From a bacterium (lineage in GTDB: Bacteria; UBA8248): a stretch of DNA of 64,000 nt. The position numbers and the translations under genes were made by a program. Each line of letters begins with the position of its first letter. Positions within the stretch are counted from its first letter, which is position 1. The notes under the pieces were generated by a model that saw only the letters and a list, made by a program, of their open reading frames with translations, had not been told where the DNA came from and searched no databases. The stretch is taken from the NCBI GenBank assembly GCA_965219955.1, contig OZ244799.1:3232001-3296000 (forward strand). The letters run 5' to 3'. Below are positions 1-64,000 of the stretch, one piece after another.

Positions 1-742
1 GGACGTGGCGCTCGTCTCCCTCGGTGTTGTTCGTCGGGTCGAACCCTCTCCACCCCACGCCAGGAAACCAGCATTCCACCCAGGCGTGGCTCTCGCCCGT
101 GGCCTCTCCTTCTGCTTCGGGCCCCAGATAGCCCGACACGTAGCGGCACGGAACCCCCCAGCCGCGCACGATGGAGGCCATCACGTGCGCGTAGTCCTGG
201 CAGACCCCCCGCCCGGTTTCGAGGATGTGCTCGATGGGCGAATCCACCCGGGTGTGGCCCGGAATGTACTCGAAGACATCGTGGAGTTTGGCGCAAAGCT
301 CGCGCGCGCTCACGAGGGGGTCGTCCCCCGGAGCGATGCCGTGCGCCGCCACGAACGCATTTAGCGCGGGACTCGGGCGAACGAAGCGGCTCGGTTGCGC
401 CATAGGGTAAAGCCCGGGCGTGCGGACGGCGCTCAGAAGCGCCTCCCATGCGCCCGGCTCGAGCCCCTCGGGAGCGGATGCCAGGGGGCCCACCTCCACG
501 CGCGATTGCGCCCTGACTTCAAAGCGCGCATGCGGGCGGGAACGATCCAGAAAGTGCGCGGTGTTGCCGAACGGGTCGGTGAACTCGAAGAGCCGGCCTT
601 CAGGATCGGTGCGCACCGAGAACTCGCACAAGGTCTGGGCGCGGTCGCGGAGCGGACACAGGTAGAGCGTCATCACCGACGCCTGCACGGGCTCCGCGTA
701 ATCGAAGCGCATGGCGTGCTCGACCCTGTAGTTCACTATCAC
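1..742 (-). CDS. Transglutaminase-like protein (Bact_transglu_N + transglutaminase core), truncated by window edge
   Basis: Not in the ORF track; translated by hand. GTG at 742 overlaps the alpha-E stop (GTGA). N-terminus MIVNYRVEHAMRFDYAEPV; catalytic motifs GVCQDYAH, SHAWVE and GWRGFDPTN. Confidence 0.93.
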   Translation of the reverse strand, partial: MIVNYRVEHAMRFDYAEPVQASVMTLYLCPLRDRAQTLCEFSVRTDPEGRLFEFTDPFGNTAHFLDRSRPHARFEVRAQSRVEVGPLASAPEGLEPGAWEALLSAVRTPGLYPMAQPSRFVRPSPALNAFVAAHGIAPGDDPLVSARELCAKLHDVFEYIPGHTRVDSPIEHILETGRGVCQDYAHVMASIVRGWGVPCRYVSGYLGPEAEGEATGESHAWVECWFPGVGWRGFDPTNNTEGDERHV

Positions 743-1713
743 GCCGTAATCTCCTCGGCCAGGGAGCGGTTGACGTAGGCCGCCATCACGAGGTCGTGGA
801 GCGCGCGGGTGTCGTTTCCTATCGCGCGGCAGAACGCGCCCGAATCCACCTCCGCCGAGCCCGCCGCATCCATCTCGATGGCCGCCGTGAGGCGAAGCGC
901 CATCCGGTGCGGCGGCTCGAGCGGGTAGCGCGCGCCGAGCGGGTCGATGCCGGCGAGCGCCTCCTCGATCCGCTGCGCCGAGAAGCGAAGCGAGCGGGGA
1001 AGTTCGGGGTTGCGGGCGAGAAAGCCGAGCACGTCCTCCCGCCGGACCTTCATCGAGTGGCGGCGGCAGTAGATTTCGTACGCGCGGCACACGTGAAGCA
1101 AATCCGCCCAGGAGAGAGCGGCGACGCCCCATCTCGCGTTCGTGAACTCCACCCAGGCCTCCAGGAGCGCGGCCTGGTGCTGCGCCCGCTCGATGAAGCG
1201 GCCCAGTTCGAGAAAGCGCCAGGCGTCGTCGCGCGGCATCGTCGAGTGCACGACGCCCGCGAAAAGCCGCATGCGGTCGATGATATCGAGCGCGAGCCGC
1301 GCCGGGGCCTGCTCCCATTCCCTGGAGAAATTCACCTCCCGCATCCAGAGATAGCCCTGGTTCAGGCGCGTCCATATCGAGAGCGGAAGCTGCGCCCGCA
1401 CGCGCTGGCCGTTCTCGCGCGCCTGACGCCAGCACGAGAGGATGGAGTCGGGATGCGCGCCTTCCTCCACGAGGTTGCCCGCGAGCGTGTAGGCGTCGGG
1501 GATGACATACGCCTCCGCTTCTTCAGCGCCCGAAACCGCTCCGGGCGGGGGCTGGCCCAGCGCCCGGTAGATCGCCGCCCACCCCACGGCCAGTTCATCG
1601 ACGGAGCGATCGACGAGGCGGTTGAGCTGGTATTCGAGAAGACGCGCCGTCTGCTCGACGCGCTCGACGTAGCGGCCCATCCAGTAGAAATCGGCAGCGA
1701 CCCGAGCCAGCAT
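739..1713 (-). CDS. Alpha-E domain protein (DUF403)
   Basis: MLARVAADFYWMGRYVERVEQTARLL N-terminus, second ER motif (LGRFIERA), PRSLRF; typical operon context. Confidence 0.93.
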   Translation of the reverse strand: MLARVAADFYWMGRYVERVEQTARLLEYQLNRLVDRSVDELAVGWAAIYRALGQPPPGAVSGAEEAEAYVIPDAYTLAGNLVEEGAHPDSILSCWRQARENGQRVRAQLPLSIWTRLNQGYLWMREVNFSREWEQAPARLALDIIDRMRLFAGVVHSTMPRDDAWRFLELGRFIERAQHQAALLEAWVEFTNARWGVAALSWADLLHVCRAYEIYCRRHSMKVRREDVLGFLARNPELPRSLRFSAQRIEEALAGIDPLGARYPLEPPHRMALRLTAAIEMDAAGSAEVDSGAFCRAIGNDTRALHDLVMAAYVNRSLAEEITA

Positions 1714-1743
1714 GATTCTCTCTCCTTTACGACCCGATGATGC

Positions 1744-2090
1744 CCGTAGGGGAGGACCCGTGTGTCCTCCCGGTTTCCGTTTTCGCCGTCATTCCGGGAC
1801 AACCGAGCCGTTGGACTGTAGGGGTCGCATATATGCGACCCTGATTTTTTAACCCACTACATGGGCCGCATGTATGCGGCCCCTACAAAAACCGCCTCTC
1901 ACCGGTCGCGTAAAGCCCTCTTCATCAGGGCTTTTTCAACAACCCCGAAGAGGGGAAGGAATCCCGATCATCGAATTGTTCACCGTAGGGACAGGCCTCC
2001 GTGCCTGTCCTAACGAAGGACAACCACGGAGGGTTGTCCCTACAAAACCATCACGAAGGTTGTTCAACATCCCCTTATGCGACCCCTACA
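1744..2090. repeat. REP-like (GTAG-type) palindrome cluster with IS-end-like motifs
   Basis: Inverted pair GTAGGGGTCGCATATATGCGACCC (1818) / GGGCCGCATGTATGCGGCCCCTAC (1863); pair GTAGGGACAGGC...GCCTGTCC / GGACAACC...GGTTGTCCCTAC; TTTTTCAACAACCCC at 1932-1946 and a degenerate copy at 2060-2074. Confidence 0.85.
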
Positions 2091-2166
2091 CCTGGGTTGA
2101 CAATCAAAACAACATGCAGCGGGAGGACGCGCAGGTCCTCCCCTACCCTCTCATCGGAACCAACCC

Positions 2167-3648
2167 CTACGAATCCTCCAGCACCCAGAGGTCCTTGCAG
2201 CCGCCGCCCTGGCTCGAGTTCACCACGAGGCTGCCGCGCCGGAGCGCGACGCGGCACAACCCGCCCGGGACCACGTGCTGCTCCTCGCGCCCCTGGAGCA
2301 CGAAGGGGCGCAGGTCCACGTGGCGCGGCTCGATGCCCCCCTCGACGAAGCACGGCGAGCGCGAGAGCGCGAGCGTGGGCTGGGCGATGAAGTTCGCCGG
2401 GTCCGCGCGCAGCCGCCCGGCATATTCCGCGCGCTCTGCCGCGGTGGCGTGGGGGCCGACCAGCATCCCGTAGCCGCCCGAGCCGCCGACTTCCTTCACC
2501 ACCAGTTCATCAAGATGCTCCAGCGTGTAGGCCAGCCCCTCGGGCTCGCGGCAAAGGTGCGTCTCGACGTTGGAGAGTATCGGCTCCTCGCCCAGGAAAT
2601 AGCGGATGATCCCCGGAACGTAGGCGTAGATGCTCTTGTCGTCCGCCACCCCGGTTCCCGGCGCGTTGGCGAGCACGAGGTTCCCCGCGCGGTAGGCGTG
2701 GAAAAGACCCGCCGCGCCCAGGGCCGAGTCGCTCCGGAACGTGAGGGGATCGAGAAAATCATCGTCCACGCGGCGGTAGAGCACGTCTATCCGCCGAAGC
2801 CCCGCCGTCGTGCGCGCGTAGAGGGCGGCGTCGCGGACGATCAGGTCCTGCCCCTCCACGAGGTCGACGCCCATCTCGCCGGCGAGAAAGGCGTGTTCGT
2901 AGTAGGCGGAGTTGAAGATTCCGGGCGTGAGCACCGCCACGTTCGGCTCCCTCGACGAGTGGCCCAGGGAGACGAGTGTGGAATAGAGATGCTCCGCGTA
3001 GTCGGCCACCTCGCGCACCCGGTGCTCGCGGTAGAGCCTGGGCAGCACGTCCTTGATGGCGTTCCGGCAGGCGAGCATGTAGGAGACGCCCGAGGGAACG
3101 CGCAGGTTGTCCTCCAGGACGGCAAACCCCTCGTGGGTGCGGACGATGTCGGTCCCGCACACGGCGACGTAAACGTCGTGGGGGACTTTCAGGCCGCGCA
3201 TCTCCATGCGGTATTGCGGACAGCCGAGCACGAGGTCGACGGGAACGAGCTTATCGCGCAGGCAGCGGCCCTCGCCGTAGACGTCTTTCAGGAACAGGTT
3301 GAGCGCGGCGAGACGCTGCTTGAGGCCGCGTTCGATGTGGTCCCACTCCGATGCCGTCAGCAGCCTGGGCACGCAGTCGATGGGGATGATCCGCTCGGTG
3401 GCCTCCTCCGCGTCGAGCACCGTGAAGGTGATGCCCTCGTAGAGAAAGCGGCGGTAGACGCCCTCCTGGAGTTTTTCCAGATCCTCAGGCGTCAGTTCGG
3501 TGAGCGCGGTTTTCAGGCGCTCGCACGAGCCGCGCGGACTGCCCTCCGAGTCGAACATCTCGTCATAAAAGTTCGAATCCAGATCGTATCCCGCGAATGG
3601 TCCCTCACCCTTCATCGAGGCGAGCGATCCATCGGCACCTTCGTTCAT
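2167..3648 (-). CDS. Circularly permuted type 2 ATP-grasp protein (DUF404/407)
   Basis: Motifs GITFTV, VLEDNLRVPSGVSY, YRRVDDDFLDP, NAPGTGVADDK, VVNSSQGGGCKD. ATG at 3648 is preceded by GGAG; the ORF extends to 3723. Confidence 0.93.
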   Translation of the reverse strand: MNEGADGSLASMKGEGPFAGYDLDSNFYDEMFDSEGSPRGSCERLKTALTELTPEDLEKLQEGVYRRFLYEGITFTVLDAEEATERIIPIDCVPRLLTASEWDHIERGLKQRLAALNLFLKDVYGEGRCLRDKLVPVDLVLGCPQYRMEMRGLKVPHDVYVAVCGTDIVRTHEGFAVLEDNLRVPSGVSYMLACRNAIKDVLPRLYREHRVREVADYAEHLYSTLVSLGHSSREPNVAVLTPGIFNSAYYEHAFLAGEMGVDLVEGQDLIVRDAALYARTTAGLRRIDVLYRRVDDDFLDPLTFRSDSALGAAGLFHAYRAGNLVLANAPGTGVADDKSIYAYVPGIIRYFLGEEPILSNVETHLCREPEGLAYTLEHLDELVVKEVGGSGGYGMLVGPHATAAERAEYAGRLRADPANFIAQPTLALSRSPCFVEGGIEPRHVDLRPFVLQGREEQHVVPGGLCRVALRRGSLVVNSSQGGGCKDLWVLEDS

Positions 3649-3916
3649 TCGCCGCTCCAGGTATCGAGTATGTGTGGATTCTTCAGTCGCGAACAGGTTA
3701 ACCGCGATTCGGGCTTGGTTCAAGTTTCAAGTTCGAGACGGATCAGGGGCCGGGAAATTTGCGGTTGCGCCGGAATGGCGCTTGGCATAGTATATTTCGT
3801 TGCATCACAACGCATTACGAATGAGTCTTGAAGGATGGTTGTCCCCTGGTTTTCGGTCGGCGAGCCGGCCGCTCATGATGTGGGCATAAAACAACTCTCA
3901 TAAAAAGGAGAATCGC

Positions 3917-5032
3917 ATGAAACGTCGTGACTTTATGACCGGCGCCGCGGCCGGGACCGCCGCTGCGGTCGTAACGGGCACCGGACTGGCCCAGGCCCAG
4001 AAGGCGCCCGCCATGATGAAGAAGCGCATCGAGATCGCCATCGTCACCACCTGGCCGCGCGACTTCCCGGGTCTCGGCACCGGGGCGCAGCGCTTCGCCA
4101 AACGGCTCCAGGACATGAGCGACGGCCGCATCCAGGTGAGCTACTTCGCCGCAGGCGAGCGCGTCGGCGCCTTCGACTCGTTCGACGAGGTGGCTTCGGG
4201 CAACGCGCAGGGCTATCACGCGGCCGACTACTACTGGAAGGGCAAGCATCCGGGATGGGCCTACTTCACGGCGGTGCCGTTCGGCCTCACCTACACCGAG
4301 TTCAACGCCTGGATCCGCTTCGGCGGAGGACAGCAGCTCTGGGACGAACTAGCCGCGGGGTTCGGGCTCAAGGGCGTCATGTGCGGGAACACGGGCGTTC
4401 AGATGGGCGGCTGGTTCCGCAAGGAGATCAACAGCCCCGACGACCTGAAGGGCCTCAAGATGCGTATTCCGGGCCTCGGCGGCGACGTCATGGCGAAGCT
4501 CGGCGCCTCGCCGGTATCCCTGCCGGGCGGGCAGATCTACGAGAACCTCGTCTCGGGCGCCATCGACGCCACCGAATGGGTGGGGCCGTGGAACGACGAA
4601 TTCATGAAGTTCTATGAAGCCGCCAAGTACTACTACTACCCGGGCATGCACGAGCCAGGCTCGATGCTCGCCGCGGGCTTCAACAAGAAGTTCTGGGATT
4701 CGCTCTCGAAGGCCGATCAGACGATGATCGAGGCCGCGGCCGCCATGGAGAACGACGTGATGATGGCCGAGTACAACGCCAAGAACGGCGCTGCGCTGGC
4801 GCGGCTCACGCAAGACCAGGGCGTCCAGGTGCGCAAGTTCAACGACGACATCTACGACGCGTTCGGGAAAGCGGCCGAGGAAGTCTTCGCGGGGGTTGTG
4901 ACCCACAGCCCGCTCGCCAAGCGCATCCATGAGAGCTTCGACAAGGCGCGCCGTGAGATCGGCGCCTGGTCGAATCTCGCCGACCAGGCGTTCGTTGCGC
5001 AGCGCAACCGCGTGCTGGGCGTTTCAAGCTAG
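3917..5032 (+). CDS. dctP: TRAP transporter substrate-binding protein (DctP/TakP-like), Tat signal
   Basis: MKRRDF Tat motif, VTTWPRDFPGLG, KMRIPGLGG, DATEWVGP; AGGAG RBS. Confidence 0.93.
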   Translation: MKRRDFMTGAAAGTAAAVVTGTGLAQAQKAPAMMKKRIEIAIVTTWPRDFPGLGTGAQRFAKRLQDMSDGRIQVSYFAAGERVGAFDSFDEVASGNAQGYHAADYYWKGKHPGWAYFTAVPFGLTYTEFNAWIRFGGGQQLWDELAAGFGLKGVMCGNTGVQMGGWFRKEINSPDDLKGLKMRIPGLGGDVMAKLGASPVSLPGGQIYENLVSGAIDATEWVGPWNDEFMKFYEAAKYYYYPGMHEPGSMLAAGFNKKFWDSLSKADQTMIEAAAAMENDVMMAEYNAKNGAALARLTQDQGVQVRKFNDDIYDAFGKAAEEVFAGVVTHSPLAKRIHESFDKARREIGAWSNLADQAFVAQRNRVLGVSS

Positions 5033-5074
5033 ACGTCCGGCGCATAGCGTGACGGACCGCTACGGTTTTCCACG

Positions 5075-6070
5075 GTGACGGAAGCTCAGCAGGACACGGA
5101 CGAAAGACGGCCCGGCATCGCGGACGCGCTCTACCGCGCGTTCGCGCTGTCGGTGGCCGCGACGACCTTCGTTTTCCTCTTCAACAACTACCTGGTCTTC
5201 TGGCATGGCTGGCCGGGCGTCGCGCGCATCTTCTCCGGCGGGGGGGCGGCGTTCCTGGCGTGGCTTCAACTCGCAGCCTACGGCATCCCGGTCGCCGCCA
5301 TCACCGTCTTCGCGCTCAGGAACCGGGAGAGGCCGTTCGCGTCCGACGCGGCGCTTCTCAGTTCCGTCACCGCCTACATCATCGCCGCGGCCTTCTGGTC
5401 GACGTTCTTCATCGGGGTCGTCGACGGCGTCATATCGTTCCTGCGCGTGGAAGGCCTCCTGCCTGCGGTGTTCGGCAAGAAGCTGGCCCAGCAGCTTGGC
5501 GTGTCGAGTTTCCGCGGCGTCTACGTGCATCTGCCCCTGATGCTCGCGGCGGTGGTGGTGGCGTGCTTCAAGCGGGGGCTCGACTTCATCTGGCTCGCGC
5601 TGCTCGTGGTCGTCGCCGAGTTCCAGATCGTCATCGCGCGCTTCATCTTCTCCTACGAGCAGGCTTTCATGGGCGATCTGGTGCGTTTCTGGTACGCGGC
5701 GCTGTTCCTGTTCGCCAGCGCCCATACCCTGGTCGCCGGGGGCCACGTGCGCGTGGACGTGCTGTATACGCATTTCACCGACCGGCGCAAGGCCCTGGTC
5801 AACGCGTGGGGCTCCATACTGCTGGGCGTGCCGCTGTGCTGGACCATCCTCGCCGTCGGCATGGCGGGCAAGGCGTCCGTCATCAACAGCCCGCTGCTTT
5901 ACTTCGAAACCTCCCAGAGCGGGTACGGCCTCTACGTCAAGTACCTGATGGCGGGTTTCCTCGCCGTCTACGCCGTTTCCATGATGACGCAGTTTCTGGC
6001 GTACTACCTTGACGCCATGGCGGTTCTTCGCGGGCAGTCGCCCAGCCAGCCCACGCACGAGCCGGCCTGA
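5075..6070 (+). CDS. dctQ: TRAP small permease (DctQ), enlarged N-terminal membrane region
   Basis: GHVRVDVLY DctQ motif in the C-terminal half; about 8 hydrophobic segments; lies between dctP and dctM. Confidence 0.85.
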   Translation: MTEAQQDTDERRPGIADALYRAFALSVAATTFVFLFNNYLVFWHGWPGVARIFSGGGAAFLAWLQLAAYGIPVAAITVFALRNRERPFASDAALLSSVTAYIIAAAFWSTFFIGVVDGVISFLRVEGLLPAVFGKKLAQQLGVSSFRGVYVHLPLMLAAVVVACFKRGLDFIWLALLVVVAEFQIVIARFIFSYEQAFMGDLVRFWYAALFLFASAHTLVAGGHVRVDVLYTHFTDRRKALVNAWGSILLGVPLCWTILAVGMAGKASVINSPLLYFETSQSGYGLYVKYLMAGFLAVYAVSMMTQFLAYYLDAMAVLRGQSPSQPTHEPA

Positions 6071-6072
6071 AC

Positions 6073-8724
6073 GTGGAACTCTTCTTTCTCGCACTGCTGA
6101 TCCTGGCCATGGCCGGGGCGCTGGCGTCGGGTTACCCGGTGGCCTTCGCGCTGCCCGGCTCGGCCATCCTGACCATCGGACTCGCCTCGCTCACCGGCTA
6201 CATCTTCGCAGGCGACGCCAGCGCCTTCTTCGCGCAGGACGGCCCCGTTCAGTGGCTCACGGCCGGCGTGACCAATTTCCGGGGCGTCTACTGGGAGGTC
6301 GAGCGCGACACCATCATCGCCGTGCCCCTGTTCGTGTTCATGGGCATCATGCTGCAGCGCTCGAAGATCGCCGAAGACCTGCTGGTGACCATGGCGCGCC
6401 TGTTCGGGCCGGTTCCGGGCGGTCTCGGCATCTCGGTGGTGCTGGTGGGGGCGCTGCTCGCCGCCACGACCGGCATTCTCGGCGCCACCGTGGTCGCCAT
6501 GGGCCTCATCTCGCTGCCGGCCATGCTGCGCAACGGCTACTCGCGCCAGCTCGCCACCGGGACCATCTGCGCGGCGGGCACGCTGGGGCAGATCATCCCG
6601 CCCTCCGTGGTGCTCATCATCCTGGCCGACCAGCTCTCGAACGCCACCGATCAGGCGGGCACGCTGCGGCTGGTGGACTTCAAGGCCTCCACCGGCCAGT
6701 TCATCATGCCCACGGAGTTCAGCATCACCTCGGCCAGCGCGGGCGACATGTTCCTGGGGGCCATCGTTCCCGGCCTGGTGCTGGTGGGCCTCTACGTCAT
6801 CTACATTCTCACGGTCGCCCTCATACGGCCCGGCACCGCGCCGGCCATCCCCATGATAGGAAGCTTCGACCGCCAGTTCGCCTTCCGCGTCCTGTTGGCG
6901 CTCATTCCGCCCCTGGCGCTCATCCTGGCCGTCCTCGGCTCCATCATCGCGGGGGTCGCCACGGTCAACCAGGCCGGCGCCATCGGCGCCGTCGGCGCCA
7001 CCATCATGGCGGGGTACCGCTTGAATGAAGGGCAGCGCGGGTGCTACACGCCGGCCATCATCGCGGGCCTTTCCCTGCTGGCGCTCTTCATCCTGCTGGC
7101 CACCTTCGATCTGAACATACGCACCATTCACGGCGCCTACGAGGCCATCGGCGTGACGTTCGCGGCCATCGCGGTCTTCGGGCTGCTGGTCTCCGTGGCC
7201 TGGAGCGGCTGGCGCGCCTACCGCAGCGAGAACATGCTCGCGGGCGTCATGGTCGAGACCGCCAAGACGACGGCCATGGTCTTCATCATCCTCCTGGGCG
7301 CGGCCATGCTCACCTCCGCCTTCCGGGGCTTCGGCGGCGAGGAGTTGGTGAAAGAGTTCCTCACCACCCTGCCGGGCGGTTTCTGGAGCCAGTTCATCGT
7401 CGTCATGGCGGTCATCTTCATCTTGGGTTTTTTCCTCGATTTCATCGAGATCGCGGTGGTGGTGGTGCCCATCGTGGCCCCCATCCTTCTCTCGGACCCC
7501 TCGGCCAACGTCACCGCGGTCTGGCTCGGGGTGATGATAGGCGTCAACATGCAGACCTCCTTCCTGACGCCGCCGTTCGGTTTCGCGCTGTTCTACCTGC
7601 GCGGCGTGGCGCCGCCCGACGTGCTGACGACGGACATCTACAAGGGCGTGGTCCCCTTCATCGTGCTGCAACTCCTGGCCCTGGGCATCGTCGGCTTCTA
7701 TCCTCCCCTGGTGAACTACCTGCCGATGCGCACCTCGCTCACCGGCGAGACCGCGCCGCCGCCGCGGAACCCGCGCTTACAGAACTGCCTGGAGCAGCAC
7801 CTCTTCGAGCAGTACGACCGCGACGGCGAGACGATACGCGCGAGCATACGAACCGCGCAGAAACTCGATACCGGCTATCTGCCCAAAAAAGTCCGGGGGC
7901 AACTGACCGGCGGCATGGAGAAGGCGGCCCGGACTTTCGATCTGGTCGCGCAGGTGCGCCGCACAAATGCCGAGCGAAAGAAGTTCGGGGAAACCTACAA
8001 GCCCTTGCATACCGTCATCAGGCGCGTCAACGCGGAGGAAAGGCGGATCGACCGCGAGATCCGCGAGATCCGCACCACCATCCGGCGCATGGGGGGCGAC
8101 ACGGACGCCGCGGCGGCGCTGCGCCACGAGATCGAGGAGTTGACGAAGCAAAGGGCCCGCGCCGAGGCGAGACGCCCCGAAGGCGGGAAGAAGATGCGCC
8201 GTCGTTACCTGACGCTCGAAAAGAAGGAAACCCGCGCCCGCCGCAACTACCGGCGCAACGTGGACGACGCCTACACTTCCGTGCGCAAGGTGCGCGAGAT
8301 GCTGGCGAAGGTAGCGGCTCTTGAGAAGGCGGGTGCCAAGCTCAAGAGGCTGCCCGAAATCCTCCAGACGCAGACGGCCAAAAAGGCGGGTTCCGCCATC
8401 CGTGAAGCCGAGCGGGCGTTCAGAAAAGTTCCCGGAACCTACAATTTACGTTCCAACCTCTCCAGGGCGCGCTCGGATTCCAGGCGCGGCAAGTCAGGCC
8501 TGAAGCGCGCCGAAAAGCGCCTGAAAGATGTGATCGCCCTGTTCGAGCGCGAGGTGGCCTGGCGCTCCCGCGCCGCCCGTGAGCTCGACTCCGGCCTGGC
8601 CACTTACGAAGCCGCCATACGCGGAACCATCGGGATCCGGCAGCTCGAGCGGCTCCCAACCCGGCTCGCGAAACCCGTGGCGGCCTGCATGTCGAACCAC
8701 CGCGACATCTCGCTGAGCTTCTAG
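6073..8724 (+). CDS. dctM: TRAP large permease (DctM) with long C-terminal helical extension
   Basis: AVPLFVFMG, GTLGQIIPPS, QTSFLTPPFGFALFYL motifs, followed by about 330 aa of charged, coiled-coil-like sequence. Confidence 0.92.
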   Translation: MELFFLALLILAMAGALASGYPVAFALPGSAILTIGLASLTGYIFAGDASAFFAQDGPVQWLTAGVTNFRGVYWEVERDTIIAVPLFVFMGIMLQRSKIAEDLLVTMARLFGPVPGGLGISVVLVGALLAATTGILGATVVAMGLISLPAMLRNGYSRQLATGTICAAGTLGQIIPPSVVLIILADQLSNATDQAGTLRLVDFKASTGQFIMPTEFSITSASAGDMFLGAIVPGLVLVGLYVIYILTVALIRPGTAPAIPMIGSFDRQFAFRVLLALIPPLALILAVLGSIIAGVATVNQAGAIGAVGATIMAGYRLNEGQRGCYTPAIIAGLSLLALFILLATFDLNIRTIHGAYEAIGVTFAAIAVFGLLVSVAWSGWRAYRSENMLAGVMVETAKTTAMVFIILLGAAMLTSAFRGFGGEELVKEFLTTLPGGFWSQFIVVMAVIFILGFFLDFIEIAVVVVPIVAPILLSDPSANVTAVWLGVMIGVNMQTSFLTPPFGFALFYLRGVAPPDVLTTDIYKGVVPFIVLQLLALGIVGFYPPLVNYLPMRTSLTGETAPPPRNPRLQNCLEQHLFEQYDRDGETIRASIRTAQKLDTGYLPKKVRGQLTGGMEKAARTFDLVAQVRRTNAERKKFGETYKPLHTVIRRVNAEERRIDREIREIRTTIRRMGGDTDAAAALRHEIEELTKQRARAEARRPEGGKKMRRRYLTLEKKETRARRNYRRNVDDAYTSVRKVREMLAKVAALEKAGAKLKRLPEILQTQTAKKAGSAIREAERAFRKVPGTYNLRSNLSRARSDSRRGKSGLKRAEKRLKDVIALFEREVAWRSRAARELDSGLATYEAAIRGTIGIRQLERLPTRLAKPVAACMSNHRDISLSF

Positions 8725-8764
8725 GGGTAGTTGCAAACCCCGCCCCGCCTGGAATCAACCATTG

Positions 8765-9583
8765 CCGTCATTCCGGCAATCATTTCCGACCAAGGCGGGA
8801 GGGAATGCGGAATCCGGCGCAGAGCGGAATGGCAATACTCCGGCTTTTCATCTCCTCGTCACTGGCGGGAACCAACCAGAAAATAAAAAAAGCAAAACAG
8901 ATGGACTCCGCAAACCCTCCTGTATCGGGGTTGTTGGAAAAGCTCTGTATGCATCCCCTGGAAACCGCCGACACCTCTTTCCTCACCCTGAGTAGCCGCC
9001 GAAGGTAAAACGCGACTGAGAAAGGAGCGTTTGTATCGAAGGGCGAGGGGCTCGCGCCGTGGCAAGAGGCATCCTTCGATACGGCGCTTACGCGCCTACT
9101 CAGGATGAGGCGGTGTGGTTTTGTTCGTCATTCCGGCGAAAGCCGGAATCCATTTTTCGCCTTCGCCTTTTCGTTCGGACGTTTTTACTCCCGTGCGGGG
9201 CGGATCGGAATCAAACACAAAAACGAAAGGCGAATTCTCTGGATTCTGCATTCGGACGCCGCGCGACAATAAGGTCGTGGCCGCCCTGCCCGGTGAAAAG
9301 TCAAAATGGATTCCGGCTTTCGCCGGAATGACGGCGGTGGTCACTTCCGCGCGAGGGGGAGCTTTTTCAACAACCCCATAAGGGGGGTAGGGGGGGTTGC
9401 CTTTCAACAAATGGGGGGGCAATCGAACCGACCGAGGAGGCACCGCCCCGTAGGGACAGGCCTCCGTGCCTGTCCTGATTCTAACCATCCTGCAAAAGGA
9501 CAACCACGGAGGGCAGGACAACCCCAAAGGGTTGTCCCTACTACAACCGCAACAACGACTGACGAGGACTTTTCAACAGCCCC
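8765..9583. repeat. Composite intergenic repeat mosaic (REP-like hairpin pairs plus 15-bp IS-end-like motifs)
   Basis: GGGGTTGTTGGAAAA at 8927; ACCCTGAGTAG/CTACTCAGGATGA pair 8985-9108; GTCATTCCGGCGAAAGCCGGAATCC inverted pair 9126-9332; TTTTTCAACAACCCC at 9363-9377; GTAG pair about 9449-9541; TTTTCAACAGCCCC at 9570-9583. Confidence 0.88.
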
Positions 9584-9709
9584 CTTCCAGGGGCGCCATC
9601 CGCAGCGTGGAATCAAAACGAAAGCGGATTCGCTGCAATTCCATTGCACCCCGGCGAGTCCGTGCCCAACCGCTCCGCCGTCCGGCGCCGTCGTCCCCCG
9701 CCTGTTCCG

Positions 9710-11032
9710 CTATCCGGCGAAGTGGTCCAAAGCAGCGAACCCGATACCCATCAGCGCCGCGACGCCCAGGGTTCTCATGAGAGACTGGTGCCGCCACAGG
9801 AGCATGATCGCGCTCACGGCGCCGACGAGCAGAACCCGCCAGTCCAGGGTGTGCCAGACCGGCGCCAGCAGCTTGACCGGGCCGATTTCCACGGTCGGCA
9901 GTTCGGCGAACAGGACGTGCAGGCCGAACCAGATGGAGAGGTTGAGGATGACGCCCACCACCGCCGCCGTGATCGACTCCAGCGCGCCCTTCAGCCTCGG
10001 CTGGGCCGTGAGCTGCTCGATATAGGGCGCGCCCGCGAATATCCACAGGAAACAGGGCGCGAACGTGACCCAGAGCGTGACCAGCGCGCCGGCGATTCCC
10101 ATGCTCACGCCGCCCGCCCGGTAGGCTGCGACGTAGCCGACGAACTCCGTGACCAGTATCAGCGGCCCCGGGGTGGTTTCCGCCAGCCCCAGGCCGTCCA
10201 TCATTTCACCGGCGCTCAACCAGCCCTTATGGGTCACCACGTCCTGCGCCAGGTAGGCGAGCACCGCGTAGGCGCCGCCAAACGTGACCACCGCGAGGCG
10301 GGAGAAGAAATTGCCGATCCGCACCAGAACCTCGTAGCCGCCCAGGGCCGCCAGCAGCAGCACCGGCGTCCACCAGACGGCCATCCATATCGCCACCGTC
10401 CTCACCGTGCCGGATACCGACCCGCCGCCCCGCCCGCTCCCGGTCTCTCCGGCGCTCCCGCCGCCCAGCAGGAAAAATCCGGCCAGGGCGGATGCCAGGA
10501 TGATGAGGGGGAAGGGAGCCGACAGAAAGAAGATGGCCACGAAGGCCAGGCCGGCGATGACCCAGTGCACGGCGGAGTGCAGCGCTCGTTTCGCCACCCT
10601 CAGCAATGCCTCCATCACGATGATGAGAACCGCGCCCTTGATCCCCAGGAACAGCGCGGCCATGACCGGCAGGTGGCCCACGGCCATGTACAGCATCGCC
10701 AGCCCGAGCACCACCAGAGCGCCCGGCACCACGAACAGGAGGCCCGCCAGCAGCCCGCCGGGCACGCCGCGAAGCCGCCACCCCGAGTAGGTGGCGAGCT
10801 GCATGGCCTCGGGGCCGGGCAGCAGCATGCAGAAGCTGAGCGCGCCCAGGAACCTCGGCTCGTCGAGCCACTTCTCCTCCTCCACCAGGATTCGGTGCAT
10901 GACCGCTATCTGCGCCGCCGGGCCGCCGAAGGAGAGTATCCCGACCCGCCAGAATACGGCGAGCATCCGGCGCCATGAGATGTCCGGCTCCAGGCGCGCG
11001 TCGCCGCCTGCGGAGTCTGCGGGGCCCATCAT
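9710..11032 (-). CDS. chrA: Chromate efflux transporter (long-chain CHR family)
   Basis: SFGGPAAQIAVMH, LPGPEAMQLA, TFGGAYAVLAY, ETTPGPLI motifs. Confidence 0.94.
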   Translation of the reverse strand: MMGPADSAGGDARLEPDISWRRMLAVFWRVGILSFGGPAAQIAVMHRILVEEEKWLDEPRFLGALSFCMLLPGPEAMQLATYSGWRLRGVPGGLLAGLLFVVPGALVVLGLAMLYMAVGHLPVMAALFLGIKGAVLIIVMEALLRVAKRALHSAVHWVIAGLAFVAIFFLSAPFPLIILASALAGFFLLGGGSAGETGSGRGGGSVSGTVRTVAIWMAVWWTPVLLLAALGGYEVLVRIGNFFSRLAVVTFGGAYAVLAYLAQDVVTHKGWLSAGEMMDGLGLAETTPGPLILVTEFVGYVAAYRAGGVSMGIAGALVTLWVTFAPCFLWIFAGAPYIEQLTAQPRLKGALESITAAVVGVILNLSIWFGLHVLFAELPTVEIGPVKLLAPVWHTLDWRVLLVGAVSAIMLLWRHQSLMRTLGVAALMGIGFAALDHFAG

Positions 11033-11068
11033 CGTTCTCCCTTCACAGCCGGCGAACCCTTCTTATTC

Positions 11069-11525
11069 GGGGTTGTTGAAAAGGCCTGCAATGCCGGAAT
11101 GACGGCAATCGGATTCCGCCTTGGCGAAGGGAGTGTAGGGGCCGCATACATGCGGCCCGTCGCAGGGCGGCGAAAAACCAGGGACGCATATATGCGTCCC
11201 CTACACACAAACAAATTTCCTCTCCGGGTTTTTCAACAGCCCCACACAAGCGTCCCTTTGCTTATGATCGTCATTCCGGCGAAAGCCGGAATCCATTTTC
11301 GCCTTTGCCTTTTCGCCCCCTCGTTCGGACGTCTTTACTCTCGGGCGGGGAGAAGCGGAATCGAACACAAAAACGAAAGGCGAATTCTCTGGATTCCGCA
11401 TCCGGCCGCCGGGCAACAACAAGGTCTTGGCCGCCCCGCCCGGTAAAAAGTCAAAATGGATTCCGGCTTTCGCCGGAATGACGACGGTGGTCAATTCTGA
11501 GCGAGGAGGACTTTTCCAACAACCC
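11069..11525. repeat. MITE-like unit (11069-11243, GTAG REP pair inside) followed by a second copy of the ~250-bp GTCATTCCGGCG element
   Basis: GGGGTTGTTGAAAA (11069) and TTTTCAACAGCCCC (11230-11243) inverted ends; 11269-11525 aligns along its length with 9126-9377. Confidence 0.88.
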
Positions 11526-11576
11526 TCCAAAGTCCGGCTCGAGGCGACTTCCCGGCGGTCATGCCCCGGCGCGCTG

Positions 11577-12599
11577 CTACTCTGCCGTGCGCTGGAAATG
11601 GGGGAGGACTTCCTCTCCGAGCAGGCGAATCGCGTTCATGATCTTCGCGTGATCGAGGCCCGGAAACTGGATGCGGAAGTGCATCGAGGTCGTTCCGAGT
11701 TCGTCCCGGTATCGTTCGATCTGGCGGATGCAGTCATCCGGCGAACCCAGGATGAAGCGCTGCCTGAGATTTTCCGTGGCTTCGGCGCCCCGCTTCACCG
11801 GCCTGCCCTCGTCGTCCACCAGATGGCCCCAGTCGAGATACTCCTGGTAGTTGTAGAGGATGGGGTCGCACGCCTCCTCCCAGGCCTGCTCGCTCTCCTC
11901 AGCCACGTAGGCTTCGCGCCTCAGGGGGAACTCCACGCCGGACGCGTCCTTCCCCGCCTCGGCCAGGGCGTCGAGATAGACCTGTTTCCGCTCCTTGAGC
12001 AATTTGAGCGGCGTGACCGGATCGGCGAGCCATGCGTCTCCCATGCGCGCGGCGCGGCGGACGGCGGCGGGCAGCTTGGCCCCCACCCAGATGGGCGGGC
12101 ACGGCTTCTGCTCCGGCCGGGGCATGAGGGTGACGTCCTCCATCGGGAAGCAGGGGCCCGGGTGCGTCACGCCCCGCTCCGTCAGCAGCCTGCGAAGGAG
12201 CCCGAGAGCTTCTTCGAAACGGGCGGCGCGATCCTCGAAAGGGACACCAAACGCCGCGAATTCCTCCCGCCTGTAGCCGAGCCCCACCCCAAGCACGAAG
12301 CGGCCCCGGGACATGATGTCCAGTACCGCCGCGTCCTCGGCCACCGCCAGCGGGTGATAGAAGGGAAGAAGGAGGACGCAGGTGCCGATTCGCATCTTCT
12401 CCGTCCGGGTGGCGATGCCGGCGGCGGTCACCATGTTGGAGGGGAAATAGCCGTTGTCCTCCACCATGTGGTGTTCGCTCGTCGTCACCATGTCGAAGCC
12501 GTACCCCTCCGCCAGTTCAATCTGCTCAAGCGAATTGTGATAGGCGCCCACCCAGTCCCCGGTGCGGGACTGGTAGCTGTAGTGCAGGGCGAATTTCAT
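11577..12599 (-). CDS. LLM-class (luciferase-like) flavin-dependent oxidoreductase
   Basis: TSEHH, HPLAVAEDAAVLD, SRGRFVLGVGLGYR, PPIWVG motifs. Confidence 0.92.
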   Translation of the reverse strand: MKFALHYSYQSRTGDWVGAYHNSLEQIELAEGYGFDMVTTSEHHMVEDNGYFPSNMVTAAGIATRTEKMRIGTCVLLLPFYHPLAVAEDAAVLDIMSRGRFVLGVGLGYRREEFAAFGVPFEDRAARFEEALGLLRRLLTERGVTHPGPCFPMEDVTLMPRPEQKPCPPIWVGAKLPAAVRRAARMGDAWLADPVTPLKLLKERKQVYLDALAEAGKDASGVEFPLRREAYVAEESEQAWEEACDPILYNYQEYLDWGHLVDDEGRPVKRGAEATENLRQRFILGSPDDCIRQIERYRDELGTTSMHFRIQFPGLDHAKIMNAIRLLGEEVLPHFQRTAE

Positions 12600-12611
12600 G
12601 GCTCCATCCTC

Positions 12612-14006
12612 CTACAGGACGGCTTCGGGCTTGCCGCGCGGGACGAACTGCCCGTAGCCCGGCTCCTGCACGAGTTCCCCGTCCCGGAGGAGCGGCTTGC
12701 CGCGCAGGAGGCTGAGCTCCAGTTTGCCTTTGAGCTCCCAACCCTCGAATAGCGAGTAGTCGGAGTTCGTGTGCTGCCCCGCCGCCGTCACCCTCGAACT
12801 CCCCTCCGGGTCGACCACGACGAGGTCGGCGTCCGAGCCGACGAGGAGCGCGCCTTTCTGCGGGTAGCAGCCCAGGGCGCGCGCGGGATTCTCGCTCGTG
12901 AGCTGCACGAGGCGCTCGACGGAAATCCTCCCCCGGGCGACGCCCTCGCTGTAGAGAACCGGAAGAAGCGTCTCGATGCCCGGCGCGCCGAAGGGCGATT
13001 CGGTGAAGGGCGGATCGTTCTTCTGCGCCTTCGTGTAGGGGGCGTGGTCGCTCCCGATGAGGCTGATCCATCCTTCCCCGATACCCTTCCAGAGCGCTTC
13101 GATGTCGGCCTCCGCCCGCAACGGAGGCGCCACCTTGGCCGGTGCGCCCATCTCCCGTATGGCATCTCCTGTTAAAGTCAGGTACTGCGGGCAGGTTTCC
13201 ACGACGATGTCCTTGCCGGCGGTGAGCCCGCGACGCGCCTCATCCAGGGCCAGCTCCGCCGTCAAGTGAACGATGTAGAGCGGGCAGCCCGCGAGGTCGG
13301 CCAGGTGGATCGATTTCGCGACCGACTCGGCCTCGAGCTCCGGCGGGCGTGAGAATTCCTGGAAGTCGGCGCCGTCCAGCCCGGCGTCGAACGCCTTGTT
13401 CTCCAGGTAGTCGATGACGGGGCCGTTTTCGGCGTGGACGAGCACCATGCCGCCGTGACGCCCCACGATGTCGAGCGCCGCGTAGAAGTATTCGTCCGGG
13501 ATGCAGCGGCCGCGGCCCCGCTTCTTGTAGCCCATCATGACCTTGAAGGTCGTGACGCCGCCCTCGATGGCCTTGGGGATCTCGGCGAGATACTCGAAAT
13601 CCTCGAATATCCAGGCGTGCAGCGAGAAGTCGACCACGCTCCCCGCTTCGCCCTCCTCGCGGATGCGCCCCAGCGTGGTGAGCATGGTCTCGTTCTCCTC
13701 GCCCGTGGCGAAGACGACCATGGTCGTGACGCCGCCGTGCGCGGCGCTGCGCGCGACGTCGGCGAGGGAATCGATATGGTTGGAGTACGCCCTGCAGTGG
13801 ACGTGGGGGTCGATGACGCCCGGAAGAACGAGCTTGCCCGAGACATCCAGGACCTCTTCGGCGGCCGGCATGCTCTCGGGCGCGCCGATACAGGCGACCC
13901 TCCCGTCCCGGACGCCGAGAGCGGCCTCCTGGCGGCCCTGGCCGGATACGATCGTGCCGCCCCTCACGAGCAGGTCGAGCGGTTTCTGGCGGGTGCTGTC
14001 TGTCAT
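12612..14006 (-). CDS. Dihydropyrimidinase/hydantoinase-family cyclic amidohydrolase
   Basis: LPGVIDPHVH, GGVTT, TFKV (carbamylated Lys), VHAEN, VETCPQYL, GSDHAP. ATG at 14006 is preceded by GGAGG. Confidence 0.9.
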   Translation of the reverse strand: MTDSTRQKPLDLLVRGGTIVSGQGRQEAALGVRDGRVACIGAPESMPAAEEVLDVSGKLVLPGVIDPHVHCRAYSNHIDSLADVARSAAHGGVTTMVVFATGEENETMLTTLGRIREEGEAGSVVDFSLHAWIFEDFEYLAEIPKAIEGGVTTFKVMMGYKKRGRGRCIPDEYFYAALDIVGRHGGMVLVHAENGPVIDYLENKAFDAGLDGADFQEFSRPPELEAESVAKSIHLADLAGCPLYIVHLTAELALDEARRGLTAGKDIVVETCPQYLTLTGDAIREMGAPAKVAPPLRAEADIEALWKGIGEGWISLIGSDHAPYTKAQKNDPPFTESPFGAPGIETLLPVLYSEGVARGRISVERLVQLTSENPARALGCYPQKGALLVGSDADLVVVDPEGSSRVTAAGQHTNSDYSLFEGWELKGKLELSLLRGKPLLRDGELVQEPGYGQFVPRGKPEAVL

Positions 14007-14198
14007 GAAAACCTCCCTTGCGGAGAGCCGCCGGCGCCGGAGCAGGCGGGCGTTTCGCGCCGTTTCCCTCTTTTGTGAGATGACCCGGCGACGAAGCGGC
14101 AATCGAAATTTGATTCTTCAGTTGATGATGAAGGAGCATACCATAAAAGCCACGTGAGTCGCCTGTGAATGGGGAATCGCAGCGGCGGGTCGCATAGA

Positions 14199-14777
14199 GG
14201 GTCGTTGAAAAGCCCCCAGAAATGAATCAACTCCCCCCTTGAGGGTCTGGCTTCCCGAGGGGAAAGCCAGACGATGAGCTAAGGGCGTAAGCCCGCAAGC
14301 GAATCAGTGGGGGGACATGCCACAGAAAAGAGCCCCCCACCGAATCGGCCTTCGCACAAACCGCTCGGCCTCTTCGACTCCCCCTCAGGGGGGGAGTGAA
14401 ATTCAAAAACATGCGTGAAATCCAAAATCGCTTCCCGAGGACTTTTTCAACAACCCCCTCAAGGGGGGAGTGAAATCTGGCGCGCTCCTTCTGTGGACTT
14501 TTTAAACAACCCCTTCGCCCCGAGTAGCGGCCCCGTTCGCCTCACCCTGAGTAGCCGCCGAAGGCGGCGTATCGAAGGGCGAGGAATTCGCGCCGTGGCG
14601 AGAGCAAACACTCATTCATCAATCGCGTTTGACCTTCGATACGGCGCTTGCGCGCCTACTCAGGATGAAGAAGGTGGGGGGCGGAACTTGTCCCGAGCGA
14701 CGTCGAGGGAGCCTGTCCTGAGCCTGTCGAAGGGCCGCTACTCAGGATGAGGCGGAGAGAGGTTTTTCAACAGCCCC
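14199..14777. repeat. Composite repeat mosaic with one left and three right IS-end-like motifs
   Basis: GGGTCGTTGAAAA at 14199; right motifs at 14443, 14499 and 14763. The cargo CTCCCCCCTTGAGGG...GGGGGGAGTGA is largely the reverse complement of 41507-41671; ACCCTGAGTAG pair at about 14544-14668. Confidence 0.87.
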
Positions 14778-14794
14778 TCCCCGGTCGGGTTTGA

Positions 14795-15154
14795 CTACTC
14801 GCTCAGGACCTTGTCGGCCCATTCGACCAGGGCCACGAGGTCCGGCGGCGTCACGAAACGCGCGTTCTTGCCTTCCAGGTCGGCTTCGGTGACCGCACGG
14901 GCCCGCGAACACGCCGTTCATATGTTGACGGGAATCCCGTGTTCTACAGTTCGGGCGAACGTCTCCCGCAGGGGCGGCCAGCCCACGGGCGTCACCGCGT
15001 TCAACACCGCATCCTTCATCAGGCTCACCGCCTCGCCGAGCAGGAACAGCCGCACCTCGTGGCCGGCTTCGGCGAATGCGTTCGCGTGCTGAAAGGCGAA
15101 GGACGCCTTGGTGGACTCGTCCGACCCCCAGGGGCTTTTGATGAGGACTTTCAT
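14795..15154 (-). CDS. DsrE/DsrF-like family protein, probable selenoprotein (in-frame UGA = Sec, UxxC)
   Basis: MKVLIKSPWGSD...FLLGEAV...IPVNI-UGA(14918-14920)-TACSRARAVTEADLEGKNARFVTPPDLVALVEWADKVLSE-TAG. Read-through completes a 119-aa DsrE-like protein; GGGAGG RBS. Confidence 0.85.
14881..14916 (-). promoter_or_regulatory. Putative bacterial SECIS hairpin
   Basis: Immediately 3' of the UGA: CGGC-GUG-UUCG-C-GGGCC[CGUGC]GGUCAC-CGAA-GCCG can fold into a long stem with a GU-containing apical loop (paired by hand). Confidence 0.6.
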
Positions 15155-15390
15155 GCGGCGACCTCCCATGAAAACGAGTGATGGCGACCTGAACGGGCAG
15201 TGGACAGCGGGTTACAAGCGCGAGCCGTCGCGGGTAAAAATAGCACCGCCGGCCGCACGGCGGCAATCGGGGCGGGGATGACAGGAAGCGGATTCTTGAT
15301 TAGGATCATCAAAAAAACGAAAGTGCACATCCGTTTTCACAGATTCGAACGACGCCTTTTGTCTCGGGTCGAAACTCTCTCCGGAAGGAG

Positions 15391-18300
15391 ATGATCATGA
15401 CTCACCACTGGATGAAACTGGCGGCGCTGGCGGCGCTGCTCGCCGTGACCGCGTCCTGCAAAACGATGGATGAAGGCTCCGCTTCCGGGACGACGCCAGC
15501 CCCGGCCGCCGCTGTTGCCACGCGGGCGAAAAGCCCCGTCCCCGCGGGTTGCGCCGGCTGGAATACGAGCGCCTTCTTCAAAACCGCGACGCCCGAGAGG
15601 GTGAGCGCATGCCTCAAGAAGGGCGCCGACCCCAACGCGCGAGACCAATGGAACGATACTCCATTGCACTACGCAGCCCAGTCGAGCGAGAACCCCGCAG
15701 TCGCCGCCGCCCTGCTGGAAGCCGGGGCCGACCCGAACGCGTGGAACAAATTCGGGGGCACTCCTCTTGACTATGCGGCGTATCACGATAACCCCGCCGT
15801 AGCCGCTTTGCTCAGGAAAGCCGCTGTTGCGCCGCAGGCGGGCAAGCCCAGGCCCGCGCCCAAGAAGGCGACCGCCGCAAAGCGCACCGCGCGCGCCGCC
15901 GAGGCGCCGGCGAAAGAACCAAAAGCCGAAGCGAGCCGCGCACCGGCGGCTGCGACCAAAGAAAAGACCGCCGCCGCGAATTGTGGTGGCTGGAACACAC
16001 CCGCCTTTTGGCAAACCGTGACACCGGAGCACGTTGTGGCTTGTCTCAAAGCCGGCGCAGACCCCAACGCGCGGGACGAAAAAGGCTATACCCCCCTGCA
16101 TGAGGCGGCATGGTCGAACGAAAACTCCGCCGTCATCGCCGCATTGCTCAAGGCGGGCGCCGACCCCAACGCGAAGAACAATCTAGGCAATACCCCTCTG
16201 CGCGCAGCGGCCAACAACAAAAACCCCGCCGTCCTCGCCTTGCTCAAGAAAGCCGCCAGGGAGACGGGCGCACAGGGAAGAAAAGCCGAACCTGCACGCG
16301 AGAAAGCGACCGCCGCGAAGAAGATGGTGAGCAGCGACGCGGCCCCGAGCAGGAAGACGCATAAAGCCGCCGCCGCAAATTGCCCGGGCTGGAACACGCG
16401 AACTTTTTTCCTGGACGCGACGCCCGCGCGCGTGAGCGAATGCCTCAAGGCGGGCGAAAGCCCGAACGCGCGCGACCAGTGGCGCACTACCCCCTTGCAC
16501 TGGGTTGCGCTTTACAGCGAACACCCCGCCGTCGCCGCCGCGCTGATCGAAGCAGGCGCGGACCTCAACGCGCGTGACAAATGGGGCAATACTCCCCTGA
16601 ATAGCGCGCTCAAGAACCGCAACCCCGCCGTCGCCTCTTTGCTCAGGAAAGTCGCCGGGAAGACGGGCGTACAGGCAAGAAAAGCCGAACCTGCGCCCGA
16701 GAAAGCGACCGCCGCGAAGAAGATGGTGAGCAGCGACGCGGCCCCGAGCAGGAAGACACATAAAGCCGCCGCCGCAAGTTGCCCGGGATGGAACACGCCG
16801 GACTTCTTCAAAACCGCAACGCCCGAGGAAGTAAACGAATGCATCAAGGCCGGCGCCGACCCCAAGGCGCGCGACGAATGGGGCAGGACCCCCCTGCACC
16901 GGGCGTCGCTCTACAACAAGAACCCCGCCGTCGTCGCCGCATTGCTTAAAGCCGGGGCGGAGCCGAAAACGCCGAACAAATGGGGCTCTACCCCCCTCCA
17001 TAATGCAGCCCGGAACGAGAATCCCGCCGTCGCCGCCGCGTTGCTGGAAGCCGGAGCCGACCCGAACGCGCGGGACAAATACGGCAAGACCCCTATCCAT
17101 TGGGTCAGATATAACGACAACTCCGCCGTCGTCGCATTGCTCAGGAAGGCCGCCGGGGAGTCCCCGCAAGTGAGCAGGCCCGAGCCTGCGCCCGCGAAGG
17201 CGAGCGCTCCAAAGAGCGTGGCGCGCGCCGACGAGGCTCCGGCGAAAGAAACGAAAGCCGTAGCGAGCCGCGCACCGGCGGCTTCGGGCAAAGAAAAAAA
17301 CGCCGACGTGAATTGCACGGGCTGGAACACGCGCGACTTTTTCACGGACGCGACTCCCGAGCACATGAGCGAATGTCTCAAGGCCGGGGCCGACCCGAAC
17401 GCGCGCGGCGAATGGGGCAGGACCCCCCTACATTGGGCGGCGCTTTACAACAAGAACCCCGCAATCGTCGCCAGCTGCGCGGGCTGGAATACGTTGGCCT
17501 TCTTCCAGGCCGCGACGCCCGCGCGCATGAGCGAATGTCTCAAGGCCGGGGCCGACCCGAACGCGCGCGACGAGTGGGATAGGACCCCCCTGCATTGGGC
17601 GGCGCTTTACAACAAGAACCCCGCCGTCGTCGCCGCATTGCTGAAAGCCGGGGCCAATCCGAACGCGCGGGACAGTTTCGGCAAGACTCCTCTCCAAAGG
17701 GCCGGATTGAACGGCAACCCCGCCGTGGCCGCTTTGCTCAATAAAGCCGCCGGCGAGTCCGCGCAAGTGAGCAAGCCCGAGCCTACGCCCGAGAAAGCGA
17801 CCGCCGCGAAGAAGGTGGTGAGCAGCGACGCGGCAGCGAGCAGAAAGACGCATAAAGCCGTCGCCGCACTGCTCAAAGCGGGCGCAGACCCCAATGCGCG
17901 CGACAAACAGGGCAATACCCCCTTGCACACGGCAGCCCGCTGGAACAAGAATCCCGTTGTCGTCGCCACCCTGGTAAAAGCGGGTGCAGACCCCAATGCG
18001 CGCGATAAGCAGGGCGATACCCCCTTGCACGGTGCAGCCCAATCGAACAAGAACTTCCCCGTCGCCGCCGCCCTGCTCAAAGCGGGCGCAGACCTCAACG
18101 CGCGCAATCAATATGACGCTATTCCCTTACACTACTCAGCCTTGAACAAGAACCCCGCTGTCTTCGCCACACTGCTCAAAGCGGGCGCAGACCTCAACGC
18201 GCGCAATAAACGGGGCTATACCCCCTTGCACACGGCAGCCCGCTGGAACAAGAACCCCGCCGCCGCCACCCTGTTAAAAGCGGGCGCAGACCCCAATGCG

Positions 18301-19857
18301 CGCGACAAGTGGGGCTATACCCCCTTGCACGGTGCAGCCTCGAACAAGAACCCCGCCGCCGTCGCCGCCTTGGCAAAAGCGGGCGCAGACCTCAACGCGC
18401 GCGATAAACGGGGCTATACCCCCTTGCACATAGCAGCCTTGAAAAAGAACTTCGCCGCCGCCGCCGCCCTGCACAAAGTCGGAGCAGACCTCAACGCGCG
18501 CGATAAACGGGGCAATACCCCCTTGCACAGGGCAGCCCGCTGGAACAAGAACCCCGCCGTCGCCGCCGCCCTGGCAAAAGCGGGCGCAGACCTCAACGCG
18601 CGCGACAAAAAAGGCAATACCCCCTTGCACTGGGCAGCCCGCTGGAACAGGAGCCCCGCCGTCCTCGCCGCCCTGTTGAAAGCCGGGGCCGACGTGAGTG
18701 CAAAATCGAAACACGGCATTACCCCCCTACGAACAGCGGCAAATGCCTACAAACCGAATCTCGCCGTCCTCGCCCCCCTGGTAAAGGCCGGCGCGGATCC
18801 GAATGATCGGGACGGGCGCGGGGATACCTTGTTGCACGACGCCTTCCAGGCGGGAAACTCCGCTGTCGCCATCGCCCTGCTCCAGGCCGGGGCGGACCCC
18901 AACATCAAAAACCGCGACGGGGACAGGGCGGAGGACAAGGACAAAAAGGGCATCGCAAAGCGCGCGGACGTCAGGCAGGCCCTGGCCAAGGCGGGTTCAC
19001 TGGGGCGCGCATACGGATCGGAGAAGAAGAAAAGAGAACGGGCGCGCAGAAGGGCCGCACAGCGAGCGCGCTCGTACAGTTCCTCGCCATCCTACTCGTC
19101 CGGCTCCAGCCGCTCCTACTCGTCCAGGCGGCGCTCCTCTTCTAGTTCGGGGGGGCTTTTCCAGGCCACCGGGGGCCAGAGGGCGCTTGAGCGCATACGG
19201 CGGCAGCGCAGGGCGCAGGAGCGCGAGAACGCGAGAATCCGCGCGGAGAACAGACGCAAACAGGCCGAATACAGAAGACGGCAGGCGGAGGCGCGCAGAC
19301 GGGCGGAGGCCAGAAGGCAGCGCGAGGAGACCCGGAGACAGGCGGAATACAGGAAACGGCAAGAAGAAAACAGGCGCCGCCGAGAGGAGGCGAGGCGCGA
19401 ACGGCAGGCGCGCCTGCGCCAGGAAGCCAGGAGACGCGAGGAGATGGCCGCAAGGCGGCGCGCCGAACGCCTGAGACAACAACAAGCCCGAACGCGGACG
19501 ACCTGGAGGCCGAAGCAGGCGCTCAACGCCGACGCCGCGCACTGCCTGAAAAGGAAGCGATTAAAGGGCGGGTTCAACGTAGCCGACAACGAGATAACGA
19601 ACACGTGCAGCTACACGATTGAAGTCGTTGGGGTGTGTCTTGGCGAATACCCTTTCAAGGCGAATTATCCCTTCAAAGGCGCCTACACTTCCCCCGGTGC
19701 TTGGGGGAAGACGCTTCGGCCCAACAGATGGGAGCCCGACCCGAATATGGACATATGCCACAACAGAGGTCGAACCGCTCGACATATCGCTTGCAAAGCC
19801 CCGTTCACTCCACGCTTCCTGTCGGCGAACGGGGGCACTTACGGCTGTTTCGAGTAG
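15391..19857 (+). CDS. Large ankyrin-repeat lipoprotein with repeated Cys-capped ankyrin modules, Arg-rich coiled coil and Cys-rich C-terminal domain
   Basis: Lipobox-like VTASC; more than 20 GADPNARD..G.TPLH.AA repeats; six C-x-GWNT-x2-F caps; Ala/Lys/Pro linkers. Confidence 0.92.
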   Translation: MIMTHHWMKLAALAALLAVTASCKTMDEGSASGTTPAPAAAVATRAKSPVPAGCAGWNTSAFFKTATPERVSACLKKGADPNARDQWNDTPLHYAAQSSENPAVAAALLEAGADPNAWNKFGGTPLDYAAYHDNPAVAALLRKAAVAPQAGKPRPAPKKATAAKRTARAAEAPAKEPKAEASRAPAAATKEKTAAANCGGWNTPAFWQTVTPEHVVACLKAGADPNARDEKGYTPLHEAAWSNENSAVIAALLKAGADPNAKNNLGNTPLRAAANNKNPAVLALLKKAARETGAQGRKAEPAREKATAAKKMVSSDAAPSRKTHKAAAANCPGWNTRTFFLDATPARVSECLKAGESPNARDQWRTTPLHWVALYSEHPAVAAALIEAGADLNARDKWGNTPLNSALKNRNPAVASLLRKVAGKTGVQARKAEPAPEKATAAKKMVSSDAAPSRKTHKAAAASCPGWNTPDFFKTATPEEVNECIKAGADPKARDEWGRTPLHRASLYNKNPAVVAALLKAGAEPKTPNKWGSTPLHNAARNENPAVAAALLEAGADPNARDKYGKTPIHWVRYNDNSAVVALLRKAAGESPQVSRPEPAPAKASAPKSVARADEAPAKETKAVASRAPAASGKEKNADVNCTGWNTRDFFTDATPEHMSECLKAGADPNARGEWGRTPLHWAALYNKNPAIVASCAGWNTLAFFQAATPARMSECLKAGADPNARDEWDRTPLHWAALYNKNPAVVAALLKAGANPNARDSFGKTPLQRAGLNGNPAVAALLNKAAGESAQVSKPEPTPEKATAAKKVVSSDAAASRKTHKAVAALLKAGADPNARDKQGNTPLHTAARWNKNPVVVATLVKAGADPNARDKQGDTPLHGAAQSNKNFPVAAALLKAGADLNARNQYDAIPLHYSALNKNPAVFATLLKAGADLNARNKRGYTPLHTAARWNKNPAAATLLKAGADPNARDKWGYTPLHGAASNKNPAAVAALAKAGADLNARDKRGYTPLHIAALKKNFAAAAALHKVGADLNARDKRGNTPLHRAARWNKNPAVAAALAKAGADLNARDKKGNTPLHWAARWNRSPAVLAALLKAGADVSAKSKHGITPLRTAANAYKPNLAVLAPLVKAGADPNDRDGRGDTLLHDAFQAGNSAVAIALLQAGADPNIKNRDGDRAEDKDKKGIAKRADVRQALAKAGSLGRAYGSEKKKRERARRRAAQRARSYSSSPSYSSGSSRSYSSRRRSSSSSGGLFQATGGQRALERIRRQRRAQERENARIRAENRRKQAEYRRRQAEARRRAEARRQREETRRQAEYRKRQEENRRRREEARRERQARLRQEARRREEMAARRRAERLRQQQARTRTTWRPKQALNADAAHCLKRKRLKGGFNVADNEITNTCSYTIEVVGVCLGEYPFKANYPFKGAYTSPGAWGKTLRPNRWEPDPNMDICHNRGRTARHIACKAPFTPRFLSANGGTYGCFE

Positions 19858-20242
19858 GGATCCGGCGGGACGACGGACTTGGATGAGCGCCGAGAACACG
19901 GGAGAGCGACCCCTGCAGCGAGGAGGGGCCTTCTCCCGGTACGGGCGCGGGGTATATACGAAACTTGGAGCGTATGCGAACGGACACCGATTGGCAGGTA
20001 TGCCGAGCTTCGGTGAATGCGAGCGCGAACGATTTTCACCGCAAGTGCGTGAGCAAGAAACGAGCATGCAACGGGCAAGGAGGGAAATTCACTTACGACG
20101 TACGCGTGCGCAATCCCAAGATCGGGTCCTGCGAACATACCTGGGAGATGACGTCGAGGTGCACGCCTTATCGGCCCTGGTCCTTTACGCCGAGCCTCGG
20201 AACCAGCGACGCCGTCCGGTAGGCGGATGACGTCCCGGCTCT

Positions 20243-20401
20243 CCCTCGATACGGCGCGCAAGCGCGCCTGCTCGGAATGAGGGAGGGCGCCCTCGTATCG
20301 ACCTCGCCCTGCGAAGCCGCGAAGCCCTCCAACGCTCCTCACCCCGAGCCGCCGCCGAAGAGCCTGCCCTGAACTTGTCGAAGGGCGGCGTATTGAAGGG
20401 T
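20243..20401. repeat. Degenerate copies of the ACCCTGAGTAG/CCTTCGATACGGCG repeat family with nested 24-bp unit
   Basis: CCCTCGATACGGCGCGCAAGCGCGCC; ACCCCGAGCCGCCGCCGAAG-[AGCCTGCCCTGAACTTGTCGAAGG]-GCGGCGTATTGAAGGG. Confidence 0.7.
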
Positions 20402-20619
20402 TCGGGGCGGTAAATGCGCCGCCCGCGCCTCGGCGGGACCGGTACAGGTTTTTCGCGCACGATTCCACCTCGCCCAGACAGCGGACCGGACAGGCGCAGG
20501 GGCCTACCCAAAGACTGCGTTTTCGCAGGGGAGAACCTGCGCATTTGCCCGCATTTGCCGTCATAGCGTTATTTCGGACATCACAAAATTCGCCATAAGG
20601 ATATCGGCAACGTTCTTCG

Positions 20620-20648
20620 TTGCGTTTGCGAAATAAAAACTACATAAT
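20620..20648 (+). promoter_or_regulatory. Putative sigma70 promoter of the three-gene island operon
   Basis: TTGCGT-N17-CATAAT, followed by an AGGAAGG RBS before the ATG at 20690. Confidence 0.55.
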
Positions 20649-20689
20649 CCACTACCGTCTAAATTTCTATCACAGGAAGGCCGCATTGT

Positions 20690-21376
20690 ATGAATCAGAC
20701 GCAACCTCCTGATTCTCATGGGGGAAATGAAACCAAACTGATCGAGTTATCCGTCGTGCTGGTGGCGAATTCCAATAATCCATCTATCATCAATCCCGAC
20801 TTCCTGCGCTACAACAAAATCGTGGACGACAGCTATGAGGTTCAAGACTCACCCATTTCCACGCCTGCATTTTCCCAGGTGATATTCAAAAATGGGATTA
20901 CAATAGTGTCGGATCCTGCTCGTGTCATAATTGGACAGTCTGGAACTTTAGACAGAAAGAATGTCGTGTCTCCTGAAGTCGCGAAGCGCTATTTAGAATG
21001 TGTTCCCCACGTACCTTACCGCGCCATCGGCATTAACCCGAAAGGTATTGTGTCTGGGCAAGAACCAAATCCTGTTGTCAATATGGTTCGCGACAATGGC
21101 TTATGGATGTCATTCAAGGACGTGATTCCTGAGGGCCAGCTAAAAGCCATATATCGCTACACAGAGAGAACTATTTTCCTTGATATCGGCGGTGCGGACG
21201 TAGCGGAAAACGATCAAACAACATCTGGAACACTGTTTCAGGCGAATATTCATCGTGAGTTGACGGAGACGGATGCGGAGTCTCGCATCACGCGTTTATG
21301 GTCGATTCTGGATTCTTGGGGTAGCGATCTGGAGGACTTTTACAATTTAACGAGCAAGTTCTGTGGGGAGGGATGA
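20690..21376 (+). CDS. Uncharacterised protein, TIGR04255-like (tentative); gene 1 of low-GC triad
   Basis: SVVLV..NNPSIINPDFL, HVPYRAIGIN and LFQANIHREL motifs; low GC; promoter and RBS. Family assignment is from recalled motif resemblance only. Confidence 0.75.
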   Translation: MNQTQPPDSHGGNETKLIELSVVLVANSNNPSIINPDFLRYNKIVDDSYEVQDSPISTPAFSQVIFKNGITIVSDPARVIIGQSGTLDRKNVVSPEVAKRYLECVPHVPYRAIGINPKGIVSGQEPNPVVNMVRDNGLWMSFKDVIPEGQLKAIYRYTERTIFLDIGGADVAENDQTTSGTLFQANIHRELTETDAESRITRLWSILDSWGSDLEDFYNLTSKFCGEG

Positions 21377-22071
21377 TGTCCATTGCAACAGGTCCGGAAC
21401 CAATACCGGATTCAGAGACGGCAGCCGACATTGAGCAACTGGTAGCCGATTTTGAGCATCGGGGTTCACATCTGAATCTGGGCGCGAGGTCGGTTCACAG
21501 GATACATGTAGTCGGCAGGACCAGTTTCAGTTCTTCGAGTTGGTTTCCAGCGGTTCGAAAAACACTTTTTGAGGATGCTCCACAACCTGAATCACAACCC
21601 GGCAATATCTTGTCCTGTATATTGCCGTTTCTTCATCCGGGGCAATCGAAGCTCAAGCCACGGGATTGGGTTTTGCTTGGAGAGTTCGCCACACATGGCG
21701 CAGAGCACTTCCCCATACAACTTGCCGACGCCTTGCGCGATCTCGATGAAGTCGTCGAGGAAGCTGAAGAAGAAGGGTTTCCCGTACCGAAAGAGGTTGT
21801 TCTCGAAGATGCGAAACGGTTGTTGAGGGAAATGTACGCCATATCGCCACGCCGCTTCGAGGTTTATCCCATGCCGGACGGCGAAGTCGCCATCGACGCG
21901 CCAGATGGAAAAGGAAGTTCCGTGCTGCTCTTGTGCGATTCGGAAGGCGGCGCGTTGTGCCTGGTCAACATGAAAGGCAAACATCGACGCGCCCGGTATT
22001 CCACCACCGAAACGCTTCCTGACGGATTCATTCGTGAAGCCATCGCAGAACTTGAACGACAGAACGATTGA
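21373..22071 (+). CDS. Uncharacterised protein, possible antitoxin; gene 2 of triad
   Basis: ATGA overlap with gene 1; variable-looking N-terminal half, compact acidic C-terminal domain (EEEGFPVP...AKRLL...YPMPDGEVAID). Confidence 0.72.
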   Translation: MMSIATGPEPIPDSETAADIEQLVADFEHRGSHLNLGARSVHRIHVVGRTSFSSSSWFPAVRKTLFEDAPQPESQPGNILSCILPFLHPGQSKLKPRDWVLLGEFATHGAEHFPIQLADALRDLDEVVEEAEEEGFPVPKEVVLEDAKRLLREMYAISPRRFEVYPMPDGEVAIDAPDGKGSSVLLLCDSEGGALCLVNMKGKHRRARYSTTETLPDGFIREAIAELERQND

Positions 22072-22505
22072 ACCCTGAGAAACCACCCGAGAACATCGGG
22101 CAGGACGAGGAACTCGGGCGCGGCGTATTCTCAAGACGCAGAGCGAGACGTGCACAACGCTCAAGAGTCCCAGCGGATGTATTTTTAGAAAAAGAAGGCG
22201 AACCCAAGATTTCCGTTGACAGGCTGAGCTTGGCGCCGATGGATAAGGCCGTCGAGATTGCCGAGGATGTAGCCTCGAATCGTCCTAACGCTACCTTCTG
22301 CGGTTGGGCTTTCCTCACCGCCTCAAGCGCACGGGAAAATGAACGAGAAGCCGTTGCTTCACCGAAAGAAAATAACCCATATCACGCCGATATCGTATTG
22401 CCCCAAGCAGCGGTCGAAGATCGAGAAGAACAAAAACGGCACGCGCTGGAACTGGCTGATGCTTCAAGCTGGCGAGAACGCCCGAACCCTTCCCAGAACA
22501 CTTGA
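22068..22505 (+). CDS. Uncharacterised small protein with ART/RES-like motif pattern; gene 3 of triad
   Basis: TTGA overlap with gene 2; EELGR ... ISVDR ... NPYHADI pattern (conserved-looking R, S and late H). Confidence 0.72.
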   Translation: MNPEKPPENIGQDEELGRGVFSRRRARRAQRSRVPADVFLEKEGEPKISVDRLSLAPMDKAVEIAEDVASNRPNATFCGWAFLTASSARENEREAVASPKENNPYHADIVLPQAAVEDREEQKRHALELADASSWRERPNPSQNT

Positions 22506-22534
22506 ACTCCTTTCGCGTCCACCGCCATCTGCAA

Positions 22535-23632
22535 TCAGCTACCAGCCTTCGTCCATTCGAGACGCTTCTTCAACCTGTTCAGAGGATGCCCCCAGGGCAG
22601 ACGGCGTTCGTGTTGAAGCCTGCCGATTACGATGCCCGGGGCGATGCCCTGCTCCTCCGCGAACCGCCGAACAGTCGAGACATTTTGGGGCTTTTCCTCG
22701 ACAAACTGCTCCCAAACCTCACTCGGGATCAGGAAATCCGCAGCCCAGCGGTTCGCTTCGGCTTCGTGTCCTTCCGCGCCGTTTTCTTTCGAGTCAATGA
22801 AAACGTCTTTCTTGCTGTGCAGCAGGATGTGCGCGGCTTGGTGGAACAAGGTGAACCAGAGATGATCGTCCGTCTTGTGGCGCGCGCTCAGGGCGATCAC
22901 CGCCTTTTGGCTCGAAAGCCACCATGCGGCGCCGCTGATGGCGGCCTTCGGCAAGGGTGGTATCAAGGCCAGGACGACGCCCGATTCATTGCAACGCTCG
23001 CCCGCCCTGCGAATCGCTTCGCCGAACGGTTCGCGCGTGAGCGTACGGATTTCCCTTAGGGATTGCTTGAAGCGAGCCGCGTTGAACTCGGCGCAAGTTT
23101 GCCGTTCGGCTTCAAGCTCACTCAGTCTGCGCCAGGTCGCCAGAGCGCATTCGTCGCTCTCGAAGCTCGGCGAATGCCGGTAGTTGACACTCGCCCATCC
23201 ATATTTGACGGCCCAGGCTTCGACCGAGCCGACGCCGAAAAAGGCGAGCAGTCCCGACACGCTATCGGCGCTCGAGGACGGCTTATCCATCACCCCGCGC
23301 TTGACAAGAGCGTTTACGGGAAAGCGCTTTGCCCACGAAATGGATTTTGCCGCTTGTTTGGCTTCGGCTTCCTGCGCCCGGTGGAGCTTGTAGTCGGACT
23401 CCAGCCCAAGCCAGATATGAGCGGCCACTCCCGTTACCTTCTCGAATTGAAGGGCCGTCTCCGGTTCCACGGGAGCCTTTCCCGCGACGATTTCGCTGAT
23501 GAGTTTGGGTGAACGGCCGCACCGGCGGGCGAAATCCGCATACGACATGTCATGCGCCTCCAGGCGTTCCGCAAGTATCGTTCCGGGCGCAACTGCGTAG
23601 TCCGGCTGGTACGCATTGGCTGGTCCGATCAT
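22535..23632 (-). CDS. higA: HigA-type HTH antitoxin fused to ImmA/IrrE-like metallopeptidase domain
   Basis: PDYAVAPGTILAE, HTH, ALQFEKVTG..WLGLESDY; WFTLFHQAAHILLH and EAEANRWA; GGAGG RBS. Confidence 0.9.
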   Translation of the reverse strand: MIGPANAYQPDYAVAPGTILAERLEAHDMSYADFARRCGRSPKLISEIVAGKAPVEPETALQFEKVTGVAAHIWLGLESDYKLHRAQEAEAKQAAKSISWAKRFPVNALVKRGVMDKPSSSADSVSGLLAFFGVGSVEAWAVKYGWASVNYRHSPSFESDECALATWRRLSELEAERQTCAEFNAARFKQSLREIRTLTREPFGEAIRRAGERCNESGVVLALIPPLPKAAISGAAWWLSSQKAVIALSARHKTDDHLWFTLFHQAAHILLHSKKDVFIDSKENGAEGHEAEANRWAADFLIPSEVWEQFVEEKPQNVSTVRRFAEEQGIAPGIVIGRLQHERRLPWGHPLNRLKKRLEWTKAGS

Positions 23633-23645
23633 GATTTGAACCTCC

Positions 23646-23981
23646 TCAATGGTAGTCGACCACCTCGATGATGATCATCGAAGTGACCTGGCTCAGGTCG
23701 ATACCGCCGTCATCCTTTTCGGGAACCGGATCGTGGTTCGGCTTGAAGACGAGCCTTCGGGGATGAACGAGATCGACGGCGTATTGCCCTTCGCGCTTTG
23801 CTTTCAGGGGATGACACCGCTCCGGCGGCGTCGACGGCACGTCCGCCAACGTCCGGGCGTTGCTTAAAACCGCCAGACGCGACTTGAGCCTCTCCGCCAT
23901 GCGTCCGCCATACGCCTTTTGAAGTTCGTTCTCTGAGTTGAGTGTCTTCTCAAGTTTTCTGGTTCGGAAAGCGATGTCCAC
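23646..23981 (-). CDS. higB: HigB/RelE-type toxin (killer suppression protein family)
   Basis: (V)DIAFRTRKLEK...YG...PPERCHPLK..REGQYAVDLVHPRRLVF...IIEVVDYH; directly upstream of higA. Confidence 0.88.
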   Translation of the reverse strand: MDIAFRTRKLEKTLNSENELQKAYGGRMAERLKSRLAVLSNARTLADVPSTPPERCHPLKAKREGQYAVDLVHPRRLVFKPNHDPVPEKDDGGIDLSQVTSMIIIEVVDYH

Positions 23982-24147
23982 TTCGCCAACTTTCGGGCGG
24001 CAACCAGGGAACGAGTTTATTTTGTTACCTATCAGGTAATGATATAGATAAACATATGGGCCGTCAAGTATGGGTGCACAGGAAGGCCGGGTCGCGACCT
24101 GTCCCTGCCACTTCGACGCCTCCTTCCTCCCCGTTCGGGCTTGCCGC

Positions 24148-24464
24148 GCATATCCGCGCATTTGCCGTCACGGGATTTTCGCGGCGGTGGGGCATGCCCG
24201 GAAGGCCGCCGGTCGGCCCCCGGTTTTTCAGGCGGCGGAGCGGGCGCGGATCGCGGGTGCCGGGTGGACGCTCCGGCGAAATGAGGAACATGCAAAATGC
24301 AAAAAATAATATCCGAAAAATTAGATAAAATTAGATAAATTCACGGGGTTTTTCGATAAATAAGTGTAAATTATTTTTTCGGGAAAGACGCCGCCGCAAC
24401 CAGGCGCAGGGGGATTCTGCCATGGCCTGCGATACATGCGGTGACGGCAAATGCGCGGATTTGC
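24148..24464. mobile_element. MITE-like element with 24-bp terminal inverted repeats and AT-rich core
   Basis: GCATATCCGCGCATTTGCCGTCAC (24148-24171) versus GTGACGGCAAATGCGCGGATTTGC (24441-24464): 23/24 inverted match. The core contains a tandem AAAATTAGAT repeat. Confidence 0.6.
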
Positions 24465-24522
24465 AGGGAGTTGCGCCCCGCTCAGGTTGTCCGCCCGGCG
24501 CGCGCGTACCTCATCGCGCGCC

Positions 24523-24750
24523 CTAAGGTCCGGGATAGGCCTCGGGGGGTTTGGCGTCGTCCGTCGATCTCTTTGATTTTACTCGCCTTCTGGTGACGAT
24601 GGAATCGTCCTTGAGCCGCGCGATCGGGTCTTCCTCATCGTCCCCGCGTCCGTAGGCGTTGCCCTTCTCGAAGGCGAGCCTGCCGAAGAGGCGGTTGAGA
24701 TTATTGCGCGCGACCTCCTCGTCTTCGGCCTCATGCTTTCGTTTCTTCAT
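24523..24750 (-). CDS. Small hypothetical protein (75 aa)
   Basis: ATG preceded by GGAGAG; charged sequence MKKRKHEAEDEE...; host-like codon usage. Confidence 0.5.
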   Translation of the reverse strand: MKKRKHEAEDEEVARNNLNRLFGRLAFEKGNAYGRGDDEEDPIARLKDDSIVTRRRVKSKRSTDDAKPPEAYPGP

Positions 24751-24790
24751 ATCTGCTCTCTCCCCTGTTTCGTCGAGTAAAGTCAATAGT

Positions 24791-25897
24791 TTACAGGAAT
24801 CGCCACCTCTCGCCCACCGCCATGACCTTGACGCGGGAGGCATCGGCGCCCGTCTCGGCCATGTGCTGCCTGAGCACCCTGGGCGGATGGTCGAGCGGCT
24901 CGTCCGTCAGGTCGAACGTACCCCAGTGCATGGGGATCATCCACCGCGCGCCCAGCTCCTGAAACGCCCGCAGCCCCTCGGCGGGGTTCATGTGGGAGTA
25001 GCGCATCATCCAGCGGGGCTCGTACGCGCCGATGGGGAGCATCGCCACGTCGATGGGGCTGAACTTGCGGCCGAACTCCCGAAACCCTTGAAAATAGCCG
25101 CTGTCGCCGCCGTGATAATACTTTCGCCCGCCGGTTTCGACCAGCCACGAACACCAGAGCGTGGAGTCCCGCGCCATCCCGAAGCGGTTCGACCAGTGCT
25201 GCGCGGGCAGGCAGGTCAGGCGGACGTCTCCATGCTCAGCACTCCGCCACCAGTCGAGCTCCACGGCGCGCCTGCCAAGCGACTCCACGAACCCGCCCAG
25301 CCCCATCGGAACGAACCACGTGACGTCTTCGGGCAGGTTCTCAATCGTCCATGAATCGAGGTGATCGTAATGGTTGTGGGAGACCAGCGCCGCGGCGCCT
25401 TTCGGAATCGAGGCCGCAGGCACGCCAGGGGGCTGACGGCGTCCATGCCAGAAAGCGCCCGCGCCGAAATGCGGGTCCGCCAGGACGACGTTCGGGCCGT
25501 CCTGAATGATGAAGCCGCAATGCCCGACACAGGTGACGGAAGGCTCGTCCTGCGGCTTCGCCAGATACGCGCCGTCGTTGGAAACGACTGGAACTTCCGG
25601 CGTTTTGGCGTTTTTGATCTCCGCGAACTCGTTTCGGTACAGGAACTTCCATTTGTACAGATTGGCCCGCGAGCCCGGGTTCGGCCACCAGGGGTTGAAC
25701 CACTTGCCCGGCTCGCCGTGCGGCCAGTAGAGGGATTCCGCCTCGCGCGAGACGAGGCCCTGCGCTTCGGGAGGCGGCGCCGTCGGCCCCTTGATGCCCA
25801 GACCCATCTTCGCGCACCCTCCCGCCAGCCCCAGGGCGCCGAGGCCTGCGAGACCGGCGCGCTTGAGAAATTTCCGTCTGCCGATTTTCGGTTTCAT
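24791..25897 (-). CDS. MBL-fold metallo-hydrolase (NAPE-PLD/RomA-like), Tat lipoprotein
   Basis: RRKFLK plus LAGGC; SHNHYDHLD, PAQHWS, GDSGY, PIGAYEP, PMHWGTF. Confidence 0.92.
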   Translation of the reverse strand: MKPKIGRRKFLKRAGLAGLGALGLAGGCAKMGLGIKGPTAPPPEAQGLVSREAESLYWPHGEPGKWFNPWWPNPGSRANLYKWKFLYRNEFAEIKNAKTPEVPVVSNDGAYLAKPQDEPSVTCVGHCGFIIQDGPNVVLADPHFGAGAFWHGRRQPPGVPAASIPKGAAALVSHNHYDHLDSWTIENLPEDVTWFVPMGLGGFVESLGRRAVELDWWRSAEHGDVRLTCLPAQHWSNRFGMARDSTLWCSWLVETGGRKYYHGGDSGYFQGFREFGRKFSPIDVAMLPIGAYEPRWMMRYSHMNPAEGLRAFQELGARWMIPMHWGTFDLTDEPLDHPPRVLRQHMAETGADASRVKVMAVGERWRFL

Positions 25898-25945
25898 CGC
25901 AACCTGCGCGGCGGCTCAGAGCGCCCCGTTCTCCGGGGACGAAAA

Positions 25946-26818
25946 TCAATCAAGTGACGCATACCACTCCGCAATCGCCCGGCCCATCTCATCGGGCGAG
26001 TCCTCATGGCAGTAGTGAAGCCCGGCCACCGTCACCTCCTCCACGTTCGGCCAGCTGCGAATCATGCTGCGGTGCTCCCCCACGAGCACGGCGCCGGGGT
26101 CTGAATTGATGAACAGTTTCGGCACGGGGTGTCGCTCCAGCCAGGCGTTGTTGCGCTCGATGATCTCGAGCACGTCCGCGGGCTCTCCCTCTATGGGAAT
26201 CTCGCGCGGCCAGGTGAGCGTGGGCCTTCTGTCCTCGCCGGGATTGCGATAGGGCCTCCGGTACTCGTCGTGAATTTCCCGAGATACCTCGCGGATGACC
26301 ATGGCGGGCAGAATCTTCTCCACGAAGAAGTTCTGCTCCAGGACGAGCTTTTCGCCCTCCCCGCTCCTGAACCTCTTGAAAAGCGCCTGTACTTCGGGCG
26401 GCCAATGGCTCCACTCGAAATCGCCGACCACCCCCTGGCAGATCACGACGCCCTTGAGCGCATCCTGTCTCTCCGACGCCCATGTGAAGCCCAGTTGCGC
26501 GCCCCAGTCGTGCGTCACGATGGTGACGTTCTCCGTGACCCCAAGCGCATCCATGAGCGCGTTCGTGAAAGGCTGGTGATCCCTCAAGCGGTACATGGAG
26601 CCGGGGAGCTTTTCGGAATCGCCCTGGCCGATGTTGTCTATCGCGATGCAGCGGCCCAGCCCCTCGACGTGGGGGATCACGTTCCGCCACATGTAGGAGG
26701 AAGTGATGTTGCCGTGAAAAAAGACGATAGGATCCCCCTCGCCCGCCTCCACGTAGGCCATCTTCCGGCCCAGGACTTGCGCGAATTTTTTCTCATACTT
26801 CATGCGAGGCTCTATCAT
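25946..26818 (-). CDS. Haloalkane dehalogenase-like alpha/beta hydrolase (LinB/DhaA subfamily)
   Basis: FHGNITSSYMWRN, HDWG, N.FVEKILP, RRPTLTWPREIP, GLHYCHEDSP. Start codon uncertain (26803-26848). Confidence 0.88.
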   Translation of the reverse strand: MIEPRMKYEKKFAQVLGRKMAYVEAGEGDPIVFFHGNITSSYMWRNVIPHVEGLGRCIAIDNIGQGDSEKLPGSMYRLRDHQPFTNALMDALGVTENVTIVTHDWGAQLGFTWASERQDALKGVVICQGVVGDFEWSHWPPEVQALFKRFRSGEGEKLVLEQNFFVEKILPAMVIREVSREIHDEYRRPYRNPGEDRRPTLTWPREIPIEGEPADVLEIIERNNAWLERHPVPKLFINSDPGAVLVGEHRSMIRSWPNVEEVTVAGLHYCHEDSPDEMGRAIAEWYASLD

Positions 26819-26840
26819 CGCCCCCCCATTTGAACCTGTT

Positions 26841-27887
26841 CTATTCACCTACCCGCAAGACCAGTTTGCCGCGCACGTGGCCCCCTTCCAGGAGCGTGTG
26901 GGCGGCAGCGATGTTTTCGGCGTTCATGACCCCCATGCCGGTGACCTCCGGCGCCTTGATCTCCCCCGCCTCCACCCAGTCGCGGATTTCCTCGAGCGCC
27001 TTCTTGTAGACGCCGTAGTAGGCGGGGCCGCCCCCGCGCACGGGGGCGCGCAGGAAGGTGCCGTGAAACGAAGCCGACTTGGTGAACAGAGGGCCTTCCT
27101 GGGATGAGAAAAACTCGTCGATGGGCGCGCCCGGTTCCGGCGCGATGGAGGAGATCCGCCCCCAGTAGTCCACCACCTCGCAGCAGAGTTTCTTCATCTC
27201 GCGGCCCACGAAATCGAACGTGGCCGGATATAGACGGCCTCCGTTCATCTCCACCGCCTTGCCAGCCAACTCATCGAGCGATAGCCCGGCATACCTGAGC
27301 ACGCCGACGGGGACGGGTGCGATCAAATCCTCGATGTATTTTGCGCTCTCATCGCTCCCCGCCGTCACGACGATGGGAGAAGCCCCGATGCGCGCGAGCA
27401 TCTGAAGCCCCATGGTCCCCACGCCGCCCGAACCGCCCGCCACGAATACCGCCTCTCCCGCCTGCACGCGCGCCTTCATGATCACCGCCTCATGGGCGGT
27501 CAGCGACACGAGCGGCAGCGCGGCCGCCTGCTCGAAAGTGGCGTTCCCCGGCTTTTTCACCACGAATGCCTGGTGGATGCACACGAACTCGGCATACCCG
27601 TCCCCGCCGCTGTCGCCGAACCTCGGCAGATAGGCCATCACCTCATCTCCGGGGGAGAACTCCGACACGTTCGCGCCCACCGATTCCACCACGCCCGCAG
27701 TATCCCTGCCCAGAATGATGGGAACCGCGCCCTGGTTGCCGCCCCGTCTGGCCTTGAAATCGGTCGGGTTCACGGAGACCGCCTTCGCCCGGATCTTCAC
27801 CTGATCGGCATCGGGTTCTCTCTCGGGCCAATCTGCGTCCTCGAAATTCTCCACACCGCCGAACTCTTTCAACACGACTGCTCGCAT
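26841..27887 (-). CDS. MDR-family NADPH:quinone oxidoreductase-like (zinc-independent)
   Basis: SVNPTDFK, GRDTAGVV, AGGSGGVG, GHVRGKLV. Confidence 0.9.
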   Translation of the reverse strand: MRAVVLKEFGGVENFEDADWPEREPDADQVKIRAKAVSVNPTDFKARRGGNQGAVPIILGRDTAGVVESVGANVSEFSPGDEVMAYLPRFGDSGGDGYAEFVCIHQAFVVKKPGNATFEQAAALPLVSLTAHEAVIMKARVQAGEAVFVAGGSGGVGTMGLQMLARIGASPIVVTAGSDESAKYIEDLIAPVPVGVLRYAGLSLDELAGKAVEMNGGRLYPATFDFVGREMKKLCCEVVDYWGRISSIAPEPGAPIDEFFSSQEGPLFTKSASFHGTFLRAPVRGGGPAYYGVYKKALEEIRDWVEAGEIKAPEVTGMGVMNAENIAAAHTLLEGGHVRGKLVLRVGE

Positions 27888-27898
27888 TTTTTCCTCCG

Positions 27899-28690
27899 CT
27901 ATACCATCCAGGCCCCGCCTGCGACGACCATTCCCTGGCCCGTGACGTTACGGCTCTCATCGCTCGCAAGATAGACCGCCATGTGGCCCACGTCGTCCGT
28001 CGTCTGTTCGCGTCCCAGGGGAACCGTCGCCTCGACGTACTCGTCGAATACCCGTCTCGCGGGCCTGTCCGTCTCCGCGCCGATGATGACGCCGTGACCC
28101 TTCTCCCAGATGTTCGTCCACAAAAGACCCGGGTTGATCGCGTTCACGTTCACGTTGCAGGGAGCCATCTCCCTGGCGAAGCTCATGGTGAAGTTCATGC
28201 ACGCCGCCTTGGACGCGGAATAATGCGGCACGTCCGCGTTCGCGCGTCTCGCGGCGAGTGAAGCCAGGTTGATGATCTTCCCGTATCTGCGCTCGCGCAT
28301 ATGGGGAGCGACAGCCCGGCACATCAGAAAAACGCCCGCCGCGTTCACCGCGAAGACGGCGTTCCACTCTTCCAGCGTTATCCGGTCGATGGGCCTTCCC
28401 ACGAGCGCGGCCCCTCTGCCGTGGCAGTTCACCAGGATGTCGATATGCCCCATCCGCTCGACCGCCGCACGGATGACGTTCTCAGCTTCCGCCTCGCTCG
28501 ACACGTCCGCCGCCAGGGCGAAATGCGCCCCTTCGCCCGCGTCGTCGAGTCCTCCTTGAGTTGCCTCATCGCTCAAGTCGACCACGCAAACTTGCGCGCC
28601 CTCCCGGGAGAAAGCGCGGACGATGGCCCGGCCGATTCCGCCGCCGCCGCCCGTTACGACCGCCTTTTTCCCTTCCAGACGCATTCGCAT
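27899..28690 (-). CDS. SDR family oxidoreductase (paralog A)
   Basis: TGGGGGIG, YSASK, NAINPG. Confidence 0.92.
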   Translation of the reverse strand: MRMRLEGKKAVVTGGGGGIGRAIVRAFSREGAQVCVVDLSDEATQGGLDDAGEGAHFALAADVSSEAEAENVIRAAVERMGHIDILVNCHGRGAALVGRPIDRITLEEWNAVFAVNAAGVFLMCRAVAPHMRERRYGKIINLASLAARRANADVPHYSASKAACMNFTMSFAREMAPCNVNVNAINPGLLWTNIWEKGHGVIIGAETDRPARRVFDEYVEATVPLGREQTTDDVGHMAVYLASDESRNVTGQGMVVAGGAWMV

Positions 28691-28767
28691 TGCCCCTTGA
28701 AACAAGTCTTGTCCCGTTACACCTGGTCAAAACCACCCAGCCATATTTTTCGGTGAAAAGACCTTCT

Positions 28768-29553
28768 CTAAACCATCCAGGCCCCGCCGGCGAGGAGCAG
28801 GCCCTGCCCCGTGACGTTTTGGCTCTCATCGCTCGCGAGATAGACCGCCATGTGGCCCACGTCGTCAGGGGTCTGCTCGCGGCCCAGGGGGACCGCCGCC
28901 TGTACGAACTCGTCGAATACCCGTCTGGGAGGCCTGTCCGTCTCCGCCCCGATGATGACGCCGTGGCCCTTCTCCCAGAGGTTCGTCCAGAGCAAGCCCG
29001 GGTTGATCGCGTTCACGTTCACGTTGTAGGGGGCCATCTCCTTGGCGAGGCTCATGGTGAAGTTCATGCACGCCGCCTTGGAAGCGCAATAATGCGGCAC
29101 GTTCTCGTTCGCGCGCCTCGCGGCGAGCGAGGCCAGGTTGATGATCTTGCCGTACCTGCGCTCGCGCATATGGGCGGCGATGGCCCGGCACATCAGGAAC
29201 ACGCCCGTTGCGTTCACGTTGAAGACGGCGTTCCATTCTTCGAGCGTTATGTTGTCGATCGGGTTTCCCATGAGCGCGGAAGCCCTGCCGTGGCAGTTCA
29301 CCAGAATGTCGACCTGCCCCATCCGCTCGATGGCGGTGCGGATGATGTTTTCCGCCTCCGTCTCGCTCGTCACGTCCGCCGCCAGGGCGAAATGCTCCCC
29401 CTCTCCCGCGTCGTCGAGTCCCTGCTGAGTCACTTCCTCGTTGATGTCGACCACGCAAATCCGCGCACCCTCGCGGGCGAACGCGCGAATGATGCCCCGG
29501 CCGATTCCGCCGCCGCCTCCGGTGACGACCGCTGTTTTTCCTTCCAGACGCAT
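28768..29553 (-). CDS. SDR family oxidoreductase (paralog B)
   Basis: TGGGGGIG, YCASK; GGAGG RBS; colinear with and highly similar to paralog A. Confidence 0.92.
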   Translation of the reverse strand: MRLEGKTAVVTGGGGGIGRGIIRAFAREGARICVVDINEEVTQQGLDDAGEGEHFALAADVTSETEAENIIRTAIERMGQVDILVNCHGRASALMGNPIDNITLEEWNAVFNVNATGVFLMCRAIAAHMRERRYGKIINLASLAARRANENVPHYCASKAACMNFTMSLAKEMAPYNVNVNAINPGLLWTNLWEKGHGVIIGAETDRPPRRVFDEFVQAAVPLGREQTPDDVGHMAVYLASDESQNVTGQGLLLAGGAWMV

Positions 29554-29832
29554 TCGAATCCCTCCATGATAGACGCCCCTGCTCATTGCACCGGGCAAAA
29601 ACCGCTCACGCATCTTTCGAGGCCGAAAATGATTTCCGTTCCTGAAGCGCGATGTCCGCCGATTCTAGCAAGATTCGAACGGGGTGAGTATCTCCCGGCC
29701 TCAACGCCTGAAACTCACTCTCGGGGAGTTTCCCCCGCACGGGGAGAATGGTATTCTCCCCCCGTTTCGAAACCCTTTACAGATCGACTGCGGGCATCAC
29801 AAGAATGTCCCTCAAAACGACAGGAGCATGAA

Positions 29833-30267
29833 ATGTCTCTGATCAAAATGGCGAAAGAATCCATCGACATCGGCATCGTGGTGAAGGATCTGGGCGTCGC
29901 CGAGAAATTCTACGGCGGTGTGCTGGGCCTTCCGATCGTGCGCGAAGTCGAGATTACGTCGGACAAGGCCTCCCAGGCCGGCTGCGCATCGGGCAGGTTC
30001 GAGTTCAAGGCGTTCCAGGCCGGCGAGGTGCAGCTCAAGGTCGTCCAGGCGGATTCCGACCCGCCGGCGGGCGGCGGAATCGTGGACGCCTCGACCGGAT
30101 ACCGCTACCTGACGTTCACCGTCGAAAGCGTACAGGAAGCCCACGACGCACTCGTGGCGGCGGGCGTGAAGATGATGGGCGAGATCACCGAGGTCGTGCC
30201 GGGCCGGTTCATCATCTTCTTCCAGGACCCCGACGGAAACATGCTGGAGTGCGTCGGCCCCAGATAA
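29833..30267 (+). CDS. VOC/glyoxalase family protein
   Basis: IDIGIVVKDL..AEKFYGGVLG; FFQDPDGNMLE; AGGAG RBS. Confidence 0.88.
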   Translation: MSLIKMAKESIDIGIVVKDLGVAEKFYGGVLGLPIVREVEITSDKASQAGCASGRFEFKAFQAGEVQLKVVQADSDPPAGGGIVDASTGYRYLTFTVESVQEAHDALVAAGVKMMGEITEVVPGRFIIFFQDPDGNMLECVGPR

Positions 30268-30357
30268 GCTTGATGCGCGCGGACATTTCGCCAACCTTGA
30301 AATACGACGTACGCGCGCCTCGGAGCAATAACCCTACCGTGTAGCTGGAGTATCGAG

Positions 30358-30978
30358 ATGTACGAGTTTCTCCAGGAATATCTGGTGGAATTCGCCTATG
30401 GCGGGGTATTTCTCGTCCTTTTTCTTTGCGGCCTGGGTCTCCCCGTGCCCGAAGACATCCCCATCATCACCTCGGGCTATCTCGTGCACCTGGGCACCAT
30501 GTCCTTCTGGCCCGCGCTCACCGTGAACCTTCTCGGCATCATGCTCGGCGACCTGATGATCTATGGCTTCGGCTACTGGATGGGACCCAAGGCGCTCGAG
30601 TACCGTCTGCTTCGCTCCGTCATAACGCACGAGCGCATGGAGAAAGTGCACAGTTTCTTTGATCGTCACGGGAGAAAGGCCATCTTCTTCGGGCGGTTCG
30701 TCGCTGGTCTGCGCGCGCCGCTGTTTCTCGCGGCGGGGATCACCCGTCTTCCGATTCGGATATTCTTCGGTATGGATCTGGCCGCCGCACTCCTGAGCGT
30801 GCCGCTGCTGCTTGCGGCTGCCTGGTATTTCGGGGATCACATCGACGATTTTCGCAGGATGGTGGGAACGGGCAAGGCCGTATTCATCCTCCTCGTAGTT
30901 GCCGTGGCCGTCTGGGTGGGGGGGAAATATCTTTGGCGAAAGTGGCGGTCGAAAGATTCCCGCCCCGTCTCAGACTGA
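30358..30978 (+). CDS. DedA family membrane protein
   Basis: GLPVPED, GDLMIYGFG, FGRFVAGLR. Confidence 0.92.
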   Translation: MYEFLQEYLVEFAYGGVFLVLFLCGLGLPVPEDIPIITSGYLVHLGTMSFWPALTVNLLGIMLGDLMIYGFGYWMGPKALEYRLLRSVITHERMEKVHSFFDRHGRKAIFFGRFVAGLRAPLFLAAGITRLPIRIFFGMDLAAALLSVPLLLAAAWYFGDHIDDFRRMVGTGKAVFILLVVAVAVWVGGKYLWRKWRSKDSRPVSD

Positions 30979-31926
30979 GGTTCCGGCCAGCGAGGAGGAC
31001 TCCGGCCCGTAAACGGCGCCCGCGTCGATTTCATGCGCGCCGCGCGGGTCGATTCTGAGCACGTGCATCCGGCATCCGATGCCGCGTGACTGGTACACCT
31101 CGCGCATGGCGTTGCCCACCCTGCCGGGATGGCGCCGGCAGATGGCAAGGATGCAAGGCCCCGCACCGCTGATACACGCCCCCAGCGCGCCGGCTTCGTA
31201 GGCGGCCTCGAATACCTCTTCCAGCGGACCCATCAACTCCGCCCGATAGGGCTGGTGCAGCCTGTCCTGCATGGCTTCGCGGAACAGCTCGTCGCGTCCG
31301 GTGGCGAACGCCGCCATGAGCGCACCGACCCTCTGGACGTTGAAGATCGCGTCGCTCAGGGAAACCTCCCCGGGCAGTTTTTGTCTCGCCGCATGCGTGC
31401 TCACTTCGAAGTCGGGGATTACGATGACCCAGCGGTAATCCTCCACCACGGGCATGCGCGTGTAGATGGTCTGTCCATCCGTGGTGGTCGCCGAGATACA
31501 GAAACCCCCTATCAGCGCGGGCACGACGTTGTCGGGGTGCCCTTCCATCTCCACGGCGATTTGCACGAGTTCGTCCATGCCCAACGGGCTGCCGAGCAGG
31601 ATGTTCGCCCCCACGATTCCGCCCACGATGGCGGCCGAACTGCTCCCCAGCCCGCGCGCCAGCGGGATGTGGTTGCGCTGCTTCATCCACAAGCCGCTGA
31701 AGGGCCGGCCGACCCGATCGTACACGCGCTTTACGGCCTGGACGCAGACGTTCGATTCATCCTTGGGGATGACGTCGCGGCCCTCACCTTCGACTTCGAG
31801 CGCAACGCCCCAGGGGAGGCTGTCGAGTTCTATACGGTTATAAATCCGGAGCGCGACGCCCAGGGCATCGAAACCAGGACCCAGATTCGTCGTACTCGCA
31901 GGAACCTGCACGCGCACCAAAGCCAA
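30970..31926 (-). CDS. thrB: Homoserine kinase
   Basis: PASTTNLGPGFD, PLARGLGSS, EGHPDN, DRLHQPYR, SGAGP. Confidence 0.95.
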   Translation of the reverse strand: MALVRVQVPASTTNLGPGFDALGVALRIYNRIELDSLPWGVALEVEGEGRDVIPKDESNVCVQAVKRVYDRVGRPFSGLWMKQRNHIPLARGLGSSSAAIVGGIVGANILLGSPLGMDELVQIAVEMEGHPDNVVPALIGGFCISATTTDGQTIYTRMPVVEDYRWVIVIPDFEVSTHAARQKLPGEVSLSDAIFNVQRVGALMAAFATGRDELFREAMQDRLHQPYRAELMGPLEEVFEAAYEAGALGACISGAGPCILAICRRHPGRVGNAMREVYQSRGIGCRMHVLRIDPRGAHEIDAGAVYGPESSSLAGTSV

Positions 31927-31947
31927 GAGAATCTCCTCGAAACGAGC

Positions 31948-32529
31948 TTATATCGAGCGGATATCCGGGGAGAGAGCGAAGGCGCAGCCCGCCGCGCGCA
32001 TCTCCTCGATGGCGTTTTCACCGTCTTTCGGGTCGACGTTCACGGCACGGATGGCGTCTTCCAACACGACGACCTCAAACCCCTCACGCCTGGCGTCGAG
32101 CGCCGTGGCCTTCACGCAATAATCCGTCGCCAGACCGCAAACGAAAAGGCGCCCTATCCCTGCTGCTCTCAGGTCACCGGCCAGCGTGGTGCCGTCGAAC
32201 CCCGAATACGCCTCGGCATCGCGGGTCGTGGCTTTCGATACCACCATTTCCACTTTCCCGGCGTTCAGGCGCGGATGAAATGCGGCGCCCGCTGTCCCGG
32301 CCACGCAGTGAACGGGCCATATCCCGCCCTGCGCCTCAAACGAGGCGTGATCGGCGGGGTGCCAGTCGCGCGTCGCCACCTTCATCCAGCCCGGGATATC
32401 CAGAAGCCCGTTCACCGGCGCGACGATCTCGTCCCCCTCGGTGACGGCGAGCGCTCCGCCCGGGCAAAAATCCACTTGCAGATCGACGACGATGAGGCCG
32501 TCCTTCGCACCCGGTGAGTATTCAGCCAT
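31948..32529 (-). CDS. pncA: Nicotinamidase/pyrazinamidase
   Basis: VDLQVDFCPGGAL, DWHP..H.SF, WPVHCV, GLATDYCV. Confidence 0.93.
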   Translation of the reverse strand: MAEYSPGAKDGLIVVDLQVDFCPGGALAVTEGDEIVAPVNGLLDIPGWMKVATRDWHPADHASFEAQGGIWPVHCVAGTAGAAFHPRLNAGKVEMVVSKATTRDAEAYSGFDGTTLAGDLRAAGIGRLFVCGLATDYCVKATALDARREGFEVVVLEDAIRAVNVDPKDGENAIEEMRAAGCAFALSPDIRSI

Positions 32530-32533
32530 CGCC

Positions 32534-33328
32534 CTATTTCTCCTCTCCCAGCTTCAGGCGCCATTTTTTCCCGCCCGGCCCCCGGCGTATGGAAACCTCT
32601 ATCTCCTGTGGATTCTCCAGAAATGTCTTTTCAAAAAAATCCACCGTATCAACCTTCTTTCCCCCCGCTTCGAATATGACGTCTCCACGACGAATGCCCG
32701 CGAGCGCCGCCGGAGCGCCTTCGCGAACCGAGGAAACCAACAGCCCGCTCGCCTCTCCCCCACCAAAGAAGCGCGCCAATGCCGGCGTGAGCCTCTGGAG
32801 AACGAGCCCGAGCTTTTCGGGGTGCTTGTAATCGCGCCGCATATGGAAGCCGTGTTCCATCACGACAGGCTTCACGTATATCGGCGATTTCATCCGCAAC
32901 GCCAGCGCGACGGCGTCCGATGGGCGGCTGTCGAGCGAAAAACGCCTGCCCCCATCCTCTAAATCGATCAGGGCGAAATACGTGCCGTCCTTGACCTCCG
33001 TGATAACCACCCGGAGAACTTCCGCCCGGAGGGTTTTCAGCAAATTGCGCATCAAGTCGTGCGTCATCGGCCGATGATCCACGGCTTTTTCAAGCTCCAT
33101 GAGAATCGCCCGCGCCTCCGCCGGGCCGATCCAGATGGGCAGCAGCTTTCCCCCCTTTTTCTCCTGCAGCAGCAAGACGGGCTGGTCGTTCCTCTGATCG
33201 ACAAGGATGTCCTTCACCTCGACCCTGCGAAGCGCGGAGAGGGCCGCCTCCGCGTTCACCGGGTGCGCATGAGCGATGAAAGCGACAAGAACAACAAGAA
33301 AACCGGAAGACGCCATTTTAAGCCGCAT
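32534..33328 (-). CDS. Bifunctional nuclease domain (DUF151) protein with C-terminal PDZ domain
   Basis: LPIWIG..EA, RPMTHDL, DSRPSDAVALALR; then GLLVSSV..GAPA..AGIRRGDVI (PDZ). Confidence 0.85.
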   Translation of the reverse strand: MRLKMASSGFLVVLVAFIAHAHPVNAEAALSALRRVEVKDILVDQRNDQPVLLLQEKKGGKLLPIWIGPAEARAILMELEKAVDHRPMTHDLMRNLLKTLRAEVLRVVITEVKDGTYFALIDLEDGGRRFSLDSRPSDAVALALRMKSPIYVKPVVMEHGFHMRRDYKHPEKLGLVLQRLTPALARFFGGGEASGLLVSSVREGAPAALAGIRRGDVIFEAGGKKVDTVDFFEKTFLENPQEIEVSIRRGPGGKKWRLKLGEEK

Positions 33329-33380
33329 GACTTCGATTCCTGATCATTTCGCCCGCGCTCATGAAACCAGCAGACTTTCC

Positions 33381-33824
33381 TCAGCGAGCAGATTCCGCCG
33401 AAACCCGGAACACGCATTCGGGAATCGCCATGTCCACACGCTTCTGACCCGGTTTTTCCTCCACCTTGGTCTCGTAGATTCCGTCGCAATCGACATCGAG
33501 CAGCGTGATGTCGTATGGATACTTGTTGTCCACGTCGATGTTGATCGCGAAAATCCTGTTGTTGATGGTGAGTGTTTCGAACTGGAATTCCCATTCATCC
33601 AGGTATTGCTTGATCAGGGTCTCCTCTCCGGGGATGCGCCTGCTGAGGTCGCGCCGGACCCATCCGAGAAAACGAGACCGGCTGAGTTCGGGCGTATCGA
33701 AACCCTCGGGCCTTTTCTCGACGGGTCCGTCCGAATCCGCCGAAGCCGCGAATACGGTTCCGGCTCCCAGGAGCGCCATCGCCAGGAAAACAAGAACACA
33801 GATTCGCCCAAAACGCACTATCAT
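33381..33824 (-). CDS. Hypothetical secreted protein
   Basis: Signal-peptide-like N-terminus (LVFLAMALLGAGTVFA); DVDCDG motif and C-terminal Cys. Confidence 0.6.
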   Translation of the reverse strand: MIVRFGRICVLVFLAMALLGAGTVFAASADSDGPVEKRPEGFDTPELSRSRFLGWVRRDLSRRIPGEETLIKQYLDEWEFQFETLTINNRIFAINIDVDNKYPYDITLLDVDCDGIYETKVEEKPGQKRVDMAIPECVFRVSAESAR

Positions 33825-34096
33825 GGAAATCACCCTCGACATCCATATGAAACCCGGCGGCCGGCCAGACCCCGGAAGGCTGGTCACCCGTAAGAGTAGC
33901 ACCCGCCGCGCACCACCTTCAAGAGAAGTGTCCACGCCTCCGGGCGCCGGAAAACACGATCCGCCGGTTGCGCTTTGACATTTCCAGAAAGCGGATTATT
34001 CTTCGCATATCGGCGAATTCTCATCCCCACTGAAAAGGCGTGTTAAGCGCGTGCCTTGAAAACAACCATCACTGAAACTCCTTAGGAGAAACCTAC

Positions 34097-34450
34097 ATGA
34101 CGACGAGAGAAAGAAAAGCCCGGCTGATCCGGCCCGATGAGCGTGAATCTGAAGGCATGGCGGGCGGCGCGAGCCACAAGGCCATCGTATCGAAAGAGGG
34201 CGAGGGCACCGACCTCACCGTCTACTACTCGCTCATACAGCCGGGACAGACGCACGACTGGCATCACCACGAGGAGGACGAGGTCATATTCTGCGTGAGC
34301 GGCAGGGGCAGATACGACCTCGATGACGGCGAGATCAACTACGGCCCCGGACAATTCATCTTCATGCCCAAGGGCACGCGCCATTGCAACAACTGCGTGA
34401 GCGAAGAAGACGTGAGGCTGGTGGCCATCTTCCAGCCGGGCCGCGAATAA
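34097..34450 (+). CDS. Cupin domain protein
   Basis: WHHHEEDE..F..SGRG ... PKGTRH; AGGAG RBS; TTGACA at 33975 upstream. Confidence 0.88.
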   Translation: MTTRERKARLIRPDERESEGMAGGASHKAIVSKEGEGTDLTVYYSLIQPGQTHDWHHHEEDEVIFCVSGRGRYDLDDGEINYGPGQFIFMPKGTRHCNNCVSEEDVRLVAIFQPGRE

Positions 34451-34502
34451 AGACGGCTGCTTCACGCCCTCGATAACAAAGAAGCCGCGCCTGGAGACGA
34501 AG

Positions 34503-35900
34503 ATGGACCCCATGCAGAAAATCATCGCGCACTACGCGAAACTCCGCTTCGACGATCTGCCCGAAGATGCCGTATGCGCCGCCAGAGGCCTCATCGTCGA
34601 TGCGCTCGCCTGCGCCCTGGCAGGCTCGGCGGCGCCCCTGAACCCCGAGATCATCGAACGCCACATCCGCTGGGGCGGCGCGCCCGAAGCCACGGTCCTG
34701 GTCTACGGGGGCCGTCTGCCCGCGCCGACGGCGGCATGGCTGAACGCCGCCATGATCCACTCGAACGATTTCGACGACACCGAAGACGTCACCCAGAACC
34801 ACATCTTCGTGACGATTCTTCCCGCCCTCCTCGCGGCGGGCGAGAGCTGCGGGCGAGCGATGCCGGGCCGTGAGGTCATCGCCGCCCTGGCGGGGGCCGC
34901 GGACGTGACTTTGCGGCTGAACGCCGTCGTGCACAAGAGCATACACCCGGGCTGGCTGCCCACCACGGTGTTCGGCGCCGTCTCGGCCTCCATGGCCGCC
35001 GCGCGGGCTTTGGGGCTCGATGAAGAGGGAATCGCCAACGCGGCGGGCTTCGGCTACGCGCAATCACACGGCAACCGCCAGGCGCTTCTCGACGGCACGG
35101 TCGCCAAACGGCTGCAACCCGCCTTCAGCGCGCGCGCGGGCGTGCACTCGGCCGTCCTGGCGCAAACCGGCGCCACCGGCCCGAGGCGCATCGTCGAGGG
35201 AGCGGACGGCATCATCGAACTCTTCGGCGGAGGCGAGGGCGACCCGGACGCGCTGACGAAAGAGCTGGGCGAAACCTTCCACGTCACCCGCGTCGGCATG
35301 AAGCCCTACCCGAGCTGCCGGGTATCCCATCCCCACATCAGCGCCGCTTTGGAGGCGCGCGAGCGGCTCGGTTCCTTCGGGGCGCAAGACGTCGAAAGCG
35401 TCGAGGTATGGGCGACGCCCATCGGCCATTCAATGATCGGACAGCCGTTCCGGATCAGGGAAAACCCCCAGGTGGACGCGCAGTTCAGCGCGCAGTGGAC
35501 GACGGCGTTCTCTCTCCTTAATGGCGTGCCGCGCATCGCGCACTTTGATCCGGCAACAATCGTCTCGGGCGCCGAGGTGATCGAACTCGCGCAGAAGACC
35601 AGGGTCCACATCTGGGAAGAGGGGAGCCTGCTGCTCGTGCCCGTGCGCATCCGCGTTAAGCTCAAGGACGGAAGAGAGGCCGACGTGACGCACGACAGAA
35701 TTAAAGGCTCTCCCGAATGGGCCATGAGCGAACAGGAGCGGAAGGAGAAATTCTTCTCCTGCGCCGAGGCCGCAGCGGTCAGGCTCGAAACCGAATCCGT
35801 GGAGCGCGCCTTCGAAGAACTCTCCGCACTCGAAGACTGCGCCGACATCCGGCCGGTTCTCACCCGGCTCGCCGCGTCTAAAATCCAGGCCCTCGCATAG
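34503..35900 (+). CDS. MmgE/PrpD family protein
   Basis: AAWLNA..IHSNDFDD, KPYPSC..SH, DAQFS. Confidence 0.9.
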   Translation: MDPMQKIIAHYAKLRFDDLPEDAVCAARGLIVDALACALAGSAAPLNPEIIERHIRWGGAPEATVLVYGGRLPAPTAAWLNAAMIHSNDFDDTEDVTQNHIFVTILPALLAAGESCGRAMPGREVIAALAGAADVTLRLNAVVHKSIHPGWLPTTVFGAVSASMAAARALGLDEEGIANAAGFGYAQSHGNRQALLDGTVAKRLQPAFSARAGVHSAVLAQTGATGPRRIVEGADGIIELFGGGEGDPDALTKELGETFHVTRVGMKPYPSCRVSHPHISAALEARERLGSFGAQDVESVEVWATPIGHSMIGQPFRIRENPQVDAQFSAQWTTAFSLLNGVPRIAHFDPATIVSGAEVIELAQKTRVHIWEEGSLLLVPVRIRVKLKDGREADVTHDRIKGSPEWAMSEQERKEKFFSCAEAAAVRLETESVERAFEELSALEDCADIRPVLTRLAASKIQALA

Positions 35901-35935
35901 AATTTCGACTCGGGCGGCTCTATAATCCCCTACCC

Positions 35936-37519
35936 ATGAGCCCAGAGAACGAACAAGCCATACATCCGGGGGCGAACATCGCCTGGGCGGCGAAGAGATA
36001 CGGGCCGCGCGAGGCGGTGGTGGACGGCGAACGCCGCCTGCGCTTCACCGACGTCTACGAGCGCAGCAAGCGGGTGGCGAACGCTCTCATCGCAGGCGGC
36101 CTCGAGCCGGACGACCGCGTCGCCAAACTCATGCGCAACCGCGCCGAGATCATCGAGATCAACTTCGGCGTGGCGATGGCGGGCGGCGCTTCGCTCAATC
36201 TCCACGGACGCAACGTCTTGAAAGAACACGTCCACATGCTGAACGACTCCGAATCCGCGTTCCTCATCCTGGACGAGGCCCACAAGGAATACGCAGAAGG
36301 GATCAATAACGAATGTCCTCATCTGCGCGGCATCATCGCCGTGGGGTGGGAGGGCGCAGGCGTTACGCCATACGAGGAGTGGCTGCAAAAAAGCTCAAGC
36401 CGAGAACCCGGCGTCGTCCTCGGGCCGGATTCCCTGTTCCATCTTCACTACACCTCGGGCACGACCGGAATCCCTAAGGCGGTCGTCAACACGCACCGAA
36501 CACACGTCGCGTGGCTGGCGAAGTTTTTCAGAAACCTCGACTACCGGATGGGCGCGCAAGATTCCATGCTCCACGCGGGCCCCATGACCCATGCGTCATT
36601 CAACTTCATCGAACCCACGTTCTTAAGAGGCGCGCGGAGCGTCATCATGTCCGGCTTCGAGCCGGAGTTGTTTCTCGAAATAGCGGAAAAAGAGAGGACC
36701 ACGACCACCTACCTCGTCTCCACGATGGTGCAGCGGCTCATCGAATGCGGAAAGCTCCCGAACGCCGACCTCTCGAGCCTGCACACGATCACCTACGGCG
36801 CCGCCCCCATATCGGAGGAGAACTTAAGGCACGCCATCGATCAGGTCGGCCCCATCTTCCGGCAAACCTACGGGCTGACCGAAGCGCGCCAGCCCATCGC
36901 GATTCTCGATCCCTGGGATCACATGGTCGATGGAACGCCTGAGCAGCGTGCGCGCCTCGCCTCGTGCGGGAGGGTCGCGGCGGGCGTGGAACTCGAACTC
37001 CTGGACGATGACGAACGCCCCGTCGAGGCGGGTGAGATGGGAGAGATATGCGTCCGCGGGGACTACGCCATGGCGAGCTACTGGAGAAACCCGGAGGCCA
37101 CGGCGGAGACCATGCGAAACGGCTGGGTGCACACCGGAGACCTCGCGGTGGCGGACGAGGAGGGGTATCTCTACATCGTCGACCGCAAGAAGGAGATGAT
37201 CATCACGGGTGGGTTCAACGTCTATCCCTCCGAAGTCGAGCGCGCCCTGTGCCGCCACCCCGCCGTTCTGGAAGCGCTGGTGATAGGCGTGCCCGACGAG
37301 CGGTGGGGAGAGGCGGTCAAGGCGATGGTGGTGCTGCGCCCGGGGGAATCGCCCGAGCCTTCGGACATCATCGACTTCACGCAGCAGGAAATCGCGGGCT
37401 ACAAGAAGCCGAAACAAGTCGAGTTTCTGGGCGAAATTCCAAAGAACGCGCAGGGGAAAGTCCTGAGGCGCGAGATTCGCGAAAAACACTGGGCCGGAAG
37501 AACGCGGCGGGTGAACTAG
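35936..37519 (+). CDS. Acyl-CoA synthetase (AMP-forming)
   Basis: YTSGTTGIPK, YGLTE, HTGD, DRKKEMIITGGFNVYP. Confidence 0.93.
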   Translation: MSPENEQAIHPGANIAWAAKRYGPREAVVDGERRLRFTDVYERSKRVANALIAGGLEPDDRVAKLMRNRAEIIEINFGVAMAGGASLNLHGRNVLKEHVHMLNDSESAFLILDEAHKEYAEGINNECPHLRGIIAVGWEGAGVTPYEEWLQKSSSREPGVVLGPDSLFHLHYTSGTTGIPKAVVNTHRTHVAWLAKFFRNLDYRMGAQDSMLHAGPMTHASFNFIEPTFLRGARSVIMSGFEPELFLEIAEKERTTTTYLVSTMVQRLIECGKLPNADLSSLHTITYGAAPISEENLRHAIDQVGPIFRQTYGLTEARQPIAILDPWDHMVDGTPEQRARLASCGRVAAGVELELLDDDERPVEAGEMGEICVRGDYAMASYWRNPEATAETMRNGWVHTGDLAVADEEGYLYIVDRKKEMIITGGFNVYPSEVERALCRHPAVLEALVIGVPDERWGEAVKAMVVLRPGESPEPSDIIDFTQQEIAGYKKPKQVEFLGEIPKNAQGKVLRREIREKHWAGRTRRVN

Positions 37520-37581
37520 AGGCCGGCCGCTTTCATCGTCGATTCAACGGAACGACCCTTATCAAAACAGGAGAGACGCCA

Positions 37582-38364
37582 ATGGACCTGACGCAAGAGT
37601 TCGGACTCAAGACCGTGAAATACCGCAAGGAAAACAAGATCGCCTACGTCACCCTGAACCGGCCCGACAAGCTGAACCCCCTGAGCTTCGCCACGGTGAC
37701 GGAACTCCTCCAGTGCTGGGAGGACGTGAACGACGACAAGGAGGTGTGGGTGGCGATACTCGCAGGCGAGGGGAAATCGTTTTGTTCAGGCTGGGATCAG
37801 AACCTCGAAGAAGATGAGCTCAAGATGGGCGCAGTCCGCCCCAAGGGGGTTCTCTACTGCGACCTCGACTGGATCAAGAAGCCCATCATCTGCGCGGCGC
37901 AGGGCTACGCCATCGGCGGGGGGATGAGCCTGTTCCTCGGCGCTGACGTCCGCGTCGTCTCCGAAGACGCCATGGTCGGATATTCACAGCCCAAGATCGG
38001 CATCATCAGCATCGGCGGGGCCATGCGCCTGCCCGCGGCGATTCCCGGCCTCGCCAGGTGGTACATGTTCTCGGGCGAACTCATCGACGCGGAAGAAGCC
38101 TACCGCCTGGGCCTCGTGGTGAAAATCGCCAAGAACGGGGAACTCCTCGACACCGCGACCGCCATGGCCGAGCAGATCATCGAGTGCTCGCCCATGACGG
38201 TGCAGCACACCAAGGAGGAGATCGCCGTGGCCGCCAACGTGTCGATGTATGAGGGCTATCGCCTGTGCCGGCCCATCATGAACCGCTTCTACAAGACCGA
38301 AGACTACCGCGAGGGCAAGAACGCGTTCATGGAGAAACGAAAGCCCGTCTGGAAGAACTGCTGA
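37582..38364 (+). CDS. Crotonase/enoyl-CoA hydratase family protein
   Basis: TLNRPDKLN, FCSGWD, GYAIGGG, EGKNAF.EKRKP; AGGAG RBS. Confidence 0.9.
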   Translation: MDLTQEFGLKTVKYRKENKIAYVTLNRPDKLNPLSFATVTELLQCWEDVNDDKEVWVAILAGEGKSFCSGWDQNLEEDELKMGAVRPKGVLYCDLDWIKKPIICAAQGYAIGGGMSLFLGADVRVVSEDAMVGYSQPKIGIISIGGAMRLPAAIPGLARWYMFSGELIDAEEAYRLGLVVKIAKNGELLDTATAMAEQIIECSPMTVQHTKEEIAVAANVSMYEGYRLCRPIMNRFYKTEDYREGKNAFMEKRKPVWKNC

Positions 38365-38473
38365 GCAAGGGCCGACGATAAACCGGAAGATTCGCAAGTC
38401 CGCCTCCAGGAGTTGCGGGATAGACCGGTATGGAGGATAAGCCTTACCGGTCATCCAGAACCCGGGAGCGCGC

Positions 38474-39667
38474 ATGGTTTCTTCCAGGAAAGAAGGGGAG
38501 TTCGGCATCCGTGAGGGGTGGCTGATCATCCTCACGTGTTTCATCACCATATTCATCGCCTACACCACGGCCTTCATCCTGGGGCCCATGCTGGACGTCA
38601 TGGGCCGCGACATGGACCTCTCCCTGACGGCCATGGGGCAGCTCGCGGCCATCACCTTCATCCCCTGGGGGATAGGCGCACCCCTGCTGGCGCCCGTATC
38701 GGATCGCTACGGCCGAAAGCCGGTTCTCATCATCGGTGTAGTGGGTCTGTCCCTCTCCAACATCGCCACTTCGTTCGCGGACGGGTATCTCGCGGTGGCG
38801 GTCTGCCGCTTCATCGCGGGACTGAGCGGCGCACTCGTGCCGCCCACGGGGGTGGCGGTGATCGGCGACAACTTCACGGGCCGCGCGCGCGGACTCGCCA
38901 TCGGTTTCGCGACGGCGGGCGTGGCGATGGGCCTGCTCGTCGGTGTCCCGGGCATCGCGTTTCTGACGGATCACCTCGGCTGGCGCAACGCTCTCTGGAT
39001 GGCGGGTCTTTTCGGCATGGCGTTCTGCTTCTTCATGCTCCGCTCGCTTCCCTCCCGGAAGCTGAGCGACGCGCCTCCCTCCTTTCTGGCCAGCTTCGCG
39101 TGGATGCGCCAGGGCGCCACCTGGCTCCTGCTCAGCGGCAACGTCAGCGAGCGGCTCATGACTTCCACTTTTCTCACCTATGTATCCGTATTTCTGATGC
39201 GCACCTTCGACGTTTCCCTTTCCACCGCCGGGAGCCTGATCACGGCGATGTCCGTGGGCGCGCTCATCGGCGGACTCCTGGGCGGAGCGCTCGCCGGCGT
39301 GAGGCGGCGCTTCCTCATCATCACCGCCCTGGTTCTGCTCCAGGGAGAACTCCTGGCGTTTCATTTCTCGGGATTGGGATTTCTCACGCTTGCGATTGCG
39401 GCGGGCTTTCTCTTCTCGTTCTTCAGCCACCTGAGCCGTCCCGCCGTGATGGATGACCTGATATCGCTCGCCCCGCAGGCGCGCGGCGCCATCATCGGCT
39501 TCTATTCGACGAGCAACCAGGTGGGTCTCTTCCTGGGAGCCTCCCTGGGCGGATTCGCCATCCAGTGGGGCGGCTTCGAGGCGCTCGGCTGGCTCGTCCT
39601 GGGCGCGGCGATCCTCGGCGGGTGCTCCTACGCCGCGAGCGCATGGAAGTTTCGAAAAAAGGACTAA
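38474..39667 (+). CDS. MFS transporter
   Basis: About 12 TM segments; SDRYGRK motif A. Confidence 0.9.
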   Translation: MVSSRKEGEFGIREGWLIILTCFITIFIAYTTAFILGPMLDVMGRDMDLSLTAMGQLAAITFIPWGIGAPLLAPVSDRYGRKPVLIIGVVGLSLSNIATSFADGYLAVAVCRFIAGLSGALVPPTGVAVIGDNFTGRARGLAIGFATAGVAMGLLVGVPGIAFLTDHLGWRNALWMAGLFGMAFCFFMLRSLPSRKLSDAPPSFLASFAWMRQGATWLLLSGNVSERLMTSTFLTYVSVFLMRTFDVSLSTAGSLITAMSVGALIGGLLGGALAGVRRRFLIITALVLLQGELLAFHFSGLGFLTLAIAAGFLFSFFSHLSRPAVMDDLISLAPQARGAIIGFYSTSNQVGLFLGASLGGFAIQWGGFEALGWLVLGAAILGGCSYAASAWKFRKKD

Positions 39668-39707
39668 GCTCTCCTTCACGCGATTGACCGCAGCACAAGA
39701 AAATTAT

Positions 39708-39808
39708 TATACGTTATTGCGTATATATATTATTTATACTTTATAGAGTATAAAAATAAAATATACGATTAAACGTATATTGACATTTTATACGTTTCAA
39801 CGTATATT
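39708..39808 (+). promoter_or_regulatory. hipBA promoter with four TATAC-N8-GTATA operators
   Basis: Palindromes start at 39708, 39735, 39762 and 39789 (27-bp period); TTGACA(39780)-N17-TATATT(39803). Confidence 0.88.
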
Positions 39809-39829
39809 ATTCTCGAGGAGGAATAGGAG

Positions 39830-40084
39830 ATGAATGAGCTTGTTACCCGGTCGGAAAAACAATTGGGAGCAGCACTGCGCCGGGTCCGTAAACAGCGGGG
39901 TTTCACCCAGGCCGGACTCGGTGAAAAAATCCACATGCGCCAGGCCACCATCTCCAAGCTGGAGAGCGGTTCATCGGCAAGCCGGCTCCACACCCTGATG
40001 GCCTCCCTCGCCGCGCTGGACCTGGAACTGGTCGTGCGCCCGCGCAGCCGAAGCACAGGTGATGAGGTCGAGGTGCTGTTCTGA
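39830..40084 (+). CDS. hipB: HipB-type HTH antitoxin
   Basis: QLGAALRRVRK..GFTQ..L....RQATISKLE, LDLELVVRPR; upstream of hipA. Confidence 0.9.
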   Translation: MNELVTRSEKQLGAALRRVRKQRGFTQAGLGEKIHMRQATISKLESGSSASRLHTLMASLAALDLELVVRPRSRSTGDEVEVLF

Positions 40085-40122
40085 CAGCCAGACGACGCAC
40101 TCACATACCGCTGGCCGTCTAT

Positions 40123-41400
40123 ATGAACAGCCGCCTCGTCGGGCGGTTGCGCAAGGCGGCGAGCGGGGCTATCGACTTTCGCTACGATGAGAGTTGGCTC
40201 ACCTGGGAACACGGATTTCCGGTTTCTCTCTCCATGCCGCTGCGTGAAGACCTCTATGTCGGCGACCCGGTCGTTGCTGTCTTCGACAATCTGCTCCCGG
40301 ACAATCCCGACTTCCGAGACAAAATGGCGGCACGGACTCAAGCCGATGGGTCGGATACCTTCAGTCTGTTAAGCGCGGTCGGCCGAGACTGCGTCGGCGC
40401 CATGCAGTTTCTCCCGGAAGGAGAAGAGCCCGGCCCGGCAGGCTCCGTGCAGGGACGCGCCGTGAGCGAGAATGAAATCGCAGGGATTCTCGCCAATCTG
40501 ACAAACAACCCGCTCGGCATCGGTGCGCAGGAGGAATTCCGTATTTCGCTCGCCGGCGCACAGGAAAAGACCGCCCTCCTGTATTGCAAAGGTGAGTGGC
40601 ACCTCCCGCATGGCACGACGGCGACGACCCATATTCTCAAACCAGAAATAGGGTGGCGCAACGGTGTCGACCTCTCTCTTTCCGTCGAGAACGAGCATCT
40701 TTGCATGCGGCTTATCTCCATACTGGGCCTGCCTGTAGCCGGCACCCGTATGGAGAAATTCGGCGAGATAAAGGTGTTGGTCGTGGAGCGTTTCGACCGG
40801 CTTTGGGCGAAAGACGGGCGCCTCCTGCGCCTGCCGCAGGAAGACTGCTGCCAGGCGCTTTCTATACTGTCGGCTAGCAAATACGAGAGCGAAGGCGGGC
40901 CTGGGCTTCCCGATCTGCTCGAGTTGTTCATGAGCAGCGACGAACCGGCGCATGATCGCAAGTTGATCATGAAAGCGGTCGTTGCCTTCTGGCTTCTCTC
41001 CGCCACGGACGGACACGCCAAGAACTTCAGCCTGTTCCTTCACCCGCATGGCGGGTTTTCGCTGACGCCGCTCTATGACGTGATGTCGACTCAGCCGAAT
41101 CTCGACGAGCACCAACTCCGGCAACGCGACATGAAGATGGCCATGGCAGTCGGCAGGAACCGGCACTACCACATAAGTGAGATTATGCCGCGCCATTTTC
41201 TGCAAACGGCGGAATTCTGTGGCATGGGCGAAAGCATCGTCCGGGAGATATTCATGGAACTGTTGGAACATGGAGAGACGGCGATTTCGAGCGTGGAGAA
41301 CGATCTGCCGCCCGATTTCCCCGAACCGCTTTTTGAGAGCATTGCGGGAGGTTTCCACAGACGCCTTCTTCTGCTTGAATCCTGGACGGCTTCTCCATGA
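40123..41400 (+). CDS. hipA: HipA-family Ser/Thr kinase toxin
   Basis: FDNLLPD, GRDCVGA, ISLAGAQEK, THILKP, ERFDR, QEDCCQ, DGHAKNFS, PLYD. The true start may lie near 40081. Confidence 0.93.
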   Translation: MNSRLVGRLRKAASGAIDFRYDESWLTWEHGFPVSLSMPLREDLYVGDPVVAVFDNLLPDNPDFRDKMAARTQADGSDTFSLLSAVGRDCVGAMQFLPEGEEPGPAGSVQGRAVSENEIAGILANLTNNPLGIGAQEEFRISLAGAQEKTALLYCKGEWHLPHGTTATTHILKPEIGWRNGVDLSLSVENEHLCMRLISILGLPVAGTRMEKFGEIKVLVVERFDRLWAKDGRLLRLPQEDCCQALSILSASKYESEGGPGLPDLLELFMSSDEPAHDRKLIMKAVVAFWLLSATDGHAKNFSLFLHPHGGFSLTPLYDVMSTQPNLDEHQLRQRDMKMAMAVGRNRHYHISEIMPRHFLQTAEFCGMGESIVREIFMELLEHGETAISSVENDLPPDFPEPLFESIAGGFHRRLLLLESWTASP

Positions 41401-41428
41401 CTCCAAGCCCCGAAGCACAGAAACCGAA

Positions 41429-41830
41429 GGGGCTGTTGAAAAAGCCCTCGTCAATGGAAAAACCCCGATTAACGAGGATTTGACTCGTCCAATGAAAGAG
41501 CAAGATTCACTCCCCCCTTGAGGGGGAGTCGATGAAGCCGAGCGGTTTGTGCGAAGGCTGAATCGGTGGGGGGTGAATCGCGTTTTATCGCCATTCCGAA
41601 TTATACCCCCCACCGAATCGCTTGCGGGCTTACGCCCTTAGCTCTTCGACTCCCCCTCAAGGGGGGAGTGATTTGGCCCGACTCGCAAGGATTTTTTCAA
41701 CAGCCCCCGTAGGGGCGGTTCGCGAACCGCCCCTACAAAAGCAAAATCTCGAACGTAACGAACCAGAGACATCGTAGGGACAGGCCCCTGTGCCTGTCCA
41801 AGAGAAGGACAACCACGGGGGGTTGTCCCT
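41429..41830. repeat. MITE-like unit with perfect 15-bp inverted ends (41429-41707) followed by GTAG REP-like hairpins
   Basis: GGGGCTGTTGAAAAA / TTTTTCAACAGCCCC; internal CTCCCCCCTTGAGGGGGAG pair; then GTAGGGGCGGTTCGCGAACCGCCCCTAC and a GTAGGGACAGGC pair. Confidence 0.88.
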
Positions 41831-41878
41831 TCGGAGGGTCAATCCCAACCGAAGAAATGACGCCGAAACGCCGTTACC

Positions 41879-43543
41879 CTAATTCTTCACCGCGTCCTTG
41901 CGCCTCGGTTCGGGGAAGACGTCCTGATCGATGATCACGTCGACGACGGCGGGGCCTTCTTCCTTGAGGGCCTGCGCGTAGACGTCTTCCAGATCCTCGG
42001 GGTCTTCCACGCGGTAGCCCGCCGCGCCGAAGACGCGCGCGTATTCGTCGAACCTGGGGTTGCCGATGGCGTCGGCGATGTAGCGCCCCTCGTAGAAATG
42101 CTTCTGGTAGGCGCGCTCGGAGCCCAGGTTGAAATTGTTCAGGATGACGCAGACGGTCGGCAGGTTCTCGCGCATCGCGGTCTCGAGTTCCGCGCCGTTG
42201 CACAGGAACGCGCCGTCGCCGCTGATGGTGACGACCTTCTGACCCGGGCGCGCCAGCTTGGCTCCCAACCCCAGGGGGTAGCCGATGCCGATGGCCGCCA
42301 GATCCTGCGGCGCCACGAAACTTCTGGCTTGATCGAAGCGTTGGTATTCATACACGTAGCCTGCCGCGCTGCCCGCGTCGTTCGTGATGATGGTGTTCTC
42401 GGGCAGGACCCTGGCGAGGGCCATCTGCGCGCGCCTGGGGTCGATGGGCTTTCCGCCGTATTCCAGGGCGCGCTCGCGGTGTCTATCCTGCGCGTCGCGC
42501 ACCGCCTCGGCCTCCGCGCGCCACGCGGGGCGCGCCGTCTTCTCCCCCAGTTCGCCGAGAACGGCCCGGAGCGCCAGCCCCGCCTCCGCGTTCATCCCCA
42601 CCTCGGTGGCGAAGTTGCGGCCGATGTTGTGCGGGTCCACAGCCGCGTGAATGAGCCTGGCGCTTCCGAAGAAATCGGGGCGCAGGAACGTGGTCGAATG
42701 CGCGAGCCTGGTGCCGACGGCGAACACGACATCCGCCTTCTCGAACAGCGCGTGCGCCTCGGGCAGCGTTCCGCGCCCGATCGAACCCAGGAACAGGGGA
42801 TGCCCGTTGGGGACCACGTCGTCCCGGCCGGTGGAGGTCATGACGGGCGCGTCGAGCGCTTCGGCGAGCGCCAGCAGATCGTCGCTCGCCTCGTCCCAGA
42901 GCACGCCGCCGCCGCCGATGAGCAGGGGCCGCTCGGCGGAGGCGAGCAGCGCCGCCGCCCGCGCGACCGCCTCGGGGTCGGGAGCGAGCCGCGCACGCAC
43001 CTGATGAGCCGGAGCGCCGTTGTCCGAATACTCCGCCGTCTCGTTCAACACGTCGCGCGGCAGGTCGACGTGCACGGGGCCGGGCACGCCGGAGGTCGCC
43101 ACGTGACAGGCCTCGTTGATGACGTCGAAGGCGCGCTCGGGTTTTCTCACCTGCACCGACCATTTCACCATGGGGGCGAACATGGCGATCTGATCGAGTT
43201 CCTGGGTGGACTCGCGAAAGGTGTCCTTCATCATGGGAGCGCCGGTGATGACCAGCACCGGGCTCTGCGCCATCATCGAGTGCGCCACGCCGGTGACGAG
43301 GTTCGTGGCGCCCGGGCCGTTCGTCGCCATGCACACGCCCACCTCTCCCGTGAGCCGCGCGTAGGCGTCCGCCATGAGGGCGGCGCTTTGCTCGTGGCGC
43401 ACCGTGAGGAAGGAGATGTCCTCGCGCCCGTACATGCCGTCTAAAATCTCGATCATGCACGAACCCGCCATGCCGATGACGTGCTTCACCCCCAGTTTCG
43501 CGAGCGCATCCGCCACCGCGTGTCCAGCCGTCATGCTCACCAT
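41879..43543 (-). CDS. ThDP-dependent enzyme, sulfoacetaldehyde acetyltransferase (Xsc)-like
   Basis: VRHEQ, NGPGATN, SGDGAF...NN ThDP motif; C-terminal EPRRKDAVK resembles Xsc EPFRRDAMK. Confidence 0.8.
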   Translation of the reverse strand: MVSMTAGHAVADALAKLGVKHVIGMAGSCMIEILDGMYGREDISFLTVRHEQSAALMADAYARLTGEVGVCMATNGPGATNLVTGVAHSMMAQSPVLVITGAPMMKDTFRESTQELDQIAMFAPMVKWSVQVRKPERAFDVINEACHVATSGVPGPVHVDLPRDVLNETAEYSDNGAPAHQVRARLAPDPEAVARAAALLASAERPLLIGGGGVLWDEASDDLLALAEALDAPVMTSTGRDDVVPNGHPLFLGSIGRGTLPEAHALFEKADVVFAVGTRLAHSTTFLRPDFFGSARLIHAAVDPHNIGRNFATEVGMNAEAGLALRAVLGELGEKTARPAWRAEAEAVRDAQDRHRERALEYGGKPIDPRRAQMALARVLPENTIITNDAGSAAGYVYEYQRFDQARSFVAPQDLAAIGIGYPLGLGAKLARPGQKVVTISGDGAFLCNGAELETAMRENLPTVCVILNNFNLGSERAYQKHFYEGRYIADAIGNPRFDEYARVFGAAGYRVEDPEDLEDVYAQALKEEGPAVVDVIIDQDVFPEPRRKDAVKN

Positions 43544-43665
43544 CAATCCGGTCTCCTTGAAAGCAAAAAAAACAACCAGCAGGCGCGATCCGCCGCGCTT
43601 CATTTTTGGATGAATTCAGTCCGCAGAGATTAGGCCCGTGCGCGCGATTCGTCAAAGGCCTCGGG

Positions 43666-44394
43666 CTATCCGACGTTTCCTTTCGCGTGTATGGCGTTGG
43701 CGATGAGGTTCACCGCGTGATCCGCGTTCGCCTCGGGCCGGGCCGTCTCGGCGAAACGGTAGAAACTCTTGGTCGGCCTCAGCGAATCGCCGCCAAGCGC
43801 GCACAACTCCGCGCACAGGCGCTCGGCCTCTGAATCCAGATCGGCGTCCGGGACCACATGGTTCACCATGCCGATGCGCCTGCCCTCTTCGGCGTCGATC
43901 TCACGGCCCGTGATGACCATCTCGAAGCCGTGGCGACGGTCCAACTTTCTCGCCAGGTGGCTGATGACCACCGTGGGGGGAAACCCCTCCCTGATCTCGG
44001 GAAAGGCGATCCGCGCGGTACCGGAAGCCAGGACGATGTCCGCGCGGCTGATCAGCCCCGCCCCCGGCCCGTAGGCGCGGCCCCTCAAGGCCGCCACCGT
44101 CACGGCGGGAGAGAATTCCAGGGCGTCGTTCATCTTCACGATCCCCCGGAAGCGCTCTCTTATCACGTTCACCGGCGGGAGCCCTGCGCCGCCGCGCACG
44201 CTCTCCCTGCCCGCGCAAAAGTCCGCGCCCTCTCCGCTCAGCAGGATGACGTCGCACTCCTCGCCCGCCCGGAGCAGGGCTTCGGTGAGTTCTTCCATCA
44301 TCTCGAACGTGAGGCGGTTCGCCTCAGAGGCGCGCGCGAGCGTGACGCGGCCGAGCGTGTTTTCCTTCTCATACCGAACAGACGCCATTTTCAT
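43666..44394 (-). CDS. Enoyl-CoA hydratase/isomerase family protein
   Basis: DFCAG, AFPEIREG, TGREIDAEEG..IGMVN. Confidence 0.88.
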   Translation of the reverse strand: MKMASVRYEKENTLGRVTLARASEANRLTFEMMEELTEALLRAGEECDVILLSGEGADFCAGRESVRGGAGLPPVNVIRERFRGIVKMNDALEFSPAVTVAALRGRAYGPGAGLISRADIVLASGTARIAFPEIREGFPPTVVISHLARKLDRRHGFEMVITGREIDAEEGRRIGMVNHVVPDADLDSEAERLCAELCALGGDSLRPTKSFYRFAETARPEANADHAVNLIANAIHAKGNVG

Positions 44395-44594
44395 ACCCTC
44401 CCGTAACAGAAGCCGGATTCCGCAAACGCCCGGACATCTTCTGAAATATACCCGTTCGCCCTGAAATTGCAGGGATTATCGCCTGAAATCTTTCGAAAAG
44501 GAAAACGAAGAAGGGCTTGCAAAATTATTCGTAATTTGTTTGTATTAGAAATGTTTTATTTTCGTGAAATATATGCTGCGAGGGCCCGCTTGCC

Positions 44595-45968
44595 GTGAGC
44601 AACTTTCTTCAGGAGCAAACCGAGGCCGTCCATGAAGCCCGCGTTGAGAGCATCGCCACGGGCGGGGCGGGCGTCGCCCGCCTGGACAAGCGCGCCGTCT
44701 TCATCCCCAAGACGGCCCCCGGAGACATCGTCCGCTTCCGCGTCGCCAAAGAGAAGGGGAAACACCTGGTCGGCGAACTCGCGGAAATCATTCGCGCGGG
44801 TCCGGCGCGAACCGCGCCCCCGTGCGCCCACTGGAACGACTGCGGGGGATGCGCCCTACAGCATATCGATCCCACGGCTCAGGCGGAAGCCAAGAAACGA
44901 ATCTTTCTCGACACCCTGGCCCGCATCGGGAAAATCATTCCGGTCTTTCCCGTGTACACCATCGCGCTCCCCGAAAACGAAAAGCGCTACCGCTTGCGCG
45001 CGCGGTTTCATATACGGGGTTCGGAGATCGGCTTTTTCACCCCCGGGACGCAGCGCCCGGTCGAGATCGAGGACTGCCTGCTGGTGGAGCGGCCCATCGC
45101 CGACGCGCTCGGCCGGATCAGGCGCCTCCTCCAGTCGGAACCCAGGGCGGGGAGAGTCGAAGCCGTGGAAATGACCTCCCTCGGAGAAGAGGAGGGAGCG
45201 TCCGTGGGCCTTCATCTCCATGCGGCGGGGCGCCGGGAGCGCGGAAACTGCAGAATCGACCCCAGGACGCTGGGCGCCTGGAAGAAATTCGCCGAAGAAA
45301 ACCACTTTCTGCTGGCCACGGCAGGCAGGCGCGAGCCCGGGAAGCCGCCCCGCTGGCGGGCGTGGTACCGGCCCGATACGGAGCACCCGGATTTATGTCT
45401 GGGCGTATCGCCCGAATCCTTCATTCAGCCGAACCGCGCGCTCAACAGGCTGCTGGTGAAAAGCGTGGTCGAAGAGTGCCGGTTGAACGATGAGGCCCTC
45501 GTTCTGGACCTCTATTGCGGGGCGGGGAATTTCTCCTTCCCGCTGGCGCTCAGGGCGGGGCGCGTTCTGGGGGTCGAGGAAAACCCCCACGCCGTGGCCG
45601 ACGCGGAACTCAACCGAGAGGAGAACGGCGTCGGCAACGCGGACTTTCTCCGCCGGGGCGCTCATAAGCTCACCGAAGAGGAGGTCGTCTCGAAACTCGG
45701 AGGCCAAAAGCCCGGCGTCGTCGTGCTCGACCCGCCCCGAAAGGGCGCGCTCGAAGCGATGCCCCTGATTGCGGCGCTTGCGCCCGAGCAAGTCGTCTAC
45801 GTCTCCTGCAATCCGGCCACCTTCGCGCGCGACGCCCGTGAACTCGCGGCGAGCGGCTATCACGCCCGGGCCGCTTACGTGTTCGACATGTTCCCCCATA
45901 CAGCTCATCTGGAGATTCTTACATCGTGGACCCGGAAAGACCCTTCCGGTCCGACCCAACGATCCTGA
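44595..45968 (+). CDS. rlmD: 23S rRNA (uracil-5)-methyltransferase, RlmD/TrmA family
   Basis: TRAM domain, C.HW..CGGC [4Fe-4S] motif, SFIQPN, DLYCGAG, DPPR.G, YVSCNP, DMFPHTAHLE. Confidence 0.9.
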   Translation: MSNFLQEQTEAVHEARVESIATGGAGVARLDKRAVFIPKTAPGDIVRFRVAKEKGKHLVGELAEIIRAGPARTAPPCAHWNDCGGCALQHIDPTAQAEAKKRIFLDTLARIGKIIPVFPVYTIALPENEKRYRLRARFHIRGSEIGFFTPGTQRPVEIEDCLLVERPIADALGRIRRLLQSEPRAGRVEAVEMTSLGEEEGASVGLHLHAAGRRERGNCRIDPRTLGAWKKFAEENHFLLATAGRREPGKPPRWRAWYRPDTEHPDLCLGVSPESFIQPNRALNRLLVKSVVEECRLNDEALVLDLYCGAGNFSFPLALRAGRVLGVEENPHAVADAELNREENGVGNADFLRRGAHKLTEEEVVSKLGGQKPGVVVLDPPRKGALEAMPLIAALAPEQVVYVSCNPATFARDARELAASGYHARAAYVFDMFPHTAHLEILTSWTRKDPSGPTQRS

Positions 45969-45982
45969 AAGGGAGGTCTCTC

Positions 45983-46600
45983 ATGTTCCTGACCCGCAGG
46001 CAACGAGAAATTTACGAGTTCATCAAGGAGTTCATCGGGGCGAACGGCTATGCGCCCTCCATCGTGGAGATCGGCAAGCACTTCCACCTCACCTCGCCCG
46101 CCACGGTGCACAAGCACCTGCAGAACATCGCGGAAAAAGGCCTCATCAAGAGAAGCTGGAACAGAAGCCGGGCCATCGAACTCATTCCGGGTTCCGACAC
46201 CATCGCCGCGAGCGCCGAACCGGCGCGGGTAGAACTCCCCCTGCGCGGCATGATCGCGGCCGGCATGCCGCTCGAGGCGATAGAGGACACCGAAACCATC
46301 CCCCTTCCCTGGTCTTCCGGAGACGGCAACCTCTACGTCCTCAAAGTGAAGGGCGATTCGATGATCGAAGACCACATCCGCGACGGGGACTACGTGATCG
46401 TGGAGAGCCGGAACAATGCGCTGAACGGCGAGACCGTGGTGGCGCTCGTGAACGGGGATTCCGCTACGCTCAAGCGGTTTTACCGGGAGGGCGCGCAAAT
46501 CCGGCTCCAGCCCGCGAACGAGGCGATGGCGCCCATCATGGTGAGCGAGGCGGACCTCCGTATCCAGGGCGTCGTCGTGGGCGTGCTCAGAAAGTATTGA
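45983..46600 (+). CDS. lexA: LexA repressor
   Basis: LTRRQREI, GYAPS..EI, IAAG cleavage site, GDSM, TLKR; GGAGG RBS. Confidence 0.95.
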   Translation: MFLTRRQREIYEFIKEFIGANGYAPSIVEIGKHFHLTSPATVHKHLQNIAEKGLIKRSWNRSRAIELIPGSDTIAASAEPARVELPLRGMIAAGMPLEAIEDTETIPLPWSSGDGNLYVLKVKGDSMIEDHIRDGDYVIVESRNNALNGETVVALVNGDSATLKRFYREGAQIRLQPANEAMAPIMVSEADLRIQGVVVGVLRKY

Positions 46601-46631
46601 CGCCGCCGCGTTTCGCGTGAGAGAAACGGGC

Positions 46632-47855
46632 ATGACGCAAAACCCGGAAGAGCCGGCGCCGGAGTCGCCGCGCGAGGTCAGGCTCATCGCGCACGTGGAC
46701 ATGGACGCTTTTTTCGTGTCCGTGGAGCGCATGGAACGGCCCGATCTCGAGAACCAGCCGGTGATCGTCGGCGGCAGCACGGGAAGGCGAGGCGTAGTCT
46801 CCGCCGCCTCTTACGAGGCGCGCGCGTTCGGCGTCCACTCGGCAATGCCCATGGCGAGGGCCAGGGAACTCTGCCCCCACGCCGTCTACATCCAGGCGAA
46901 CCACAAAAAATACGGAGAAGCCTCCAGGCGGGTGATGAAGGTGCTCGGAGACTTCACGCCCGCCGTACAGGCCGTCTCGGTGGATGAGGCGTATCTCGAT
47001 TTGAGCGGAACCGAACGCCTGCACGGCCCCCCGCTCCAGACGGCCGCAAGGATAAGAGAAGCCGTTTTGCGCGAAACGAACTGCTCGGCCTCCATCGGCC
47101 TGGCGTCGAGCCGCTTGGTGTCGAAAATCGCATCCGCACTCTCGAAACCCGCAGGTATCCTGCGCGTCTACCCGGGCGGGGAGGCGGCTTTTCTGCGTCC
47201 TCTCAAGGTGAGCAAAATACCGGGCGTGGGCAAGGTGATGGTCAAGAAACTGAACCGCCTGGGCATCTCGACGGTCGGCGATCTCGCCGCGCAGTCGCTG
47301 CCCTTTTTGGAGGCGCAATTCAAGAACTTAGGATCCGAACTCTACCGCAAGGCGCGGGGGATGGATGATTCCGAACTCGAACTCGAAAGCCGTCCCAAGA
47401 GCATCGGCAAGGAGACCACCTTCTCAGAAGACACCGCCGACCGCGCGAGGCTCGAAGCCATACTCACGGGCCTGGCCGAGGAGGCGAGCGCGCGCGTGCG
47501 GCGCAAGGGTCTTAATGCCAGGCACATCACCCTCAAAATCCGGTTTTCAGACTTCACGACGCTCACGCGCTCGTTCACGCTCGAGAAACCCACACACCTC
47601 GATAAGGAAATCATCGAACCCGCGCTCGACCTCCTTAGGCGCACCTGCGCGAAAGAGGGCAGGAACCGGAAATTCCGCCTGCTGGGGGTCTACCTCTCGG
47701 GACTCGACGAAGACGGTGCGCAGCCGCTTCTGTTCGAGGATACCGGACGCGAGAAAGAAGAACGCCTCGTGGAGAGTCTCGACCGCATCCGCGATCGCTT
47801 CGGCCACGAGGCCGTATTCTCACGAAAAAGCGTGGAGCGTATCAGGAAGCCCTAG
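46632..47855 (+). CDS. dinB: DNA polymerase IV
   Basis: HVDMDAFF, SAASYEAR.FGV.SAM, SVDEAYLD, KIAS..SKP.G. Confidence 0.94.
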   Translation: MTQNPEEPAPESPREVRLIAHVDMDAFFVSVERMERPDLENQPVIVGGSTGRRGVVSAASYEARAFGVHSAMPMARARELCPHAVYIQANHKKYGEASRRVMKVLGDFTPAVQAVSVDEAYLDLSGTERLHGPPLQTAARIREAVLRETNCSASIGLASSRLVSKIASALSKPAGILRVYPGGEAAFLRPLKVSKIPGVGKVMVKKLNRLGISTVGDLAAQSLPFLEAQFKNLGSELYRKARGMDDSELELESRPKSIGKETTFSEDTADRARLEAILTGLAEEASARVRRKGLNARHITLKIRFSDFTTLTRSFTLEKPTHLDKEIIEPALDLLRRTCAKEGRNRKFRLLGVYLSGLDEDGAQPLLFEDTGREKEERLVESLDRIRDRFGHEAVFSRKSVERIRKP

Positions 47856-48766
47856 AGGCGGATCAGGATCAGGATCGTCCCCAGCACCGTCATCACCGCG
47901 CCCAGGACAAGCTTGCCCGTGATGTTCTCGCTCTCTCTCAGGAACAGGTGCGACACCATGATAACCAGAAGGGGTTGAACCGACGTGATGGAGGTAACGC
48001 CCACCGCATAGGTGCGCGCCATGGCGTTGCTGAACGAGGGCACCGCTATCGTCTGGCAGACGGCGGCGGTGAGCATCCACTTCCAGCTCGCCCGGGGGAT
48101 TTTCTCCCCCGCCTCCCTGTGAGCGAAGCCGACCGCCAGCACCCAGGCGAAGCCAAGCCCTATCCAGATGAGCAGCGCCGATGCGGCCAGGGCGTTCATG
48201 TCGAGCGTGATGGTCCGCACCATGACGCCGGACACGCTCCAGTTCAGCGTGGTCAGGCCCGCCGAGATGTAGCCCTTGACGACGTCCTTTCGCGTGTGGC
48301 CCAACTCGAGGTTCGGCTGCGCGGGCGCTGAGCGCACCACCATGTTGAGTCCCACGATGAGGCAACCAAGCCCCATGATGATGAGAATCGTGAACGGCTC
48401 GCCCAGGAAGATGGTCGCCAGAAGCGCGGTGACGGCGGGCGTGCTCGCTGCGATGGGAATGGTGCGGCTCGGCCCGATGCGCCGGATGGCGTAATAGTAG
48501 GTGAGCCGCGAGATGGTGATCATGAAAAAGGCGGTGATCGGCAACAGTATCCAGGTTCTCGTCGACCCGGGATGAAAGGCCGAAGCCGGAAGTGCGAAGT
48601 AGATCAGAACGGAGACGAAGACGCCGTTCATCGTCGACATGGCCGCCGTCGTCCTCAAAAGCGGCGCGTTCTTCATCGCCAGTCGCACGCAAAAGGAGAG
48701 GCTCGTCCAGCTCAGGAGCGCCGAGGTGGCGAACAGCAGGCCCACGACATGGGTAGACAGGTTCAT
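47852..48766 (-). CDS. DMT/EamA family transporter
   Basis: About 10 TM segments in two repeats; LATIFLGE and LFLRESE motifs. Confidence 0.88.
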   Translation of the reverse strand: MNLSTHVVGLLFATSALLSWTSLSFCVRLAMKNAPLLRTTAAMSTMNGVFVSVLIYFALPASAFHPGSTRTWILLPITAFFMITISRLTYYYAIRRIGPSRTIPIAASTPAVTALLATIFLGEPFTILIIMGLGCLIVGLNMVVRSAPAQPNLELGHTRKDVVKGYISAGLTTLNWSVSGVMVRTITLDMNALAASALLIWIGLGFAWVLAVGFAHREAGEKIPRASWKWMLTAAVCQTIAVPSFSNAMARTYAVGVTSITSVQPLLVIMVSHLFLRESENITGKLVLGAVMTVLGTILILIRL

Positions 48767-48806
48767 AACCGCTTTCCGGCGTTCGTTAAGACTTTCCGAA
48801 CGGCCG

Positions 48807-49265
48807 CTATTCGGGCCGCTTCAGCGTCCAGTTGTCCGCAACGCGCGTCGCCGCGCTCATGAACAGGTACAGAATGCAGCCCGCGCGAAACTTCTCCTTC
48901 ACCTCTTCGAGTTCCTCTTCCGAACCCGTCGACGTCACCTCTATCTCAAGCTCCACGCCGGTGACGCCCCCGTTCTCCGCGTGCGGGTCGCCGGGCGCGA
49001 ACCGCTCCATGGTGAGCCTTCCCTCGATCGCGCAGTCATCGAGCGGCATGCCGACCTCTTTTGCGAACAACTCCACGTGCGCGGCGCCGCAGCCCGTCAG
49101 TGCGCCGAGCATGTACTCGGCGGGGGTGGGATGCTCGAACAGCCCGCCGCGCTCCACGGGTTCGTCACTCGAGAACTCCGGGCAATCGCGCGCCTGTATC
49201 CGCGCGCGCAACTCCCCCGCCCATTGCGCGTTCGCCACACGGGTGATGGTATTCCGCTCGTCCAT
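48807..49265 (-). CDS. OsmC/Ohr family protein
   Basis: DEP...GG....PTPAEYMLGALTGC ... C second Cys. Confidence 0.85.
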   Translation of the reverse strand: MDERNTITRVANAQWAGELRARIQARDCPEFSSDEPVERGGLFEHPTPAEYMLGALTGCGAAHVELFAKEVGMPLDDCAIEGRLTMERFAPGDPHAENGGVTGVELEIEVTSTGSEEELEEVKEKFRAGCILYLFMSAATRVADNWTLKRPE

Positions 49266-49362
49266 GCCGCCGTCCTCTTCAGATAAGATGGAATCCGCGG
49301 GTAGCCTACTACATCGCTCCCCCGCCGCGCCATGCGGACAGGGCGAAACCGCAAAGCCCTCA

Positions 49363-50547
49363 TCACTCCTCCATCGCGCTCAGGACGGCGGATATGAACC
49401 CCAGAAAACGCGCGCCCTCCAGAATCTGCGCGAAAGAAAAGAGGTCCGCCTCGATACCCACGTGGCGAAAACCACCGAAGACGAAGACCGTGGCGGATTC
49501 GCGTGAGGCCTCCCGCGCGCGATTCGCCAGCAGGATGCTCTCGGACGCCGGGATGAAGGGGTCCGCGCGCCCGTGCAGAAAATATTTTTTCCCCCCGGCA
49601 TCGCGAACGACTTCGCGCATCCCCCATTCCCGCAGGCGCTCTCGTTGCGCGGCCCCTTGCCGCGCATAAAGCGCCTCGAAGCGCTCCGGGGATTTGTTCT
49701 CCATCAAGGCGATGATCGCGCGCGCACCCTCGGGCAAGCCCGCGAGCAAATCGCCGACCTCCGCCGCCTCGTCCCGCCGCTTTCTCGAAACGATGGCCTC
49801 GACCCGATCCCGATGGGCGTCCAGGCCCAGGAGTTTCGTGTTGTAGCGCAGGAAGAGCCATTTCCCGTGGCGGATGGGCAGCCCTCCCGGGAAAGCGGGC
49901 CGGTTCTGGCCGCCGCTCGTGGTGAGGTGTTTCAGCACGTTCTTGAGATCGTAATAGGCGCCCACGCCGATGAACGCGGCCACCTTTTCCCGCACCGCAG
50001 GCCTCGCCGCCGCGCGAAGGGCCGGGCCCGCCGCGAACGAAAACGCCAGAAGGCTGCACCTTTGGGAAAAACCCGCGCCGGGCCGCGTCATCCACGAGAA
50101 TGCCTTCGCGATGCGCCGGGCATCCGCTTCTTCCGGGCGAAACCGCCTCATGCCGGGAAGGTCGGGGACGAGCGCCGCAAACCCGAGCCTCGCGAGCGAC
50201 CCCGCGAACGCTATCAGCCGATGGTCCGCCTTGCCCATCGTGGTCATTCCGTGCACGAGGACGACGCACCCGCGCGCGGGCGCATCGCCCCAGCCGGGGG
50301 AATCACGCGGCGAATAGGAATCCGCCAGAACGCCGTCGAGCGAAATTTCGGTTCTCAGCGGCTTTTTCGTGAGCAGCGAGAGCCAGCCGCCGCTCCGCAC
50401 GTCGATCATCCCCTGGGCCATGAGGAAAGAATCCACAGGGTGGCGAAGGCTCGAATTAAAACGCGATGCGACGAGCAACAGACCCAGGAGAAACGAAGCG
50501 AACAGCGCAAGGCTCCGGAGCGTGACGAGGCGTCTTAAGATGTTCAG
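49363..50547 (-). CDS. Alpha/beta hydrolase-fold protein, membrane-anchored
   Basis: LVHG, AFSFAAG nucleophile elbow, HG..DPFIP, FRH. The frame is open up to a CTG at 50547 overlapping the uvrA stop; the first TTG is at 50478. Confidence 0.72.
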   Translation of the reverse strand: MNILRRLVTLRSLALFASFLLGLLLVASRFNSSLRHPVDSFLMAQGMIDVRSGGWLSLLTKKPLRTEISLDGVLADSYSPRDSPGWGDAPARGCVVLVHGMTTMGKADHRLIAFAGSLARLGFAALVPDLPGMRRFRPEEADARRIAKAFSWMTRPGAGFSQRCSLLAFSFAAGPALRAAARPAVREKVAAFIGVGAYYDLKNVLKHLTTSGGQNRPAFPGGLPIRHGKWLFLRYNTKLLGLDAHRDRVEAIVSRKRRDEAAEVGDLLAGLPEGARAIIALMENKSPERFEALYARQGAAQRERLREWGMREVVRDAGGKKYFLHGRADPFIPASESILLANRAREASRESATVFVFGGFRHVGIEADLFSFAQILEGARFLGFISAVLSAMEE

Positions 50548-53438
50548 CCCACCACCGCTTCTTCGAAATACTTCTTCAAGAAACTACCCGTATGCGAGCG
50601 GGGACTCTGCGCCACCTCCCCGGGCGTGCCCTCGGCCACGATGCGCCCTCCCCTCTCGCCTCCCTCGGGGCCCAAGTCGATCACCCACTCCGCGTTGCGG
50701 ATGACGTCCATATTGTGCTCGACGACGACCACCGTGTTCCCCAGCCCCACCAGGCGCGTCAGCACGTTCAGCAACCGCTCCACGTCCTGAAAGTGGAGCC
50801 CCGTCGTCGGCTCGTCCATCAGGTACATGACGTCCCTGGGCGGCTTGGCGGCCAGCTGGCCCGCGATCTTCAGGCGCTGCGCCTCGCCGCCCGAGAGCGT
50901 GTTCACGGGCTGGCCGATCCGGAGGTAGTTGAGGCCCACGTCCCTCAGGATGAGCAGCTTGTTCAGCACCGAGGGCACGTGATCGAAAAAGAGAGAAGCC
51001 TCATCCACCGTGAGGTTCAGCACGTCGTGGATGTTCTTGCCCTTGTACTGGATTTCCATGGCCTGGGGCTTGAAGCGCCTGCCCTCGCAATCGGGACAGC
51101 GGATGAAGATGTCGGCCATGAAGTGCATCTCTATCTTCTGGATGCCGCTCCCGGTGCAGGACTCGCACCGCCCTCCCGCCGTGTTGAAGGAAAAATGCCC
51201 GGGGCCGTAGCCCATGTTCCGCGCCAGCGGCGTTTCGGCGAACAGTCGGCGGATCGCGTCGTAGGCTTTCAAGTACGTGATGGGGTTGCTCCGGGGGCTC
51301 TTGCCGATGGGGCTCTGGTCGAGCAGCACGACGGAATCAAGCTCCTCGAATCCCTCTATCCGCTCGAAGCGGCCGATGGCGCCCTTGCCGTCGTGGAGAA
51401 TCCGCGCCAGCGCCGGATAGAGCGTGTCGTGCACCAGCGTGCTCTTGCCCGAGCCGGAGACCCCCGTTACCGCCACCAGACGACCCAGGGGAACGTGGAG
51501 ATCCACCTTTTTGAGATTGTTCTCCTGCGCGCCCAGCAGGGAGAGGTAGGAACAGCTACCGTTATCCCCTCGCTTGATCTTCCTGGGGCTGATCTCGCGC
51601 TCGCCGCTCAGGAACTTCGCCGTCGCCGACCCCTCGCACCAGTCGAGCTCTTCTCTGGGACCGGAGAAAACCACCTCGCCGCCGCGCTCGCCCGCGCCGG
51701 GGCCCAGGTCCACGACGTGGTCCGCCTCGTCGATGACGTCGCGGTCGTGCTCGACCACGAGCAGGGTGTTCCCCCGATCGACCAGGTCTTTCAGGATGCT
51801 CACCAGGCGCGCGTTGTCCCTGGGGTGCAGACCGATGGTCGGCTCGTCCAGTATGTAGAGCGTGCCCGTGAGGTGCGCGCCGAGCTGGTTCGCCAGGTTG
51901 ATCCGCTGGTGCTCGCCCCCGCTCAGGGTCCTGGTCTCCCTGTCCAGCGTCAGGTATTCGAGGCCCACCTTGTGCAGGAAATCGAGGCGCTCGCGCACCT
52001 GCTTCAGGACGTCGCCCGCGCGCGCGTGCTGATCGGGCGTGAGCGGCGGCGCCTCGAAATATTCCCGCAACTCGCTCACCGGCATGGCGCAGACGTCGGC
52101 GATGGTGCGGTCGCCCAGCTTGATCCAGAGCGCCTCGGGGCGCAGGCGCGTGCCGTTGCAGGAGGCGCATTTCTGAAGGCTCTGGTAGCGCCTGATCATC
52201 ACGCGCACCCAGACCTTGTACTTGCGTCTCTTCAACCTCTCGAAGAACCGGTACACCCCCAGAAACGACCCCGAACCCTCGAACACCAGCTTCTTCTGGT
52301 CTTCGGGCATCTCCTGCCAGGGGGTGTGGATGTCGAGTCCCTCGTCCCTGGCTGCATCCTGGAGCTGTTCGCCGAAATACCGGCGGTAGCGCGGCCTCGC
52401 CCATGGCTCCACCGCCCCCTGGGCGAGCGTCTTCCTGGGCTCGGGGATGATGAGCGCCTCATCGAAGCGCAGCGTGTTGCCGAATCCCCCGCACTCCTGA
52501 CAGGCCCCGTTGGGATTGTTGAAGCTGAAGGTGTGCGGGACGGGCTCTTCGAACGTATGGCCGCAGCACTCGAGCTTCTGGCTGAAGCGAAGCCTCGGCC
52601 CGTCCACGAGCTGCACCTCGGCGACGCCGCCGCCCTCGCGGAACGCCGTCTCCAGCGATTCGCCCAGGCGCGCGCGGTTTCTGGAAGAGAGCTTCAGGCG
52701 ATCCACCACCACCCGAATCGCGCGGTGGTTCCGCACGGCGGGTCTCTCTTCCTCCGGCTTTTTCTTCGGGGGACGGCCGCGCTTCTTCGCCCTGGGCGCC
52801 GGCTCGGCTTCTTTTTTCAACCTCTCGAAAAGGGGGGGGCCGATGTTCACAATCTCGTCGTCCATCATCACGCGGACGTAGCCCTGCCCCATGAGGGACT
52901 CGAGTTCTCCCGGCAAATCCTCCGCGTCGAGCTCTCCCATCGGGAAAAGGATGAACCCTCTCGCGCCCTCATGGGCGTTCAGCAGGAGCGCCACCGTGCC
53001 GTCGACCGTGGCGGGCGCGACCTCGCTCCCGCAATCGGGGCAATGGATCTTCCCGGCCTTGGCGAAGAGAAGCCGCAGGTAGTCGTAAATCTCCGACGCC
53101 GTGCCCACCGTGGAGCGCGAATGGTTCACCGGGTTGTACTGCTCGATGGCGATGGCGGGGCTGATGCCCTCGATGTAGTCCACGTCGGGCTTGTCCACAC
53201 GCTCCAGGAACTGCCGCGCGTAGGTGGAGAGGCTCTCCACGTACCGGCGGTGACCCTCGGCGTAGATGGTATCGAAGGCGAGCGAGGACTTGCCCGAACC
53301 GCTCGGCCCGGTGACGACGATGAAGTGCTCCCTCGGGAGCTTGAGGGAGATGTCCTTGAGATTGTGCTCCCGCGCGCCCTCGATGCGGATGTCTTCCATC
53401 AGGGAGACGGCGGGAGGCGTTTCGATTCGGGTACTCAT
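50544..53438 (-). CDS. uvrA: Excinuclease ABC subunit A
   Basis: [22 protein letters not shown], Zn fingers, LSGGE twice, [17 protein letters not shown]. Confidence 0.95.
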
Positions 53439-53587
53439 TTCCTCGTGACGGCTCTATGGGTGATGTGGGCGACGAACGAAACGATAACCCCTCAATATGA
53501 TGCGCGGGGGAGGCAAGTGTCAACGGTGGGGGGGGTTGAAAGCCTGAGGGACAGGTTGCGACCATTACAAAGGGCAACCAAGCACCC

Positions 53588-54373
53588 TCAAATCGCCTTG
53601 AGCCTGCCCCCGTCGACGGCGAAGACGCCGCCGGAGATGTAGCTCGCCTCGGGCGAGGCGAGAAACGCCACCATCGCGCCGAACTCCCCGGGCTCGCCCA
53701 GGCGGCCCAGCGGCACCTCGCGCTCCACGCGGGCGACGGATTCCTCGAAGGATATCCCCAAGCGCTTTGCGGCGGATTCGCGCCCCTGAATCGCGCGGTC
53801 GGTTTTGATGACGCCGGGGATGACCACGTTCACGAGAATGTTCTCCCCGCCCAGCGAGCGGGAGAGCGATTTCGCCAGACCGGCCACGGCGGGGCGCATG
53901 ACGTTCGAGAGCAGGAGGTCGTCGATGGGTTCGCGTACCGAACTCGATAGAATGAAGAGGATTCTCCCGCCGCCGCGCCCTCTCATGTGCGGAAGCGCCT
54001 CGCGGACGAGGCGCACCGCGCTCATGACGCCCAACTCGAAGGCGTCGAACCAGGCGTCGTCTTCAAAATCCTCGAACACCCCCCGGGGCGGACCGCCCGC
54101 GTTCGACACCAGGGCGTCCACGCCGCCGAAATGCTCCGCCGCCCCGCCGATGAATTTCCGGACGCCTTCCGCCGTGCTCACGTCCGCCCCGCAACTCCAG
54201 GTTTCCACGCCGGCTTGTTCCGCGATATCCGATGCCGCAGCGGCGCAGGCGGCCTCGTCGCGCGCGCAGATGGCGACGGCAGCGCCCCGCATCGCCATCT
54301 TGAGCGCCGAGGCGCGGCCCAGACCCTTGCTTCCCGCCGCCACCAGGGCGATTTTTCCTTCCATGTCACGCAT
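53588..54373 (-). CDS. SDR family oxidoreductase (BKR-like atypical)
   Basis: AAGSKGLG, NAGGPP, LSNVMR, DGG. Confidence 0.9.
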   Translation of the reverse strand: MRDMEGKIALVAAGSKGLGRASALKMAMRGAAVAICARDEAACAAAASDIAEQAGVETWSCGADVSTAEGVRKFIGGAAEHFGGVDALVSNAGGPPRGVFEDFEDDAWFDAFELGVMSAVRLVREALPHMRGRGGGRILFILSSSVREPIDDLLLSNVMRPAVAGLAKSLSRSLGGENILVNVVIPGVIKTDRAIQGRESAAKRLGISFEESVARVEREVPLGRLGEPGEFGAMVAFLASPEASYISGGVFAVDGGRLKAI

Positions 54374-54497
54374 TCGGTATCTCCTCTGTCGCGCCCGGCC
54401 GCAGCTACCCGCCGAAGCCGGAGACCCTCATGGTTCGCGAGGAACCTGATCTTTCAGGTCGCGAAGGGTGCGGGGAAACAAGAAGAATTGCAAACGC

Positions 54498-55292
54498 TCA
54501 GATGATCGAGTGGAATTTTCCGCCGTCTACGTTGATCGTCGCTCCCGTGATGTAGCCCGCGTGAACCGACGCCAGGAACACCGCCAGCCCCGCCACCTCT
54601 TCGGGAGCGCCGAATCGTCCGAGGGGAATCTGTGATTCACGCGCCCGACGCATTTCGTCGACCGACGTCCCGCGTTCTTCGGCAAGTTGCTCCGTCATCC
54701 AGTCCTGCATGGGCGTATCGATCTGCCCCAGACAGATCGTGTTCACCAGGATATTGTCTTTCACCAGGGCCTGGGAGAGTCCCTTGCTCAGACCCAGGAG
54801 CGCGGCGTTCGTCGTGCTTCCTCCCAGAACGCCGGGCAGGGGCTCCTTGCCGGTCCCTCCGATCATGTTGATGATCCGTCCCCCGCCTTGTTTTCGCATG
54901 AAATGCGCCGCCTCGCGCGAGATCGCGAGATAACCGACGATCTTCGTGTCCACGGTCTTTCGTATCTGCGCCGGCGTCAGCGAGGAGAGCGTACTCGGCG
55001 CCGCGCGTCCTGCGTTGTTCACGAGGATGTCCAGCCGCCCGAAAGACTCGACTACGCGGGACGCAAGCTCCGACGCTTCCTCCTCCACGCTGATGTCCGC
55101 ACGCAGCGAGAGTCCCGCGCCGCCTTGTTCCTCCACCGCCTTAAGTGCGGCGTCCAGGCGGGCTTGATCCCGGCCGCAGAAGGCGACCTTCACGCCCTGG
55201 TCCGCCAAGGCCAATACCGTCGCCATTCCAATCCCGCTCGTCCCTCCGGTGACGAGAGCAACCTTCCCCTCCAGGCCCATATCCATTGCCAA
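54498..55292 (-). CDS. SDR family oxidoreductase
   Basis: TGGTSGIG, NNAG, ITGATINVDGG; lacks the canonical YxxxK. Confidence 0.88.
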   Translation of the reverse strand: MAMDMGLEGKVALVTGGTSGIGMATVLALADQGVKVAFCGRDQARLDAALKAVEEQGGAGLSLRADISVEEEASELASRVVESFGRLDILVNNAGRAAPSTLSSLTPAQIRKTVDTKIVGYLAISREAAHFMRKQGGGRIINMIGGTGKEPLPGVLGGSTTNAALLGLSKGLSQALVKDNILVNTICLGQIDTPMQDWMTEQLAEERGTSVDEMRRARESQIPLGRFGAPEEVAGLAVFLASVHAGYITGATINVDGGKFHSII

Positions 55293-55319
55293 TCCTCATC
55301 GCTTATGTCGCAAAGCCCT

Positions 55320-56426
55320 CTATCCCAGAACAATTTTCCCCGTGCCGTCCTCCCGGGTGATGCGGGTATCGAACTCCGCCGAGAGCCTCTCCACCAGGTC
55401 GATCACCCCTTCGGCTCTCTCGCCTTCGACCAGGCCGGAATTGCCCGCATCGTCAATCGAAGCCGGAACGAAGCCCAGGTCCGCTATCCCATCCTTACCG
55501 ACCGTGAGTTCAAACAGAGCCGTCTGCCGCGGCATGCGGTTCTTGATGAGTTCGGGCGTCATCACGCCGCCGTAGGAGAGTTCGGGGCTTCCGACATCGG
55601 GCAGTTCGTGAAAGATGAAATTCCCGATTCCGTAGAGGATCGGCTTTCCCTTGTAGATTTCGACCGCCTGCAGCGTGTGGGAGTGGTGTCCCAGAACCAC
55701 GTCCGCGCCCGCGTCCACCAGCGCGCGGCCGACGCACGTCTGGTATTCCGCCAGGTCGTAGCGGCTCGCCAGCCCCCAGTGACCGGCGATGATCACGATG
55801 TCCGCCTCCCGCTTCGCCGCCGCCACGACTTTCTGCATGCGCGTGATGTCGGCCTGGAGCGGAAAAGTTTTCACCGGAGGGGGCGTGCCGGGCTGTTCCT
55901 GGGTTCTCGGGCTCGGCTCCAGGACGAAAGCGGAAAAGACATGGATGGGCGCGAGGCCGGGGCGCTCCTCGCCCGCGGAGCAGCCGAGCGGAAGAGTGGA
56001 GGCGTAGCCCAGGAAAGCCACGCGGACCCCGGCCTTCTCGATGATGGCGGGCGCGTACGCCTCCTCCAGATTCCGGCCCGCTCCCACGCGCCGGATCCCC
56101 TTCGCGTCGAGAAGGGACAGGGTGTCGAAAAGCGCGTCGTAGCCGTAGTCGAGCATGTGATTGTTGGCGAGGGTGACGACGTCCACCCCCATCTCGTCCA
56201 ACTCGTCGATCAGGGAAGGATGGGAGCGCAGAAACGTGTACTTCTCCGCCGGATAGCCCCTCTCGGAATACGGGCTCTCCAGGTTGATGAACGTCATGTC
56301 GGCCCCCGCCATGCGCTCGAACAGGGCGCACACGGGTTCCGCTCCCGGTTCTCCCGGACGAGGAAGCTTCTTGCCGATGAACACGTCGCCTGCCAACGCG
56401 ATGGAAACCTTCCCTTCGTCGGACAT
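55320..56426 (-). CDS. CapA-family metallophosphoesterase (paralog 2)
   Basis: LAGD, NLE, LANNHMLDYG, HWG, GHHSH, YGIGNF; no signal peptide. Confidence 0.9.
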   Translation of the reverse strand: MSDEGKVSIALAGDVFIGKKLPRPGEPGAEPVCALFERMAGADMTFINLESPYSERGYPAEKYTFLRSHPSLIDELDEMGVDVVTLANNHMLDYGYDALFDTLSLLDAKGIRRVGAGRNLEEAYAPAIIEKAGVRVAFLGYASTLPLGCSAGEERPGLAPIHVFSAFVLEPSPRTQEQPGTPPPVKTFPLQADITRMQKVVAAAKREADIVIIAGHWGLASRYDLAEYQTCVGRALVDAGADVVLGHHSHTLQAVEIYKGKPILYGIGNFIFHELPDVGSPELSYGGVMTPELIKNRMPRQTALFELTVGKDGIADLGFVPASIDDAGNSGLVEGERAEGVIDLVERLSAEFDTRITREDGTGKIVLG

Positions 56427-56432
56427 TCCGTA

Positions 56433-57524
56433 TCACTCCTTCTGCATCGATAAGGCCGCCTTTTCTCCGAGCCCGACCACGCCGCGGCCGCCTTCGATCT
56501 CGACCACCGTTCCGTATCCCGCCGACATGTCGGAAACTTCTCCCAAAATCCGCGCCGCATCCTCCGGTCCGGCGAGGAGCGGGTGTCCTGACGAGTCCAG
56601 AACGAGCGGCGTGAGCGACAACTCGCGCACTCCCTCCACCCCGAGCCGGGCCTCCACCAGGAGTTCGTCTTTCGACATGAAATCGTACACGTTCCTGGAC
56701 ATGCCTTCGGGAAGATCGTGAAACAGGAAATTGCTCACGCCGTAGACGATCGGCGTGCTCCCGGCCACCTCCACCGGCTGGATGCAGTGGGCGTGGTGGC
56801 CGACGATGAGGTCCGCGCCCGCTGCGGCGAGAGCGCCTCCGGCGTCGCGCTGGTAATCCATGAGGGCGCTCACGTTCGGCAACCCCCAGTGGGGCAGGAC
56901 GACCACGATATCGGAGGAGCGTTTCGCCTCGCGCACCGCGTTCTGGAGAGTCCAGACGTCATCGGGGGAGGCGAAAGTCATAGCGGGAGGCGGCGTGCCC
57001 GGCTGCTCCTGGGTCCTCGCGCTCGGCTCGACCACCCAGGCCGTGAAGACGTGCAGCGGATTCACGCCCGGCCTGCTTTCTCCCGCCGCGCTTCCCAGCG
57101 GAAGCGTGGCCGCGCACGCCAGAAAAGCCACGCGGATGCCCCCCGCCTCCAAAACCAGCGGACGCGACGCTTCCTCGATGTCCCTGCCCGCCCCCACATA
57201 GGGGATTCCTCCGCTTCGCAGAACCTCGAGAGTGTCCAGGAGGGCGTCGGGACCGTAATCGAGCATGTGGTTGTTCGCAATCGTGACGCAATCGACCCCC
57301 AGGTGATGCAGATCTTCGGCGCGCTCGGGGGCCGCCCGCATGCGGACGATCTTCTCGGCCGGCGCGCCCCGCCTTGAGAGCGGCATCTCCAGAACGCACA
57401 CCGAGAGATCCGCCGCTCGTAGCCGATCAAGGACCATTTCAAGGCCGGGTTCATCCCGGGGGAGTGGGCGGTTGACCCAGAAGTCTCCCGCGACGGCCAG
57501 GATGATCGTATCGGCTGCGCTCAT
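56433..57524 (-). CDS. CapA-family metallophosphoesterase (paralog 1)
   Basis: VAGD, IANNHMLDYG, PHWG, GHHAH, YGVSNF; the ATG overlaps the lyase stop (ATGA). Confidence 0.9.
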   Translation of the reverse strand: MSAADTIILAVAGDFWVNRPLPRDEPGLEMVLDRLRAADLSVCVLEMPLSRRGAPAEKIVRMRAAPERAEDLHHLGVDCVTIANNHMLDYGPDALLDTLEVLRSGGIPYVGAGRDIEEASRPLVLEAGGIRVAFLACAATLPLGSAAGESRPGVNPLHVFTAWVVEPSARTQEQPGTPPPAMTFASPDDVWTLQNAVREAKRSSDIVVVLPHWGLPNVSALMDYQRDAGGALAAAGADLIVGHHAHCIQPVEVAGSTPIVYGVSNFLFHDLPEGMSRNVYDFMSKDELLVEARLGVEGVRELSLTPLVLDSSGHPLLAGPEDAARILGEVSDMSAGYGTVVEIEGGRGVVGLGEKAALSMQKE

Positions 57525-58921
57525 CGCTTCTTGCCCATCCGCAGGTAGCGCCCGTCCGTGCGTCTGAGACGGGCGATTCGCGCAAGCGCCCGGTCTACCT
57601 GCTGCGGGCAGGTACCGATGTAGCTTTCCGGTTTCGTGACCTCGTCGATTTCCCCGGCGGTGAGGTGTTTTCGTGCGACCGGATCCTCGAGGAGGCACTC
57701 CTTGAGCGAGCGCCCCTCTTCCCTCGCCAGCTGGGCGGCGTCATGGCAGATGGTATGCGCTTCGACCTTTCGCTTCGTCTTCTGGTACAGGCGAAGCATC
57801 ACCGCTTCGGTCATGGTGAGCTCCCGTTGAAGTTCGAGATTGCGCCTCATGGCTTTCTTGTCGACGATGAGACCGCCGTATATCCGCTTGGCCGCCGCGA
57901 TAGCGGATGACGCCAGACCGAAGCTCTCGGCGATTCGCGAGAATTCCACGGCGTAGCGGCTCGCGTCGCGCTCGTGCTGTTGCTGGACGTCCATCATCGC
58001 GAGCGCGTTCGTCCGTGAGAGCTTGGCGAGTCCCTCCTGCCATTCGCTCGTCTCGGGATTGCGCTTGTGAGGGAAGGTGCTGCTGCTGTGCTGGTGTTCG
58101 ATGTCCCAGGGCTCCGCCACCTCGGCCACTTCGGTCCGCTGGAGGTCGCGGAGGTCCATCCCGGCTTCCCCCAGCGTCGAATTGATCAGCGCGAGGATGT
58201 TGAGCAGCTCCGCGAAGCGGTCCGTGCGGTGGTGCATGCTCATGTAGGGAACATGGAGCGCCAGCCGCCTGGCCACCAGCGTTTCCATTCGCCGGGTGGT
58301 CCGGAGGTCGCTCAGGTAGACGAAAGTGGACTGGGCGCCGGTTCCCGAAGAGACGTTCGCGTAAAAAAGCCGCTTGCTGCACTCCTTCAGCCGCTCGATG
58401 TGATCCCGTATCTCGCTGCAGAGAATCGCCATCTTCTGGCCGTATGTGACGGGAGAGGCCTGCTGACCCTCCGTCCGACCGGCCATGACGGTGGCGCGGT
58501 GGCGCCGGGCCAGACGGACGAGGATGGATTCGAGCTCTCGAAGCTCCTTGAGCAGGAGGACGTAAGACTCGCGGATCTGCAGCGTCAGTCCGCCGTCGAG
58601 GATGTCCTGGGTCGTCGTCCCGAGATGGAAATATTCCCCTTCCGGCCCCGCCGTCTTCGCGAAAGCATGAACCAGCGAGACGATCCAGTGGCGCGCCTTC
58701 TCGAACTCGCGGAAGACGAGGAGGGGAGTGACCTTCTTCGCGTCGCAACCGCGTACGATGGCCCTGGACGCCCATTTCGGGATCATCTTCAGTTCCCCTT
58801 GCGCCCAGGCGATGGCCGCTTCCACGTCGAGCCACTTCTGGACCATGTTCTCTTCTGTCCAGACAGCCCGCATCTCGGGCGTGGCGTAATAATCACGAAG
58901 CAACAGGCACTGATCTTTCAT
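57521..58921 (-). CDS. Adenylosuccinate-lyase-like protein (fumarase/aspartase superfamily), probably not canonical PurB
   Basis: HLGTTTQDI, AGRTEGQQA, SSTFPHKRNP signature, HERD. Confidence 0.85.
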   Translation of the reverse strand: MKDQCLLLRDYYATPEMRAVWTEENMVQKWLDVEAAIAWAQGELKMIPKWASRAIVRGCDAKKVTPLLVFREFEKARHWIVSLVHAFAKTAGPEGEYFHLGTTTQDILDGGLTLQIRESYVLLLKELRELESILVRLARRHRATVMAGRTEGQQASPVTYGQKMAILCSEIRDHIERLKECSKRLFYANVSSGTGAQSTFVYLSDLRTTRRMETLVARRLALHVPYMSMHHRTDRFAELLNILALINSTLGEAGMDLRDLQRTEVAEVAEPWDIEHQHSSSTFPHKRNPETSEWQEGLAKLSRTNALAMMDVQQQHERDASRYAVEFSRIAESFGLASSAIAAAKRIYGGLIVDKKAMRRNLELQRELTMTEAVMLRLYQKTKRKVEAHTICHDAAQLAREEGRSLKECLLEDPVARKHLTAGEIDEVTKPESYIGTCPQQVDRALARIARLRRTDGRYLRMGKKR

Positions 58922-58971
58922 TTCTTCTCCGCGGCTATCCGTTGTTTGGAGGAATGAATGGAATCAAAAAC

Positions 58972-60357
58972 TCAATCCAGCGATGGTTGAACAAAACGGC
59001 CGCTGCCCGGCGGGACCACCAAATCTCCGTCTCTGGCGATCAGCTCCCCGCGCAGAAAGGTCATCACCGGCGCGCCCACAAAAGTTCTGTCGGCGAAGGC
59101 CGTGTAATTTCCTTTGCTTTTCCCCTTCACCGGATCGACGAACACGGTCCGCTCCATGTCGACCACCACGAGATCGGCGTCCGCTCCCGCACGGATCGTC
59201 CCCTTTTTCGGGTACAGGCGGAAAATCCTCGCCGGCGCCTCGCACAAGCGCGCAACGAGCGTCGGAAGCGGCAGGACACCCTGATTCACTTCGTTCAGCA
59301 TCGAGGGCAGAAAAATTTCGAGGCCGGGTCCGCCGGGCGGAGCGATCCATATGTTTTCGTTGTTCTTGAGCTCGTTAATCTGGGGGGCGTGATCGGTTCC
59401 CATGGTGTCGATGGTTCCGTCCAGGAACCCTTCGCGGAGGGCATCGCGATCGGCGGCCGTCTTGACGGGCGGGCTGAATTTCCCCCATGAACCCACCGCG
59501 TGAAGGTCCTTGTCGCACAAGAGCAGATTGCCCGGCGCGACCTCGGAGGTGATCTTCGGATTTTTCTTCTTCGCGTTGCGGATGAGTTGAACCGCTTCGG
59601 CGCCGATAACGTGACAGATATGCAGACGGGCACCCGTTGCCGTGGACATGGTGAGGGCTTCGAAGACCGCGAGCTCTTCGGCGAAATTCGGCCGGCTCAG
59701 ACGCCAGGCGTCGATGTCCGGCTTCATCGTTTCCTTGCATCGCCTGGTGAAGAGCTCGAGGATCGGATTTGATTCGGCGTGGATTCCAATCTGTCCATCG
59801 AAGCCCGCGATTTCCTCGAACAGCAGGAAGAGCTTGTCGATGTCGACCGTAATGTAATTTGCGAAATCTTCCTTGAAGGCCCCCGTTACGGCGGTGAAAA
59901 TCTTGTAGCCGATCGCGCCCAGCTCATGGAAGTGATGGAGCTCTTTTCGGTTCTGATCGCAAGCCCAGGCGTACAGGGCGATATCCGCGTACGTGCGATT
60001 TTCGATGAGCGCTTTTCGTTCGAGAAAATCCTCGGGCGTGAGAACATCGGGTATGCCGTTTGGCATCTGCATCACCGTCGTCACGCCGCCGACGGCGGCG
60101 CTGGCCGTTCCGGTGGTGAAGTCTTCCTTTTCGGATTCCCCCATGTCGCGCAGGTGTACGTGGGGGTCGATGATTCCCGGCAGAAGGTATTTCCCCCCGA
60201 GATCGATTTCCTCCGCACCTCCCCCGGGGAGAGCGCCTTCTTCGAGCGAAGCAATCCGCCCGTCGCGCAGGGCCACGTTGGCGCGGCGAATCTCTTCGGG
60301 CGTCACGACATTTGCGTTCATCAGGTTGTAATCACGGTTCACGTCTTGGGGCGTCAT
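58972..60357 (-). CDS. Dihydroorotase/allantoinase-family cyclic amidohydrolase
   Basis: DPHVHLRD, GGVTTVMQMPN, YKIF, HAE, ICHV, GTDHAP. Confidence 0.9.
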   Translation of the reverse strand: MTPQDVNRDYNLMNANVVTPEEIRRANVALRDGRIASLEEGALPGGGAEEIDLGGKYLLPGIIDPHVHLRDMGESEKEDFTTGTASAAVGGVTTVMQMPNGIPDVLTPEDFLERKALIENRTYADIALYAWACDQNRKELHHFHELGAIGYKIFTAVTGAFKEDFANYITVDIDKLFLLFEEIAGFDGQIGIHAESNPILELFTRRCKETMKPDIDAWRLSRPNFAEELAVFEALTMSTATGARLHICHVIGAEAVQLIRNAKKKNPKITSEVAPGNLLLCDKDLHAVGSWGKFSPPVKTAADRDALREGFLDGTIDTMGTDHAPQINELKNNENIWIAPPGGPGLEIFLPSMLNEVNQGVLPLPTLVARLCEAPARIFRLYPKKGTIRAGADADLVVVDMERTVFVDPVKGKSKGNYTAFADRTFVGAPVMTFLRGELIARDGDLVVPPGSGRFVQPSLD

Positions 60358-62360
60358 CGCTGTTCCTCTTGTGATGGGTAAGTAGACGTAACCTCATCCG
60401 CTCCCGCTCCGCGCCGGAAACGCAAGGAAGCATCTACGGATCTCCAGCGTTGCCAGGCGACTACGGCCAGCAACAGGATGAAGCCGGTTCCGTTCATTGT
60501 AATCGAGTAAGGGATAAACAAAAGCCCGGAGGCCACCAGGAGCATGCGCTCCACGATGTGAAGCTCCCGCAGCATTCTTCCCTGGACGCCGTAAGTGAAG
60601 GCCAGGATCCCCAGGAGGGAAGTCCCGACAGCGTAAACCACTTCCCCGGGGCTTCCGATAAAAACGAGGCCGGGGCTGTATACGAACATGAACGGGACGA
60701 TGAACGCCGCCAGCCCGATGCGTATCGCCAGGAATCCCGTCCGCAGCGGAGGCGCCTTGGCTATGGCGGCGCCCGCGTATGCGGCCAATGCGACCGGCGG
60801 GGTGATCGCCGAAATAATGCCGGAATACAAGACGAAGAGGTGCGCCGATATCTTGGGCACGCCCGCCTTCACCAGGGAAGGCGCGATCAGCACCGCCAGA
60901 ATAATGTAGGCCGGCATCGTGGGCATCCCCATCCCGAGCAGAATGCTGGTCACCATGCCGATCACCAGCATCGGAAGCAAAGCTTCATGAGCCAGTTCGA
61001 GGAGGGCGAAGGAAACCTTCGCCCCCAGGCCCGTCAGCGTGAAGATGCTCACCACGATTCCCGCGCACGCGCAGGCTAGCGCGACCTGCAACGTGGCCAT
61101 TGTTCCCGCACGAAGCGCGTCGAGGATCTGCCGGGGCGACAAGCGACTGGCGGCTTTCAGGGAGCTGACGGCGACCGTAGCCACAATCGCCCAGAAACCC
61201 GATTTCGTCGGGGACCAGTGCATGTACATCAACATGAAAACGAGAATGACCGGGGGGGCGAGAAAGGGCCAGCCTTCCGAGAGGAGCCGCAGCGGCCTGG
61301 GGAGCTCCGACCGATCCATCCCCCGAAGCCCCAGGCGCACGGCTTCGAGGTCCACGGCGATGAACACCGCGACGTAATAGAGGATGGCGGGCAGCAGCGC
61401 CATGACGATAATCTCTCTGTATGTGACGTGGATCATCTCGATCATGATGAAAACGGCCGCACCCATGATGGGGGGCATGAACTGGCCGCCTGTCGAGGAC
61501 ACCGCCTCGACCGCAGCGGCGAAGGTGGGCTGGTACCCCAGACGCTTCATCATCGGTATGGTGAACGTCCCCGTGCCCACGACGTTGGCCGTGGCGCTGC
61601 CCGATATCGTGCCGAAAAGAGTGCTCCCCACAACCGCGACTTTCGCCGGTCCGCCCCGCACTCGCCCGAAAAGCCCGAAGGCGAGATCGATGAAAAACCG
61701 GCCCGCGCCGGTCTCTTGAAGAAATGCCCCGAAGGTGATGAACAGAATGACGAATGTGGCTGAAACCCCGATCGGAAACCCGTAAATACCTTCCGTACTG
61801 GTGTAGGAGTGCTGCAGAATCCGCCCCCAGTCGTAACCGCGGTGCCCGAAGATGCCCGGCATGTTCGGACCCCAATAGGCGTAGACAACGAATGCCACGG
61901 CGACCAGCGGCAGCGTCCAGCCGATGACCCTCCGGGTTGCTTCGAGAACCAGGATGATGGCGACGATTCCGAGGAGCATGTCCGTTAAGTTCGGGTTCCC
62001 GTCCCGGAAGGTGAGCACGTGGTATTGATCGATGATGTAGAGGCCTATGGTGATGCTTCCGATAACGAGAAGGGTGTCGAGCGCTCGACCGAAAACATAG
62101 TACCGCTCCTTCGTTGCAGTCGGGTAAAGGAGGTATGTGAGAACCAGGATCGGACTCAAGTGAATCGAGCGCTGAATGAGCGCTCCGTACGCACCGGCGA
62201 AACCCGTGTACAGGTGGAAAACCGCCACTGCAATGGCCAGCCAGGTGATGACCGGGTTGAGGAAACGCTCGAAGGCGTTGTCCGGGCGTACCCGGCCGTG
62301 AACGATTGCCCCCGCCTCTTCCGGATCCGGCGGTTGTTTCGGTTCGCCATTCGCATCCAC
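60354..62360 (-). CDS. TAXI-TRAP fused permease (DctQM 4TM/12TM)
   Basis: GGPAKVAV, ISGSATANV, STGGQFMPPIMGA, ITPPVALAAY. Confidence 0.93.
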   Translation of the reverse strand: MDANGEPKQPPDPEEAGAIVHGRVRPDNAFERFLNPVITWLAIAVAVFHLYTGFAGAYGALIQRSIHLSPILVLTYLLYPTATKERYYVFGRALDTLLVIGSITIGLYIIDQYHVLTFRDGNPNLTDMLLGIVAIILVLEATRRVIGWTLPLVAVAFVVYAYWGPNMPGIFGHRGYDWGRILQHSYTSTEGIYGFPIGVSATFVILFITFGAFLQETGAGRFFIDLAFGLFGRVRGGPAKVAVVGSTLFGTISGSATANVVGTGTFTIPMMKRLGYQPTFAAAVEAVSSTGGQFMPPIMGAAVFIMIEMIHVTYREIIVMALLPAILYYVAVFIAVDLEAVRLGLRGMDRSELPRPLRLLSEGWPFLAPPVILVFMLMYMHWSPTKSGFWAIVATVAVSSLKAASRLSPRQILDALRAGTMATLQVALACACAGIVVSIFTLTGLGAKVSFALLELAHEALLPMLVIGMVTSILLGMGMPTMPAYIILAVLIAPSLVKAGVPKISAHLFVLYSGIISAITPPVALAAYAGAAIAKAPPLRTGFLAIRIGLAAFIVPFMFVYSPGLVFIGSPGEVVYAVGTSLLGILAFTYGVQGRMLRELHIVERMLLVASGLLFIPYSITMNGTGFILLLAVVAWQRWRSVDASLRFRRGAGADEVTSTYPSQEEQR

Positions 62361-62381
62361 TGCACGACTCCCTCGAGGTGA

Positions 62382-62413
62382 TCGGCGCCCCCGCTCTCAG
62401 GCGGGAGCGCCGA
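62382..62413 (-). terminator. GC-rich hairpin between TAXI SBP and permease (attenuating or stabilising)
   Basis: TCGGCGCCCCCGC-TCTCAG-GCGGGAGCGCCGA; no U-tract. Confidence 0.5.
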
Positions 62414-62430
62414 AATACCCGTGCGGCAAA

Positions 62431-63399
62431 TTATTTAATGCCCTTTTCCTTGAAGTAACGCGCAGCGCCGGGATGAATGGGAATGGGAATTTTCCCGGCG
62501 GAACCGGGAAGCTTGTACTTCGACCCGGCGCGGTGAATGGCGGCGAGCTCGGCGGTCTTCTCGAGGACCGTTTTCGTCACCGCGTAGACCGTCGCGTTGT
62601 CCATGTCCGCGTGGGTGATGACGATGGTCGCCGACGCCATCGCCCCGACGTCTCCCTTCATGCCGCCGTAAGTGCCCTTGGGAATGCTCGAAGGCGTCCA
62701 GTATGGATGTACCTTATTGATTTTCTTCATGTCCTCCATAGAGACGGGGACCAATCTCACGTCGTGCGTCGAAGTGATGTCTTTTACCGCGCCTCCCGGA
62801 ATTCCGGCGAGTTGAATGGTCGCGTCAATGGTTCCGTCCTTGAGCGCCGCGACAGCTTCCGTCTGGGTCAGATGATCCGTTCGGGCGAACTGCTTGGTGC
62901 TGATCCCCAGGACCTCCAGCATCGCCACGCCCATCACCGCCGTGGAGCTTCCAGGCTGGCCGATGGATATCCGTTTTCCTTTATAGTCATACAAACTCTT
63001 GATGCCCGACTTCCTGAGCGTCACGAAATGCTCGATGCTGGCGTGGCCGCTCATCAGTGCGCGGAGCTTGTATTTTTCTCCCGGCTTGAATCGCCCGCCT
63101 CCTTTCACCGCGAAGTAGGCGGCGTCCGGGGTCGTCAGGCCAAAATCGGCCCTTTTGGTTCCGATGAGGCGCGTGTTGCCGAAACCGCCTCCCGTGACTT
63201 CGGCGTTCGCCCGCATCCCCGGAATGTATTTGGACAATAACTTGGCCATTCCGGTTGCGACCACGATGTACGTTCCACCCGAAGCGCCGCCGGCGATGGT
63301 GACGAACTTCTTGGCGGCTTGGGCGGAAGAAATCGTCATCGCCAAAACGGCGATGACCACCACTGCGAACTGAATGAACGTCTTCATTGCGCGTATCAT
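62431..63399 (-). CDS. TAXI family TRAP substrate-binding protein
   Basis: Signal peptide, GGASGGTY, TGGGFGN, LKDGTIDA, PIHPGAARYFKE; GGAGG RBS. Confidence 0.93.
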   Translation of the reverse strand: MIRAMKTFIQFAVVVIAVLAMTISSAQAAKKFVTIAGGASGGTYIVVATGMAKLLSKYIPGMRANAEVTGGGFGNTRLIGTKRADFGLTTPDAAYFAVKGGGRFKPGEKYKLRALMSGHASIEHFVTLRKSGIKSLYDYKGKRISIGQPGSSTAVMGVAMLEVLGISTKQFARTDHLTQTEAVAALKDGTIDATIQLAGIPGGAVKDITSTHDVRLVPVSMEDMKKINKVHPYWTPSSIPKGTYGGMKGDVGAMASATIVITHADMDNATVYAVTKTVLEKTAELAAIHRAGSKYKLPGSAGKIPIPIHPGAARYFKEKGIK

Positions 63400-63518
63400 T
63401 TTCCGTCCTCCTTGGTTGGGTAGACAAAGAGCCTTCCTTGCTCTCCCGGAAGGATAATGAAGCAACAACAAGAGTCCGTATCCAAATGATTCGCAATAAA
63501 TTTCCGAAAGCAGGATTT

Positions 63519-64000
63519 CTATGCCTGGGTTTCCATCCAGCCCAGGGACGCCGAAACCTCCCGGGCGGCTTCGACGACCTGGACAGCAAGGATTTCCCGG
63601 TTCGAGTTCTCGATCCGGTGAACCGGGGCCGAGAGCGTCATGGAAGCCGCAACATCGCCGCGTTCATCCAGTACCGGTGCGGAAACCGCCCTGGCCCCGA
63701 CGATGAACTCCTGATCGCTGTACGCGTAGCCCTTCTCACGAATCTCCTCGATCTGTTTTCTTAACTCGGCGGGGTCGGTAATCGTGTTTTCCGTCACCCT
63801 CGAGAGCTTCTGCTGCACGATCGTTTCGATATCACGATCCGGCAAAAAGGCGAGCAGGGCTTTCGACGCCGCCCCGACGTGCAGTGGCCGCACCTCTCCC
63901 ACGAAAAACCGGGAGATGATCCTTTGGCGGCTTTCGATGCTCTCGATGCAAATGGTTTCCCGGCCCGACTTGATGCACAGGAATGTTGTTTCCCCCGTTT
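63519..64000 (-). CDS. IclR family regulator (C-terminal part; N-terminus beyond window)
   Basis: PLHVGAASKALLA, IREKGYA, GARAVSAPV. Confidence 0.88.
   Translation of the reverse strand, partial: TGETTFLCIKSGRETICIESIESRQRIISRFFVGEVRPLHVGAASKALLAFLPDRDIETIVQQKLSRVTENTITDPAELRKQIEEIREKGYAYSDQEFIVGARAVSAPVLDERGDVAASMTLSAPVHRIENSNREILAVQVVEAAREVSASLGWMETQA

Follow-up and report, generated by a model that had tools for sequence, protein, structure and literature searches.

Gene organisation and surroundings of the module

Three overlapping genes are carried on the forward strand of the window, that is, the whole stretch of 64,000 nucleotides that was analysed. They are followed by two genes of the opposite strand, and repeat sequences lie on both sides. 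The features are as follows (window coordinates):

20539..20563, plus strand: lone MITE end sequence to the left of the module, with direct and inverted repeat matches
20620..20648, plus strand: TTGCGT-N17-CATAAT, weak sigma-70-like motif 5' of gene 1, at most a possible promoter
20674..20680, plus strand: AGGAAGG, possible ribosome-binding site about 10 nt 5' of the gene 1 ATG, read from the sequence
20690..21376, plus strand: gene 1, 228 aa, ATG start
21373..22071, plus strand: gene 2, 232 aa, ATG start
21373..21702, plus strand: N-terminal extension of gene 2, about 110 aa, weakly conserved, S/T/P/G-rich, with one recurrent S-x-W
21703..22071, plus strand: g2C, C-terminal domain of gene 2, about 122 aa, conserved partner of gene 3 and putative antitoxin domain
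22068..22505, plus strand: gene 3, 145 aa, starting at a TTG that overlaps the stop codon of gene 2
22535..23632, minus strand: HTH (HigA-type) and M78 peptidase protein, a neighbour outside the module, convergent with gene 3
23646..24161, minus strand: weak HigB/RelE-like ORF, a neighbour (PF05015, E 0.008, 17 bits versus a cut-off of 27)
24147..24475, no strand: MITE-like multi-copy repeat, about 330 bp long and with inverted ends of 29 nt, right boundary of the low-GC stretch

The lengths of the three ORFs and their junctions, ATGA at 21373-21376 between genes 1 and 2 and TTGA at 22068-22071 between genes 2 and 3, were as described in the first-pass annotation, and each gene occurs once in the 4.28-Mb genome of this uncultured environmental organism. 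The low GC content that had been pointed out there was also found: GC is 0.513 in the triad versus 0.629 window-wide, and dips to 0.46-0.55 over 20500-22499 versus 0.60-0.68 on both sides (500-nt windows). GC3 of the triad genes is 0.50-0.52 versus 0.71-0.83 in five neighbouring genes. The composition of the module is foreign to its surroundings.

The promoter that had been assigned to the operon was located one base away from the implied position (TTGCGT at 20620-20625, CATAAT at 20643-20648, spacer of 17 nt). It agrees with the consensus at 8 of 12 positions and was absent from the output of a consensus scan, by which two promoter-like sites were detected in 20000-24600 versus 1.9 expected from shuffles; the motif is present, but no more than by chance. 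Searches for tRNA genes (10000-35000) and for Rfam families (19000-25500) found none.

The genes to the right had been described as a HigBA module lying head-to-head with the operon. This orientation was wrong; the pair is encoded on the minus strand and is convergent with gene 3, stop to stop, across a 29-nt gap. The ORF at 22535..23632 (GC3 0.71) matched TIGR02607 (HigA) with 50.6 bits versus a cut-off of 47.7, Peptidase_M78 (1e-10) and PD-Lambda-2_B (3e-40); PD-Lambda-2 models other than PD-Lambda-2_B gave no match in the two neighbour ORFs scanned. The true start of the ORF at 23646..24161 probably lies further inside, the HigB match running from residue 65 onward, and a promoter-like site was placed by the consensus scan at 24067-24039 on the minus strand. 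The MITE-like repeat is present in dozens of copies (73-84% identity) in this genome and in genomes of the same genus; a 14-mer of its end occurs three times in the window versus 0.02 expected.

The conserved pair of g2C and gene 3

Related loci (80 in number) were found to span at least eight phylum-level groups. Because g2C adjoins gene 3 in 78 of the 80, directly upstream of it, and just 34 have gene 1, comparison of the sequences identifies g2C and gene 3 as the conserved core, a two-gene type II toxin-antitoxin (TA)-like pair; the triad, which had been presented as one tripartite system, is a sub-variant of it. The two are adjacent, co-directional, conserved and coupled, the features by which type II TA pairs are recognised. 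In half of the loci (40/80) the two overlap by 4 nt and gene 3 has an in-frame start there, which is TTG in 15 cases. One locus (L080) carries three g2C-gene 3 pairs in tandem, and a genome with the same right-flank site (G007) has the pair only at that site. The single IMG/VR match also has the pair. The module search of 50,697 phage and 72,556 plasmid records found nothing. Relatives of gene 3 occur in only five of 22 other genomes of the same genus; this patchy spread and the low GC and GC3 suggest that the module was acquired horizontally.

The first-pass description of gene 2 as antitoxin-like agrees with these data and with the properties of g2C, which is acidic (pI 4.57), well conserved (mean column identity 62%, 42 sequences) and preceded by a variable N-terminus; judged on such features, gene 2 looks like an antitoxin. 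The domain was found alone, fused to TPR repeats (L029) or fused to DarG (L066). The gene order in L066 is DarT (PF14487, 1e-62), a fusion of full-length DarG (NF048014, 446 bits) with g2C, and a gene 3 homologue. The macrodomain of this fusion was considered as an independent sign of ADP-ribosylation by gene 3 and was dropped, because the DarG part comes with its own DarT, encoded just upstream. Gene 2 itself has no macrodomain in the Pfam scan, and g2C matched nothing in Pfam or the PDB, HTH and Xre models of the Pfam scan included. TRIM B-box fragments, the best PDB-sequence profile matches of g2C (E >=0.057), were taken as chance, and PqqD was below the cut-off for gene 2 (E 0.051). The N-terminal extension, the conservation of which was judged on an alignment of 44 sequences, is probably disordered and fast-evolving, and is proposed as a putative handle for gene 1.

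None of the three proteins was assigned to an accepted family in Pfam, NCBIfam or PHROGs, nor to any PADLOC family at E <=1 (CmdT, CmdA and CmdC included). No description of the gene 3/g2C family was found in the literature, where the supplements to surveys of TA and defence systems may still list it; the statement that no characterisation was known has thus held. The commonest Pfam families among the 134 nearest-neighbour ORFs of the 80 loci are metabolic, and each defence model matches just one or two of these ORFs. A defence role, as suggested by the first-pass annotation, is unsupported by this context, because metabolic genes predominate next to the module in other genomes and lend no support to a defence island.

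Fold and conserved residues of gene 3

Gene 3 has 135 close homologues and, at 50% identity, 945 cluster representatives. Its AF2 model (pLDDT 92.5) contains six strands; the common core of ADP-ribosyltransferases (ARTs) also has six, in most cases followed by a helix (PMC8120803). When 48,161 chains were searched with this model, the top row was Tse2 (Z 7.0, rmsd 3.1, 107 of 145 residues aligned, 13% identity), followed by KptA (6.3), AvrPphF ORF2 (5.6), TreX (5.3) and Tpt1 (5.2), all scores being Z <=7.0, in the range below 8 that can reflect no more than a shared arrangement. Tne2, DarT, Scabin, PltA, TreTu and CC0527 were among the lower matches, and, judged by name, ART-fold proteins fill at least 14 of the first 20 rows. 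In a second structural comparison KptA reached Z 7.0, with rmsd 3.0 and 92 aligned residues. The best Foldseek matches were KptA/Tpt1, Arr, SdeA and cholera toxin, none at E <=0.001, and no BFVD entry matched at this threshold.

Sequence-based searches with gene 3 were negative: the profile gave 0 matches to PDB sequences at E <=10, and no Pfam family matched at E <=1, thus no ART, DarT (PF14487) or RES model. In the ESM Atlas, g2C and gene 3 fall only in unnamed clusters; the leads AF2212-like (0.81) and DUF6098 (0.91) were unconfirmed by Pfam scans. An ART-superfamily fold is supported by the model of gene 3, at modest scores. Of the ART/RES-like assignment made earlier, the ART part is borne out by the AF2 model and the matches to Tse2 and KptA, and the RES part found no Pfam model.

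R18, S49, R52, R72, H106 and Q122 are invariant in 41 homologues. The pattern E-x-L-x-R, SV-x-R and H-A-x-I, picked out in the first-pass annotation, corresponds to E14/L16/R18, S49/V50/R52 and H106/A107/I109, each of which is either invariant or conserved to 90% or more in the same set. In the AF2 model, strand 1 contains R18 and strand 2 contains S49; in R-S-E ARTs, Arg is on strand 1 and Ser on strand 2 (PMC8120803), and by strand the two residues would fit the first two R-S-E positions. Gene 3 differs from the H-Y-E and R-S-E enzymes at the start of strand 5, which is their catalytic Glu position: the strand begins with H106-A-D108, without Glu, and the conserved E121/Q122 are in the next helix. 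Replacement of the catalytic Glu is tolerated in Arr (H-Y-D), AcrIF11 (H-H-D) and ParT (R-Y-N), as tabulated in PMC8120803 (Table 1). With a pI of 5.35, gene 3 is mildly acidic, whereas many type II toxins are basic.

The missing Glu can be read in another way, which we consider unlikely: gene 3 would be a Tse2-like toxin that has kept the ART scaffold, lost NAD+ chemistry and acts by another mechanism (binding or unrelated catalysis). Tse2 is a small single-domain ART-like type VI toxin of Pseudomonas aeruginosa, with Tsi2 as its small acidic immunity partner; we know of no demonstration of ART activity for Tse2. Its first place in the wide search and the failure of every ART Pfam model even at E <=1 agree with this reading, but KptA equals Tse2 in Z, R18 and S49, both invariant, lie on the NAD+-binding strands of R-S-E enzymes, and the replacements in Arr, AcrIF11 and ParT reduce the weight of the absent Glu. 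Tse2 is the top structural neighbour, yet at 13% identity; the window has no secretion-system context, and the partner of gene 3, in contrast to Tsi2, is encoded upstream with translational coupling.

Tpt1/KptA (H-H-h clade) is the best enzymatic fold match, on the NAD+-binding C-lobe. These enzymes consist of a winged-helix lobe and a NAD+ lobe with an R-H-R-R tetrad (PMC8120803). Gene 3, by contrast, is a single 145-aa domain without the winged-helix lobe and without a Pfam match; its strand 1 has an invariant Arg, not His, and no R-H-R-R tetrad was identified in it. DarTG is likewise a two-gene cassette with an ART-fold toxin, and DarT is among the structural neighbours of gene 3 (Z 4.2-4.8); gene 3, however, is about 70 aa shorter and has no PF14487 match, and the g2C-gene 3 order differs in placing the antitoxin first. 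Because gene 2, unlike DarG, has no macrodomain, neutralisation of gene 3 by g2C would be by binding only. Xre-RES/MbcTA and ParST share with g2C-gene 3 a type II layout in which the antitoxin gene comes first and the toxin is small and has an ART fold. In the fold comparisons the toxin chain of Xre-RES (Z 3.6) and MbcT (Z 3.0) came lower down; gene 3 differs from them in its conserved residues and in having no RES model match, and g2C in having no HTH/Xre domain.

Gene 1 and the possible role of the module

Gene 1 has 188 homologues and was modelled by AF2 with a pLDDT of 87.7. The best fold matches were McsB kinase (Z 8.2) and AdoMetDC (7.9), with TBP also found, and both halves also resemble ligand-binding helix-grip proteins in the structure search. 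The model suggests a TBP/AdoMetDC/McsB-kinase-like double alpha/beta fold, all matches being weak (TM 0.31-0.37). No Pfam, NCBIfam, PADLOC or PHROGs family was found for gene 1, and neither the Pfam nor the structure-search results contained a SecB-like match; OPH was below the cut-off (E 0.061), and Amuc_1102, the best PDB-sequence profile match (E 0.17), was taken as chance. The resemblance to TIGR04255 that had been claimed was not found at the sequence level: none of 46 gene 1 homologues matched this model (cut-off 30 bits) at E <=1, the genome of the window had no match anywhere, yet 9 of 41 genomes searched did, and hhalign with seven true TIGR04255 members gave a probability of 0.1%.

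In all 34 loci with gene 1, gene 2 is 209-330 aa long, and 17 of the 34 gene 1-gene 2 junctions overlap by 4 nt. Without gene 1, gene 2 has 89-160 aa in 29 of 44 scored loci and is long in the other 15; the association is given as raw counts, in which shared ancestry is ignored. The ORFs upstream of long gene 2 in L026 and L077 were tried as divergent gene 1 and rejected (hhalign probability <=0.3%). Complex prediction of gene 1 against genes 2 and 3, carried out without controls, gave a score of 0.24 versus a mark of 0.32 and speaks neither for nor against contacts between them. What is left of the chaperone analogy is only what we infer from the finding that gene 1 always comes with the N-terminal extension of gene 2.

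The invariant polar residues of gene 1 (N29, N35, D37, N116, N186 and H188) would fit an enzyme or a ligand binder better than a passive chaperone. It is conceivable, at a low probability, that gene 1 works as an enzyme or senses a ligand; it might then covalently modify the extension of gene 2, or undo or tune the reaction of gene 3. The enzyme domains among its best folds and the helix-grip likeness of its halves point the same way; the matches, however, are all weak (Z <=8.2), and gene 1 is without any family match.

No better than this are the chances of a TAC/CmdTAC-type anti-phage abortive infection system, in which the ART toxin would be freed when phage infection interferes with gene 1 or with the extension of gene 2. 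An ART toxin with a chaperone-controlled antitoxin does exist in CmdTAC, CmdT being the ART (PMC11618068). The triad is similar in being a three-gene operon and in its extra protein, gene 1, which the variable, weakly conserved extra segment of the antitoxin strictly accompanies. It differs in having no SecB-like protein and no PADLOC match, in the TBP/AdoMetDC-like fold predicted for gene 1 and in gene order; the mostly metabolic neighbours and the absence from the phage and plasmid records also speak against such a system. The ChAD of TAC antitoxins is C-terminal, whereas the extension of gene 2 is N-terminal. The two reservations attached to the CmdTAC comparison in the first-pass annotation, no recognisable SecB and another gene order, stood; the likeness itself found no backing in SecB, PADLOC or defence context.

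Distinctly improbable, and weaker than the readings above, is a small non-toxic KptA/Arr/CC0527-like transferase for nucleic-acid ends or small molecules, working in repair or xenobiotic inactivation, with g2C as regulatory or substrate-presenting partner: the closest enzymatic folds (the KptA/Tpt1 NAD+ lobe, Arr and CC0527, none a classical toxin) and the metabolic genes that predominate beside relatives of the module agree with it, but the 4-nt-coupled upstream partner, the L080 triplication, the L066 DarG fusion, the patchy genus spread and the foreign GC are TA-typical, and gene 3, without the N-terminal winged-helix lobe of Tpt1, aligns to residues 86-180 of the KptA chain only.

The reading that we prefer, at about an even chance, is a horizontally acquired type II TA-like cassette with g2C and gene 3 as its core and with gene 1 acting on the gene 2 extension. 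Gene 3 would be a NAD+-using toxin that ADP-ribosylates a cellular target or consumes NAD+; KptA/Tpt1 and DarT, its nearest folds, act on nucleic acids. It would be translated right after g2C by way of the 4-nt overlap, and g2C would bind and neutralise it. The triad would be an elaborated form, in which gene 2 has gained about 110 aa at its N-terminus and a further gene, gene 1, has joined upstream; gene 1 may stabilise, sense or modify the extension and could thus set when the antitoxin fails. Such an arrangement would formally be like the chaperone and ChAD of TAC, although the fold of gene 1 is unrelated and the segment sits at the other end of the antitoxin.

A bolder extension of the type II TA-like reading is doubtful, if somewhat less so than the alternatives discussed above. 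Gene 3 would be the founder of a new and large ART-fold toxin clade (945 clusters, almost all from uncultured organisms) with a non-canonical R-S-(H/D) site and perhaps a nucleic acid target; g2C would be a portable domain (DarG, TPR arrays, disordered handle), and the handle, read by a TBP-like third protein, would make the triad a SecB-independent, convergent counterpart of TAC.

The family has escaped notice because it is spread over at least eight phylum-level uncultured groups and is missing from the cultured phage and plasmid collections. Each of the ART-fold toxins from TA or defence cassettes (DarTG, ParST, RES and CmdTAC) has given a new ADP-ribosylation target or chemistry. The gene 3 family, which is large, absent from Pfam, NCBIfam, PADLOC and PHROGs and without the canonical Glu, may add a further ART chemistry or target, and the modular antitoxin domain g2C, whether alone, fused to DarG or combined with a handle and a TBP-like protein, would be a new example of TA regulation.

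Layout, composition and surroundings of the triad

Three overlapping open reading frames (ORFs) lie exactly at the coordinates of the first-pass annotation, and both of its overlaps (ATGA and TTGA) can be read in the DNA. The features of the region are as follows.

20690-21376, plus strand: gene 1, ORF of 228 aa, ATG start
21373-22071, plus strand: gene 2, ORF of 232 aa, ATG start
22068-22505, plus strand: gene 3, ORF of 145 aa, TTG start
22535-24161, minus strand: HTH + M78-peptidase protein (PADLOC PD-Lambda-2_B, 3e-40, also HigA) and weakly HigB-like partner
24147-24475: multi-copy repeat element of ~330 bp, AT-rich in the middle and with inverted ends of 29 nt
20539-20563: solitary end copy of the ~330-bp element

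The low GC content reported earlier proved to be a strong dip: sliding windows gave 0.46-0.55 across 20500-22499 versus 0.60-0.68 on either side, and the GC content of the triad is 0.513, that of the whole window being 0.629. For genes 1, 2 and 3, GC3 comes to 0.50, 0.52 and 0.51, with neighbouring values of 0.71 (HTH/M78 gene), 0.76 (ankyrin gene), 0.83 (metallo-beta-lactamase-fold gene) and 0.80 (alpha/beta hydrolase). As the HTH/M78 gene is much nearer the host in GC3 than the triad is, the two modules probably arrived separately. The neighbouring module, thought to be a HigBA pair head-to-head with the triad, is in fact convergent with gene 3 (stop codons 29 nt apart), and its two ORFs matched none of the other PD-Lambda-2 models. 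The suggested promoter TTGCGT-N17-CATAAT does exist at 20620-20648, but it has just 8/12 consensus matches and was missed by a consensus scan that returned 2 promoter-like sites versus 1.9 in shuffles (no excess); it is therefore no evidence of a promoter.

The ~330-bp element looks MITE-like: the window's own genome and others of the genus contain dozens of copies at 73-84% identity. The element and its solitary end copy enclose the low-GC segment in which both toxin–antitoxin (TA)-like modules lie. A second short dispersed repeat, the 60 bp at 20226-20286, recurs many times at ~92% identity in several genomes of the genus. The gene that borders the island on its left (15391-19857) codes for a protein of 1488 aa in which at least 13 ankyrin repeats were counted; its C-terminal part has low complexity and is rich in Arg, Glu and Ser.

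Each gene of the triad is single-copy in the 4,283,615-base genome. Relatives of gene 3 were found in 5 of 22 other same-genus genomes; a search of 18 more distantly related genomes gave none. Within the genus, the full triad is present in one genome (G022), and three others (G007, G008, G016) carry only the pair formed by gene 3 and the C-terminal domain of gene 2 (g2C). The right flank (24494-26798) is conserved among same-genus genomes; in G007 the pair directly abuts it, and the HTH/M78-HigB segment sits elsewhere in other genomes. A further same-genus locus (L088, genome G009, 1065-2199) has a g2C ORF (E 5e-63) but no intact gene 3: the frame downstream shows only 35 residues resembling the gene 3 N-terminus, along with a match to ricin-B lectin, and the putative toxin may have decayed or been replaced.

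The g2C-gene 3 pair and its variable partners

Scanning of one genome per species gave 119 gene 3 relatives, from which 80 loci were kept, all in metagenome-assembled genomes (by title, Nitrospirales, Latescibacterota, Dehalococcoidia/Chloroflexota, Alpha- and Gammaproteobacteria, Acidobacteriota orders, Binatia, Rhodothermales, Thermodesulfobacteriota, Spirochaetia and Candidatus Entotheonella). When profile HMMs of genes 1-3 were run over all ORFs of these loci, a g2C ORF (~125 aa) was found directly upstream of gene 3 in 78/80, the exceptions being one locus without an intact gene 3 ORF (L038) and one without g2C (L047), whereas gene 1 was found in 34/80. The conserved unit is thus the pair and not the proposed three-gene unit. 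At 40 of 80 junctions, the two genes of the pair overlap by 4 nt and the start codon is in frame (GTG 20, TTG 15, ATG 5), which also supports the TTG start called for gene 3 here. In a Dehalococcoidia genome the pair is repeated three times in tandem (L080, 7567-10483). Searches of 50,697 phage and 72,556 plasmid records gave no relative; IMG/VR contigs yielded one, as a g2C-gene 3 pair.

Comparison of genes 1-3 with Pfam, NCBIfam, PADLOC and PHROGs gave no match at a meaningful level, and their homologues (188 for gene 1, 540 for gene 2, 135 for gene 3) lack names or Pfam domains. With the gene 3 alignment as query, an exhaustive profile search returned 945 cluster representatives (50% identity) at E<=0.001 and 514 at E<=1e-10; nearly all of the best 150 matches are stand-alone proteins of ~100-185 aa. 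Conservation is high, with a mean column identity of 57% for gene 3 (41 sequences) and 62% for g2C (42 sequences), which is acidic, as had been proposed (pI 4.57). Over its N-terminal ~110 aa, gene 2 is hardly alignable, S/T/P/G-rich and marked by a single recurrent S-x-W.

g2C occurs as a stand-alone protein of ~130 aa or behind differing N-terminal parts. Wherever gene 1 occurs (34 loci), gene 2 is long (209-330 aa); without gene 1 (44 loci scored) it is short (89-160 aa) in 29, the other 15 having 179-543 aa with N-terminal parts that are other or of no known kind (Mann-Whitney p = 6e-7 for length with versus without gene 1, ignoring relatedness of loci). Genes 1 and 2 share a 4-nt overlap in 17/34 loci. 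The simplest reading of this co-occurrence is that gene 1 would work on the N-terminal extension of gene 2. This would be the logic of the chaperone and the ChAD in TAC systems (preprint 10.1101/2024.02.24.581848); gene 1, however, differs in fold from the chaperone, and the extension is at the opposite end of the antitoxin from the ChAD.

Pfam families were detected in three of ten long gene 2 forms: TPR repeats over the first ~390 residues of a 543-aa protein that ends in g2C, with a gene 3 homologue directly downstream (L029, 6336-7967); a partial HepT-like match (P0280); and a macrodomain (L066). The 483-aa L066 protein consists of a full-length DarG (residues 2-338; NF048014, 446 bits, cut-off 250) and, after it, g2C. 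The gene before it is DarT (PF14487, 1.3e-62) and the one after it a gene 3 homologue, so that this four-part arrangement (L066, 5874-8414) has a fused double antitoxin between two ART-fold genes; parts of its N-terminal region are common to loci L075 and L079. That g2C is joined here to a bona fide ART-toxin antitoxin supports it as a putative antitoxin-type domain. Since the macrodomain has its own DarT, the fusion is no independent sign that gene 3 ADP-ribosylates.

Predicted folds of gene 3 and gene 1

The AlphaFold2 model of gene 3 is confident (pLDDT 92.5, pTM 0.85) and has six strands with interleaved helices. Foldseek gave no match at E<=0.001, its top rows being KptA/Tpt1 (E 0.11, probability 0.90, TM 0.46), Arr-2, the SdeA mART domain and cholera toxin. 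An independent search of 48,161 representative chains was headed by Tse2 (Z 7.0, rmsd 3.1, 107 aligned), KptA (6.3), AvrPphF ORF2 (5.6), the Rhs toxin TreX (5.3) and mouse Tpt1 (5.2); lower rows held Tne2, DarT, Scabin, PltA, TreTu, protein 6b, DarT1 and CC0527, then pertussis toxin, SidE, diphtheria toxin, the Xre-RES complex and SPN. Re-alignment of the Foldseek top 1000 gave KptA at Z 7.0 (rmsd 3.0, 92 aligned) and also Tpt1, DarT, cholera toxin, TreTu, SdeA, Arr and MbcT. Every score is modest, and Z<8 can reflect a common arrangement; as the neighbours belong almost purely to one superfamily, the ART-like fold first suggested from motifs is accepted for the modelled protein.

Every motif position named in that suggestion is invariant or at least 90% conserved in 41 sequences (invariant: E14, G17, R18, S22, F39, L40, S49, V50, R52, L53, R72, F77, G79, W80, A81, H106, A107, I109, L111, P112, Q122, L129, W135). 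By secondary structure, R18 lies in strand 1 and S49 in strand 2, where PMC8120803 places the Arg and Ser of R-S-E enzymes. The alignments start at model residue 12 and chain residue 1 (cholera toxin) and at 15 and 4 (heat-labile toxin), so that, given no gap among the first residues, R7 of both toxins would fall on R18. Strand 5 starts with H106-A-D108 in place of a Glu. That gene 3 is a Tse2-like toxin without NAD+ chemistry is considered unlikely.

Gene 1 was modelled (pLDDT 87.7) as a pseudo-duplicated alpha/beta protein. Foldseek returned McsB arginine kinase, S-adenosylmethionine decarboxylase (AdoMetDC) and TATA-binding protein (TBP), with 12 matches at E<=0.001 and TM just 0.31-0.37; the wide structure search gave the McsB kinase domain (Z 8.2), AdoMetDC (7.9) and TBP (6.9), and single halves led to helix-grip proteins. 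The fold is not SecB-like, in line with the earlier remark that no SecB is recognisable. The proposed resemblance to TIGR04255 was not upheld by sequence tests, the model being matched by none of 46 homologues. True TIGR04255 genes turned up in 9/41 genomes by six-frame search, but not in that of the window; when seven of these true members were compared with the gene 1 profile by hhalign, the probability was 0.1%. Conserved polar residues (N29, N35, D37, N116, N186 and H188, all invariant) leave room for gene 1 to be an enzyme or sensor instead of a chaperone, which may be so and is rated a minor prospect.

Relation to known systems and proposed role

ART-fold toxins in TA cassettes are known already. 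The nearest known systems are DarTG, Tpt1/KptA (fold only), Tse2/Tsi2, TAC/CmdTAC and Xre-RES/ParST; the module fails the tests of sequence or architecture that define each of them and so belongs to none. The gene 3 family, g2C and the TBP-like gene 1 are absent from the four libraries, and no description of them was found in the literature searched; within that scope, the view that the triad matches no known system stands.

A dedicated anti-phage, TAC-like role, which overlaps the cassette model below, is thought rather improbable. Nearest-neighbour ORFs at the other loci (134 of 152 scanned, the 18 longer than 640 aa being left out) are mostly metabolic, most commonly Ldh, amidohydrolase, aminotransferases and Rieske proteins, and any one PADLOC model matches at most 1-2 of the 134; this context gives no support to the idea of a defence island. 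That gene 3 is a small non-toxic transferase with a partner is given still less weight. At about even odds, the triad is a type II TA-like cassette in which g2C would neutralise gene 3, the proposed ART-fold toxin, and gene 1 with the gene 2 extension would add a further layer of control on the pair.
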